DNA of 64,000 nucleotides, taken from positions 1,671,129 to 1,735,128 of the forward strand of contig BCIN01000001.1 of assembly GCA_039545335.1 (NCBI GenBank), in the 5' to 3' direction. Under the pieces are notes generated by a model. That model saw only the letters and a program-made list of their open reading frames with translations, was not told where the DNA came from and made no database searches. Source of the stretch: Kondoa subrosea (taxonomy: Eukaryota). This document shows positions 1-64,000 of the stretch, in pieces. Both the position numbers and the translations under genes were made by a program. Position 1 is the stretch's first letter. The number at the start of each line of letters is the position of its first letter.

Positions 1-3000
1 GATATGTCAGAGCAACAGAGAGCGAGATTTGCTCAGTCAGACGACTCACTCATGCGTTACCCTACCTTGTCAGAAGCAGGCGATTTGCATCAAGTNGAAG
101 ACACTTCTGATTCTGCTCGACTGACTTCCAACATGGCCTTCAACCCTACTACGCAGTTTCCGCCAGATCGCAATCCTGTCGAACGGAAAAGTCGCTTGTC
201 TCGTGGCTTAAGCTCTCCAGCGAATATCACTCGCAGTCCTTCTTTCTTGTCCAAAGCTGCTCAGGGACTGCGCAAAACCAGCGTGCGAGTTGTCAATGTA
301 GCAAGTCACGCTCCTACAGATGCAGGTGACGTGAAGATGGATCAAGAAGATCAGCTTGAGTCGGGCGAAGACGATGCCAGAAGAAAGCGACTAGAGGGCA
401 AGAGCTTGGGGATCTTCGCTGCGGATAACCCTGTACGCAAGATTGCTCGAAGAATTCTGCTCTACAGATGGACTGAGCCAGCAATACTAATACTTATTAT
501 CGCCTATGTGGTTGTGCTTTCCCTTCAATCCTCGCCCTCTGTGTTCTCCCACCCTCGACCAAGTAGTCCAGGCTATTTTAGAACTTGGGAAGATGCAACA
601 CTTTTCATCCTGATGTGTCTCTTTACTCTCGAAGCCTTGGTCCGAATCATAGTGTCAGGTCTCGTCAGAAGTCCAGAAGATCCAGCAGCTGTCATCTCTG
701 ACGATGACCCCGAAATCCCGTTGTCTGCTCGTTTAAAGAACCGCTTATCCTACAATGCTTTGTCGGAACAGCTATCCAAGATAGGCTATTCACCAACTAC
801 CAGATATCGGGAAATCAATAGACAACAGAGTTCTGACATGCTCGGGAATGGCCCGATGTCTTCTTTCGGACATCACAACAATAGTACCTCGCATATCCTG
901 CACAAGAAAGCTGCTTCTGCAGCAAACAATCTTTTACATGACACACCCTTTCGATTAGCTGTAGCAAGGCAACGCGCAGCGACCAGCGGAGAAAGTGCAT
1001 ATCTGCGGCATAGCTGGAATCGAATCGATATAGTCGCAATCACTTGCTTTTGGATCAGCTTTGCCTTAGCAGTAACGGGCGCCGAAAGTGACAAACGACT
1101 CTACATCTTTCGGGCGCTGAGCGTCCTACGAGCTTCAAGACTCTTGACATTTACTAGCGGGACGACAGTGCGTTTCTAATCTGTGGATATTTGATATCGC
1201 TTAACCTTTTCGATAGACTATCCTCCAGTCACTCAAGCGAGCCGGTCCTTTGTTGGTAAATGTTGCCTTCTTCTGCGTCTTTGCAGTTGTTCTCTTCTCG
1301 TTAGCCTCTCTTTTTAGACGATCTTTTGCCTTCTCACGCTGTTCTCAGAATCATTGGCATCCAAAGCTTCAAGGGCTCATATAGCAGACAGTGCATATGG
1401 ATTGATCCACAAGGTGTTGCAAACGGTACAACAGGACAGAATTGTGGAGGCAGCATTGATGCCAGCGGAAACAAGACTGGCTACTTTGGGTCTTCAAGCG
1501 ACATACCGCTTGACAATTCCCCAAAAGGTTACCTCTGTCCCTCTGGTCAGCTTTGCGTACAAGGCGATAACCCTTACAACGGCACCGCTAGCTTTGATAA
1601 CATAGCCGCTGCTGCGCTGCAGGTCGGCATTACAATCTCAAATAACGGATGGTCTGGTCAGATGTGTAAGTTCTGTCTAGAATTCCGACACAGTTCCTCA
1701 TGGTGGCGCTGTATGATAGATAACATGATGGACGCTGATTACGCTGCCTCCGGTAAGTACTTGTTGCTGCTCTCGGTCGCGTCGGGCGAGCTCAATTTGT
1801 TATATGTGACAGCCTTATTCTTCATCTTCTGCTTACTGGTGGTCAACTATTGGCTCCTCAATCTGTTCGTTGCTGTAATCACCAATACTTTCGCTACAAT
1901 TGTCGAAGAAACAAAGCACTCGGCATTCGCCTCATCAGCGTAAGCCAGCGCTTTAGCGGCTGCTAGTGGATAGGTTGCTTAATTCTCTGGGCAGTCCTCA
2001 AGTGGTGCTTGATCATGCTGGAGATGCCATTGCAACTTCAAAAAGGTCCGAAGGTTTCAAAACATCCCTACGCAAGATCTACAATAAAACACAGCTCTTA
2101 TGGGTCGGTCTAATACTGGCCAGTGTGATTACTCAAGCTACTCAGAACAATGGCGATAGTCCCAGATCGTTAGACATCAGAAGTGCGTGTTGCCGCGCGG
2201 CATAGTCGATTACGTGCCAATCTTCGGAACAGAACAAATGGAGCTTTACTTTACACTCGCATTTGATGTCGAGCTTGTGCTTCGCTTTATACCTTACCTG
2301 CCTCATTGGACTTCCTTCTTTCGATCTGGCAGAAACGCGACGGATACCGTGCTTGCTATTGTTACTTCAATCATCCAAATCCCCATCATCAGAGAGTCTG
2401 GAACCTATGCATGGTTCACCGCATTCCAATTGGCCAGATTCTATCGGTTCATGTTGGCCATACCGAAAGTCAGGCTTCTGCTGGTCGGCTTCCTGCTCAT
2501 CTGACAGACATTCAAACTAATGCATGGGTCAGGTGCGGCTGACTGGCAGTATCTCCGGCCTGATCAACTTGATCTTCTTCATTCTGTTGAGTCAGTCATC
2601 AGCTACGAACTCACGCAAATTGTGAATGTCTTTGATCTAGTGACATTCATTACCGCTCTGCTTGTATGTGATGCTCAACGGAAACACAAGTGATATTGAC
2701 CTTTCACTAGGCTACTCAACTATTGCGCGGTATCATACCTGCTGTAATTGACGACTCGTCGGTAGAGATGACATTCTATCAACTCTATAATGCATTTCTC
2801 GCTACATATCAGGTACTCAGCAGCGAGAATTGGGGCGATGTACTTTATGCTGCGACGGGATCTAGCTCAAATACCTTCAACCTGGTCGTTTATGCCACTC
2901 TGATAACAGGATGGTTCATGTTTGCAAATTGTCAGCTATATCCTGTGAAGCCGAACATATCTGAGTGTGTTATCCAGTCATCTTGATTCAACTCTTTATT

Positions 3001-6000
3001 GCCGTTTTAGCTGAAGGCTTCAGCGTGGCAGAAGAAGAAAAGCATAAGCAACAGCTCTCGCGTTTTGTGAAACGGTCTCAAGCAACTGCTGATAACCCAA
3101 GCTGGATCGACAAGCTAAATCCTTACAATTACGTGAAGGGTCGTCCAACAGATCTCGGTATAGATGCACTGCATGCGAATGCCTTTCTTCATAGAACAAC
3201 ATCACACAAGTCAACTAAAAGCGATTTCAAAAGATCGGTAAGCATCTGATCGCGCCGATTGAACACCGCCCTGATGGCTTACTATAGCGCAAAAACTCAC
3301 GTCATCGAGCGTCGGCGTCAAAGAGTAGTGCTACAAGCAGATTTCTGCACTTCCGCAGCCAAAGCAATCGCTCAGACTTGCTCAGCGTGGATGCTAAGGC
3401 ACAGGACGACATCTCAGACACCGAAGATCTAGAACAGCATCTGTACGCCGCTTTCGCTTTGTGCAGACAATATGCTGATGGATTGACAGTGGCTTGTTGA
3501 CTGCCAGGAAAGGCACTGAATTGGAGCACGAGATAGTAGCTCGTCAGCGGAAAGCGAAGCAGCTCGACTTCATTAGGGCCCATCCCACCTATGACCATTC
3601 TTTATGGATATTCTCGCAGTCCAATCCCATTCGGAACGCTTGTCAAGCCTTTGTCGAGCCTGGAACTGGAAGCCGCTTGTTCGGAACTCAGCCTCGAAAA
3701 CGCTTAGTCAACGCCTTCAATATTGTCATTCTGCTCGCTATTGTTGGTTCTGTAACGATAGCTGGAGTAGCAAGCCCTCCATATCGTCAGAATTACTTCA
3801 AACAGCACGGAGATATTCGCTTCACCTGGTACAACATCACCGAATGCGCTCTTGGAGCAATCTTTCTTCTCGAAGTTGGCGCGAAAGTCATTGCGGATGG
3901 TTTCATATTTGCCCCGAACGCTTATCTCTCGAGCATCTGGAATGGCCTCGATTTCTTCGTGGTGTTGACTCTCATAGTCAATGTTGTTTCTACACTAGTA
4001 GTAGCTGGCAATGCCAACAGGTGAGCACGCACAGCAGTGTTACGAGTCTACTAATATATCAGAACTAGCGTTCTTCGTGCTTTCAAAGCCTTTCGTGCCC
4101 TGCGACTGATCAATTTGAGCAAGAGCATGAGGCAAACGTTTTATGATGTGCTCATTATCGGAGCATCCAAGTTGTTCTGGGCATCAGTGCTGACGGTACT
4201 TTGTGAGCAAGCTGGGTCATACCCTATCAAGGCGCTGAAGATCCTTACAGATATCATACCTTACTCAGTCTGGGGCCAAAACCTTTTCAGTGGCTTACTA
4301 TACTTCTGCAACGACGCGTTGGCTACCAACAAGACAGAATGTGTGGGCGAATACGTATCATCTCCCCTGGGCTTCGCATTTCTTGCGCCTAGAGCCTGGA
4401 AGAATCCTTATGTCTGGTCATTTGACAGCTTCCGCAGCGCATTTCTAATCCTGTTCGAGTATGTTCGAGCGTTTTCAAGACGACCATCTCGTTTGCTCAC
4501 GATAGCAATCTTGCCCCGTAGATTGATTGCTATAGAAGGATGGGTTGGAGTTCTGAAGTCAGTCATGGCGATCAGCGGTAGAGATCAGCAGCCTTCGCAA
4601 GATGCCGCGCAATACAACGGACTCTTTTTCCTCATTTACAACTTGATCGGCGGTCTGCTGGTCCTGTCCCTATTCGTGACCATCATCATTGAGTCTGCAA
4701 CCTTGCGCTCGTGGGTCTTATTTCTACCTTAAAAAATTTATAAATTGATCTTGTCGTAGTGGCATGTCTTTACTTACAGTCGAGCAGCGTCAATGGATTG
4801 ATCTTCGGAAGCTGATCATGCGACAAAGACCTAGTCGACATCCGCGATATCGTCCTGCTGGGAAAATACGAGCCTGGTGTTACGATCGAGCCATCCAGAA
4901 GCATGGTTGGTGGTCTAGAGGTCTCACATGTTTATATGTATTCCATGTGGGTCTCTTGATGACACAAGCAAATCAAGACTCTTCTCTCGTTATCCGACTG
5001 CGAGGTAAGCCAAACAAGACAAATGCTGTCACTACTGACTCAAATCATAACAGACTTTGCGTTCCTTTGCTTGACGCTGGTGTACACTCTGGACATCGGC
5101 GTTCGTCTGACCGGGGTGGGGTGGCGCAACTACAAGCAGAATTGGTGGAATCTTTACGATATAATCACTGTCGGGTAAGAGCATTCTCTTTTCAGAATAT
5201 ATCATAGTTGAAATCCGACTCTAGAGGGACATTCATCACTACTGTCAACATTCTCGCTAATGATGAAAGCGTCAATTCGGTGCAGTCCGTGCAAGGGGTG
5301 TTATGCGTATTGGTGGGTGCTTACAATCTTGATACAGGTTTCAAAAGCTTTTCCTGGTCAGCGTAGCCTTTAAATTGGTGCAGAAGAGTAATTCTTTGAA
5401 CCAATTGTTCAAAAATGCTGTGTATGTATCAAATACGGGAGCCACTTCTGCTGACTTTCCTTTTCAGGGCGAGCTTACCAGCGATCGGCAATCTTTTCTT
5501 GCTCTGGCTGATCCTGTTCCTTGTTTGGGCCATCGCGTATCTGGAAAGTGAGTATACGCATCCATCACGAATCATGAGCTCACTGACATGAACTATGTAG
5601 TCTTCAGTCTGACGCGCTGGGGAGCAAATGAAACCAGAAACATGAATTATAGTACTTTCATCAAGACGATGCTGATGTTGGCATTGCAAAGCAATGGGTG
5701 CGTTGTTCTGCGAAGTTACTGAATTGGTCTGACTACAATGATACGCTAGGGAGGGATGGAATGCCATCATGCATGACTGTCAGTAGTGCTGAGCAATTTT
5801 GGTTGCTCGAACTCACTTCAACTGCCAATCCAGTCACTGTTGCGTCACCGCTTTGCTCCCCAAATTCGAACTATCTCTTCAATGACTGTGGATCGCCTGC
5901 ATGGGCATTTGTGCTGTATATCAGCTGGTGAGTATAGCACTCTTTACGGTGTCTTACTATTGAAACGACGGCCAGGTGTATTCTGAGCATGTTCATCTTC

Positions 6001-7142
6001 GTCAATATGTTTACAGGTGTTGTCGTCGAGAAGTAGGATTGTTCTCTCTATCAGGCTGCACAAAGTCTGATCACATGGGCAACAACGAACAGCTTCAGTT
6101 ATGTTTTCCAGCTGTATGGTCGAGTTACTTCGATCAACAGAGAAGAGATGCGAGCATATAAGAAAGCTTGGGCTGAATTTGATACCGATCGTACTGGCTA
6201 CCTGCGGCGTAGACAGCTCGCTCCCTTTTTCGCGGTTAGTAGAGCTGTCTGGACAACATGAATTTGCGCCTCACGTTTCTATGACAGCGCTTGTCCGGTG
6301 TTCTGGATGTACGCATCTTCCCTCCAGAATCTCGTGTTCCGGCATTGGTGCGAGGAAGTCGCATTACGACTGATCGCGATGCGCTTCGAAACTCAAGACA
6401 AAGCGGCAGTAGCAGTACTGGCCACATTGATGTCCAATCGGGCATGGATCTTGGAGCTTTAGACCGTAAGCTGGATCGCATCGATTACGAACAAGTCGCC
6501 AAACGACGATCAATATACACTCATCTCTATCACGAGGCTATGATAACCGAGGATCCTGGAAGAGGGATCTCTTTTACCAACATGTTGCTTTTACTGGCGC
6601 ACTACAAGCTCATGAATGACGGGAATGCTTTGCAGTGAGCTTTGACTTCCATTTACTAGAAAACTGGTGACAACAATCCTTTGTAGAATTGACGAATTGC
6701 TCGCGCGAAATGCAAAAATGAGCAGAGTCAATGATCTCATCTCGCTTGACAAGGTAAGTTTGTGCTAGCTTGTCGAATGAACTCTAATGCTTGATCAGCT
6801 TCGCGGGTTTCTGGCAACTGTTCACTATCGCAGAGCTTTCCTTGCCTATCGAGAGCAGAAGAGATCTCAAGTGCCAGGTAAGACAAGACTTGTACCTGTT
6901 GAATATCAGCCGGCTCATTAGCGCGTGCAGTACCAGTCATCCGGATCGATGACTTGCAAGTCAACCCGAAAACCTTGCATCTGGACATTCCAACTGATCA
7001 GACTATCTCCTATGATCCATCAACGCCGAGTCCTTCTTCGCCTTTCCGCTCCTCGCGATCTCCTTCTCCTCAGTCAGAGCATCGTTTGTCTAACAGCTCT
7101 ACTAGCATCACTGATCACCTAGAATATCGCAATCGCCTCTAG
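1..7142 (+). CDS. CCH1: Voltage-gated-like high-affinity Ca2+ channel alpha subunit Cch1; multi-exon, 5' end probably upstream of the window
   Basis: Four ion-transport repeats with S4 segments ([33 protein letters not shown]). Pore loops ISNNGW / SSENW / AIEGW / NGEGW give the N/E/E/E filter typical of fungal Cch1. C-terminal region has [16 protein letters not shown]. Many 50-60 nt GT-AG introns. One ambiguous base at 96. Confidence 0.93.
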
Positions 7143-7475
7143 AATATAACAACGGATAGACAATGACCAATCAACTAAATTATACATGTTTCGGCATATC
7201 AAGCATAGCATAACCATGTAGACACATAATTCCAGTTGCACATCGTTTTTCGCTTCTTCTTCTGCAGCTTCCAACATCCTGCCAAACAATTGCATTTTCT
7301 GCTTCATCATGTACTATCTATTGCTGTGTGCTGTCTCGCTCACGCTACTTTGTTGCATTCGAAGACGCCTTCCATGATCTTCTTCAGCGTTTGTTGTTTG
7401 TGAAAGATTTCTCTTCGCGCTTGTCAGCAAAGAGTCCTGCCTGCTTCCACTCTCATCCTCTGCACTTGGATTTGA

Positions 7476-9990
7476 ATGAGCGTCTGCCCATCTGAGCGAT
7501 TTCACAGAGTATACTGCTTCCGGGTAAGCAGGTCCAGGAACCTCTTGCAGGCTCTTTTGCTGCTTGGATATCTGTCGCTAGTGACTGCTATCTACTCCAA
7601 TGATCCTGCACGCAGTGTAGTAGGGTCATCGATCAATGACACCAGGCAACATCTACAGCGAAAGAGAATAGAGCTGTCAGTCTCATCTTATCCTCAGGTG
7701 TCCTGCTGCTCATGATTAAACTCTAGTGACTATTTCGCCGACCGACTGATAGCGAGACAAGGATATGGCACAGGTGAATTAACGCAATCTACAGTCAATT
7801 GGCAAACTCTGACTGTCTTCAACAGATTGGGTGACTGAAACAGTCAGGTAAGCTGCTGCACATAGAGGAAGGCGACCGGATGTACTGACTTTCGGCCAAG
7901 AATAACGCTACCTCCGTATGTTGTCTCTGGATGGGATTGCTACTTTGTCCTCATGAACCTGATTTAGCGGACAAGCCGCCTCTGCGCCTGTACCTACGGC
8001 ACCATCTACAGGAAGTGGTACCTTAACACGGACAGTCTATATTTCGCAAGCTACAGCAACTGTAACACAAACGGCTCAACCTCAAAACTCTATAATTACA
8101 GAAACAGCGACAGCTACCGTATCTCAAGTAACAGCAACAAATACCGTCTCTTTAGCTACTCTCACTTTGACCGAAACCACGATTCCCGCTCTAGTTACCT
8201 TTTATCCTCCAACAGCTTTCTGCTCTTTTGGATGTACTACCAAAACAGTCACTTCACGCATCAAGGCAGCTAAAACAGCTGCGTCTCAACAACAAAAGCC
8301 ACCACCAAGACCTTGTGCGCCGGTAAGTATTTCCCCGCAACCTCAAGACCCTGCTCATGGTTGTTCAGGGAGACGCAGGCGAGAAGGCCGGTGGAACGCT
8401 TTCCCCGACTAAAACTTCAGCTGTGACCCTCTACGTGATTGGAGTCTATCTTATTGCTATACTTATCGGGTATGTTTTCTGCTTCACGTTGTTGACAGAA
8501 TTTGAGGCGCAAAGCTAGCTGGAATTTCTTTGGAGTACGGACGCTCATATACCCTGTGAAACTGGTAGTCACTGCCTGGGTATGATGAAACCCAACCGCG
8601 AGAGCGTCAGCTGATTGCCTTGAACATACTAGCATGAATTCGGTATTTCCCTTGTCCCTGGACCATTGCTTTACACAACATTGCTAACAACTTCAATATA
8701 GGTCATGCTGTAGCGTAAGCGAGCAGCATATAGCTCGAATTCGATCACTGAGTGTTCTTGTTGCAGGGCTGTAGCATCGGGATCGCGTTTGAGCAGCGGT
8801 ATGTGTGCTCCTTCCGTACTGTACGCCTTGATCTGACCTGATTGTAGTACGCATCGACCCAAATGAGTGCGTCAGCTACTGTACATAAGATCGAATACCT
8901 GACTTTGGATCAGGGGCGGACTTATCCAGATCGGTAAGCTTACTTTCACCTCGTTGATCTTTAATCTGATCTGTCGCAATAGAGGGTGAGAGTTCTTTCT
9001 TCTGCCGTAAAGACAAGCTCATACAGGGTCAAGGTGCTGGATATCCCGTTGCGGCTTTACGTGCGCCTCTTCGGCTTTGCCAGTCATCCCTTCTAACGTT
9101 GCCACAGCTGCTGGATTTGTCTTTTCGATACTGATTGGCGGACTCCTGAGTGAGCTTCCATGAATCAAAAAAGTTATATTTGCTTAATTTCTTGTCAGCA
9201 TTCGCGGGCTTCAATACTCTGGCATCAAAAGTAGCTTCCTTCTTCCTTGGTCTCTCACTGGTAGCTGTCATATTCTGGGCAGCTGGAGCGGTTACCAAAC
9301 TTCTGGTTGTTGGCGCGCTTGGTTTGATGATTGGGTTGTAAGCAGATACTTATCTTCAATCTCGCATTCGCCGCTGATTGAAAGGATGACAGCTGGTTCA
9401 TTGATCATGGAAGTGCTTTGCGATATTACATTCTCTTTTATGGCGTTGCTTCAAGCTTCTATGTCATTTGGGATACGACAGACGATTTTGGTGAGTTCTT
9501 TTCAGCAATGATCGAGCTAGGTTAATTCCTGCGTAGTGTTCCGCAAGGTATATCAATATTGATTTGGCATCTTAAGTTGCTCATGATCCTCAAAACTCAG
9601 GTCCATCCATGGTGAGACGGAACGATTTCCAATAGTTTGCAGAAGTGACAAAGAGAACTAGTTGCGCCCGGCTGTGGTATCTCGCCAATCCAAGAACTCC
9701 GTCTCATATCTGGGCTTTGGCATGGCTTGGAATCTCCCTGCTCCTATTCATACTGTTCATCATAGCAGGATTGGTGAGTTTCGGTAGACGATACTACTAA
9801 AATGGCCTGAACATGCTTTCTTCTCCACGTAGGCCGCTTTCAGAGAGACGCCGCATGGAATGGTGAGCTTCATTGTCGTGTACAGATCGAGCTTATACTT
9901 TATTCTCTAGTTCTGTCAAAGGTATAGCTCTAACCACTTTCGAAGAAGATCTCTCAACCTGTTCACAGTCAGCAATTCTTACCGACGTAA
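7476..9990 (+). CDS. Peptidase M50B-like membrane metalloprotease with a Thr/Ser-rich N-terminal extension; many microexons, start uncertain
   Basis: Spliced reading gives LIYPVKLVVTAW-HEFGHAVA (HExxH), FAGFNTLASKVASFFLG, WFIDHGSALRYYILF, FYVIWDTTDDFVFRK, IIAGLAAFRE and QQFLPT-stop at 9988-9990. This follows the layout of fungal Peptidase_M50B proteins. Confidence 0.75.
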
Positions 9991-10337
9991 GCCCGTCGAG
10001 GCAAGTGATGAAGGGAACCACATTGGTATTGGTCTACGAGTACAAAGGACATTTGCGAACCTCAGTTTTCGTTTTGCATTGCATATTTCACACTTGTATT
10101 CTAGACCTACGTAGAGCACTCTGTGAAGTGAGCGCAGCTACCCTGTGATGCTGGTATCAGGTTAAAAAGTTTGGATTTGGCTTTTGTCAAGACGGCCACT
10201 TCTAGCACTCGTCAGAAGCCCGACCGTTGTCTAGCATATACCCTTTCTACGTGATACGAGGCTATATCAACCAAACAGCCGCTACAACGAGGCCTGCTAC
10301 AATTAGCGGCACAACACGCATTAAAAAGTAAATCAGA

Positions 10338-13300
10338 ATGGTTCAGCAACATGTCTTCCGTCCAGAGACGGTCCTACGAGTATGTTGAAGCCTCATTCAG
10401 GGCTCGAATCTGTAAGACCTGACACGACCCTCGTTTGCACAGCGTTCTGCGGAATTACTTTCTGTCAACCAACCCATGGCAGCCCTTTCCTCTATTTCAG
10501 AGGTATTCTCCTCTAAACGGTTTAGAACTACACCTTTGGCCTCTTTAGAACCAATCATGTTGAAGTTCTTGGAACTCTGCGTGGATCTGAAAAAAGGTCG
10601 AACTGCTAAAGAAGGCCTGCATATGTACAAGAACGTCGCTCAGAACACAAGCGTCATCTCTGTTGAAACTGTCATCAACTCTTTCTTAACTCGAAGCAAA
10701 GATAAATTGGCAGAGGCTTTACAGAAAGTTGATGAGATTGAAGGTCCCGAAAAAGCAGCGGCGGATAAAGGTGAAGCAGAAGTGGAAGATTTGGAAGCTA
10801 GTGAGACACCGGAAAGTATCTTGCTCTCTTCTGTCAGCGACGAGAAGAGCAGGGATAGAACCTACCGAACTATCGTTACACCTTGGCTTCGATTCTTATG
10901 GGAGGCTTACCGAACTTCTCTTGATATTCTGCGCAACAATCCACGACTCGAGAATCTGTACCAGGTTAGTGATGGTTCGCATGGCGTCTGGTCGAATGCT
11001 AACCAGGTCCATACACTTGTAGCAAATTGCTCACGAAGCCTTCACATTCTGCCACACTCACAAGCGTCAGACCGAATTCAGACGTCTATGCGAGATTCTT
11101 CGTCAACATCTTTCCTCTTCGCAAAAGTACTCGCATCAGTCTCACTCAATCAACCTATCCGACCCGGAGACTCTTCAGCGACATCTAGACACCCGTTTCC
11201 ATCAATTGAACACTGCTGTCGAACTTGAATTATGGCAAGAAGCTTTCCGAACAGCAGAAGACATCCATGGTTTGGTTACCATGTCGAAACGTATGCCTAA
11301 AGCAAGTATGATGGTTTCCTACTATGAGAAATTGGTCAAGGTTTTCGCCGTTGGAAACAATTTCCTTTTCCACGCTGCAGCTTATGGCAAATATCACTCA
11401 ACTCAAACATCCGCTGCGGCGGCAAAAGATGAAGCTGAAACTGCTAAAGCTGCTTCTTTGGTTTTACTTTCCGCTTTGGCTGTACCTGTGGCTGGTGAAG
11501 GCTTGGCTAGACGTCGTGATGGTAGCGCTATTGAAGAAAGCGAGTCTGCGAGAAATAAGGCTGTTCGCTTGGCTGCACTTTTGGGTCTGAGCTCAACACC
11601 TACCAGAGCAGAATTGCTCAGAGATGCGGTGAGTCTATAATGAATCGTGTTGATCTTGAGATCTGAGGTTCACATGTCGGTTCACAGCTCAAGCACGATG
11701 TTTTAAAGAAAGTCTCACCTCAATTGCGATCACTATACAACATCTTGGAAGTCGATTTCCACCCTCTTTCAATCACTAAGAAGATCGATCCTATCCTCAC
11801 CGACTTAGCCAAAGATCCAGAAACCGCTCGATATGTCCAACCCTTGGAAGAAGTTGTTCTGGCTCGTCTATTCAGCCAACTTGGACAAGTATACGACTCC
11901 ATCGCTTTAGAACGCGCTATTCGTCTCAGCACTTTCGCAAGCGAATCCTCCGACCCTCTGAAAGCTCGCGCTCGCATTGAACGCTTCATTGCTGGAGCAT
12001 GCCGTCGTGGAGATTTGGATGTCACTTTCGATCATTCGGGCGCATCCATCTCATTCGATCAAGACGTTTTTGGATCTTCCATTAGCATCAACGATAATTC
12101 TGAGCTTGAAAAGACTTTACTTCAACCTGCACCTTCTCTTCTCCTTCGAACTCAACTTTCTCGTCTAGCGCAATGTCTGTACACTGCAGTGGACGTGATC
12201 AATTCTAAAACTTCACCTCAAGGCGAAGCTGTCCAAAATCGCGAAGCTGCTCTACAAGCTATGCTTTCTTCCATGGCAGCAGAACGGAAAGCTCTGCTCG
12301 CTCGAAAACAAATCATCGAACGAAGAAAGGAACAAGCTGATGAAGCTGCAGCTCGTAAAGAAAAGGAAGAAGCTGCCGCGAAAGCTCAACGAATCGCTCT
12401 CAAAGCCGAAGAACATGCGAGGAAAGAAAGAGAAGAAGCGAGACAGCGCGAATTGGATCGGATCAAAAAAGAGAACGAAAGGATCAAGAGACAAGAAGCT
12501 GCTGCCATGGCTGAATCAATCGCAAAGAAGAGCGGGATCACGCTCAAAGTCAAAGTTTGTCCTTTTTATGAGCTTGCAGCGGGTGATGTCTAAATGCTGT
12601 TTTCAGGATCTCGAGACAGCTGATACTAGCACTCTTGTTCGAATGTCTGTTGAAGCTATCGAGAAGGAGAAGAAGGATCTGGCCGAAAAGATCCGAGTTG
12701 TTGCGAAACGATTGGATCATCTGGAGCGAGCCAACCGAAAGGAAGAGCAACCTATGTTGGTGCAAGACTATCAGCGTCAACAGGCTCGGGATCGAGCAGC
12801 TTTCGAGCGTGCGCACGAAATGCGTGTCGCTGAATTGAAAGAACGCCATACCTCAGATCTAGCAACTAAAGCTCGTCTCGCTGCAATTCTTCCAGATTAC
12901 CATGCTTTCAGAGAAGAGAAAGAGAAGCAAGCTCGCGCAGACAATGCTAGAGCAGAAGAAGAGTCAAAAGCGAAGATTGCTGAGGAGAAGAAACTTCGCC
13001 GTGCAGCAATACTGGCAGATCGGGAAGAGAAGAAGAAGCGTCGTCAAGCTGAGGAAGATGCTAGACTACGAGCAATCGAAGAGGAAGAGCGTCGTCGTGA
13101 CGGTGGGTCATTACCGATGTCTAATACAGTGCGAGAGCTGACTTGTGACACAGAGCAAGAAAGAGAGGAGGCTGAACGCGCTGCGAGAGAAGAAGAAGAG
13201 CGTGCTGCAGCAGAAGCTGAGAAGGCTGCGAAAGCTGCAGAAGAAGCTGCTAAAGCTGCTAAACGCAAAGCGGAACGTGACGCCGAATTTGCTCAGCTCA

Positions 13301-13930
13301 ATGAGCAAGCTCAGAAACAACGAGCACGAGAAGAAGAGATCGAGCGCAAATTGCAAGAGAAACGGAATGGTATGTCTTTCAACGTTGCTTTTCCCCTTTT
13401 GCTTACATGTCCGCTTTAGCTCCAGCCCCTGTTGGATCTGCTGCATGGAAGAGAGCAAGAGATGATGAAGCTGCCAAAGCTGCGCCTGCGCCTTTGGGAC
13501 GGACACCTGTTCCAGTTGCGGCTGGAGGTTGGCGTGAAAGACAAGCTGCGGCAAAAGCAGCCGGAGCAAACGGTCCATCGGCCGCTCAGTCTCCATCGGC
13601 CACACCGACTCCTGCGCCTGCCCTGCAACCTGTTTCTGCTCCTCAAAGCTCTGGTCCACCTCGCATTGTATCAAGCTCAGCAGGCGGAGGATGGCGTGAG
13701 AAGCTCGCGCAGAGTAAGTGTATCTGTCGAGCGATCATATTATAGCTGACACTTGTCTTTCAGAATCTGCTGCTGGCACAAATGGCATACCTACTCCTGC
13801 AACGAATGGCAAGCCGGCAGAGGATGACTTCCAAACTGTAAAGAAGCCTGCAACAGGAGCATATAGGCCTCCTGGATCTCGTACGGATTCGAGTGGTGGT
13901 TCTAGACCATCAGGAGGATCGCGGTGGTGA
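10338..13930 (+). CDS. TIF32: Translation initiation factor eIF3 subunit A
   Basis: MVQQHVFRPETVLR|RSAEL start, LELCVDLKKGRTAKEGLHMYKN, VTPWLRFLWEAYRT, AVELELWQEAFR, a PCI region, a long charged coiled coil and a tail with GGWRE repeats. Confidence 0.95.
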
Positions 13931-14026
13931 ATAGATACGCAATGCAATCATGATTTCATTTTTCTGTGGACCGAATTGATTTTCTTGGCGACCGCCGATC
14001 TACATTGCTTTTGTGTCTATCTACAT

Positions 14027-15783
14027 TCAATTGATTTTGGCTACATCTTTTCGAACGAATTGATCCAATTTCCAGCCTTGTTCAGGTGTCTTGATTACTC
14101 CGGCAGTCTCTAACGTTTCTAAGACTTTCATGATCATGCCTTCTTCCACTGTACGAACATCTTGAGGATAATCGACAGTCGCCAACCAAGACTGAACATC
14201 CGAGCGATCCAAACCAAAAGTGCGCGAAACAAAATCCTGTCCAAGCGATCACACTCGGGTTTGCTGGCAGCTTAAATGGAGCCGTACAATGCTTGATCCA
14301 GTGCGAGCATTCGAGTCATTGAATTCATTGACGCTTTTCGAGAGCTTATCCAGAAATGTAGACAATTCCGTCGCATTCACGTCCGGTTTAGCAGCAATCA
14401 TCCAACTTGGCCAAGGCGTAACAACGCTGCCTATAAATCGAACTTCACCAGAATCTCGGTAAGGTTTGGTTGTGAACCTTTCTCGATCACGTCGAGGTGA
14501 GAAGGAATTAGCGGGTAGGTAAATAGAACACTGACCATTCCCAGATAAAGGCAGAGGTAGTGCCTTCATTGACACTGTCTCGAAGGTTCTACTCCTAAAT
14601 CAGCTGCGCAGGAGTACATCAATTAGCGAGCATTGTACCTTGAAGGTATCGTTTACTGAGCAGAAACAATCAGAAAGAGTATGTAAATGCGGAGAAAAAC
14701 AGAAAGTTACTTTGGAAGTCTAGTTCTTCTAGCTGCTTAAATTCCTTGTCTGCGAACCAGCCATTTTGTAATGCCATAACAGAGGCCACTGAGAACATTT
14801 TGATCAGACTATCGCTGATAAAGCTGACTTGTAGAAGCTTACTAACTTGAGATCCGCTGTGGGAGAACCCGTGTGCCTGAGTCACGAGATGCGACAAGAA
14901 CCACAATCACCCACCTTCCAATGCGAGAGATACCAATCTTGGATCCGCGAAGATCATCTATACTTTGATAGCGAGAGTCCTTTCCTGTCAGATAGTGAGA
15001 TAGCCTAAGACTAGATCAGTCGCCGAGGAAATCCCAAACTGACCTGTAATTGCTGCCCACGTTAACGGTGTGCTGACATATAAGCCGACCTGCGATTCTT
15101 GGTCAACTACCAATCAAAATATATAACAGGGCGGACAGACGAGATTGTAGTGTGTAGCTCCCTCTGAAGATACAACTTAAGTTCCAGATATTCCTTCGAG
15201 GAAGAAGTGGGAACTGACTTGCGATTCCAGCAATCAAGCTTTCAGTCAAAGCGATAGCTACATCTATTGTTCCGTCCTTTAGCGAAGCAGTCATTTGACC
15301 CGTCCCACTTCTGTATGCTCCTCGAACTGCTCATCAGGACTTCTAACCTGAAGTCAGAAAAGAAGGGCATACGGTTGCGAGACCAGTTCAAAGGATGAGT
15401 CCGAGTTTGCTAATTGCAGGAGAGGAGAGGAGAAATGTTCGGGGACTGTGGAAGGAATCTGGTCAGACATAAGTTCAGGCGCAGCGAGAGAGAAGATATA
15501 TTGACGGAGCAGGGCAGTAAAACACACACCGGAGCCTCCTGGCTGATGTAAGACAATTACATACTCACTTTGAGGTCTCACATGCTACTCTACGAAGGAG
15601 GGAGAGCTTGTACAATTGAAGAAGTGATAAAGGCCAGCGAGCAAAAGTAGAACAGATAGCTCGAGTTGGGCATGACGAGATCAAACGGAACCGATAGATA
15701 ACGGAAACAAAGCAGAGCATGGAGAGGGACAATAGACAGGACTCGATCAATAGCTTACCATAACCGATCTTGAGCTTGCCCAT
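14027..15783 (-). CDS. Type 2 periplasmic-binding-fold protein (Ca3427-like / NMT1-THI5-like substrate-binding protein)
   Basis: Spliced MGKLKIGY-VPEHFSSPLLQL, GTGQMTASLKDGTIDVAIALTESLIAGIA, KIGISRIG, SAFIWEWFTTKPY and RFIGSVVTPWPSWMIAA. These motifs recall PBP2_Ca3427-like proteins. Confidence 0.8.
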
Positions 15784-15847
15784 GTTGGCTGCTTGTGTCC
15801 AACCTTGAATGTACATTTCGAACTTGCTCCCATACATCCGCTCAGCA

Positions 15848-17137
15848 ATGATTCAACTAGAAGACCACAATGTAGTCATACAAGGTCAGCCCTGCTTCTC
15901 TCTACGTGTCACCGTGTGAAGCGAGTGCACTGATACCGAGGGAATCGCGGACAGACGTGCTAACGGAGAAGTTCCAAAAGCCTTCATCGCTGGATCAGCA
16001 GTTTGTAGACTTTGATGGAGTCAAGTATCATCTGCATACACCTCAGAAGAAGACTACTATAGTCTTATCCATGGAAATCCCATGTTGGCGAGAATTGGTC
16101 AGTGCCCTACCTCACAAATGCGGACCCCATGCTCAATAGATCAAGTGATACAGGTCCAATATGGAGCTGAAGAAGTCATGAAACGAGAATACGGTGACTA
16201 CATAACAGAAACCGAACCAGACTATTCCATCTCGCTATCTTTCCACACCGATTCATTACCTGAAGACCGAGCAGAACTCATTAGGTCTTGCTCTTTGATG
16301 AAGAGGAATGCTATGGCTGCACCATTTGAACGAGCGTTCGATTATCAGAAACAATTGGAAGCGAACCCGCCTGAAGCTGGAACGACTTCACCTTTAAGCA
16401 AGATCATGTCCATTCATTACAGGTCTGAGGAAGTGCGGTCGTAATTCAGTAACTTACTGATTTGCACATCACTTCTTCGGCAGACCTGAAGAAGCAATCT
16501 ACCTCTGTCCAGGAGTAGACAGAGTAACAGTTATTTTCAGTACCATCTTCAAAGAAGAAACCGATAGAGTCTTTGGCAAAGTCTTCCTGCAAGAGTTTGC
16601 GGACGCGAGAAAATTACCTGCTATTCAAGCTGCTCCTCAAGTCTTGTATTCCTTGAGAGAACCACCTTTGGAAATTAGGGAATTGGGTAGAGAATTAGCT
16701 ACCAGTGCGTTCTCTCCAGTCCTTCATCTTTTGAGATCGATGTTGACTTTGTGAGGGTAGCGGAAAATATGGGTTACGTCACCTTCGTCCTCTTTCCAAG
16801 ACATTTCAACAACCCAGAACGGAAATGGGCTACGATTTCAAGAATCATGTTGTTCAGAGATTACTTGCACTACCACATCAAATGTTCAAAGGTTCATCGC
16901 TATTCATACCTTTTGCACGGTTTTTGTGTGCTTAGCTTAGATATGTTGCTTGATTAACAGGCCTACATGCAGAGTCGGATGAGGCACAGAGTCGCAGAGT
17001 TCCTCAAAATCCTCAACAGAGCTAAACCTGAGGCGCAAGAGAAGGAAAGAAAGACAGCTACGTAAGTGGCATTCGAGTTGTGCGCACCGGTGCTGATCTC
17101 GTCTCCTTGTAGTGGAAGAACATTCGTTCGCTCATGA
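15848..17137 (+). CDS. ARC35: Arp2/3 complex 34-kDa subunit (ARPC2)
   Basis: [80 protein letters not shown]-stop. Confidence 0.95.
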
Positions 17138-17265
17138 GCAGGGCATGTTAACGGCAATAGGAGAGAGACACTGGGCAAAGGAAAGCTCGATTGAGGCAGT
17201 GACATTGTACAAAGATTGGAAAGTGGAAATGCATAACGAGCAATGCATGACTATTGATTTGCATG

Positions 17266-18941
17266 CTATTGCTGCTCGATTCCTTGCCACTCTTCTTCCT
17301 CCTCGTCTACACTTTGGCTTCCGTTCCACCCTTCTTTGCTAGCACCAAGCGACTGAGTCTGATCAGTTTCAATACCATGCCATTCTTCTTCCTCTTCCGA
17401 TTCATCCTTTTCTACTACCTCCTGATCCAATGTTCCCATTACAGCTTGTTCAAACAAACCTAATCGACCCAAATCATCTTCAACGAAAGCCTTTATTCCG
17501 ATTTCTCTTCCCCTCTCAATCAACTCATCAGAAGCGGAGTGAAACAGAGCCACTATCTCATCAGAAGGCAAGTCGACAGTTTGTTCTCCTGACGAAGTTT
17601 GCTGAACATGGTTCAGGTAGCAACATTTCCAAGTAAGTGTTTCCAATTGCCGAAAAGATTGTAATTGAGCGCAAGTAAGTTGATCTGGATGATGTAAGAT
17701 TTGATTCGTGGGATCCGATACACAGATAGCCTTGTAGGAAAAAATCAAGTGTTTAACGCAAGGTGGTAAGCAAACGGAAGAAAGCAAAAGAGGACCTCCT
17801 AATTCGAGAGTGGTAATGTTTGCTAGACCTTGAAGGAGATCAGTGATTTCCATAGGCTTAATAGCTGTTTCGAATTCTAATCTCGAACGAGCATCAAAAA
17901 ATGCATGAACCGGACTGTAGAAAGCTTGCCGAATTCATCCTCACCGGAAACTCCTATAAGGTTTACCGTCAGAGCGAATGATCTAAGTTGACCAGCGATC
18001 CGCAGAAGGGGTGCAGTAAAAGATTGAGAAGGGAAAGAATGATGTACATCGAGTCTTAGGCTAGTCACCGTAGCTGGAACCAGATCTATCTGCTTGACGA
18101 TTAACTCAATGCTCCCCTTTTTATGCGGCATTGCACAGATGTGCATGACTTGCAAGTTTGTGCCGGTTGGGCGCGTTGGAATCGCTGAAATCTCATTGTT
18201 GTCCTGGTCTGGTTCTTGCCAGTCTTTGCGAGACGCGTCCAGGTCGAAATCTTCGAAGTTGATCTTAAGAAATTTTTCAACAGCGGGAGCTCGTACAAGC
18301 GGATAACCAGATCTTCGACTCCGATACGACTGTCAACGATTGTAATGTCGAGACTTCTCAATGTAGCTGTAGAAGGGGAAGAGAAAAGGTTTTCGGCAAG
18401 ATCATCTAGAACGTCTGTAGCAATGCGAAGGGATGTAAGTTGTGGGATCTTGTGCCAAATCAGGAACCCTGGCTTGAACGTCGTTGTCGGGATGTTCATG
18501 GAAAAGAGTCAGATGTTCCATGTGATGCTTGTAAGAGGTCCAAGCCAGAGCTACACCCGTCGAAGTCATTGACATTGTCCTGTGCATTATCGCAGGATGG
18601 AGAAAGGGCATGCCAATAACGAGAGTCTTGATCCAGCTGCCCATCTCATCGTTCGCTTGCATAGCCGTCTCTAATGCTGATGCACTGGTTTTGCCGAGCA
18701 GATAAACGACAGAGTACAGCAAAGCGCGACTGAGAGAATCTTTCAGAAGAACGAAAACAAGGCGAAGAATGTAAGAAGCGGACCCTATAGCAAGCCAGAA
18801 CTTGTCGACAAGACAGACGCGAGCGAGAAATGCCTTTGCAGATGCACTTGGAGCGAAATGCACAAAAGGCGGACCCAAATCACGCAACGCATGCTTGATG
18901 ATTCTCTCATGAATCTCGTGAGGTAGTACTACGCTGCTCAT
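17266..18941 (-). CDS. Hypothetical F-box-like / leucine-rich protein with an acidic tail
   Basis: N-terminal LPHEIHERIIKHA...LARVCLVDKFW resembles a basidiomycete F-box. LRR-like LTSLRI / LRSLDI / LETLTW segments follow. Acidic C-terminus. Confidence 0.55.
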
Positions 18942-18984
18942 AGTATCTTCAAGAGCACTAGCAAGACTGAGCTTTACTTCGTGG

Positions 18985-19012
18985 TGTGAGAGTAGCCTGT
19001 GAGAGTAGCCTG
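18985..19012. repeat. 13-bp tandem duplication (TGTGAGAGTAGCC x2) in the short divergent intergenic region
   Basis: Read directly: tgtgagagtagcc tgtgagagtagcc tg. Confidence 0.85.
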
Positions 19013-19052
19013 ATTTCTGTCGTCAGCGCTCGTTTCTCTCTCCAATTCAACG

Positions 19053-20337
19053 ATGGCCACCTTACACGTCAAGGCAAGCCGTGAGACAGCAGTGCTCTGC
19101 ATGCGAGCTGATCATAGCAAGTGCAGTTCCCTGCTGGCAGATCTCAGCGACGAGAGGGCACTGGATTAGTAGATCCTCAGCCAGAACGCGGTCTGCTGTA
19201 TCTTCAAGAAGAGGATGGACTACTGCATTGTGAGCTCATTTTTCACCTCAATCCTATGATAGAGACTCAGGCAAAGCAAAACACAGTTTGCTGGAAGGAT
19301 GGCAGCTCTGGCGCTGTCGACGATCTCATTCTCTTTCCAGGTCAGTAGCTACATCGACAGCTGTATAGACAGCTATACAGCTACGTCGATTGATTTCACG
19401 ACAGGCGATGCATCTTTCCTACCTGTAGCCAGCTCACCTCGCAGCTACGTTCTCAAGTTCTCATCCAGCGACGCAAGACATTTCTATTGGTGTCAAGACC
19501 CAGACTCATCAAAAGATGAAGAAAGGGCCACCATAATCAATTCATTGATCCAGGATTCGACAGCTGAAGATGTAGCGATGGAAGGGTAAGCTCTAAACGT
19601 CTTGCTGTTTTCGTCCCCTCTTCTTTATACCTGCCTTTTGAACAGGTGAAATACCTGTCTCTGTACTACTATGCATTTACAATCTCATACCCTTCGCACA
19701 AGCTTTTTGCCTCGAGAACTGGGACCTGATGTTTTGCTCTTGTTTCTGTAGTACTTCTGAATCTGTCCCTCTTCCTTCCACTTCTGCTCCAACAACTTCC
19801 ACTTCAATATCAGCGCCTTCTCCACCAGCACCAGTGGCTTCTGCTCCAGCTCCAAACGATTTCGCAGCCATTCTACGTCAATTTGCAGCAAACAATAATG
19901 CTGCAGCAGCAGCAGCAGCAGCAGCTCAACAGCAAGAAGAACAATACGAAGCTTACTCCTTGCCGGATATAGCTACACCTTCTGCAATCTTGCCTTTATT
20001 GTCCAGCTCTTCTGTAAGGGAAGCGCTTTATCCTTTCTTGCCTGTTGGGCTAGAACATAACGAAGAGACATTGAGAAAAGTCTTGCATTCGAATGAGTTG
20101 AAGAGAAGTCTGGCTGGCTTGGATGCAGCTTTACGTACAGGTGTTCTTGCACCTTTCGTACAGAGTCTAGGACTGGATCATGAAGCTGCTTTAGGTGAGT
20201 TCTACTTGAGTTATAGCTTAAAACATTGGGCTCAGCGCTTCGCAATAGGTGTTGATAATTTCCTCAAAGCTATTCAAGCGAAAGCAGATAGGGAGAAAGC
20301 GAAGGAGGGAAACAGCAACGAAATGGAAACAGATTAA
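19053..20337 (+). CDS. RPN13: Proteasome ubiquitin receptor Rpn13/ADRM1 (Pru domain plus UCH-binding domain)
   Basis: FPAGRSQRREGT..PQPERGLLYL..EEDGLLH, DDLILFPGDASF, RSYVLKFSSSDARHFYWCQD. C-terminal LPDIATP..LYPFLP..SLAGLDAALRTG..GVDNFLKAI. Confidence 0.9.
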
Positions 20338-20435
20338 TCAATTTACAGGGGAGGTAACGCATGCAATTGGATATACAAATGAGTTCCGTGGTGTTGTTAC
20401 AATGATACTTCTTTCCGTCTCGCTCCATCATTCGT

Positions 20436-23400
20436 TCAGTCCAGCTGATCGATTCGTTGTCTCTCGATGACACTGGCCGACAAAGTGAGAGTAAGTCCAA
20501 CGTATACATAGCAACGTACCTTCGCTGTCTGTGATCTCTGGCAACTCGCCAGTACTTCTCGATTGAATCGGATTTCGACAGTTCGCTCAAGAGATCCTCG
20601 TCGTGGGTCTTTAATAGGTCAGGAGCAGTCCTGTAGTGTGTCAAATTCGACTTACAATGATCTGTGGTCAAGATACAACGCAATCAGCTTCTCTGATGTG
20701 CGCGCCCTCGAAGACTCACAATCAACTGGAAATTTGCTTGACCCCGACGCTCTTCAATAATGCTGGAGCAAAACTATTAGGCATAGTCAACATTATGAGG
20801 AAAGCGGGCCGGACTCATTCAAAGCGATCGCCAAAGAATGAATGTTGTCTCGATCTAGATTCGTTGTCGGTTCATCTAGAGCTAGAATACCGCAATTGGT
20901 GCCAAAACTTTCCGCAAGCGCCAAACGAATGATGATAGAAGCAAGCACTTTCTGACCAGCAGAACAACGACCTCGCATGTCCATCTCGACGCTGTCTTTC
21001 ATCATTACAACCTACACCTGTTTCAGCAGAATATCAAAGCTCGCAACCAAGGACTCACTCGGTAGTTGTATGATCGATTTCCAGCAGTCTTGCTCTCAGC
21101 ATCAGACTTGAGCAGTATCTTATCGATATCTGTATTCGAAGCGATATCAATAGCAGCTCCGCAAGCAACATTCACGATAGCGCACCTGTCCCTTGATAAG
21201 TCTTGTTCCATAAAGCTTGGATAGAATCATTGATTTCCCTCATCTTGTGCTCGTGATACTTCAAGATAGCGCTGTCCAAAGCTTTGCCGTACTTTTCGAG
21301 ATCGTCATTCGATAGCTCGTTGACCTGCAGTACTAATCAGAATCACTTCACAACGGCTTGAATTGAACATTGCGTACCTTGACTTTGATGAGCTGTTCGC
21401 GATAACGGTTCTTAATGTCTTGGTATTCAGTGTCCAGCTCATCCTTCTTCTCTCGATTCACCCTCTTCGTAGACTCGAGTTCACCTTGTAAGCGATTTTG
21501 CTAACACGTACAATTTAGCTTCTACGCTTCATGCAAGAGATGGAAGCCACCTTTGCCTGCAGCTTGCCTTGCTCCTGTCGATTCTTTTCGTACTCTGAAT
21601 CAAATTTTCGCTTGGCTTTTTGAGTACCGGCGACATCAAGAGCAGTCAATTCCTCCTCTAGGGTCTGTCGCTTGCGGCGTTGATCTCTCAAGCGAATATT
21701 GTCCATGATTTGGCGCTTGAGCTGTTCAGTCTCGGCTGCTTCTCGTTCTAGCTGAGAGATCTTGCCTTTGACTTCTTTCACGATATTGCTCTTGCCTGCT
21801 AGCTCATGCTCCAAGTCTTTGATCTTCTGAGAAGATTTGTGCAAACGGACGGCTCCATCCCCCTTCCGATAATGCTGAATTTCTGCAGAAGATCGTTCAA
21901 GCTTCTCAGAACTGCGATTGATCCCACTCAAACGTCGAGCAGCATCTCGCTCTTGCGCATCGAAGTCTTTGCGTAGGGCAGCCAATTCATCTTCCAGCTT
22001 GCGGACTGGCGCAGCAAAATCCCGAGCTTCTTGATCAAGAGTCTGTTGATCGGTCAGCAACCTTATATCTTTACATCAGGGGATTGGCAGACCTTCAGCT
22101 TCTCCGATGCACTGTCCAAGTCTCGACGCAGCTCGTCTCTCCTGCCTTCCCAAGATAGACGTTCTTTCATAGCATGTCGCTTGTTGCTCAAATCGAGTTC
22201 TGCTCTAGAATTGTTGTTTTCCAATAGCTGTAGACCATTGCGCTTCTGCTCTTTCTCGCTCGAAAGCTTCTGCGACTCTTGACTAAGTTGTCGACTGTTG
22301 CCATACATGTCAGCAAGCTAGACAACAAGTAAAAGACATGCAGCTGACAGGGTTGCATTCAGGTCATTCAGCTGTTTAGTAACATCCTCCAAGGTAGCAA
22401 TTGATCCGGTCACAGCTAGCTCGCCTTCAATGCTAAGTATAGAGCTTTCCATACTTTTCAAATCTTCAGCATGACGTGTGATGTCAATGGCAGCTCGCTT
22501 GAGGTTGTTCATTTCGCGGACTTCTTCTTTCAAAGCTTCAACTCGACCCAAAGCCTGTTAGCAAAACACAAGTATCAGGTAATTCGTTCTACTAGTTCAA
22601 GCTGTGTGGCTGACCTCTTGTTTAGAAGCTGTGTAGCCTTCTCGTTTGGCGTCTTGCTGCTCAAAATCTTGCTCAAAATTTGGGATATCTTTGGTCTTGA
22701 TGTTCTCTGCTGCTGCTGCATCGGGCAACATAGCTTGAGCCTTTGCCAGCTCTTCTTTCCATTGAGCATGTTCTTCTAGCAAAGCCGCCTTCTTTTTAGG
22801 CGCGTTTTTGATCTGATCATTCAGCTGAAATGGCATTCGACACATTAGCTTGCAAGGTGGTCGCATCTTAGGAATACGTACGAAGCGTTCGAATGCTACC
22901 ATCTCAGTTGCATTCATATCTCTTTGACAGGTGATGCAGCTTTTGCGTTGTTTACCAATGTCGAGAGATCTGGAGTAGAAGCTGACAGCGTAGTTGATGC
23001 CATCAATGTCCCTATTCAAGAAGAGTTCAGCTTATAAAGGAGAAAAGATGAATGCGTCTTACCGCTTGCGGAGCTCAAATTCGTCTTCAGCTTCTTTGAT
23101 CACGTCTTGCAACTCGCGTCCTTCGGTGACTTCAGAGATCTTTGCCTCGATGTCTATCGACCACAGAATTTGTCAAGAGATGATCTTCTATGCGAACGGT
23201 AAGACAGACCAGCAACTTGTTTGCGAAGTTTCGTCAGCTGCGACTTCGCAAAAGATACTTTGGTCTCGATAGATTGTAGTTCTCGACTTGTTGTACCAAG
23301 AGCTCGCTCGGCGCCGACCAACTCGGTCTCTTTCTCCCTGCCGACTACTTTAGTACAGACTTGCTAAACAAGAGATACTCACTTGATGGCGGAAGTGATG

Positions 23401-25865
23401 TCTGATTCCATGCTATCAGCAGTCGGCTCTGTTCCGATGAGTTTACGATGTTTTGCGGCACTTCGATCAATCCTAGATCTTGTGTGATCAGCGCGGACGC
23501 ATGAATCTGCTACGGCTTGACTGACCCGCTTTGCAAAGCTTGCTCCTTCTTCGCTTTATTCTCTCGGATAAGCTGGAGCTTAGATCGAACATCTTGCTGC
23601 CTTGTAAGCGAAGCCATGTCCTTTTGCAAGTTATCTCTTTGCAATTCCAACTCGCGAATTTCGGCCGCTTTGGCTCGTAAAGTGGTATCGTACTTAGCAC
23701 CATCAAATTCTTGCTTAAGACTAGCATGTCTTTTTTGGTTCTCTGCTAAAGTCTCTTCAGCGAACTTGATCTCGCCTTCGGTAACTCGGCAATTGTCGAT
23801 ACGAGAAGTGTAGTTGTTGATGCTGGTCTGATGCTGAGTCTGTTCACCACTATATCAGACGTATTTCCGATGGTAGAAATGAGCCCCACCATCTGAGATT
23901 TGATGTTTCGTCGATTTTCGGCAGAACTGGCTTCTTTGGCTTTCAAACCAGAGATCTCGCTCTGTTTCGCGTTCTCTTCTTTCGAGCGGGTAGACTGTCA
24001 GATACCACCATGTTTAGTCTAAAACAGGACAAACAGCAGGTTTGTGCTGACCTTGATCTCACTCAACTCGGCATCGAATTTCCTCGATTCAGTGCTTAGT
24101 CTCGTTGCAAACTCTTCGATCTTGTCATCTTCCATTGGAGTGATATCAAAACCGGCAATGTTATGCTGTCCAGCCAGTTGCACAACCAAGTTCTGACGAT
24201 CAGCAAGATTACGTTCAAAGCGCTGTCAATTTTGATCAGCGTGTACGAGTTTTGCAAGCTGGTGATACGGATTTACCTCTCCTTCAGCTTTCAGTTGACC
24301 CATAGCAGTATGCTGCCGATTCAAGCTTTCGGAGGTTTTTGTCAAATCCGCTTCCTTTTCCTCAAGTGACGTGTACTGATCAGTCAAACGAGCTTGATGC
24401 GATTGCACATGTTGTTGAAAGTTGGTGAGTTTACCTTGTAGTTCGCTATCCGAATCGTTGAGGACTTCAGTGGTTTCAGCAATAGAATTGAGTTGATCTT
24501 CTGCTGCGGTGATTCGATCCTGCAAAGAAGCACCAGTGTTGATGATTTCCGTGTACTTTGTAGCTTGTTCATAGAATTTCTGATTCTGAGTATACATAGT
24601 CTTGATCTGTTCGTCAAGATCGGAAACTTCAATCGTTTTGTTGTGGATTGCAACTTGATTTTCATCGATGCTAATCTGAATCTGTACTCAAGAATGGGTT
24701 CTCAGCGTCGGTGCGCGCACGTCAGACCACCCCTTGCGCACCTTCTTCGCTCGTGCTCGATCGTTCTTGAGTGCTCCCAGACGTTCTTTGTCGACTTTCA
24801 GCTCAGCAGTTTGTTCTTTGCGGATCGATTTGATCTGATCCAGAGCTTTGGTGTACCTTTGAAACTCTTCAGCTTTGATCCAGCCCTTCTTTTCAGCCAG
24901 AAACACACTTTGTAGCTTCGAAGATGTCGTCAAATTTCTGTGATCCGACTCATTCTTCAGCGCTTAGCACAGAAGAATGGAGTTCGATCACCTTCTTCAA
25001 TGCAGCAGGTTCAGCTAAAGGCCAATTGCTATCTTCCTGGTGACAGAAGATGACATTCTCCAAGATTGCTTTACTGACACCAAGTTGTCTCGGTACTTCT
25101 TCGTCCATTTCAGCACATTTTGTAGAAAGAGTACGTCTCTGTTTGATGAACGATGAGCTCATCAGTATTAAAGCTGAAATGCAAGTCGTCTATACGGACC
25201 GCTTTATCGTCATCTTTGTCTCCAGCGAAAGTAAGAGTACCTTCCAAAGTCTTCATACTCAGAGTACCAGCTTTACCCTTTTTAGTGACTTGAAGTTTCC
25301 TGGTAAGAACTAATCTCTGTTTCTGAACATTCTTGAATCTCAAGCGAACTTCAGCTTTTACTTCTTGTTCTCCAGCAATCTAAGACCACATATGAGATGG
25401 TAAGATTGGAAGAGAGGAAGGGGATAGATAAAGAGACTTACGGTTGGATCATGAACGAAAGCTCCGCCTTTGGTGTTTGGAGGAAGATCTCCAGTTGTAG
25501 CATACTTGAGACATTCAATGATAGTCTGTTACACAAACACAGATCTTTAGCTTGGACTGTTCTTATTCGGAGAAGGAGAGACGCACTGTCTTGCCGCTTC
25601 CATTGTGTCCGACGATGACCTGGACAAAGAATCAGATTGTGTGCTAGTTGCGTGGTGGAAGACACACAGTCAAAGGTGTATAGAATTGCATCACAGCAAG
25701 TTCTCCAGGATCCTATGAGCCAGATCAGCCTGGCATTCAATGGCTGGTACATAAGTGAAACTTGCGAATGATCGAATGCCGCGAATAGCCTTGCAGCACA
25801 GGATTGAGCATTCATACACACGACATAGATGGAGAGAGACTCACGAGCTTCTCTAGCTGTGACAT
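20436..25865 (-). CDS. RAD50: DNA repair protein Rad50
   Basis: MSQLEKL start, Walker A region [26 protein letters not shown], zinc hook CITC, and [37 protein letters not shown]. Confidence 0.95.
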
Positions 25866-26017
25866 GTTGGTCTTGTAGTGAGAGAGTGGAAGCTTGGAAG
25901 CAAGATTGCATCTTTTCCAAACACTGCGATGTGATCAATCCCTTTGCTTTCCTCCGGGTCTAGATAGTCTGCTTTGATACTTGCAGTGTACATGCGACAC
26001 TTTGACTGTCATATACA

Positions 26018-26167
26018 ACGCGTTTTTCGTCTGCATGACATCTGCTGCGTGATGTAAATTTATGCGGCTTCTTTCAATTCTATCTTTTTCTCTATACTGC
26101 CTGTCGCGTTCGCTCTATGTCTGCTTAATGTCAACACTACGACAGTACATTCAATTCCATTGCGCGT
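26018..26167. promoter_or_regulatory. Cluster of MCB-like CGCG elements upstream of RAD50
   Basis: ACGCGT at 26018-26023, TCGCGT at 26104-26109 and GCGCGT at 26162-26167, all 150-300 bp upstream of the RAD50 ATG. MBF-type control of repair genes is known in yeasts; function here is inferred. Confidence 0.3.
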
Positions 26168-26883
26168 CTTTGTGAAAGAAGCGCTGTTCGTCCTATGTGC
26201 TCTGTGATCTGTCGTCGTGCAATGCGCTCAGGTGAAGCGGCGAAGCGCACACTCTTCTATACTCCTGATGTTCAGACTTTGATGAATCGTCCCAAGTCTC
26301 TGTGCCAGTCACCGCGGAACTCGACAATCCCTGGTTGTGACTGGTCAATTCAGCCTTGCCGCTGTGTGCTATGCTACTCAATTCTGCTCTCGGACTGTAT
26401 CGATTTCGAATACTCGTGTCGCTCGCTCGTGTGGGCAGCATAAGTCAGAAATCGCGTTTTTGCATGACGGAAAACCGAATCTTTATGCACTCAGAATCCT
26501 GCTCAGAATTGATCTACAACACATGTACATGGGATAATAGAAGTAGTAATAGGCCGTAAAACTCACGTGAAAGGACAATGATACGCCCGCTATGGCCTGT
26601 TGTCCGTGTTTATAATTGTCAAAGGCTTTTGTCCTTGATCCAGCAACTTGAGGTGCTAGCGAGATACCCTTCTGCGCACTCTCGACAGTCATACCACGAG
26701 CCTTGACATAATACCGAAGCTGTGCTTCCCGAGTCTTTGCATTACTCGAAACAACTCAAGCGAAAAACTCAAACACTTCGACCCCAACGTCACTCTCAAG
26801 GACTGGTTCCTTCCACAGACTCTCGACTCGCGGACAGATATACTGCCCATTCAATAGGGATCAATCTATAAGCTCCTGCAAAC

Positions 26884-29800
26884 ATGTCTACTGGCTCGGA
26901 TGCCGTCAATCAGATTGTAGCGGACTACAAGTAAGTCAGATATACTCCTGCAGCGGTTTTTCTCCTTGCTCACATTGTATACCTACCAGTAAAAAGCTGA
27001 CTAACGTTTCTGTAACTGCTGTAGGGACCTCATTGGCATTATGGGGTGCTCTATCCTTGGTCACAGTCATCGCTTTCTCTGTCAGTGATATGCTACACTT
27101 ACTATTCCAAGAGATCTGATTGGATGCATGAGCTATAACAGATCTTGAGACCTGCCAATGCAGCAGTTTATGCACCTAAATACAAATACTCTGATGATCA
27201 ACATCGACCGCCCAAGATTTCCAACGGTCTTTTATCATGGATCAAACCATTGCTTACAGTAAAAGAAGATGCAATGATGGAAAGATTAGGAATGGATGCC
27301 GTTGTTTTCTTGCGGTTCTCTCGGATGTTAAGATGGATGTTTTTGGTTCTCGCTTTACTTTGTTGTGGAGTATTGATCCCGGTGGATGTGATTTACAATC
27401 TCAACAACGTTCAAAGTGGAAGAAGAAACGCACTTAGCATGCTCACTATTCAATCGGTTAGAGGAAACGCTCTTTATGCTCATGTAGCTGTTTCCTACGT
27501 TGTCAATATCGTCGTTTGCGCTTTCATTTGGTTCAACTATTCAAAAGTGATTGCTCTGAGAATGCGGTGGTTTCGATCAGCCGAGTATCAAGATTCTTTG
27601 GCTGCTCGTTCTCTCATTATTACGCACGTCAATAAGAGGATGCAATCGGATGATGGTCTAGGCAACCTATTGAGCTCGCTGCAGATTCCGTATGTTAATT
27701 ATATTTCACTCTTCATGCGCCAATTTTTGACTCTTCATACAGATATCCTACCATTTCAGTCCATATCGCAAGACAATTCGGTGATCTACCAAGTCTGATC
27801 GAATACCATAGCAAGACCGTTATGCAACTAGAACAAGTGCTTACAACTTATCTCAAGAAAGGTACTATCCCGGATAAGCGACCTACGATTCGTGTTGGTG
27901 GATTTTGTGTAATCGGAGGGACGAAACACGACGCGATCGATTTCTTAACTCAGAAAGTATCGAGGTTGGAAAGCAAGATTGAATTGGCTAGAGAAAATAT
28001 TGATCAGAGGAAAGCTTTGCCTTATGGTTTTGCTTCGTTCTTGAAGGTGAGCTGTGCGAATCTTAATGTATGTGACATGTACTGAGCAGGTTGCCTAAAG
28101 GTCCCGTATGCCCATATCGTCGCTCGCAAATTGGAAAGAAAGACCTACAAAGGTGCTATTATTGAACTCGCTCCACAACCTCAAGATATCATTTGGGATA
28201 ATTTGACTAAATCAAAAGGCTCAAGACGATGGTCATCTTTCTTTGGAGGAATAATCTTGATTTTCGTCATGATCGTCTATGTCGCTCCTTTGATTCTCAT
28301 TTCTGCTCTGTCCAACTTGGCCGCCCTCACGGTCTACGTTAAATTCCTTCGTGAATGGTCAGACGCTTCCAACTGGACTTTCTCCGTCGTTGCCGGTAGT
28401 GAGTCAAGCTGTTTCAGTTAGCAGAACTTTCGCTCAACGCGATTACCTGTCGCAGTTCTTCCGCCTGTACTCAACATCTTGCTGCAATTGATCCTGCCTA
28501 TGATCATGCGAGCACTTAGCAAATATCAAGGAGCCACAACTCATGGCAAATTGGATCGCGACACTCTTTCTCGGTACTACTTCTTTCTGGTCATCACCAA
28601 TTTACTCGTCTTTTCTTTGGCTGGCGTAGTGTTCACTATGATTGCCTCCATCGTAGCTGCAAATGGGGATGGAAACTTTGTCTGGAAACAAATCTCCAAC
28701 TTCCCTCAAACGCTACAACGCACTTATATTCAGCAATCAAACTATTGGCTCACCTTCTTCCCTCTGAGAGGGTTCAATGCTGTGTTTGATCTTGCGCAAA
28801 TCATCAATCTGATCTTCATCTGGATCAAGACTCGGTTGTGGGGAAGAACTCCTAGATCGATCAGAGAATTCTGTAAACCTCCTGCATTTGACTATTCAGT
28901 CTATGCTGCCAATACACTTCTTATGTGCACGTAAGTTTGGCTTGCTGGCTATACTTTAATCAGAAGCTGACTCGGCAATAGTGTTGCTCTGGTTTATTGC
29001 TCATTGGCACCAGCTGTTGTGGGATTGGCGGCAATCACTTTCTTTGCTCAATCTTGGGTCTTCAAATTCCAGTTGCTTTACGTCTTCATCTCAGAAGTCG
29101 AAAGTGGTGGAAGGATGTGGAGAATGCTCGTCAATCGGTGTGTGGTTGTCCACTCGAACCAGAGACCAAAGCTGATCAAATTTGATCAAGACTTCTCGTC
29201 GCGCTCGTTATTGCTCAATTATTGATGTGCTTGACAATTGGTCTGAATGTTCGCTATGTGATGGCTGCAGCAGCGTGAGCATATTCTCAGGGACGCTCTT
29301 TGCTGTAGCTGATTCCGATTTTGCAGTGCTCCGCCTATACTCGGTGTAATCATGTTCAAGATCGCACTGCACAAGAAATACGAAAACAAGTTCGCTTGGG
29401 TAAGGATGGATTGCTTGTTCCATGTGGCCTGCTGATATTGTCTCACATTTTGGTAGTACACACCTGACCCAGCTGAAGTCGCCGAATCAAGAGCACATCA
29501 TTCAGATGAAAAGCGAGGTCGTCTAGCTCGAAGATTCGGTCATCCTTCTCTGCACGCGCCTTTAATCACTCCTATGGTGCACAAGAAGATCGAGCATCTT
29601 TTACCTCAAGTTTACTCTGGCCGACTGGACGTTCAAGCTCCAAGCGGTAAAGGCGAATTTGCTGTGGCTGGTCTCACGTTTGCTGCTCTGGAAGAACAGA
29701 ATTTGGAGTTATCCAGAGGGGAATACTTGCAGCAGCAGAAGGAGGTTAGTTTGGTTTTGTCTGCATTAGAAAATCACTCAATCCCTTTCCAGGATGCATG

Positions 29801-30472
29801 GGAAACTGGCAGTATGGCATCAACGGCAATTACAGGAGTTAATCGCAAGGACAGACCCACAGCAAGCATGGAGTTCAAGCAGCAACAATATCTCAACCAC
29901 GGACCCGGCGTGTACGACAGTACAGCTTCTTTGCAAGGCGAGACTTTTGGGCATCCGGCTGCTCAGTATAGCACAAGAGACTCGCAGGAGTGAGTAGAGT
30001 GTATCTTACTGCCTAGATTCAAACTTAAACAATGAACAGAAATCTGATTCGTGGAGCTGCACCACCTTATCTATATGATCAGCAACCTTATCAAGCATCA
30101 AGGGAATCTCTCGACCTGTCAGCTTACGATGGAAGGACACCATATCAATACAATGCGCCATCTCAAGAACAGTTCTCAGATTCAGCTTACCCTCCAAGGC
30201 GGTTCGAAGCACCTCACATGCATAATCGACAGGGCTCGAATACATCATTTGGCTCGCCTCAGATGATGAGACCTGCTTTATCGCAGCAATCCAGCTATAA
30301 CGATTCACCACGGATGTCTCAACAAGGCTATTTGCCGCAATCTAATTCAACTCGTTCACTTCATCAACCCGGTCCTTCTCAAGACAGCTTCCAATACGCA
30401 AGACAGAGAGGCTCGCAGGATTCCTCATCGCATGGCGGGCATCATGATTACTTCTACGCACAGCAAAGGTAG
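26884..30472 (+). CDS. OSCA/TMEM63 (CSC1/RSN1, DUF221) calcium-permeable stress-gated channel
   Basis: LRPANAAVYAPKYKY, GMDAVVFLRFSRML, ARSLIIT, YGFASF, LAPQPQDIIWDNL, SRYYFFLVITNLLVFSL, KFQLLYVF..VESGGRMW, RFGHPSL. Confidence 0.92.
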
Positions 30473-30605
30473 AGAGGGCAAAACAAGGACATTCAGAATC
30501 TGTTTGCAAGTGCTGCAATCGATACATAGAATATACAGTTGTTAATTTCTCTTGGGCGTTTAGACTAATGTCAACATAATTGCATTGTACATTAACCGAA
30601 TTTGA

Positions 30606-33600
30606 CTAAAATTTAACAGAGCCGTAAGCAAACGAGTGGTCATTGAGGAAAGCAGACATACTAGGTGTGCCAGTCGTCCAGGTTCCTGCCTGCTTTACTG
30701 GCTTGCGCGAAGGTGTTTCTTGTGGTGGTTGATGATCTGGACGTTGAGGTGCTGAGGTAGCTTGAGGAGAAGGCTGGCCAGACAATGACATGCCACTGAG
30801 AGCTTGTGCTAGCTGATTACTTAGATCACGAGCTTCCATCCTTCTCATCCGGGTCCAATCAGAAACATCGCTTCTCAATTGACTGAGCAGAGCCGCAAAG
30901 TCCGAGTAAAATTTGAGACCTATTACTATTCAGTCACTAGCAGAAACAACAGAGCGATTACATTACCTTCGGCTAAGTTGACATTTAGCTCCTGATATCG
31001 GAAAGCTGCGTAGTCAAGCTGCTGCAAAGCTGCTTCACGCTCCTTGATTACAGTATCTTGCTGTCTTGCTCGCAAAAAGTCGTCATTGGCCGTCTATTGA
31101 GGTGTTAACACTGAAGATGTGGAATATACAGCAAGAAAACAGACATACCCTAATCCGCTCTAGCAGTTGTTCCTGCTCATTACCGTTCATATTAATCCGT
31201 TGTAAAGGTTCTTGATATCTAGCCATTTCGCGCTCAAAAAGAGGCTCAAATTGAGCTGCGTCAATCTTTGCTTGTCCTAGAGGTGCATCTTGAGCTATTT
31301 CGCCAGCTTCTCGCATGACTAAAGGTCGGATGTCATCAACTTCAGCAGAATGCCGTGTTCGTTCCAGGACTTCTTGTCGGTCCGAAGCTAGATCTTCTAA
31401 GCGTTCCATCCACCTTCGGATCTGTCTTGCAGCGGTGGTTTGAGCTGGATTCGGATCTGGTTGGCCCATTCGACGCAACGAAGGAGGCGTAGAAGATGGG
31501 ATCCGGCGCTCGAGATCCTCCTAAGATCTACATCAGCTAATTTGACGTAGAGTAGAGAGAGAAATCACCTCTGAGCCGGTTAGAACTTCGATCTGATCTT
31601 TCCACTCTTCGTATTTCTGCCTCACCACTTGATCGCTAGCCATAGCAGCATCGATTGTTTGTCTGAAGCGATCCACTTTTGCTCTTAGTTGTTGATTTAA
31701 GGCTTTAGAAGGAGGTCTTCTCCATCGTTCTGGCTCAAATTCCGCTCTAGCATATGTATCTTCGTCTTCTTCAGCTTGTAACATCGCTTCAGCTTCATTT
31801 AATATCCCACGATCGCTATCCGCTATTCGAGAAATATCTTGCATCATTGAAATGAGTTTCGAAGAACCGCCTTCACTGCGAATTTGTTGACTCTTCTGCA
31901 AAAGCGAAGGAGGCAAACCAACTGGCATTTCTAATGCTTGAATCGACGCGGGTAAGTTGAGAGATAGCAAAGTACTTCGACAAACGCTATCGAGTTCTTC
32001 TATCCGTCCTTGCAATTCGTTTTTGATGAATTCTTCTTTCCGATTATCAAATATGCTGATTGCTAGATGCACACCATATGGAACTAGAGTCTCGAAGAAA
32101 GGTCGGCCTAAACCACCTGGCCCAGTGTGCAAAGCTTGAATAGGTGCATTTACTTCTGGCGGTATTGTTGCTTTGACCATTGGCGCTGGTGCGATAACAG
32201 GTAAGTTGGAAGGAGAAGGGACGACTTGGAGATAGATGAAGTCGTTGTCTTTTATCGCTCGCTGTAAATTGTCTGCGATAACGCTTTGCAGGCCCTACTC
32301 GCATACTTGAGGGGCTTAAACTTGTAGGATATGTATTGACGTACCTTTAGATCATCAAATAATGCAAGTGATATTCCGCGCTTGGAAACTTCCTGAGCTT
32401 TCTTGATCAAAGCTTGAGCATGCTGTAATCTTCCAATCTCATCGCCATATCTAAGATCCTATCAGATATTGCCCTTTTGCGGAGAGTGATGTCGTACCTA
32501 TTTGCAGCTAGATCATCTGAACTCTTACGATATTGCGAAGCAGCAGCAAAATGTGCTTGTTTGATTGACATATGGTTGATGATATTCTACTAGCTCATAG
32601 TCAATCAAATCAGAGTCAAGAATATCTGGTACATAACGCACTGAAGGGAAAGAGAAGACTGGCCATGTCCCATTTCCACCGCCTTGACTTTCTTTGGCTG
32701 CTTTAAGCGCTTGTTCGTAAAATTCTGATACTTGGGCACTGAGTTTAGCTATTGTCCCATTCTTCAACCGATCTGTCGGTGATGATTGGAAAGTCAGCTT
32801 CCGCATAAAGCTTGAGATTACCCGCAAAACCGACCAAGTACAGCTTTTTGCCAAAAGCATTCTTGTGCTTGAGCAAGGTAAAGTTTGGACATTGCTTCCA
32901 AGCAAGATTTCGACAGATCAGGCGAACAAGGATCTTTATCGTCCACGGTTAATCGCAAAAGAGGTAGTACAGCAGTAGCGATATGAGCGAAACAGCCTGC
33001 AGCGTTTTGAAAAAGTGCGCAAGCTCTTTTGATTCCTTCTACGTTGCTTCTGTTTTCTGCACAACCTAGAGCAGCGTACATTGCTCCTATATTGAATAAA
33101 AGGCAAGCGCGTTCGTATTGAATGCTTGATAAAGCTACAGAAGAAGCTGTAGGTAGCATGCCAGGCAGAGCTGCAGAAAGAGCTGGAAGTCCTTGCGAAT
33201 CGAAGATAGGGAACCAAGGAAAGGGTAGACCAATCTATGCCTAGTTATGAGATCATGCATCAACAATGCGAAGGGCTGAGACTGACATCAGCTGGAAACT
33301 TGCTAGTCAAGAAAGTAAGTTGAGCGTAGTACCTGTAGGTCGACCCGCCTATCAAAACTGAGACACAGCTAGAAAGCCAGTGACCTACGTTAACGTGTCC
33401 TTGAGAATAGACGGATGCACTTCTGCTTTGCCATTCTGCAAAGCGACAGAGGCTTTCCTGAGGTTATGGATACCTTCTAGATCAGGTTTGAGAGTATCAG
33501 GATGACAATCAGAGAAATGTTGCAAGGCATGATTTCTGAGCGCAGCTGCCAGATCAACCTGTTCATCGCTATACGTGAGCGGTGTGTCTGGATGAAAGAG

Positions 33601-33661
33601 GCACTGAATGAAAACAGACTGGAACTGTAGTCTTCTGCTCCAGAGCTAGAACATTGGACAT
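30606..33661 (-). CDS. RIM20: pH-response regulator PalA/Rim20 (BRO1 plus ALIX V domains)
   Basis: YYAQLTFLTSKFP, SIQYERACLLFNIGAMYAALG, LAQAQECFWQKAV, KDNDFIYLQVVP, FFETLVPYGVHLAISIF, LSLNLPASIQALE, EGLKFYSDF. Confidence 0.9.
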
Positions 33662-33686
33662 GGTTGACTTGGAACGAGCATCACTC

Positions 33687-35310
33687 ATGAGCGAATTGCT
33701 ATCTTTTGATCCGACAGAGCATCCAGTAGGCCGGTCCTACAGCCAACAGGGATCAAGCTCAACGCTACTTGGTGCAGCATAGGCGTTGGAATCCATTGCA
33801 GAAGACTTGGGTGTTATGCAGTCCTCATAGAACAAAGAGACCTTGGCAAGGACAGCAAGAGGCTGCTTCTACTGCAGTCTTGCCAGATTATGATCCGAAA
33901 TGGTGCGTTGTGATATTGCTTCTTCCCCTGCAATCCGCTGGAAACATTGCACAGCTATTTGTGTCCTGGCAATACACGAGCAAATGGAGAGACCAATGAG
34001 CAGTATAGCTCTACTCATATCTTCGAGGTATGCTCGACTGTCCTTTATGTGTGCTCTTGTAGCTGAGCATGAGACAGAATGACTTTGCAGCTGTCAAGCA
34101 AGACGAAGTTGATCCAGCTACAATGTTGGTAGAGGGAGCTGGTAAGCTCGTCCGATCTTTCTGTGATCAATACTAAGGGCTTGATAGGCGAACAAGCTCT
34201 GGATTCGCATCTCTTCAAGTCCGAACCTGCTCGAGGGAAATGTCATGTCATATGCTTTAACCCAAAACACTCTTTAACTTGTTTGTTCTGGCTGGCTTTT
34301 ATCGTTTTCGTGCTGATCATACTTCTAGTGGCCGAATTATCACAGCAAGATATTGTACCAATCATCGAAGCCTGGTCAGTCTTGCCTTTCTTCACACGAC
34401 CCTAATTAAGCAAAATTAGGCAACATCTCTATCGTACTGTATCAGCCGAGAATCCTTGGATTCAGTATACCCAGCTTTTCGAGAACAAAGGAGCCGCAAT
34501 GGGTTGTTCCAATCCTCATCCGCACGGACAAAGCTGGTCTCTTTCCTATATTCCAACCATTGCGCAAACTCAGTTGAATTCTCTACACGAATTCGCTTCG
34601 TTGCCAATTCCAAGCGATAACAAAGCTCCTTCATTAGCAAACGGCAAACCTTCCCTTTTACTCAGTTACGCTTATTCGGAACTCAATTCTGCTACCCCTT
34701 CACCTCGAGTCATATTCTCTACAGAACATTTCGTGGCTTTGGTACCTTATTGGGCATTATGGCCTTTCGAAGTCATGGTCCTACCTTACAAAAGACAAAT
34801 CTTGAATATGGTTGATCTAACGGAAGAAGAGAAATTGGATTTGGCTGAAACGTTGAGAAGAGTAACATGTAGATTGGATAATCTGTTCCAGACTAGTTTT
34901 CGTATGTTTTCCGACCTGCAATTGCCAGAAAGGGGGTTCATTGCTTGGCCGATGACAAAAACAGCGTACTCTATGGGTGTTTATCAATTACCTTCGACTA
35001 ACAATACTCAAGATCGGGATGTGGCTCATTTATACTTTTCTTTCTATCCTCCTTTGCTAAGAAGTGCCTCAGTAAGGAAGTTCTTGGTTGGGTGAGTTTA
35101 TCCTCTAACTCTATTTCATATCACTAATGCGCTGTCATTTGTTAGATTTGAGCTCTTTGCAGAAGCGTTAGTATCTCACTTCATTGGCAATTCTATAGCT
35201 GAATAAGGTACTGGACAAACAGTCAAAGAGATTTAACACCGGAACAAGGTGCAACTAGAATTAGGGAGCAACAAGAAGTACATTACAAACAGGTCAAATT
35301 ATCTGAGTAA
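33687..35310 (+). CDS. GAL7: Galactose-1-phosphate uridylyltransferase
   Basis: [36 protein letters not shown], catalytic [46 protein letters not shown]. Confidence 0.96.
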
Positions 35311-37046
35311 TAATACGATCAATAAGAATCCTTTCGTGTTCCCCTCGTGTCATCTATTCGAAGTTGGAATGTCAAATCCTCGAATTCGCTTCAGCGGCTG
35401 TCAATTTCGGTTGAGCTTTGGCTGCCCGTTTGTGACCTATATGCTGAATTAAACTTACTTCGTGCTGTGATGACTTCTCTTTCAGGTCTTGCATCGTAGT
35501 TGCACGTGAACCAGCTTCTCTCGATTGCGATTCTAGCCAATCAGCAGGTACTGGTGGTAGTTGTCGAGTATACGGGGCTGTTCAGTCGTTAGTAGAGTCG
35601 TGAATCTCAACTGATGGCTCACTTGAGGCAGACAAGTGTCGTCCGGGCGACTGCAAGTGATATCAGAATAGCAAATGAATCTCGAACGACCGCATACTGC
35701 AAAGGATGAATCGAGCGAAGGTCTCACAGTATGATGCATCATCAAGACAGACACAGGAAAAGGAAAGGATGCTGGAAAAGAGAGCTCGAGAAGATGACCG
35801 CGAAAAGACGTTAGACAAAGGGAATCTTTTGTATAACCCGTACCAATGCAAGTAATATAGATCGTATACAGCTTACTGACTTAATAGATCGACAATCGCT
35901 ACAATCTAATCCTTTGAAAGAGCTGTAGAGACAATCAAATCGTGAGATCACCGTAATCGCTTGAACTGACCTTTCCTGCTCTCGAGCAGCATGGCGCAAG
36001 TGTTCCTCATTTTACATTCAATGTGTCTCGCCAAGATATCTTCTGAGGTCTTCAATCGAGAGCCTATGATATCACCGCGAGATGCCACGAAGAGGAAAAG
36101 GGCGAGAAGAAGATGGCTGCCAAATCGTGCTCTGAGGGAATTCATGATATAGAGATGAAGTTCCCGCGAAAGAACCTTTTCTGAGACAGTTGATAGACTG
36201 GTATAAGTTGAATGTAGATGTTTGCCGAGCGCGACGAGTTTGGCTTGATATGTGGGACGGAGGTGATAGTAGAGGCGCAGAATAGCAGATGGCTGAGATA
36301 TAGAAGTCCAGGACATGCTAGTTTGCGATTGTGCAAGCTGATTCTGCTGCCAGACGAGAACAAGATAAGTACTTGAACGCGCTTGAACCAGAAGAAATGA
36401 CTGACTGCGCTGTTATCGCAAGTTTTAGTTGAGAGCGCCTGAACAGATGAGTTTCCATGTTGTTCTATAGCTTGATCACCTATAGCATTCATGTCATAAG
36501 TATTTGGTGACAACGCGTGTTTTGCTTCGTATACACTCACCCCTTGTCTCAGCTTTGCTTTTGCCAGAGCGATGAGTCACAGCAGTGCAGTACTGCACCT
36601 CGCGACCATCTTCAGCAACTCCGTCGATGATGAGGAAAGCGAGACCAAACATCGCGTAAAGGAAAGTGTAAAGGAAGGAGTGTAAAGCGAGAAAGGAATG
36701 AACGGAGGAGGGAAGAGATGCGTAAGAATGTCAATGCCAGCAAAACAACATCAAGACATGCGCAGATAGAAAGGGCACGCGGCGTTTCTAGACATCTGAG
36801 CTACGTGCGAGAAATCGACTTCTAGCTCTGCATTTACCACTGTGGCCAACAAGACAGGCAAGAGAGCACAGCTCAGTTTGAACAGAGCACAGCGAATGTA
36901 GCCAGCTGAGAGACGGCTGCTTCGGAGAGAGAAGTGAGCAAAGCGCGCAAATTGAAAGGCGGAAAGGCGGAAAGGCAGCTTAGGTAAGGTAAACGTGTGC
37001 TATACATTTCACAAATTGCCCTTTGGCTCGAAAAAAATACAAAGAT

Positions 37047-37227
37047 TGATGCGAGCCCTCCGAAGAGAGTCGCATCGTTCAAAATATTAAGCAACGCTAC
37101 CCCCCAAAGGAGAGCAGCCTCTATAAGCCACTACCTGAAGAACCGATACGTGTCGCTGTGCAATGGATGCGGCTTATAGAGGACAACCACGATGCTTGAG
37201 CGCTCGTTGCCATCGCAAGGTAAGTAT
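37047..37227 (-). ncRNA. U1: U1 spliceosomal snRNA (copy 1)
   Basis: Exact reverse complement of 42878-43058, with 5' AUACUUACCU, AUUGCAC, an Sm site and a UUCG-capped 3' stem. Confidence 0.9.
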
Positions 37228-37334
37228 GAAGAAGAAAGACAGGATGTTTGGATTTTCGAAGGTCATTCAGTCTGCGGCTCAAGCCGTCCGACAGACTTCG
37301 GATCACAGAACCGAGGCCGTTTTGTAAGTTGTCT

Positions 37335-37364
37335 AGAAGAAGAAGAAGAAGAAGAAGAAGAAGA
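37335..37364 (+). repeat. (GAA)n microsatellite at the inner end of the left inverted-repeat arm
   Basis: About 9-10 perfect GAA units. A degenerate TTC counterpart lies at ~42703-42725 and another GAA run at ~42506-42524. Confidence 0.85.
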
Positions 37365-37495
37365 GAGGGAGAATCAGAGGGGCTCGATGTAGCTGAAGAA
37401 GCAACAAAGAGTCGACCTCTGATCTTCGAATTGCTGGTCAAAGAAGAGTCTATTAATGTGTATTGATTTAGCTTTACTATCGAGGCAGATGGCTA

Positions 37496-40400
37496 TTAAG
37501 GGTTCGCGAAGACATATGCTGGTTTCCCTGGTTCCGCTGCCTCGACGCTCTTGCTCTCATGTTCCGGACCTTTTGATTGTTCTGCAATAAAAAGCTTGAC
37601 ATCCGAGAATCCAAGCTGTCGCAGCAGGTACGGTCGCATCTTCTGTAGAACGTCTTCTTCGTCGAAGCCCAGACCTCTTTCGAAAGCAGCGTCTGCTCCT
37701 AAAGTGTCAATGTTGGACTATCGACATTTGTCAGAGAAGGTTCGGCGAAATCCAAATTTTTGACTCACCTGGAAGTTTACACAGAAAGGCATGGCCTTCT
37801 TGTCTTTTGCCAGACCTGCTTTTATAACCAAGTCTTTGACCTTCGACCGATTGATCATCTTGCTTTCTGAATCGTATGCTTCTTTGATGATCTCGAGACA
37901 CTGTTGCTGCCAAGCCGGGAACTCTTTGGCGATGTACAAAGTGAGAACTTTTGGTTTGCTAGGGTCATATGATCCTGGTTCAGTTGCCTTGCCTTTCTTT
38001 GCCTTCTTCTTTGCTATCTGGAATTCAGCATCTCGTATATCTTTGACAGTTGTTCGAACGTAGGTTGCTGCATTGATGACAGAATAATCAATAGGTTTCG
38101 ATATCGTAGGGAAGCGGGCGTTTTGGATGGATTCTTTCTCTCCTAATACTTCGCAATACAGATGTTCAGCTGTATGCGGTGCGACGGGATTGAGAAGAAG
38201 TGCTTGTATCTTGATGAAGTAGAAGACGAGATCATGGTGCATACTTGGCTCGCCATCGGAAGATAATATCTTCGTCACATCGCGGTACCAATCACGCGCG
38301 CCCAAAAGCTCGTAGAGAGCATACTATAGGATTCTCAGCTATTCTGAAAAGCATTCTCAGGGACACTCACCTTGAGGGCGTCCTTGTACATTGCGCTGCC
38401 AAATCAACATGAGAACTGCTTTGCATACGTTGCTTTTCCTCAAGCAAACTCACTTGGCGTATAAATCCTTCGCCTTCTCGACACAAGCATTGACTTCATT
38501 CTCGAAGATAGAATCGTAAAAGTTGTACTCGCCGGTCCGTAGACTCGCTTTGTTCCGCGATTGTTCCTAAAGTAGCACGATGTCAGCACAGATCTTGCAA
38601 ATGGTCATTACTCACCTCAGACCATTCTATCAATGTGAACAAACGAAGAATGCTTGCGTTTGCAGTGTATTCTTCGAAGTTAGCGTCCTCCATTCCATCT
38701 CCAGCGTCTGCAATAGCAACTCGACTGGCGTCTGCACCAAATTTGCGTACTGAATCTGCAAGAGTAAGCGAATTGCCGGTTGATTTGGCCCTGTTCATAA
38801 ATGTCAGATTGGAAAAGTTCGGTACAATCGTAGCACTGACATCTTCTTTCCGTTTAATAGCAAGTGACCGTTCACGCGCATACTTCTGGGCCACTGATCT
38901 TCTTTGAAAAGAGCTGCGTGTACGTAGATACACATTGTCAGATGATTGTTGATGAGATCTTTGCCTGACGAGCGAATGTCCATGGGATACCAATATTCGA
39001 ATTCATTAAGCATAGCTTGAGATTGCTCTTGTGAAATTGGTGAAGATTCAGGGAATGGTGCGCCAGTAAGAATATGATCCCAAACTTCGTCTGTCATCTG
39101 TTCTGGCTTGATGCCTAATGCTCCAGGTTGTTTGCCTTCCACGTCGGCTAGTCATGAGATTTGAGCGACGTAATTAGACGCGCGGATAATCACACACCGT
39201 GAAGCAGGTGCGCGATGGTGTAGTAGGACATATAGATAGTAGAATCGCTCAAGCTTTCGACCAGGAATTGAGGATCCCAGGGTAGCTTGGTCCCCAGGCC
39301 ATAGCTGCGAGCACATGCCCATTCTTGAAGCCAGTTCAGGGTAGCTTCGAAAGCATTTCGTGTCTCTTGACTGTAAATGGTCATGCTCGCTAGCAGTCTG
39401 CGAGAAAGTCAAAATAGCTCCAATACAAGATCAAGCGACTCACTTCCTGGCCCTTTCTTTCCACTCCTTCTCGCCATAAGCCATGTACCATTGGTCGCAC
39501 AAGGCAACAACACATTCATCAGCACTCCGACTCATGACCATGTTCTCTGGCTCTGAGTAGACAAAGGCAGTACCGGCCTGGATCATTTGGTCCCGTACTT
39601 TGTTCTTGACCTCCTCGACCCGTTGTCCTTTAAAGTCGCCCGCTACCATGATGCCTCCATAGAAACCTTCTTTGTAAGCAATCTCTTTGGCTTCCGCTAG
39701 CTGCTTAATGTCCTTTTGAGAGTTGATCTTGAGCTGTTTACATAGAGCAGGAGCGGTCAATTCGCCATACGTAGGCGTTTTGAGAACTGGAATGGGATCA
39801 ATTGCTGCCCATTTTGGATCAATACCGTAATATTCTGCCTTCTTGCGGAGGTCGAGGAGAGTTTGATAATCGTCAGGTGAATCAGAAGGGACCGATGTGA
39901 CGACTCCAGTTCCCTGAGGTAGAGAGAGGAAGATTATCAGACCGGAACATCAAAGACAGAAGTTGAGATACTTTTGTTGCGAGGACATTCTCCATTGGAA
40001 GGACGTAGACCTCGCTATTGGGTGCTAAACTATTGGGTGCACGAATCTTTGTACCGATGACAGCTTTACCCTGAATTTCTGCTATCTTCTCAACCGCATC
40101 TCTTGAATGCAGTAGTCCCTGATAAGCCATATTGCGAGCGGATCGTTCCGTACAGAGGTAGACTTGGTTGTCGCCTTTGGCAAGATACAAGCCATACTTG
40201 ATGTTCACGCCAACGAAGCAATTTGTCTGACCATACCTGGTTGGAAGCACTTCAGCTTTAGATCTATATACTTATGAAATTGACTCACATGGTCTCTGGT
40301 CTGAGAGTAGCAGCAACGAGGAAGACCTGCTTCCCACCAATGGCCTGACCAAGGGCGCTATTTGCCTCAGCGCTCCATTCCAGTACTTCCATCTTTATAC

Positions 40401-41687
40401 CAGTGTATTCTTGCGGTCCAACACCTTCTCCGCTCGACCGATCGTGATCCATACAAGGTTGACCATCTTTCGGCGAATAGATAGTGTAACGCTCGCCAAA
40501 CTTGATGTATCCCATTTTATGAAGCTTATTAACTTGCCAGCGCACGAAAGCATCGTAATAAGGATTAGCATCGGTAGTAAGAAAAGATCTACGCCAATCG
40601 ACTTTGGCTCCAAATGCTTTGAGGTCTTGTTGAGCAATCGGTGGGAAATATGTCAACCAGTATTTTGGATCCGCAAACTTCTTAATTTCTGCTCGTGGGA
40701 CACCAATGGACTCCATAATTTGGAACTGATAAGTAAGGCCAGTAGACTTTGCGTTCAGTTTGCCTTTTTTCGATTTCTCGACATTTGAAGTGGTTGCAGA
40801 TGTGGAAGGTGCCGAAGCATCCGCGTTGCTAGCAGGCGGCGGTCCAACAGGTGCGCTTGTTCTGTAGTAGGTTCATCTCAGTGCAGGTAATATGACTAAT
40901 TATACTGAACTCACGCTGCTGGTTCATTCTCGGAGTAGTTTTCGAAATCCTGGCCAAACCGTTCCATTTCTCTAATGAGCTTATCGGAAGCCGCCTGTAG
41001 TAGAGTGAGATACAAAATCCTCTTGATGATTGGCTATGCACCTTGATTGGCATGCCAGTGCAGTGAAATCCAATCGGTACAAGCACTCGCTTGCCCTGCA
41101 TACGCCTAGGTAGAATGAGCACACGCCCAAGACTTAGCACATCTATACTCACTCTACACCTGCAGCGAACTCGATCTTCGAAATAGTGAAAGCATGACCA
41201 AGATGTAGAGATCCGTTCATATATGCATAAGGTGATCTGTCCGAAGCCTAAGCGAAGAAATGCGGAATTCACAGTACGACACACGTTCCAAACCATTTCG
41301 GATACTTTGCTTTCATTTCCGCTTCAGATAGATCCATGAGAGACGAATCTGAAATGTGCATGAGAAAGAAGCTCTTGCCAATGGTAAAATCAAAGCAAAC
41401 CTTCTGTAGCTGGAGCATTGACTTCAAAAGTCTTGTCCTGAGAGGTTCATGACGAGCTTCAGCTCAGCAAGGACGCAAATCTGTGCGACCTACATTTGCC
41501 CATTTCGCTTGTATTTTCTTTTCAATCTCAATGAGACGGTCTCGCTTGCCAGTCTATCGATACCTGCTCAGCGTCGAACCATTGGTGCTCTTGCCTCGTT
41601 GCTCACATTGGCCAGAGCCATTGTTTCCTGAGCTTGCTTTTCAGCGACAGCTCTTGCAGCGGCCGAGGCAGAATTGACAGCAGCCAT
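37496..41687 (-). CDS. CDC60: Cytosolic leucyl-tRNA synthetase
   Basis: [13 protein letters not shown] (HIGH motif), [84 protein letters not shown] (intron-split), [17 protein letters not shown]. Confidence 0.97.
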
Positions 41688-41764
41688 TTTGGTATAGAAG
41701 CGTTGCACTAGAGGATATCTCAAGAACTGAATGGTGCACCGTGAGGAAGCTGCGCAAGGTGCAA

Positions 41765-41771
41765 TGACTCA
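41765..41771. promoter_or_regulatory. Gcn4/CpcA-type element TGACTCA ~80 bp upstream of the LeuRS ATG
   Basis: Exact heptamer. Aminoacyl-tRNA synthetases are classic general-control targets. The motif is short and could be chance; another copy lies at 44497-44503 just upstream of MET1. Confidence 0.35.
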
Positions 41772-42664
41772 ATTTGACAATTTTGGTCCTCGCGTTTCTT
41801 AAGTCAAATCTGTGCAATGGGCTCGCGTAAGCCTTGATAGAAGTATGCAAGCTAGTGCACAAAAGTGACACGTGAATGTATGTTCATGCAACGAAGGAGA
41901 TAAAGACATATCAGCTGGCAGGCCGAGCACCCTCTTAATCCTTGGTTCTCGCGATTCTTAGACACTTCGATATTCGCTCCAAGTCTCGATCAGGGAGAGT
42001 CCAATACACCAGAAGTGTCCGGAAGTGTCTGAGGCAATCCTCTCGAGCTGGCAGAATGAAAGAAGCCGAGCTGAAGAAGGAGAGACCATCTATTGACATA
42101 TGTGGACGGATCTCACGATGTACTTGCTCTTAGTCAGAGCGACTACGAGGCCAATCTGAGCATACCCTTCCTTTGATGGTTCAAAGTACTAACCTCCTCA
42201 TGCAATTCGTGCGATCGTGCGAGGCGCTACTCCGAACCAGAGCGTCTGCTCTAAGCATACTATGTTCCTGTTGGCTCAATTCCAAATCTCATCAGCACTC
42301 ACGTCCGGTGAAATCGTTTGAGTAGAATGTACCTCTCGAGCCATCCAGCAGAGGACAATAACTTCCTCGACATCGTTACGGAAGAAAAGACACCGACACT
42401 AGATAAGAATCGAGTAGGAGAGAAGCGAGAGACAACAATCGAATTCAAGACTGTATGAGGAGCAAGACCATTCTGATGACATGTTTGAGATAGAAAGTGG
42501 GTGACGAAGAAGAAGAAGAAGAAGCTACATGTATTGAGAGCGCTAGACTGTGCAGGTTGCGCTGTCAATACTCTGTTGTATTCCTGAAATTATCAGTTTG
42601 GCTTACCTGCATCACTGAACCTAGCTTCGTCACTGTGCCGAAAGCAACGACAACTGTTGGTTTC

Positions 42665-44058
42665 CTGTTCAGCTACAGCGAGCTCCCTCTGATTCTCCCT
42701 CTCTTCTTCCTCTTCTTCTTCTTCTCAACTTCTTCCACTCATTCTTGCTTCTCTCTCAGAGCAGAAAAAAAGACAACTTACAAAACGGCCTCGGTTCTGT
42801 GATCCGAAGTCTGTCGGACGGCTTGAGCCGCAGACTGAATGACCTTCGAAAATCCAAACATCCTGTCTTTCTTCTTCATACTTACCTTGCGATGGCAACG
42901 AGCGCTCAAGCATCGTGGTTGTCCTCTATAAGCCGCATCCATTGCACAGCGACACGTATCGGTTCTTCAGGTAGTGGCTTATAGAGGCTGCTCTCCTTTG
43001 GGGGGTAGCGTTGCTTAATATTTTGAACGATGCGACTCTCTTCGGAGGGCTCGCATCAATCTTTGTATTTTTTTCGAGCCAAAGGGCAATTTGTGAAATG
43101 TATAGCACACGTTTACCTTACCTAAGCTGCCTTTCCGCCTTTCCGCCTTTCAATTTGCGCGCTTTGCTCACTTCTCTCTCCGAAGCAGCCGTCTCTCAGC
43201 TGGCTACATTCGCTGTGCTCTGTTCAAACTGAGCTGTGCTCTCTTGCCTGTCTTGTTGGCCACAGTGGTAAATGCAGAGCTAGAAGTCGATTTCTCGCAC
43301 GTAGCTCAGATGTCTAGAAACGCCGCGTGCCCTTTCTATCTGCGCATGTCTTGATGTTGTTTTGCTGGCATTGACATTCTTACGCATCTCTTCCCTCCTC
43401 CGTTCATTCCTTTCTCGCTTTACACTCCTTCCTTTACACTTTCCTTTACGCGATGTTTGGTCTCGCTTTCCTCATCATCGACGGAGTTGCTGAAGATGGT
43501 CGCGAGGTGCAGTACTGCACTGCTGTGACTCATCGCTCTGGCAAAAGCAAAGCTGAGACAAGGGGTGAGTGTATACGAAGCAAAACACGCGTTGTCACCA
43601 AATACTTATGACATGAATGCTATAGGTGATCAAGCTATAGAACAACATGGAAACTCATCTGTTCAGGCGCTCTCAACTAAAACTTGCGATAACAGCGCAG
43701 TCAGTCATTTCTTCTGGTTCAAGCGCGTTCTCAAGTACTCATCTTGTTCTCGTCTGGCAGCAGAAGCAGCTTGCACAATCGCAAACTCGCATGTCTTGGA
43801 CTTCTATATCTCAGCCATCCGCCATCATCCGCCTCTACTGTCACCTCCGTCCAACAGTTCAAGCCAAACTCATTGAGCTCAGCAAACATCTACATTCAAC
43901 TTATACCAGTCTATCAACTCTCTCAGGAAAGGTTCTTTCGCGGGAACTTCATCTCTATATAATGACTTCCGTCAGAGCACGATTTGGCAGCCATCTTCTT
44001 CTCGCCTTTTTCCTCTTCGTGGCATCTCGCAGTGATATCATAGGCTCTCGATTGAAGA
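42665..44058. repeat. Right arm of the ~1.35 kb inverted repeat (partner 36049-~37400)
   Basis: Reverse complement of the left arm, plus an extra ~45 bp (42726-42770) absent from the left arm. Confidence 0.97.
42878..43058 (+). ncRNA. U1: U1 spliceosomal snRNA (copy 2)
   Basis: 5' AUACUUACCU. Closing helix GCGAUG(42889)/CGUUGC(43009). SL1 GCAAC/GUUGU. 14-bp SL2 stem 42923-42936/42974-42987 enclosing the U1A site AUUGCAC (42941-42947). SL3 CUGCUCUC/GGGGGUAG. Sm site AUUUUG (43020-43025). SL4 with a cUUCGg tetraloop, followed by a T-rich tract. Confidence 0.92.
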
Positions 44059-44515
44059 GTGGAGCTGTCACTTGGTCCGAAGTTATACTGGCGTTATTGA
44101 AAAGGTGCTTACGTTTGGAGCTGAAACAAGGCAGAGAAGTGAAAGAATTGAGGGTGGATCAATGTAAGAGCTCACTCATTGCCTTCTAGCCATCAATTGA
44201 GTCGTATCCGATAGCTGCTTGAGCTTCCAATTTGTGGATGCATGATTTCGAGCCGGACTTGAAGCTGAATAGGATTCTCATGCATGGTTCTTGGGACTAG
44301 CTGGATCGATATATAGGGTACAAAGCAGTGTGAACGTCCGTGTCGCTTGCCAATACTATGCTATACTCTATTGTCTCTGAAGCTTATGTAATTGTGTGGC
44401 GGATAACACCGTGCTATGGCGAGCTTGGAAGATTTTTGATTACTTGGTCTTCACGCGCATGTCCTCTGTATATAGTAGGTGTCAGTACCTGTGAATTGAC
44501 TCATCTGATATCTCG

Positions 44516-46678
44516 ATGATAGAGGAGCCACAGGCAGGCGCTTCCCTGCTGCTCGCTTTCAACGCTTCCGCTGGCACATCTCGGCGGACAATACTTGTGA
44601 TCGGACAAGGTCGTCTAGCTGCAGCTCGAATATACGCATGTCTAGAAGCTGGCTATCGAATATTGCTAGCTCAAGATGAGACGAAACCTGTTGATAAAGA
44701 ATTAGCCTACCGATTGCATGAACAGCAAATCACCAGCATACCTTGGACAAACGACAGCTTGGACGCACTCTTCGACTCTCATCCGTTACTCCTGCAAGAT
44801 ATCTGCTTCGTTTTGATCACCGATACGCTCAAATCTGCAGCAGGAACTCAAACACCTCGACCTCTTTCCTCTGCAGCCATACTTAAGCAAGCCTGCTATA
44901 TACGGAGAATCCCTGTCAATGTATCGGATGTACCTTCTCTGTCTGATTTCACATTTCCAGCAACACATCGGTTCCCAATATGCAGTTCGGATTCCAAAGC
45001 CAGCCCGCTACAGTTGGCAATCACGACCAACGCTTCTTCATGTCGACTAGCTACAAGGATAAGAAGAGCATGCATATCAGCCTTGCCGAAAAGCGTGGGT
45101 TCTGCTGTTGCAAGAGTTGGCGAACTTCGAGAATTGGTCAAGAAACACACAGCGGAGCAAGAGCTAGCAGGCGACGAAGAGGAAGAAGGCTGGAGTACTG
45201 TAGCTTTAAATAAGCCAGTAGTTCAAAGAACCCAAAGCGCTCCCTATTGGCAGAAACTGTCTCGACAAAACAGCTTCCAACCGATAGACCTATCGCTCGA
45301 CCTCAAAGCCATCGTTCAGCAGCCTTTACTCACACCACCTCCTTCTCCTCTCTTCTCTCCCACCGTGTCTAATATGGCTGATGCACCATCTCGCCTAAAC
45401 ACGGTAGCTAGAATGCGCTTCGTTTCTCAGATTTGTGGGTCTTCAGTTTTCGCCTATTGCTTCACGCAGCTGATTTGAATCATAGCTGAATATTGGCCGA
45501 TGGATCGTCTCAGCTCACTGTCCGATAAGGAGGCTCTTGAACTTCTGGAAATAGAAAACCTCTCGCTATCCTCTTCGAACGATCTTCCGCAACAATCTAC
45601 GAGTGCTGAGATATCATCAGGTGAACCATCATCCGTCAAGAACGTCATAACAAATCATTCCTCGTTACACGATAATACAAATTCTGCAACTGAAGACTCT
45701 GCAGAATCATCTCGACATGCTCTTGCCATCACAGCTCCTGCGGGTCTTAAATCAGCTCGAAAGGGTAGTATAGTGCTGATCGGGTCTGGTCCGGGCAGTC
45801 CAGATCTTTTGACGCGAGCTGCCTATTCTTTCCTCACTCAACGCGCAACATTAATCCTCTCGGACAAACTCGTCCCTTCTGAAGTCCTCGCCCTTATTCC
45901 ACCTCATATCCCTCTTGTCATCGCAAAGAAGTTCCCTGGCAATGCTGAAGGTGCTCAATCCGAATTGATGGAATTAGCGATTCAAGGTGCTGAAAAAGGA
46001 GAAACGGTTGTTAGATTGAAGCAAGGCGATGTTTATTTGTATGGAAGAGGTGGTGAAGAAGTGCTCTACTTCAGAGAAAGAGGTTTTGAGCCGCTTGTCT
46101 TACCTGGTCTCAGTTCTGTTTTGGCTGGACCGACTATGGTTGGCATCCCGGTTACGCAAAGAGGTGTAGCGGAAACAGTGGTTGTTTGCACTGGTGTAGG
46201 AAGAGGTGGAAAAGGTGTTCAAATGCCTGGATATGAGCGAAGTCGGACAACCGTTGTCTTAATGGGTGTAGCGAGGTTGGCTGGTGTTGTCAATGCGCTT
46301 ACATCTGCTGAGGGATCGGAAGAGCATGGAAGAGAAGGTGGAAAACGAGAGGGACCCGCTTATCCGCCTCATCTGCCCATCGCCATCATTGAAAGAGCAA
46401 GCTCAAAAGATCAGCGACTTATTGCTTCAACTTTGGACGGTATCGTGGACGCCATGGAACGAGTAGGCGAACAACGCCCACCTGCTATGATGGTTATTGG
46501 CTGGTCTGTTCTTTCGCTCGAAGGTCAAGGCGATGTCTCGGTTCTGGACGGCGTTCAAGATTTATCGGCGGAGCAAGTCGTTCAGGCTGACAAGGCACGG
46601 ATCACAAGATGGCTACAAGGCAAATCGTACATTGAAAAGGATGGTCTGCCGACAGGATGGGAAGTTTTTCAGCAGTAA
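44516..46678 (+). CDS. MET1: Uroporphyrinogen-III C-methyltransferase (Met1-type, with an N-terminal siroheme-synthase-like region); one intron at ~45436-45485
   Basis: IPVNVSDVPSLSDFTFP, RLATRIRR, RMRFVSQI|EYWP, LIGSGPGSPDLLT, LILSDKLVP, RLKQGDVYLYGRGGEE, GIPVTQRGVA. Confidence 0.93.
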
Positions 46679-46784
46679 AGCGAATATAGAAATAAGCATG
46701 TAGAGTACATAGATTAGATTGCATTAAGATTATTGTAGAATGAAGTGTATTTGTAATGCTAGATATCTCACAGCTACAATTCCA

Positions 46785-49700
46785 TCACATAGTTGCAACT
46801 TTTTCGAACCATCTCTGAACGATATTTCTCCCTTTCTCCAAATTGATTATGCGTACTACATAAGAGACATCAGTGACAGATCCTCCGGCACGCTAGGACA
46901 TACTAGATTCATTCGCTAAATGTGAATGCGAAGTGGATTGAGCCATCGGCAGGTGTGTAGCTGACACGCCGAACTCCTTCTCCAACCAAGGTATTGAAGG
47001 TACGCTTCCGCCTGAGCATATTATCAGAGCCATCTTTCGTAGGACGGGCTCAGAAGTATACCTTCTCGAGTGAAGAGTGGCTTGATCTTCCACTCATCTT
47101 CCACTATCTGCATCAAGGTCTGGTTGTATCTGTTCGCTGGGTCGCTGAGCCACCAATCAGCATCTTGACGGATAGTGATCTTGAACAGCGGTTCAGACCA
47201 AGATGTGAATGCTTATCAAGGAACGGACCTCTATTTTGTTCTTCGAATCCAAACTTGAGAAACTGGATCGTAGATGATCCACAAGATTCGCTTCAATGGT
47301 CATCAGGTCTTGGTTTGGCACGATACGAACTAGAAGAGAATGAGTTTAATGCATTCGCAAGTGAGTTTGCTCACTAGATATGTCTGCAGTAGCCCGTGAT
47401 GGGATGACAGTCCGGTGTTCACTGGACACATTGATGGAATGGCAGCTGAAGCTTGGTTCTCTCCATCTATCGATGCAATGAGCAACGACCTTGTTGAACA
47501 TGGAGCAGGTTCACCTCGCAAGGAGTGCTTGACGCTCGTCTGAAATATGTGAGTCGGTAGCAAGATTCCTAAAAGAGAGTGGATGAAATAGGGAAACGAT
47601 GGATAATCAAGCGCAACGCACTTCGTTCTGTCTAGAACCTGTTTATACAGCTGCTCTTCCGTTTCATCTAGCGGCTTGATATCGGTCTCAAAACCCGGAA
47701 TAGCTATCTTCCCCATTGAGTCGACACAGAGTGCAAGAGTGCGAGTGAGATCCAATAACGGCTCGCAGACAGTACCTCCACTCAAACCAGAGTGCAGTTC
47801 CGTGAACTCTGATTGGATGGTCACTCTTGCGTGTACTATGAGAGCCAAGAGATCTGCATGAGTGGCTAGGCGGATATCGAAGCGGCACCAAACGTACCAA
47901 CCCCTCTTAGTCCGGTCAGAATAGCCGGAATATCATCATTCAACCATGAAGCGTTACTTTAGACAAATGAAATTGGTGTTGGAAGTACGCGACCAATTGT
48001 CGAGCTCACCTGGCTAGAATCGAATCGATATTCCCAATGATCGATCGATTATTTGTGACCGCCTCGCGTAAACCCGCACTATTCTGCTCCTCTTCGCCCT
48101 CTATTAGCAGCACGACATCCACATCTAAAGCTTGCGCTTTGTACAGATTCGATGCTGCACATGCAACTGCCAATGTAGGACCCTTGTTGTCGCTTACTCC
48201 TCGACTAAAAGCGCTCTATCACTATTGTATCAATGATTCATGAAAATACCCTCACCCGTAGACTGATCCATTCTTCCCATCTGCAGGAGAATGCTGAGCA
48301 ACAATCACTGTACTGTACATTCACTTACACATTGTAAAAGGGTCCTGCTGCCATTGATGCTTGGCATCGGCTTGTACAACATCGTAATGTCCATAGTAGA
48401 GGATTCTACGCCTCTTATTACTCAATTGTCCACGGTTGGGAAGATTGGCTCGAAAGATAGCCAGCACAAGAGGGTTTCGACCTTCAGCTCCTGGTAACAA
48501 GCTAGACTCGGCGCCCAGCGTCCTCAAAGTGCGTTTCAAGAAAGCAGCAGCTTGTCGACAATCCTCTCGATTGGCACTTCTGCTGACGGACTTGTACGAG
48601 ATGAATTGGCCAAGTAGCTGAAACATAGTACCTGCAACAATCAATCAGTAAGTGGCATGCATGAGACTTCTTGATCATACCCTGAAGGCCGTCAAATCGT
48701 GCAGGTACAGATGCTCCAGTGCTAACTATATTCCATAGCTTGATTGAATTATCGCTGCCGCCCGTCAACATAACAGTATCGCTACTGTTGGCTCGCCGAT
48801 GGGTATTGCTCGCCAGGATTATACCGTTGTGTGCTTTCCACTCGTAAATTTGTGAGAATGAGCGGGACCATCTCTGATCATTCTTTCAGTAGCGTTCAAC
48901 ATATGTCATACAGACAAGTAACCTTGACAGTACCGTCTGCAGCACACGAAAGCATTTCACCAGCAGTACAAGAGAGCGCCAGGACATCAGCCTGTTCTCA
49001 GAGCAGGAAGTCAGCAAGCTGATATTGAGTGACAAGCAGCCATGTACGGTATGAGCTTTGAGCGTTCTGATACATTGGAAAGTGTCGAGATCCCATATCC
49101 GAATTGTTCCACCTTGAAATCCGGTAAATATCTAGTCAGTAGTAAATACAGTATAGTCGCATCTTCAAACTGAGGGAAACTGACTGTGTTCTCACAAGCC
49201 ACAACAGACAAGACCGCTTCATCATTTTCCGTGGCCAAAGTCTTGAGCAATGATAGAGTCAGTCCAGCTTCGCTCTCCTCCGATTGATCAATATTCCAGA
49301 CTTTGCATTCACCGTCGCCTGAAGCAGAAACCAAAACTGAAGTATCTCCTCGCTTGCACATACACAGTGCGTAGACCTATTGATTCGTATCAGCCGCAAC
49401 ATTATACTCTAAGCACAAGAAGCATACATAGCCAACATGAGCATAACTCATCACTGCTTGAGGAGACATTTCGATGTATTCTGCATGGGAAGCATGCTCT
49501 TCCGTCAATGGATGATCTGCTTCGATAGCTTTACGTGCAAGGTCGGCTATTCTAGAGTGATTGGTTGGTGATGCGGAAAGGCCTTGCTGAGAAGAGGAAC
49601 GGGAAGACATTCGGGAAAGAGGTGTGCCTGCTAAAGGACTTTGAGAAGTAGCTATTGCTCGAGCTGTAGCTGACATAGAGTCGAAGAATCGATGATATCT

Positions 49701-50150
49701 AGGAGCAGTGATTGCAGGAGAATGATGATTGTTCCCTAAAGTTGGGCAAGGAGGTTGAAACCAGGAAATAGAACAATCTTGACTCCCAAGGAAAAGAGCA
49801 TGATGTTCTGCTGACCAAGCAAGAGAGAAGATATCGCCAATGTTATCGTGTGAAGATTGCACCAGATATAGACATTCGAAAGTCCTCAGATCCCATATGC
49901 GAATTGTATTATCGCAGCCTGCACTGAAGAGCCATCCTTTCTCTTGAGCCACATCTAACGCTAAGACTGAACCTTCGTGGCCACTGAGGACAGCAGAGAG
50001 CTGCAGTGTGTCCAAATGGAAAGCATGAATATCTTTGACCAGTCCAGCGAACAGATGAGTAGATGAGCAGACAAGTCCCAAGACAGAGCTTTCAGTAGTT
50101 AACTCGCTCAAAAGGCCAGGCAGTTGAATAGGAGCGCTTTCGTCGGGCAT
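46785..50150 (-). CDS. DUG2: Glutathione degradosome subunit Dug2 (WD40 repeats plus M20 peptidase)
   Basis: WD40 motifs (GHEGSVLAL, LFSAGCDNTIRIWD, GDIFSLAWS) followed by M20 motifs ILYYGHYDVV, GRGVSDNKGP, LIEGEEEQ, LHSG, REGGSVPSIPWLEKEF and HLANERI. Confidence 0.9.
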
Positions 50151-50405
50151 ACAGCTCGATCAATCTGGGGTAGTATTCGAGCCAGTGTTCAGCGACAGAG
50201 CACAGGCCTTGATGGTATATAGTTTGCGGGTAGTATGGGGGTAAAGCGCAGTTTAATAAAGTGGGCTTCTCCTATTCGTTGTCTAGAACAGAAGAAAGGC
50301 GCAAAGTTTGTTATGAAACGCGTGATAGCCGTGATTGCAATTTGTACAAGGTAGCATTAAATTTTGTTTGATTTTGTACAAGAATCGAGGCTACGTCTAA
50401 AATAC

Positions 50406-51635
50406 TTATTGAGAAGTAACTGTTACTGTTACGACTGATTGACCAGCCTGCATGATACTAGAAGCTGTGGGCATTGCGGTCAACGAAACAGCAGCTCTTG
50501 AAGCACTTTCAGCCAATGAAGCGAGGGACTGAGCAGCGGCTTGAGTAGCTGCTGCAGCCGCGGATTGACTGGACATCGCTTCCATGCTTTGTGTTGCAGT
50601 CTGGTTTCCGAGAATGTTTACGGGCGGATCATCTGTAAATAGTATGAGTAAGAGACGCATGAATACGTAAAGAGAGACTTCACGAAGTTGCATGAAGAAT
50701 CCGGTGAACAAAGCAGTATCGCCAGAGCAAAAGACGGTGTTCCACTGTTTCACGTAATCAGGCTTGTTTTAGTCAATAACCAGCCCAAGCTTACCTCAAG
50801 AGTCGAGTTGTCTGGACTGTTTCGCGAAGGAGCCAAGTTGAGTTGCTGAACATAGCTGACCAAGGTTGCTGCTTGTCCTCCAAAATCTGTGCGATGTATG
50901 TCTCTCAGAACAGATTAAACTGACGAAATGAGACACGAACCTTGAGGACCATTGGATAAGATCCATGTCTCGTTAAGAGCTCCAGTGGAGTTGTCAGAGT
51001 TGTAGTATGTAAGCGTTTCAGTCAAGTCTTTTCCATTGCTGCTCAACTTTGTAAGCTCCAACATCGGGAGTCTGAGGGGGAAGAAGAGCATACATAGTCA
51101 TTGTTCGTGTCGCGCCTACTACTTGAGCAAGTCCAGTGTAGCCATTTCCTTGAGCACTTGTTCCGTTATACATCCAGGTGCTGCAGAACACATCAGCATG
51201 ATGTCGAATAGCGTTTTGCATCACTCACTTGTTCAAGAAATCACCGATCTGACTAGATATAGTCTGAGCGCTTCCTGCCAACTCTCGAGTGATGTTATAG
51301 CTTCCAGACATGTATCCCGCTGGGCAATCTATAGACAAAGGAGCTGATGATGCAGAAGCCAATGGAGGTGAAGCACCAGATGCCGAAGCCATAGAAGATG
51401 CAGACATCATAGATCCAGACATTGACATGGACATTGACATCGACATGGAACTGGAAGGTAGAGCTGATGCCAAAATTTCGCTTGTTGCACTGGTAGCGCT
51501 TTGAACTAAGCTTGACAGTGCTCCAACGTCTGTAGCTATTGGTTGCAGTGTTGTGGATGCATCTTGCCTTCTGTAGACAGCTGGAAAAGCAGAAACGCTG
51601 TATGCCAAGACGAGTAATGCGATGGATGAACGCAT
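50406..51635 (-). CDS. Secreted Ser/Thr-rich protein with a central globular domain (possibly SRPBCC/START-like); paralog 1
   Basis: Signal peptide MRSSIALLVLAYSVSA, dibasic RRQ, Ser/Met-rich linker, then CPAGY..TRELAG..IGDF..TWM..VGATRT..LTETLTYY..NTVFCSGD. Confidence 0.7.
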
Positions 51636-51921
51636 ATCGAAGGTGATGATGGTAGGTGGGAGAGGAAGAAGAAACGACGATGAGCTTGTGTAAGATCAAC
51701 AGAGTTGTTATCCGAATAAGGTAGAATGCAGGGCTGCCATGCGATTTCATGGGAATTGCCGGGAGTCAAAGCGAGAGACAGACGTCATTAAGGAAGCTTG
51801 AGCACTGCTTCCACAGGAGTTGCAAGGAGAAAGCGTGTATTATTCTATTGCGTCATCTTTATATGATAGTACAAGGTCGTGCCTTTGATAAAGGAAGCTA
51901 GCTAAGAAATTCTATATTGTC

Positions 51922-53223
51922 TTACATCTGAGCGAATAACTCAGTTAACGCATAATAATTGAGGGAGATGGTTACTCACTGCATGATCTGCAATGTATTG
52001 TAGAGCTGGCTCGTGCAGTTTTTCGAAGAAACCTGAATACATAGAAATGTCTTCTGCACAAAAGGATGTATTCCCTTTGATAGCGTTTAGATCAGCAAGC
52101 AAGAAATTGAGGCATTGGGTAGAGCTGACAATCTATTTGAGAAGCCGAATCGTTATTCGCTTGAGGACCGAGGACGATCGTACTACTGTAAGTTGCAATA
52201 CCGCTGTTCTGACCACCAAAGTCCAATGGACCGTTTGAGAGGACGAAGATTTGTCGAAGATAGCCAGCCTACGCTTATCCTATGAGCATAAGTCGGGGAA
52301 TACTAGCAATCAGTGAACAGACTGTAGGATCATAAACGTAATTTGTTAATGTTTCAGCTAGCTCGACACCGTTACTACAGATATATGATTAGCTCGGATG
52401 ACTATAAGATGATAAGACTCACACAGTAAAGCGTCTCGTGGCCCCAGCGTATTGACCCAATTGAATCTGGCCGTTCAGACCGCTAGTCTGAGTCAGAGGA
52501 GCGGAAGACATCCAGGTCCTGTATGTACCATCGTTATAGGCTGAACACACAAGAGAGAATACGTCCATACATATTCTGGAAATTTGCTATCAGGCCGCTA
52601 ATTCTCCTTGCCGGCAGCTCTAGTTCTCGCCTACTGGCTTGTCTTCCTTGTGAATAGCCTTGAGGGCAATTTGAAGCAAAAGGCATAGAAGACGCGGAGG
52701 GTAGGACAGGCGCAGCAAAGATACCTGTGCCGGCAACAGCTAGGCCATTGCTCGACGTAGGTGTAGCAGGAGTAGAAGAGGACCTAGGGCCTGATGCTGA
52801 GCTTGTTCGCGATGCAGCGGAAGTTGACTGAGAGGCACTTGATCCATTACTGCCACCAATAACTACTCTTGTTGCAGACCTGATTGCACTACTCGCGGAC
52901 GATTGAACAGCAGATATTGTCGAAGATGCTGAGGAACGGATAGAAGAAGGAGCTGGGGTGACACGGCTCCTGGCGGAAGAGAGAACTGAACCTGAAGCTA
53001 TGTCCGAACTTGATGATCCAGACTGTAAACTTGCTATTACATCGGTATTGGTAGAAACAGGAGATAGAGTAGGCAGCTCTCCGCCAGGTTGTACAGATCT
53101 GATCAAAGCGGTATTGATGGAGATGGGAGTCAAAGTCGTCGACTCAGCTTGACGTTTTTGAACAGGATTCGCCCATGCAGCGGATGCGGAGACCAGAAAT
53201 ATTGAAGCAAGAGCGATGTGCAT
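51922..53223 (-). CDS. Secreted Ser/Thr-rich protein; paralog 2, 3' end approximate
   Basis: Signal peptide MHIALASIFLVSASAAWA, KRQ, long Ser-rich linker, then CPQGY..RRELEL..IANF..TWM..AGATRR..LAETLTNY..NTSFCAED, collinear with paralog 1. Confidence 0.7.
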
Positions 53224-53282
53224 GCTGATATTGTGGTGCAATAGAGCAGCGCAAAGAGCGGTAATGAAGAGAGAAATAAAAT

Positions 53283-55166
53283 TTAACACGACAATTCATA
53301 GCAGAGACAGCTGCGGAAACAAGTTGCAACGAGTCCACTGCCCAGAGTTGCCTTATCGGTCGAGGCTCCATGTCGAACAGAACAGACAACATGGACGCAG
53401 AGTCTGTGACATGGTCTACGTAGCACAAGCCGCGAAATTTCGCAACAAAGGGAAATGCAAAACGGATATACAAGTACAGAAAACCTGTCCCAAAGTGCGG
53501 AAGCCCTCACTCTGCATCCACATCGCTGTCATCATCTTCCTTTATCTCTTCCTCCGATCCCTCTGCGTCTTCATCCGATGTACTTATTGGCCCGTCCTCC
53601 TCACGTCTAGCGGCTGCATCTTCTTCTGCCCATGCACGGACCTGTCTGTTGTTCCAAAAATCATTGGGCGAATGATGCTAAACAGAAGAGAGGCAGGACC
53701 TACTCTTTAGACCCTGTACGCAATGATGTATAGCCAAGATGACAAGAAAGCTCCCCGTCAAGGTATTTCAAAAAAGTAGGGCTCGAAGCCAAATCCTTCT
53801 TCCTCCAAAGTTTCGATTTGCCTTCCGTTTCTTGATAGCTGAAAGCTATACTAGCAACAAAGCACAAATCAGGCGAAAAGAGCGTACTAATCGCCCCAGC
53901 GGTTGGCTGGCGCATGTTCGGTAGGCGGCTGCAACCAATTCTCAGGGGACGGGGCAAATCAGACAAAATGCCAAACTTACCGCTCCTCTGCCTCCCATTA
54001 GTATAGGATGCCTTTGCGCCTCTGGCAAAGTGATCCGCCCTTCCTTCGTGATGTGAGCATTCCAAGAATCGCCAAAATCGTAGGTATAGTTGACCGCGAT
54101 ATCATCACCAGCTTTGTTGAAAATTTCAGCCAGAGTTTGTGAAGGAGTGATCCGAATGGCTTTGTCTCCATAGTCTTCTTCTTCTTCCTCATCTGAATAT
54201 GGGCCGTTTAGTCGACCTTGCTGTCTTCTTCGATTCCACATGGCGTCTCTTTTTTGCAATCGAAGCAAGAATGCTTGTGGATGACCCCAAGACTTGACTT
54301 CTCCCTTCTTCGTTTTAAAGATTTCGCATTGTCTGTATTTAATATCATCTTTAGTGTCGGGGTAATATCGCTTTGCTACAATTGATATTCGCACTTACGA
54401 ATACTTCTCAAACTTATGCAAATGACTGTTTGACCAGCCGAAGAGGAATTGCAGGTAGCTGTGTAAGGTTGCTGCTGTCCAATTGCGACTGATTTTTGGG
54501 AGAGATTGTTAATATGGATGGAAAGCATTACTGCATGCTGGGCTCACGGCAACTGGACTAGCCTCCACACTGCCATACGTGGGATGCAGAATCGTAGCTG
54601 AATATAGCTGATTGTCGCATCAGGTAATTTTCTGCGTGCATTTAGTACATTGTGTATATAGTTGCGTCGAAAGGCTTGACTTACTGACTCGGTTTCAACG
54701 ATAGCCAAGTTCTAATCATATTCAAACATTGGATGGAATCAAACACAGCATGACTACTTCAGCATACCTCTGACCATGGGCTATCCATTGCAAGAACGTG
54801 GCCTCGTCTATTGACGGGATGCTGTTCCTTCTAACAAATGCCAGAAGATCGGAAGATGCATCAGGACCAATCACTAGATGCGTCGTCTTGCCTTTCTTAT
54901 AGTCCTGGTCGACCGATCTATGGCAACAACATTGTAGTACCAGTGCCGCAAAACTGTTTATGCACTCACGCTCCATGACGTCGAGCCAAAGTCTTGACTT
55001 CTGTTGTAGAGAGGAAAGACAGACCATAGCAAGCCAAGCGCACATTAGCATAAACGCTAGTCTTTTGTGGCTCTACTTCTTGTCGTTTCGCTCCTCGTCT
55101 GCCCAAACTGCACTCAAAGTCGAATATACCAGAATCGTCAAAGTCTTGAAAGGTTCTCTTATTCAT
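53283..55166 (-). CDS. Protein with an N-terminal BRCT-like domain and a pRiA4b ORF-3 / MM3350-like domain; acidic tail, 3' end uncertain (53283-53510)
   Basis: GLSFLSTTEVKTLARRHGA..KKGKTTHLVIG..IDEATFLQWI is BRCT-like. VWRLVQ..LHSYLQFLFGWSNSHLHKF, YTYDFGDSWNAHI and GGRGAPPTE are hallmarks of the pRiA4b ORF-3 family. Confidence 0.7.
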
Positions 55167-55573
55167 GGCTTGTGAATGGATGGAGGGAACAAACAACAAA
55201 GCGGATCAAAACAGACTCGACCCGATCGCGTCGAAATCCCGCTTTGTAGGAAGTGCAGAACTGGATGCCGCACGTGACTAGCGAAAAGAGACAGAAAGAG
55301 CGAAAGCTAAAAAGCAGCACGAAAAGACTGGCGGTGCTTTAGCGTGAGCAGGAGGATAGATTATGGCTGGCACAGTGAGGATCTTTGAGTGAAGAGACTG
55401 CCCGCAATTCGAAATGTCTCACAGCAGCAACGCGCTAGGCAAGAGAGTTCAAGAGACAGAGAGCACAAGCACTAATCCGAAGGCAGTTACAGAGCCACGA
55501 ACCAAGCACGAACGGGCAAGCTAAGCCAATCATTTGGTTCTCCGCAAACGAGCAAGAAGTTCTTCGTCAAGAC

Positions 55574-56135
55574 ATGCCGCCAAAGGAAAGCGATGTACGG
55601 AAAAGAACAGCAATAGCCACAGCGAACATAACGCAGAGGAAAGAAGCTGACTTTCCAGACTCTGATCTGGATCCTGTCGCGTATCTGGACAAGGTCGAAG
55701 AGGACTTGAATTTGCGAGTGGATGCAGCGGTTGCTACGCTAGGCGAGGGGCTTTCTGAGCTGGTTCGGATGTCTGCGGTGAGCCCATTCGTTTATTACTT
55801 GATGCAATAGCTCAAGCGGCGCATGTCCAGGTTGGCGACAAAGATCCATTCACTGTAGCTGAGGAGAGCTTTCAGATTGATATTAGGGTAGAGAACATGG
55901 TAACTAGCTTATGCAAGCAATCTCTTTCAATGCTGAAGCTCGCAAGCAGATCAAAGCTACCGAAAACCTGCTGGCTCTCTCGCATACACTCAAGATGATG
56001 CATCTGCTCAATGATCATGATGCAACCAATACTGCCAAGACTCGTCTTAGAGATGAACGAAGTGCTGAAGTCGAAGAAAAACGACTCGAAGCTGAAGCTC
56101 TGCTCAAGGATCTCCTGAAGACATCTCAACATTGA
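55574..56135 (+). CDS. MED22: Mediator subunit Med22 (Srb6/Surf5)
   Basis: LNLRVDAAVATLGEGLSELVRMSA-VGDKDPFTVAEESFQIDIRVENM-IKATENLLALSHTLKMMHLLND matches the Med22 pattern. Confidence 0.8.
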
Positions 56136-56137
56136 TG

Positions 56138-57480
56138 CTATGATTGTGTACAGCTCTTTTCCTCTTCGCCTTCTCCCTCCTCCACATTGATCTTCTCCGT
56201 ACTCGAGAATCTGCCCGGAAGAAGGATCGCTTCGCATTGCTTGGTCTTCCCGCCGTCCAGATTTGGTCTCTTAGGCGGCAACAGCTCGACCAGTCCTTTC
56301 CTCTGCTCTTCGGTTAAGCTGTTGAACCAAGTCGACACACTTCCGTCCATCTGTAACTCAACATACAAATCGCCTCTTCCTTCTCCTTTGCTGTTGAGGT
56401 ATAAACCTTGACCGCTGATTTTCAACCTATTGTTCATATTTGGTTCGATCGGCCCATCAACTTTACACTTTACACCCGTTCCATCAATATGGTTGACCAA
56501 CACTCTGTCAAAACCCAATAGCATCTCGCTCAAAGTCAAAGTTGATGTAGTTTGAAGATCGAATCTTGAGTTTGGCATCAAGGAGAATGAAGGGTGTGGT
56601 AGTACTTTGAGGATGAAGACTAGATCACCAGCCGCATAAGCATCTGGACTTTCGTCTCCTGCGTTGGGTAGAACGATGGGATAGCCGTCGTACATTCCCT
56701 TAGTGATATGAAGCGTTGTTGTTGAAGTGGATGGATGGGTTTTGGCACCACGACATGAAGTACAGAGATCGGAAGAACGGAAAGAAGAACCAGTCCCTTC
56801 GCAGGAAGAACATTCAGTATAGAAGTTGCGAACAGTATTCGGACCATGTGGAATTTGACTCCGAGTTTGACCCTAAGAAATCAAAAGGTAAGCTTCATAT
56901 AGTAAGTACCTGAAGGTATCTTACTAATCCAGAACAGGTCATACATTCTTTCAATGTTGAATTTGGTCGACAACCATTTCCTTTACAAGTTAAACACAAT
57001 TTCTTCTTCTGTAGCTTCAACTTGACTTCTTTCCCATGCAACAAATCTCCCAACTTCACATTAAAAGAAATAGTTTGGGTTGGTCCTTTAGCTGATTTCC
57101 TTGGTGCTTGAGAAGGACGAGAACGAGGTGGTTCTGGACGAGTGAAGAATTGGGCAAAGAATTCATTGAAGTCTTCATTCGATTGCTGGGCAGAGAAAGA
57201 GGAGGAGGAGGAGGTTTGGCCTGTTCGATCATAATGCGCTCGAGTATCTGGATTACTCAAGATCTTTCGAAGGGAAGAGAATTAGTAAAGCGACAAAGTA
57301 TGGTCAAAGTGTAATCAATTGGCTGACTTCATAAGCGTTACGCAATTCCTTGAAAGCTTCTTGTGTATCGCTTTCGAGATTTCTATCTGGGTGACATTCA
57401 AGTGCTTTGCGTTGAAAGGCTTTCTTTATCGTCCCAGAGTCTGCATCTTTCGCAACACCGAGCACATCATACAAAGTCAT
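56138..57480 (-). CDS. Type I DnaJ/Hsp40 co-chaperone (Ydj1/Xdj1-like) with a CaaX prenylation motif
   Basis: J domain MTLYDVLGV..CHPDRN..AYE, CxxCxGxG zinc-finger repeats, GDLVFIL, GRGDLYVE and C-terminal CTQS. Confidence 0.9.
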
Positions 57481-57673
57481 TCCATTGGTCACCGTTGCTC
57501 TCCTAGAAATTCAACTTTGCACACTTCACTCTGAGACGGCCAATACCTAGAATAGCCACACTTCAACTACCTCTGGTTTACAGCACATACAACAGAGCTG
57601 CTCTACTGGAATATACCACGCCTGGGAATTGCTAGACTTCGCCTGGAATTTGAAGTTGTGAAATTCCGTCAAG

Positions 57674-59323
57674 ATGCCGCCCAAGGGGAAACAGAATGAT
57701 GCGAAAGCTGCTAAAGTAGCTATTGATAAGGTATTGCTCCTCTTCATACTGCCCCAGTTTCCAAAAGCTGATCTCATTCTTGTAAAGACATTCGGTATGA
57801 AAGTTCGTCCTCTATCCCCTTACATGAGACAGCGTCAGCAGCTGATCTAGTGCGAGAATAGAATAAGAAAGGTGGAAAAGGACAAAAGATTGTTCAACGA
57901 TTGCAGCAAGAAGCTTCACAAGCGGGCAAGAGTCCAGCTCAGATCGCTAAAGAGAAACAAAGGGAAGCGGAAGCTAAAGCCAAGAGACTTGAACAGGCTC
58001 ACAAAGAATCAGTTGCTGAGCTGTGTGTACCTTCAGCGAGGGTGGTGTAGACAAAGAATTGATTGAATTGGGTTACAGATTCAAACCTATTCAGACTCAG
58101 AAAGTACCGTTTGGAGTTGGTGCGTTTATCTAGCTCGAAGTGGTAACGTATTCAAGCTAACGAGGAAACTTAGATCCGAAAACAAGTGCGCAAGGCGCTG
58201 CAATAGCATATTCGTTATGCTGATTGTATTGCTTTCTATGCACAGTCGTGTGCCAATACTTCAAAGCCGGTCACTGCGACAAAGGAAAGAAGTGCAAGTT
58301 CTCGCATGATCTAGACGCTGGTCGCAAACAAGAGAAGATCGATTTGTATACTGATGCGAGAGCAGAGAAGGAGAAAGGTTTGTCCTGGAACTTATCTCGC
58401 CCTTGTAGCGTGACTAGATCCCGGGATTGAACAGATACGATGGATACTTGGAACGATGCGAAATTGCAAGAAGTCGTTTTGAGCAGTAAGTCCTCTCGAA
58501 GGTGACCGTAGCGATGCGCTGAGCGGGATGTAGAACAAGGCAATGCAGTCACGACGACAGATATCGTATGCAAGTACTTTATTGATGCGATAGAAGAAGG
58601 GTGAGTCACTTTTCCTCTGACATCAGAATATATATCTGATAAAGGCTGAAACAATCAGGAAATACGGGTGAGATCCATTATTGCTAACTATATGGGTCGT
58701 ACTGACATTTATTCCGCAGCTGGTTCTGGACATGTCCTAACGGAGAAGATTGCAAATACGTGCATGCTCTACCACCAGGTTTCGTTCTGAAAGCGCAAAA
58801 GAAGAAAGACAAAGAAGATGCAGCTAACGCACCGCAGATTACGCTTGAAGATTTCTTGGAAACTGAACGACATAAATTACCTGCTACTTTGACACCTATT
58901 ACTGTTGAAAGTTTCGCCAAGTGGAAGAAGGAAAGGTTGGATAAGAAGGAAGCTGCTGCGTAAGCTGCGCGCATCTTCATTGCTTGATTGAAAAGCTGAG
59001 GAGTTGCTGCAATATTACAGCGATGCAATCAATAAAGCGAAACAATTGACCGCTCAAGCTGGTAAAGCTAGTGGTTTGTCTGGAAGAGATCTCTTCACCT
59101 TCAGTACGTGTTTCTGTCATATTCACGCGAGATGCAGCTGATTTCCATGCCTCCAGACCCAGAGTTGTATGGTGATGAAGATGAAGAAGAGGAGGAAGAT
59201 GATGATGCTTGGGATCTAGCAGCGTACAGAAAACAAACGGAAGAAGCTCGAGATGAAGCAGAAAGGAAACGGATCGAAGCTTTAGGTGGTTCTGTTGCTA
59301 CGATGAACTTGAACTCGGGTTGA
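57674..59323 (+). CDS. TMA46: CCCH zinc-finger translation machinery-associated protein Tma46 (ZC3H15/DFRP1)
   Basis: [101 protein letters not shown]. Confidence 0.93.
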
Positions 59324-59473
59324 AAAGCTTATCACGAGGGAAAATGGAAATAGTTCGATGCATTTTGATTCTGTAATCACTACTGCTGTTGCCTTCCCTC
59401 GAGTAGACATGTCGCGCTTGGTCATTTTCGACTTTGCGATTCTTGACATAAACCGCCAGTTGCTGTTTCGAAC

Positions 59474-60071
59474 ATGCAGAGTATGTGATGAGATAGAAGT
59501 GAGCATCTTATACTGATGCTTCCTGCCTCTTCTCTGCCGTACAGTCAAAGTCAAGGTAAGCAACCTTTCTCGTCAAACTATTCGCAGCAAAGATAGCTGA
59601 TCTGCCCATGCTATCAGACCCTGACGGGCAAGGAAGTGAGTCTATGGCCAATCGCATCTCATCCCATGCTGATCTATCCATCACAGATTGAGCTCGACAT
59701 TGATGCAGATGACAAAGTGCGCGCTCCGGGTTCACTCAACACATTGGCCGCAGTACAACTGAACCTATTAATTCTGTCAGATCGAGAGGTTAAAGGAGAA
59801 GATTGAGGAGAAAGAAGGGATCCCACCTGTGCAGCAACGTCTGATTTACGGAGGAAAGCAAATGTGCGTTCGCCTCATGATGATGAAGCTTATTCGCAAG
59901 CTTAGCAAACGTGTCGTAACGTACAGGAACGACGAGAAGACTGCAAAGGAATTCAACCTACAAGCGGGTATTACTATTCATTTGGGTGAGTCCGATTGCT
60001 TAGTCTTGCACGTAGTTGTGTTGAATTGGGCATATTAATTCACAGTATTGGCGCTAAGAGGAGGATCGTAA
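59474..60071 (+). CDS. RUB1: Ubiquitin-like protein NEDD8/Rub1 (7 exons)
   Basis: Spliced [77 protein letters not shown]. Ala72 (LALRGG) marks NEDD8 rather than ubiquitin. Confidence 0.95.
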
Positions 60072-60664
60072 GTGCTCTACTACTTGCATTCGCAGATGCT
60101 CATGTGCTAGGGTGCTCTTACAGATCGTGAAAGAGATATCAATACATTGAAATTCGATTTGCATGCTTTGGCTGTTTGATTTCCTGCTACCAATAACTGG
60201 ACTTCTGCTCCTCTTATACGTCACGACCTGCTCAACAGCGTGGTGTCTCCGAGACGCACGGCTAGTATGCTGCGGTCCGAATTCTTTAGGTACAGATCCT
60301 CTATCACCTCGAAAGCTCAAGCATGCTGTCTACATCTGTCACCTCTGCATCTGTCGCTTGGACAAGCAGAGGCCAGACACGGGCTCTCCAGTCTTCGAAC
60401 TTTATGATGTCTGGCTAGCAGCTTCCGTGTACTAGGCCAGAAGTTGTGCAGATCATGATCAGTGTCTGCTGCATTGCGCAGACAGATGAGAGACAATCGT
60501 AAAGTGATTCAATACCCGTCAAAGTCACGCGCGACGACGTTGAACATCTGATAGAAACAACGAGAGACATCAGCAACAAAGCATTTGATACCCTGATCTG
60601 GTGCATCTATACCCTTTGCAGAGTTTGCCGTGACTCAGTCAGCTGTCTCTTTACATTGTATTTC

Positions 60665-62594
60665 ATGAATTTCGAAGAAGAGGATGAGAAGCGCTTCTTA
60701 CTGCTACCGTTGGCCATCCTGACTGGTGCTGCTCTGTCTCTATCTCATTCTGTACTCGTTTCCTAGCTGGACCTCTTGCGTTGCTGTGTGCAAAACAGAC
60801 CATTACGAGGAAGACATTCCGCTCTTGCTCAAACTGGAGATCAACTACAACCCAGTTCGAGCAAGATTCATCATCTCAGATCTAGCAAACGTGTACTTTG
60901 AAGGATTAAGGGAACAGCAGATCCATTTACGATTGCAGAAATCACTTGTTGGTGCTTCACAGGAAGATGCTGATTCTCAAAGTCAAGTCTTTCGACAAGG
61001 TAATAGGGATGCTCAAGTGAAGCAGACTTTAGAAGAAATTCAGGATGCGTAAGTTTGGGAAATGAAGCGAGGATGAGAATTCATGAAGATTGATTATGAT
61101 TATGGTCAATAGTCTCGGTCTTACAGCTGGAGGTACCAAGATTCTAAGTCGAGCTGCAAGAGAAGAATTGGTTGCTCAAACTAGACCTGTCAAAGCTAAA
61201 CTGACTCGAACGAAAGAAGGCATCGATCTAGTCCTTTCTACGGCTTCGCTAAACTTCATGATTTCTGCTGTACGTCAGGAGTTTCTCTATGAGTTAATGA
61301 CCCTAGAGAAGTCTTTTACGTACAGGACGCCTTCAGAGTCGCTTCAAATCAAGCAAACTTCATACGAGATCAAATCCTCTTGCCGTTACTCGGTTTCTGT
61401 GCTGGTGCAGAACCGCTCATTGATCCACCAGATGAGTTGCCAGATGTATGCCCTGTTCTCTTTCAAAGAGATTAAGCTGATCTGTCTATGCAGAGAATCG
61501 ATGCTGATGCCAAAGCAATCTCGCTCAAGCCAACTAGACAGCTATCGAATCTCTTTCAAATGCCCATCTTTTCCGGAGCTCTTCAACGATGGTCTGTAGG
61601 CTTCTACTCTCCTTCTACACCCCGACCAGAATTACCAGGCTATCAGAAAACTGCTAAACCTCCCAGCCCAAATGGGAAACACCTCAAAGCTACTTCTCGA
61701 AACAATTCTACAGCTTCTCTTACTTCCCAAAACCAAGCTCAACCAACCAATATTGGTGCAAGGATGTTAGCTGGCACGAAAAGGTTGAAACCTGGTGAAC
61801 ATTTACCTAAACTTGGTAGACAAGCTTCTTGGAATCATGATGATGAAACCCAACTTCCAACTCTACCACCTCGATTATCAACGCAGAACAAGAAGAAGTT
61901 TTCAGTTGCTCCTGCTCCTGATAGCGATGAAGCGGGAGAAGCGGCTTTCCTAGTCAATGTTCCATCGAAACCGTCATTCACTTTACCTGATTTTGATCCT
62001 GATGCTACTACGAATACTGAGGATGAAAGGAGTATGATTAAGAGTGTTGATAAGGGCAAAGGGAAAGCTGTGATGCAGAATGAAAGTGATACCGAGTCTG
62101 AGAAGGTACGCGCAGGGTCTCTCTGCCGGATTTACCGATGCTAACGAAGGAATGTTGTCGTACAGGAAGAATCGCAGGCGGTATTACCTAAACCTCAACT
62201 ACCCGTCAAATCTCGGTCAAGTTCACCTTATTCTGTTCCTCCTTCTCACCAACCTTCGCAGCCTATCTCTCGACAAGCTTCCCAATCTGCTCAAGATCAA
62301 GGCAGCGCAACAGAATCCGAGAGCGAAGTCAATTCAGTTCCGCCTCAATTATCTGCTTTACCAAAATCCCGACCTTCTCCCCCAAAACGCAGACCGCTTT
62401 CACCTTCACCTTCTCCTCCTCCTACTTTTGTTGCGCCTTTGCCTAAAGCTGAGCCAGGCAAGAAGAAACGCAAGTCTGCTGCGCTGGATGAAGAAATGGA
62501 GAAAGAACGCTTGGCTGTATTGAGAGCTGGTGGAACTATGGGATCTCGTGCTCCAGTGCGAAAGAAAGCGCGCAGAGGAGGGAAAGGTTTCTAA
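60665..62594 (+). CDS. XLF/Cernunnos (Nej1)-like non-homologous end-joining factor
   Basis: N-terminal LLLPW..LLLKL..FIISDLANVYFE head-like region, a long Pro/Ser-rich tail, and C-terminal RKKARRGGKGF resembling the XLF Ku-binding motif (basic residues followed by GxF). Confidence 0.6.
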
Positions 62595-62659
62595 GGTCCA
62601 AATCATGCAACATTGTATTACCTATTTCCAATGTTCTTCTCGACGCGACCAATGAGACA

Positions 62660-64000
62660 ATGAGACGTGCTGTTGATCCCACCTTGAACAATATCGACGC
62701 TCTATTGCTCACGGATGCTCAAATTGCTACATTGGGTGTGAGCGAATGCAGCGCTTTCATTGAACAATTGGATCAACAACTCGTAACAAGTTTGCAAGCT
62801 ACGGATGCCAATTTCGTTAGAGCTACAAGAACAGTAACGGAAAAGATCTTACCTGCAGTAGAACAGTATGGAGAAGCCAGTCGAGAGATTTGGCAAAGTG
62901 TCAAAGTGAATCCTTTCATGCGAAACCCATAGAATGGTCAGAAGCTCATACGCAGTTGAAAAGCTCTGGAAAGCTTTCTTTGAGGCTGCTGCTGGTATTC
63001 GATTAGCTGAACCAAGATGGGCTGCCGACGCGCAGGAGCAAGACAATGATCAGGAAGGTAACGAGACTCAAGCTTCTGGTAAAGGCTACCAAGATATGAG
63101 TGATGTGACACTACAAGCAGTCAATACTTCCGATCAATCTTCTTCCTCTGCTTCTTCCACACCGTCTACAAGTCGAGGTACACCACCACCTTCTACCAGG
63201 CCTAAAGCGAAACAGGTTCCCTCTTGGTCGGACGATGCTTCCGCTTTCGAATTGCTACAGCAAGATATGGAGTCTGAATTCGGTCTATCAAACGTCAATT
63301 CACCAATTCATGATTCAAGACAAGGCAGTCGACTAAGAGATCTCAGTATGGACTCACCTGATATCGTTCGCCCTGAACTAGAAACGTTGTCTTTGGGTGA
63401 TTTGAGTAAAGGCAAAGGAAGAGAAGAAGTAGATGACTCGCCGATCAAAGCAGCTCGACAAAGTTTAGCTGCCAAAGCAACAGCTGCAGCAAGAAAATCA
63501 AGCAGTAATACCATGCTCTTACAAAAAGTACTTCAACGTAATGCAGCTCAAGGTCCAACAGCCTCTACTCCAGCTTTGAACCGAATTGCAACATCAACCC
63601 CTTTTTCCATACCTCAGAACTGGGATGGATTAGCAGATCTGTCCCGAACTTCCTTGGATCCTTACCATGAATCGCCTTTCCCAAATTTACCTCGAGCTCG
63701 GTCATTAGAAGATTCAGACGCAGCTATTTCTTTCCCATCCATGGTACATTTTTCTGTCAATCGAGCAGGCTTAAGCAAAACACCAGCCAAAGAAGCAGCT
63801 AAACTAGTAACAAGAGATGTATTAGAAACGGCTGCTATGAGAATGGATAATGGTGGAATGATTGATTCACCTATTATTGAACCTCCAAGCGTTATGAAGA
63901 ATTGGCATACCAGAAATTATGGTGGAATGCTCACTCAATCTCCTCTGCCAAAACAACCTGTTTTCTTACCTCCATCGAAACCTGCTACTGCTGCTCCTTT
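62660..64000 (+). CDS. ASK1: DASH/Dam1 complex subunit Ask1 (3' partial)
   Basis: IEQLDQQLVTSLQATDANF..VTEKILPAVEQYGEASREIWQSVK-LWKAFFEAAAGIRL is the DASH_Ask1 pattern, followed by a disordered S/TP-rich tail. Confidence 0.88.

Follow-up and report, generated by a model that had tools for sequence, protein, structure and literature searches.

The question raised by this locus of Kondoa subrosea is whether the gene for cytosolic leucyl-tRNA synthetase (LeuRS), which lies between two inverted copies of a DNA unit bearing a U1 snRNA gene, belongs to an invertible genetic switch or is simply enclosed by a pair of duplicated genes. The initial annotation had described two inverted arms around a spacer with the whole LeuRS gene and, in each arm, an identical U1 gene pointing outward, and both observations were borne out, the first by a repeat search, a gapped alignment and a spliced LeuRS model and the second by matches to the Rfam U1 model (RF00003) on both arms. 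In the gapped alignment the left arm (36049..37412, about 1.36 kb) and the right arm (42653..44058, about 1.41 kb) are inverted copies of one another, with a spacer of about 5.24 kb between them. The repeat search returned a 960-nt pair that is 100% complementary (36375-37334 and 42771-43730, hereafter the core), a 328-nt pair at 93% (36049-36376 and 43731-44058) and a further inverted piece of 41 nt (98%) on the inner side of the arms. No other repeats of at least 60 nt were found in the window (the whole 64-kb stretch of DNA analysed), which holds two inverted pairs and no direct families at that length. On the outer side of the core, the left flank (36049-36374) is identical to the right arm at 302 of 326 positions, and its counterpart (43733-44058) is preceded by a 2-nt insertion. 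On the inner side, the left flank (37335-37412), which includes a (GAA)n run, aligns with 66 matches, 12 mismatches and 1 gap to the right inner flank (42653-42731), and this is followed by 39 extra nucleotides (42732-42770) with no counterpart in the left arm.

The left U1 gene (37048..37227, minus strand) is transcribed leftward and the right U1 gene (42878..43057, plus strand), which has the same sequence, is transcribed rightward, both away from LeuRS. U1 snRNAs are recognised by the loop of stem-loop I, the AUUGCAC motif of stem-loop II, the Sm site and the terminal stem-loop. Both copies match RF00003 over model positions 1-166 of 166 with 46.4 bits (E 2.5e-9, 9.1 kb searched), which lies below the 69.5-bit gathering score that sets membership of this family, and a default Rfam scan of the window at the gathering score gave no U1 match. 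All 10 environmental U1-like loci that were scanned also scored under it (40.6-55.9 bits), suggesting that U1 genes of this kind generally score low and that the threshold is set too high for them. The sequence at the 5' end is AUACUUACCU, which aligns (posterior probability '*') to model positions 1-10, and both copies have the 5' end ACUUACCU, which pairs with 5' splice sites. The left copy has AUUGCAC in loop II, an Sm-like site (AAUAUUUUGA) and the 3' stem-loop, and the cmscan alignment places UCAAG in loop I, CAUUGCAC in loop II and UAAUAUUUUGA in the single-stranded Sm region, with a UUCG loop on the 3' stem-loop, so that the conserved motifs of loops I and II, the Sm site and the terminal stem-loop were all found. 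Stem-loop II carries a 22-nt insertion, the fold has a z-score of -4.0, and a break between read-derived contigs at 37047 coincides with the predicted 3' end of the left gene. Comparison with metagenome loci gave an identity of at most 121/180 and no close relative.

The spacer is occupied by the LeuRS coding sequence (37496..41687, minus strand), which was delimited by tblastn and a spliced model, together with about 965 nt of non-coding DNA. The model encodes 1121 amino acids with no internal stop and has 15 predicted introns of 47-84 nt; the tblastn search with Rhodotorula toruloides LeuRS (P0002) covered residues 23-1119 on the minus strand, and the predicted protein is 56% identical to the R. 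toruloides enzyme over residues 22-1119. The best database matches are named as cytosolic LeuRS and carry class I tRNA-synthetase and anticodon-binding Pfam domains, and a search with the C-terminal part found identities of no more than 48% and no close relative. The spacer gene is an intact, single-copy cytosolic LeuRS gene. A distance of 84 nt separates its TAA stop codon (37498-37496) from the left-arm edge. The roughly 965 nt upstream of LeuRS (41688..42652) showed no coding-like signal on either strand (mean codon scores of -6.5 and -5.6, maximum 3.3) and no RNA family match of note, and are presumably the LeuRS promoter and 5' UTR.

The arms differ at none of the 960 positions of the core, at 24 of 326 in the outer flank and at 12 of 78 in the inner flank. 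The difference between core and flanks (0/960 against 36/404) was significant (Fisher P 3e-20), as it was when only the part of the core downstream of U1 (673 nt) was compared with the outer flank (P 1e-12), and the step in identity coincides with indels, of 2 nt on one side and 39 nt on the other. The outer-flank differences look neutral: they comprise 12 transitions and 12 transversions, are distributed 5/10/9 over the three codon positions and, whichever frame is translated, change at least 15 amino acids. A perfect core within flanks that have diverged by about 7% indicates gene conversion between the arms, which we infer to be the cause of the perfect core, the homogenisation being seen in a comparison within this one genome. 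Such exchange of sequence from arm to arm also makes inversion by crossover mechanistically plausible.

The best explanation of the locus as a whole, to which we give a rough probability of 0.72, is that a U1 unit, made up of the 180-nt gene with about 185 nt of upstream and about 1 kb of downstream sequence, underwent an inverted segmental duplication long ago. The arms have diverged by about 7% at the outer edge and by more at the inner edge, and gene conversion between them (by non-allelic homologous recombination) would recently have homogenised their central 960 nt, with a conversion tract ending at an indel on each side. A minority of these conversions would resolve as crossovers, and the LeuRS segment would then be flipped now and then. 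When a crossover falls in the core, the spacer takes the inner flanks with it; the local junctions would then be identical in the two isomers, and a flip, which would leave LeuRS and both U1 units as before, would alter nothing nearby and would be a neutral structural by-product and not a regulated event. The arrangement looks like an ordinary duplicated-gene pair and not like a genetic switch, and the earlier suggestion that the inverted geometry was selected because it protects LeuRS from deletion is speculation.

A reading that extends this explanation, and does not exclude it, is that crossovers recur often enough for both LeuRS orientations to be present among strains or at low frequency in culture. 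The perfect core in diverged flanks speaks for it as a mark of recent exchange between the arms, and highly similar inverted repeats flanking a segment, the hallmark of flip/flop (FF) regions, were found. The best analogue would appear to be the neutral FF region of Saccharomyces chromosome XIV, and not mating-type switching in Ogataea. As described by Salzberg et al. 2022 (PMC9731477), gene-converted inverted repeats of 4.2 kb recurrently invert 24 kb of that chromosome, crossover is the outcome of about 4% of the conversions, and orientation is stable over laboratory timescales and has no known phenotype. By that description the two regions are alike in having near-identical inverted repeats around housekeeping gene(s), homogenised by gene conversion, with a small-RNA gene in the repeats (tRNA-Ile in Saccharomyces and U1 here), and inversion is a by-product of crossover resolution with no known phenotype of orientation, which for the LeuRS region we infer. 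The Saccharomyces segment differs in that its 24 kb contain 15 genes, lie near a centromere and have sporulation genes in the repeats, whereas the LeuRS region, in a basidiomycete, has arms of about 1.4 kb (960 nt of them identical) around 5.2 kb with one gene. Mammalian inversions such as that of FLNA-EMD on Xq28 are also similar, being recurrent and neutral inversions of enclosed genes between inverted segmental duplications maintained by conversion (PMC3961182; mechanism via PMC9731477), and human inversions mediated by inverted repeats are described as highly recurrent (PMC3961182); these differ in extending over tens of kb, in belonging to another lineage and in that their polymorphism has been demonstrated (PMC3961182). 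Against recurrent inversion here, only one orientation was seen, in one sample, whereas in Saccharomyces both are documented in many strains and species according to the same account (PMC9731477). The orientation in the window rests on the spanning data of the assemblers, as the k=31 read-derived contigs are too short to cross the 960-nt core. Moreover, the Saccharomyces repeats exceed these arms in length about 3-fold, and no flip was reported even there among about 53,800 mitoses and 950 meioses (PMC9731477). We would put forward only tentatively the possibility that this is a fungal flip-flop region in miniature, in which the LeuRS segment inverts repeatedly via continual conversion and both orientations coexist among strains.

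The perfect core might instead reflect purifying selection on an unrecognised element downstream of U1, such as a non-coding RNA or the gene for a small protein, or might stem from a second duplication in recent times, in either case without gene conversion. A possible small gene was indeed noted inside the left arm from its sequence and codon score (36142..36652, minus strand), with a CT-rich tract before its ATG at 36652, a plausible candidate intron of 60 nt (GTGAGT...TATAG, 36481-36540), and a weak exon-like codon score from about 36730 to 36400 only. Its mirror copy would start at 43453 on the plus strand and changes frame at the 2-nt indel, and its diverged part showed no codon-position bias. 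The search for homologues gave no Pfam family and one weak repetitive match among 1.84 billion representatives, and none of the five arm ORFs reached any Pfam cut-off. Zero changes in 960 nt would be rare under selection, which would have to include synonymous and intron positions, and an identity step at indels on both sides is what is expected of the limits of a conversion tract. We consider this alternative to be improbable.

It is very unlikely that the region is a programmed cassette, in which a regulated or induced inversion alters expression of LeuRS, U1 or the neighbouring genes. The inverted geometry is the one feature here that agrees with this, and yeast systems of the type do exist (PMC5720833, PMC4238957): in the accounts of Ogataea polymorpha and Komagataella phaffii, a segment enclosed by kb-scale inverted repeats is turned round through homologous recombination with no loss of DNA, as could happen at LeuRS, but there the inversion is induced by starvation and places MAT genes under centromeric or telomeric repression or releases them from it (PMC5720833, PMC4238957). 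The likeness to these mating-type systems drawn in the initial annotation proved to be a poor fit. In the LeuRS region both isomers would share their junctions, their U1 units and the LeuRS promoter and 3' end, and no output would be expected from a flip. Where the yeast systems have MAT genes at the ends of the segment, the spacer holds just one housekeeping gene and its non-coding upstream DNA. The left neighbour outside the repeat is the last exon of GAL7 (galactose-1-phosphate uridylyltransferase; 34406..35095, plus strand; PF02744 E 3.6e-31 and PF01087 E 4.1e-12), and the right neighbour is a MET8/MET1-like gene (44495..46678, plus strand; PF13241 E 7.3e-11 and PF00590 E 4.7e-35) in which a MET8-like part (NAD_binding_7, Sirohm_synth) is followed in frame by a MET1-like tetrapyrrole methylase part. 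The 40 other window ORFs scanned were housekeeping genes or had no family, with no transposase, recombinase or mating-type gene among them. Nor was there anything by which orientation might decide repression, as GC content is flat at 43-50% across the window, the arms are its only repeats, and no centromere-like or telomere-like repeat or AT-rich block was found over 36 kb on the left side or 20 kb on the right.

That one arm, or the inverted arrangement itself, was made by the assembler is equally hard to credit, even though repeats that exceed the read length are often misassembled. This was checked in Logan contigs (k=31) of runs X1 and X2, which share a single sample, probably the one used for the assembly, and are not independent material. 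Assembled independently from the reads, these contigs cross the outer and inner junctions of both arms and contain the 39-nt indel as well as the variants that distinguish the two arms in the 93% flank. One end of the core is joined to the two outer flanks and the other to the two inner flanks (one via a loose end in a TCT run at 42771), and only an inverted repeat gives both outer flanks on the same core end. The depth of the core was about 2.1 times that of unique DNA in both runs (308 against about 146 in X1, and 114 against about 54 in X2) and that of the flanks and spacer about 1x, contig depth being a rough proxy only for copy number. With the four junctions covered and the core at this depth, the arms are neither an artefact nor a dispersed mobile element, and the duplication survives the check, albeit on what is probably the sample of the assembly itself. 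Finally, that the arms are transposon copies or an element targeting U1, such as the Dada DNA transposons, for which insertion into multicopy small-RNA genes, snRNA genes among them, is reported (PMC3706591), is extremely improbable: U1-body k-mers do occur at about 3.6 times the single-copy depth, but a 697-nt contig downstream of U1 was at only about 2.1x and so is confined to these two arms, nothing interrupts the U1 genes across their RF00003 matches, and the absence of mobile-element signs in the initial annotation held, with no transposase or other family in the arms (the weak repetitive match aside) and no terminal inverted repeats or target-site duplication seen at the arm edges.

The depth of the U1 body points instead to further U1 copies elsewhere in the genome, and the two copies described here probably both function, within a small U1 family that numbers three or four genes. 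Multicopy spliceosomal snRNA families evolve in concert, the textbook cases being tandem arrays in animals. The U1 genes of this fungus resemble such families in that gene body and proximal promoter are identical among several copies, but they are unlike animal tandem arrays in that two of them form an inverted pair around an unrelated essential gene. It is unlikely that homogenisation of the arms was selected for keeping the dispersed U1 family uniform.

These findings leave the known picture of the inversion mechanism and of snRNA families unchanged. In practical terms, the orientation of LeuRS at this locus is not to be trusted in short-read assemblies, and the Rfam gathering cut-off misses the U1 genes of this fungus, for which a default scan would report none, in a genome with about three or four U1 copies of identical gene body. 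Should the LeuRS segment indeed occur in both orientations, this basidiomycete would offer a natural example, very small and simple, of recurrent inversion via repeat homogenisation, suited to measuring the share of crossovers among conversions between 1-kb inverted repeats, and it would provide a counterpart of the Saccharomyces chromosome XIV FF region outside the Saccharomycotina, with snRNA genes as the homogenised cargo.

A repeat search of the region recovered an inverted repeat with a core of 960 nt at 100% complementarity (36375-37334 and 42771-43730), continuing outwards for 328 nt at 93% (36049-36376 and 43731-44058) and inwards as a 41-nt piece at 98%. Gapped alignment placed the left arm at 36049-37412 and the right arm at 42653-44058, and the inverted arms that the initial annotation had described around the cytosolic LeuRS gene were thus confirmed by both approaches; they are the sole repeats of at least 60 nt in the 64-kb window (two inverted pairs and no direct families). 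In the gapped alignment the outer flanks, which lie away from LeuRS, are identical at 302 of 326 positions, a 2-nt indel lies exactly at the core edge on this side, and the core itself is identical at 960/960 positions. On the inner, LeuRS side the right arm has an extra 39 nt (42732-42770), beyond which a (GAA)n run and ~50 more bases are common to both arms (66 matches, 12 mismatches and 1 gap in the inner flanks). The outer boundary of the arms is sharp, with identity dropping from 1.00 to ~0.3 within 20 columns. In each arm the (GAA)n microsatellite (37335-37365 and 42700-42731) marks the inner limit of the identical core, adjoining the 39-nt indel, and contigs assembled from sequencing reads break at it.

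These contigs (k=31) came from two sequencing runs, X1 and X2, which contain 97% of the words sampled from the window and were compared with it over 34500-45500; both runs are from one sample, from which the assembly was probably made, and they are not independent of it. Two contigs (records 2 and 7) attach two distinct outer flanks to one and the same core end, while a third (record 5) and a loose end in a TCT run attach two distinct inner flanks to the opposite core end, and an inverted repeat is the sole topology giving this. With contig depth read as no more than an approximate guide to copy number, unique DNA (143-151 in X1 and 52-56 in X2, set as 1x), the outer flanks (133-148 and 44-51) and a 5.47-kb spacer contig (151 and 52) were all at about 1x, compared to ~2.1x for a core contig at 36375-37071 (308 and 114), ~2.1-2.8x for a contig at 42772-42920 holding the 5' part of U1 and ~106 nt upstream (412 and 114) and ~3.6x for a U1 body contig at 37047-37214 (537 and 194). 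The reads show both arms to be real: the initial annotation had named an artefactual arm as what would remove the repeat, and both arms appear with their junctions around a core at ~2.1x depth. That the arms originated as a dispersed mobile element is argued against by the depth of their non-U1 part, which is present in two copies only. The U1 body reached a k-mer depth of ~3.6x single copy in both runs, compared to ~2.1x elsewhere in the core, so that there are probably one or two additional U1 loci outside the window, with the gene and ~110 nt of promoter in common; one contig matches the U1 upstream region from ~42768 before passing into 255 bases of unrelated sequence, and is probably a third U1 locus.

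No RNA family matched at Rfam gathering thresholds in the whole window. Under an E-value threshold, U1 (RF00003) matches were found at 37048-37227 on the minus strand and at 42878-43057 on the plus strand, each with 46.4 bits and an E-value of 2.5e-9 (9.1 kb searched), so that both copies are directed away from the spacer, as had been claimed. The alignment spans the entire model (1-166 of 166), with a 5' end reading AUACUUACCU, a loop II carrying CAUUGCAC, a single-stranded UAAUAUUUUGA at the Sm-site position, the terminal stem-loop present and a 22-nt insertion in stem-loop II, and the fold of the RNA beats all 200 shuffles (z-score -4.0). A scan of metagenome data with the U1 motif pattern gave 50 environmental loci, the closest U1 being identical at 121/180 positions. 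Ten of these (L001, L005, L016, L019, L026, L033, L038, L041, L048 and L049) were scanned against RF00003, and in all 10 a single full-length match was obtained, scoring 40.6-55.9 bits where the gathering threshold is 69.5 bits. A sub-threshold score is therefore typical of this kind of U1; default Rfam thresholds overlook the U1 genes of Kondoa subrosea, and with 10 environmental loci below 69.5 the whole class of such genes would escape default Rfam annotation. Among the 50 metagenome loci, which are too distant to inform on synteny, none had LeuRS in the fetched flanks and none had an inverted repeat of at least 100 nt covering the U1 position. In one environmental locus (L014:1-1540) a 700-nt direct repeat, 95% identical, surrounds the U1 match; this locus looks like a tandem U1 array, unlike the inverted pair here. 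A narrow literature search for gene conversion between inverted U1 genes returned only an unrelated grasshopper repeat study, by which the arrangement is not shown to be unreported.

A tblastn search with the Rhodotorula toruloides LeuRS covered residues 23-1119 on the minus strand, in ungapped pieces that switch frame repeatedly as expected from many short introns. A gene model built by dynamic programming on codon scores and splice sites (ATG at 41687 to TAA at 37498-37496) predicts 15 introns of 47-84 nt and a protein of 1121 amino acids with no internal stops, which shares 56% identity with that of Rhodotorula across residues 22-1119, with a few N-terminal intron choices uncertain; on both counts the entire gene lies within the spacer, in agreement with the initial annotation. 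The best matches to its C-terminal exon are cytosolic LeuRS proteins of Pucciniomycotina and Agaricomycetes at 44-48% identity, with nothing above 48% among 30 hits, so the organism is a basidiomycete to which the protein collection contains nothing closely related. The LeuRS stop codon is separated by 84 nt from the left-arm edge and by 269 nt from the point where the left U1 begins (37412-37498), so LeuRS and the left U1 stand in tandem, and sequence upstream of the left U1 is probably shared with the 3' UTR and polyadenylation site of LeuRS. LeuRS and the right U1 gene are divergently oriented. The ~965 nt between the LeuRS start codon and the right-arm edge (41688-42652) had no coding signal or RNA-family match, a long non-coding stretch for a ~19 Mb genome with tightly packed genes.

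The arms are flanked by GAL7 on the left and, on the right, by a reading frame with MET8-like and MET1-like parts (44495-46678, plus strand), in which a MET8-like part with NAD-binding and sirohaem-synthase domains is in frame with a MET1-like tetrapyrrole-methylase part, the two being parted by a single stop (45476-45478) that may fall within an intron of a fused, CysG-like sirohaem synthase gene. The other products of the window are of a housekeeping kind (an ion channel, eIF3a, Arp2/3 p34, Rpn13, an RSN1-type channel, Bro1/ALIX, a WD40 protein, a DnaJ protein and DASH Ask1). No transposase, recombinase or mating-type gene was found among the 40 ORFs scanned, and a tRNA scan of the window gave no genes.

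The outer flanks differ at 24/326 positions, by 12 transitions and 12 transversions, and the equality of these led us to reject repeat-induced point mutation as their cause. The differences fall 5/10/9 by codon position, with no bias, and whichever frame is read they change 15 or more amino acids, so that the divergence of ~7% appears neutral and the duplication old. Against this the core has 0/960 differences (Fisher P 3e-20 versus both flanks), an outcome with a chance of ~1e-32 at the outer-flank rate. Selection on U1 and its promoter cannot account for the 673 nt of core downstream of U1, which are also perfect (Fisher P 1e-12 versus the outer flank, taken alone). The identity step coincides with an indel on either side of the core, as expected of the limits of conversion tracts, and from this pattern recent gene conversion between the arms is the best reading.

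Within the arms, downstream of U1, there may be a small ORF with an intron (36142-36652, minus strand, with a mirror copy from 43453 on the plus strand). An unrecognised constrained element could keep the core perfect, and exon-like codon scores at ~36400-36730 (minus strand), to which such scores are limited, together with an ATG preceded by a CT-rich tract and a plausible intron of 60 nt, would fit one. The two ORF copies shift frame relative to one another past the 2-nt indel, all five arm ORFs (5/5) are without a Pfam family above cut-off (best DUF1622, E 0.013), and a phmmer search with the 144-aa ORF returned from 1.84 billion representatives a single repetitive match (E 8e-6) and no credible homologue. 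We regard a constrained element as less likely than conversion. A second recent copying event that made the perfect core is also a less likely account. Scanning the left arm for promoters and terminators of bacterial type, which does not apply to a eukaryote, gave no hits.

Under gene conversion, an old inverted duplication of the U1 gene unit around LeuRS would have had the centre of its arms held identical by exchange between them, and such conversion would sometimes resolve as a crossover, leaving the spacer inverted. The closest described case is a 24-kb flip/flop region on Saccharomyces chromosome XIV, bounded by two 4.2-kb inverted repeats that include a tRNA gene (PMC9731477). There the repeats are homogenised continually, with ~4% of conversions resolving as crossovers (a figure cited by its authors), and both orientations recur within species with no phenotype known; no orientation switch was recorded in ~53,800 mitoses and 950 meioses (PMC9731477). 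By analogy the LeuRS segment could plausibly invert from time to time; that both orientations are present among strains is in our view less likely than not. No X1 or X2 contig spans the core and both orientations contain the same k-mers, so how far the assembled orientation can be relied on depends on the spanning data of the assembly, and it cannot be fixed by short-read data.

The initial annotation was right in what it observed (arms, U1 and LeuRS) and inversion of the segment is plausible, but its comparison to the regulated switch of Ogataea and Komagataella does not hold. A crossover in the core takes the inner flanks along with the spacer, so the isomers would be alike in their junctions and U1 units and in the promoter and 3' end of LeuRS; with no repressive landmark and no switch machinery within the window, a switch of that kind is highly improbable. 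That the inverted geometry was selected to guard LeuRS against deletion is speculation. The LeuRS segment may instead invert passively, without expected consequence, and the pair belongs to a known kind, in which a potentially invertible segment is flanked by homogenised inverted repeats.
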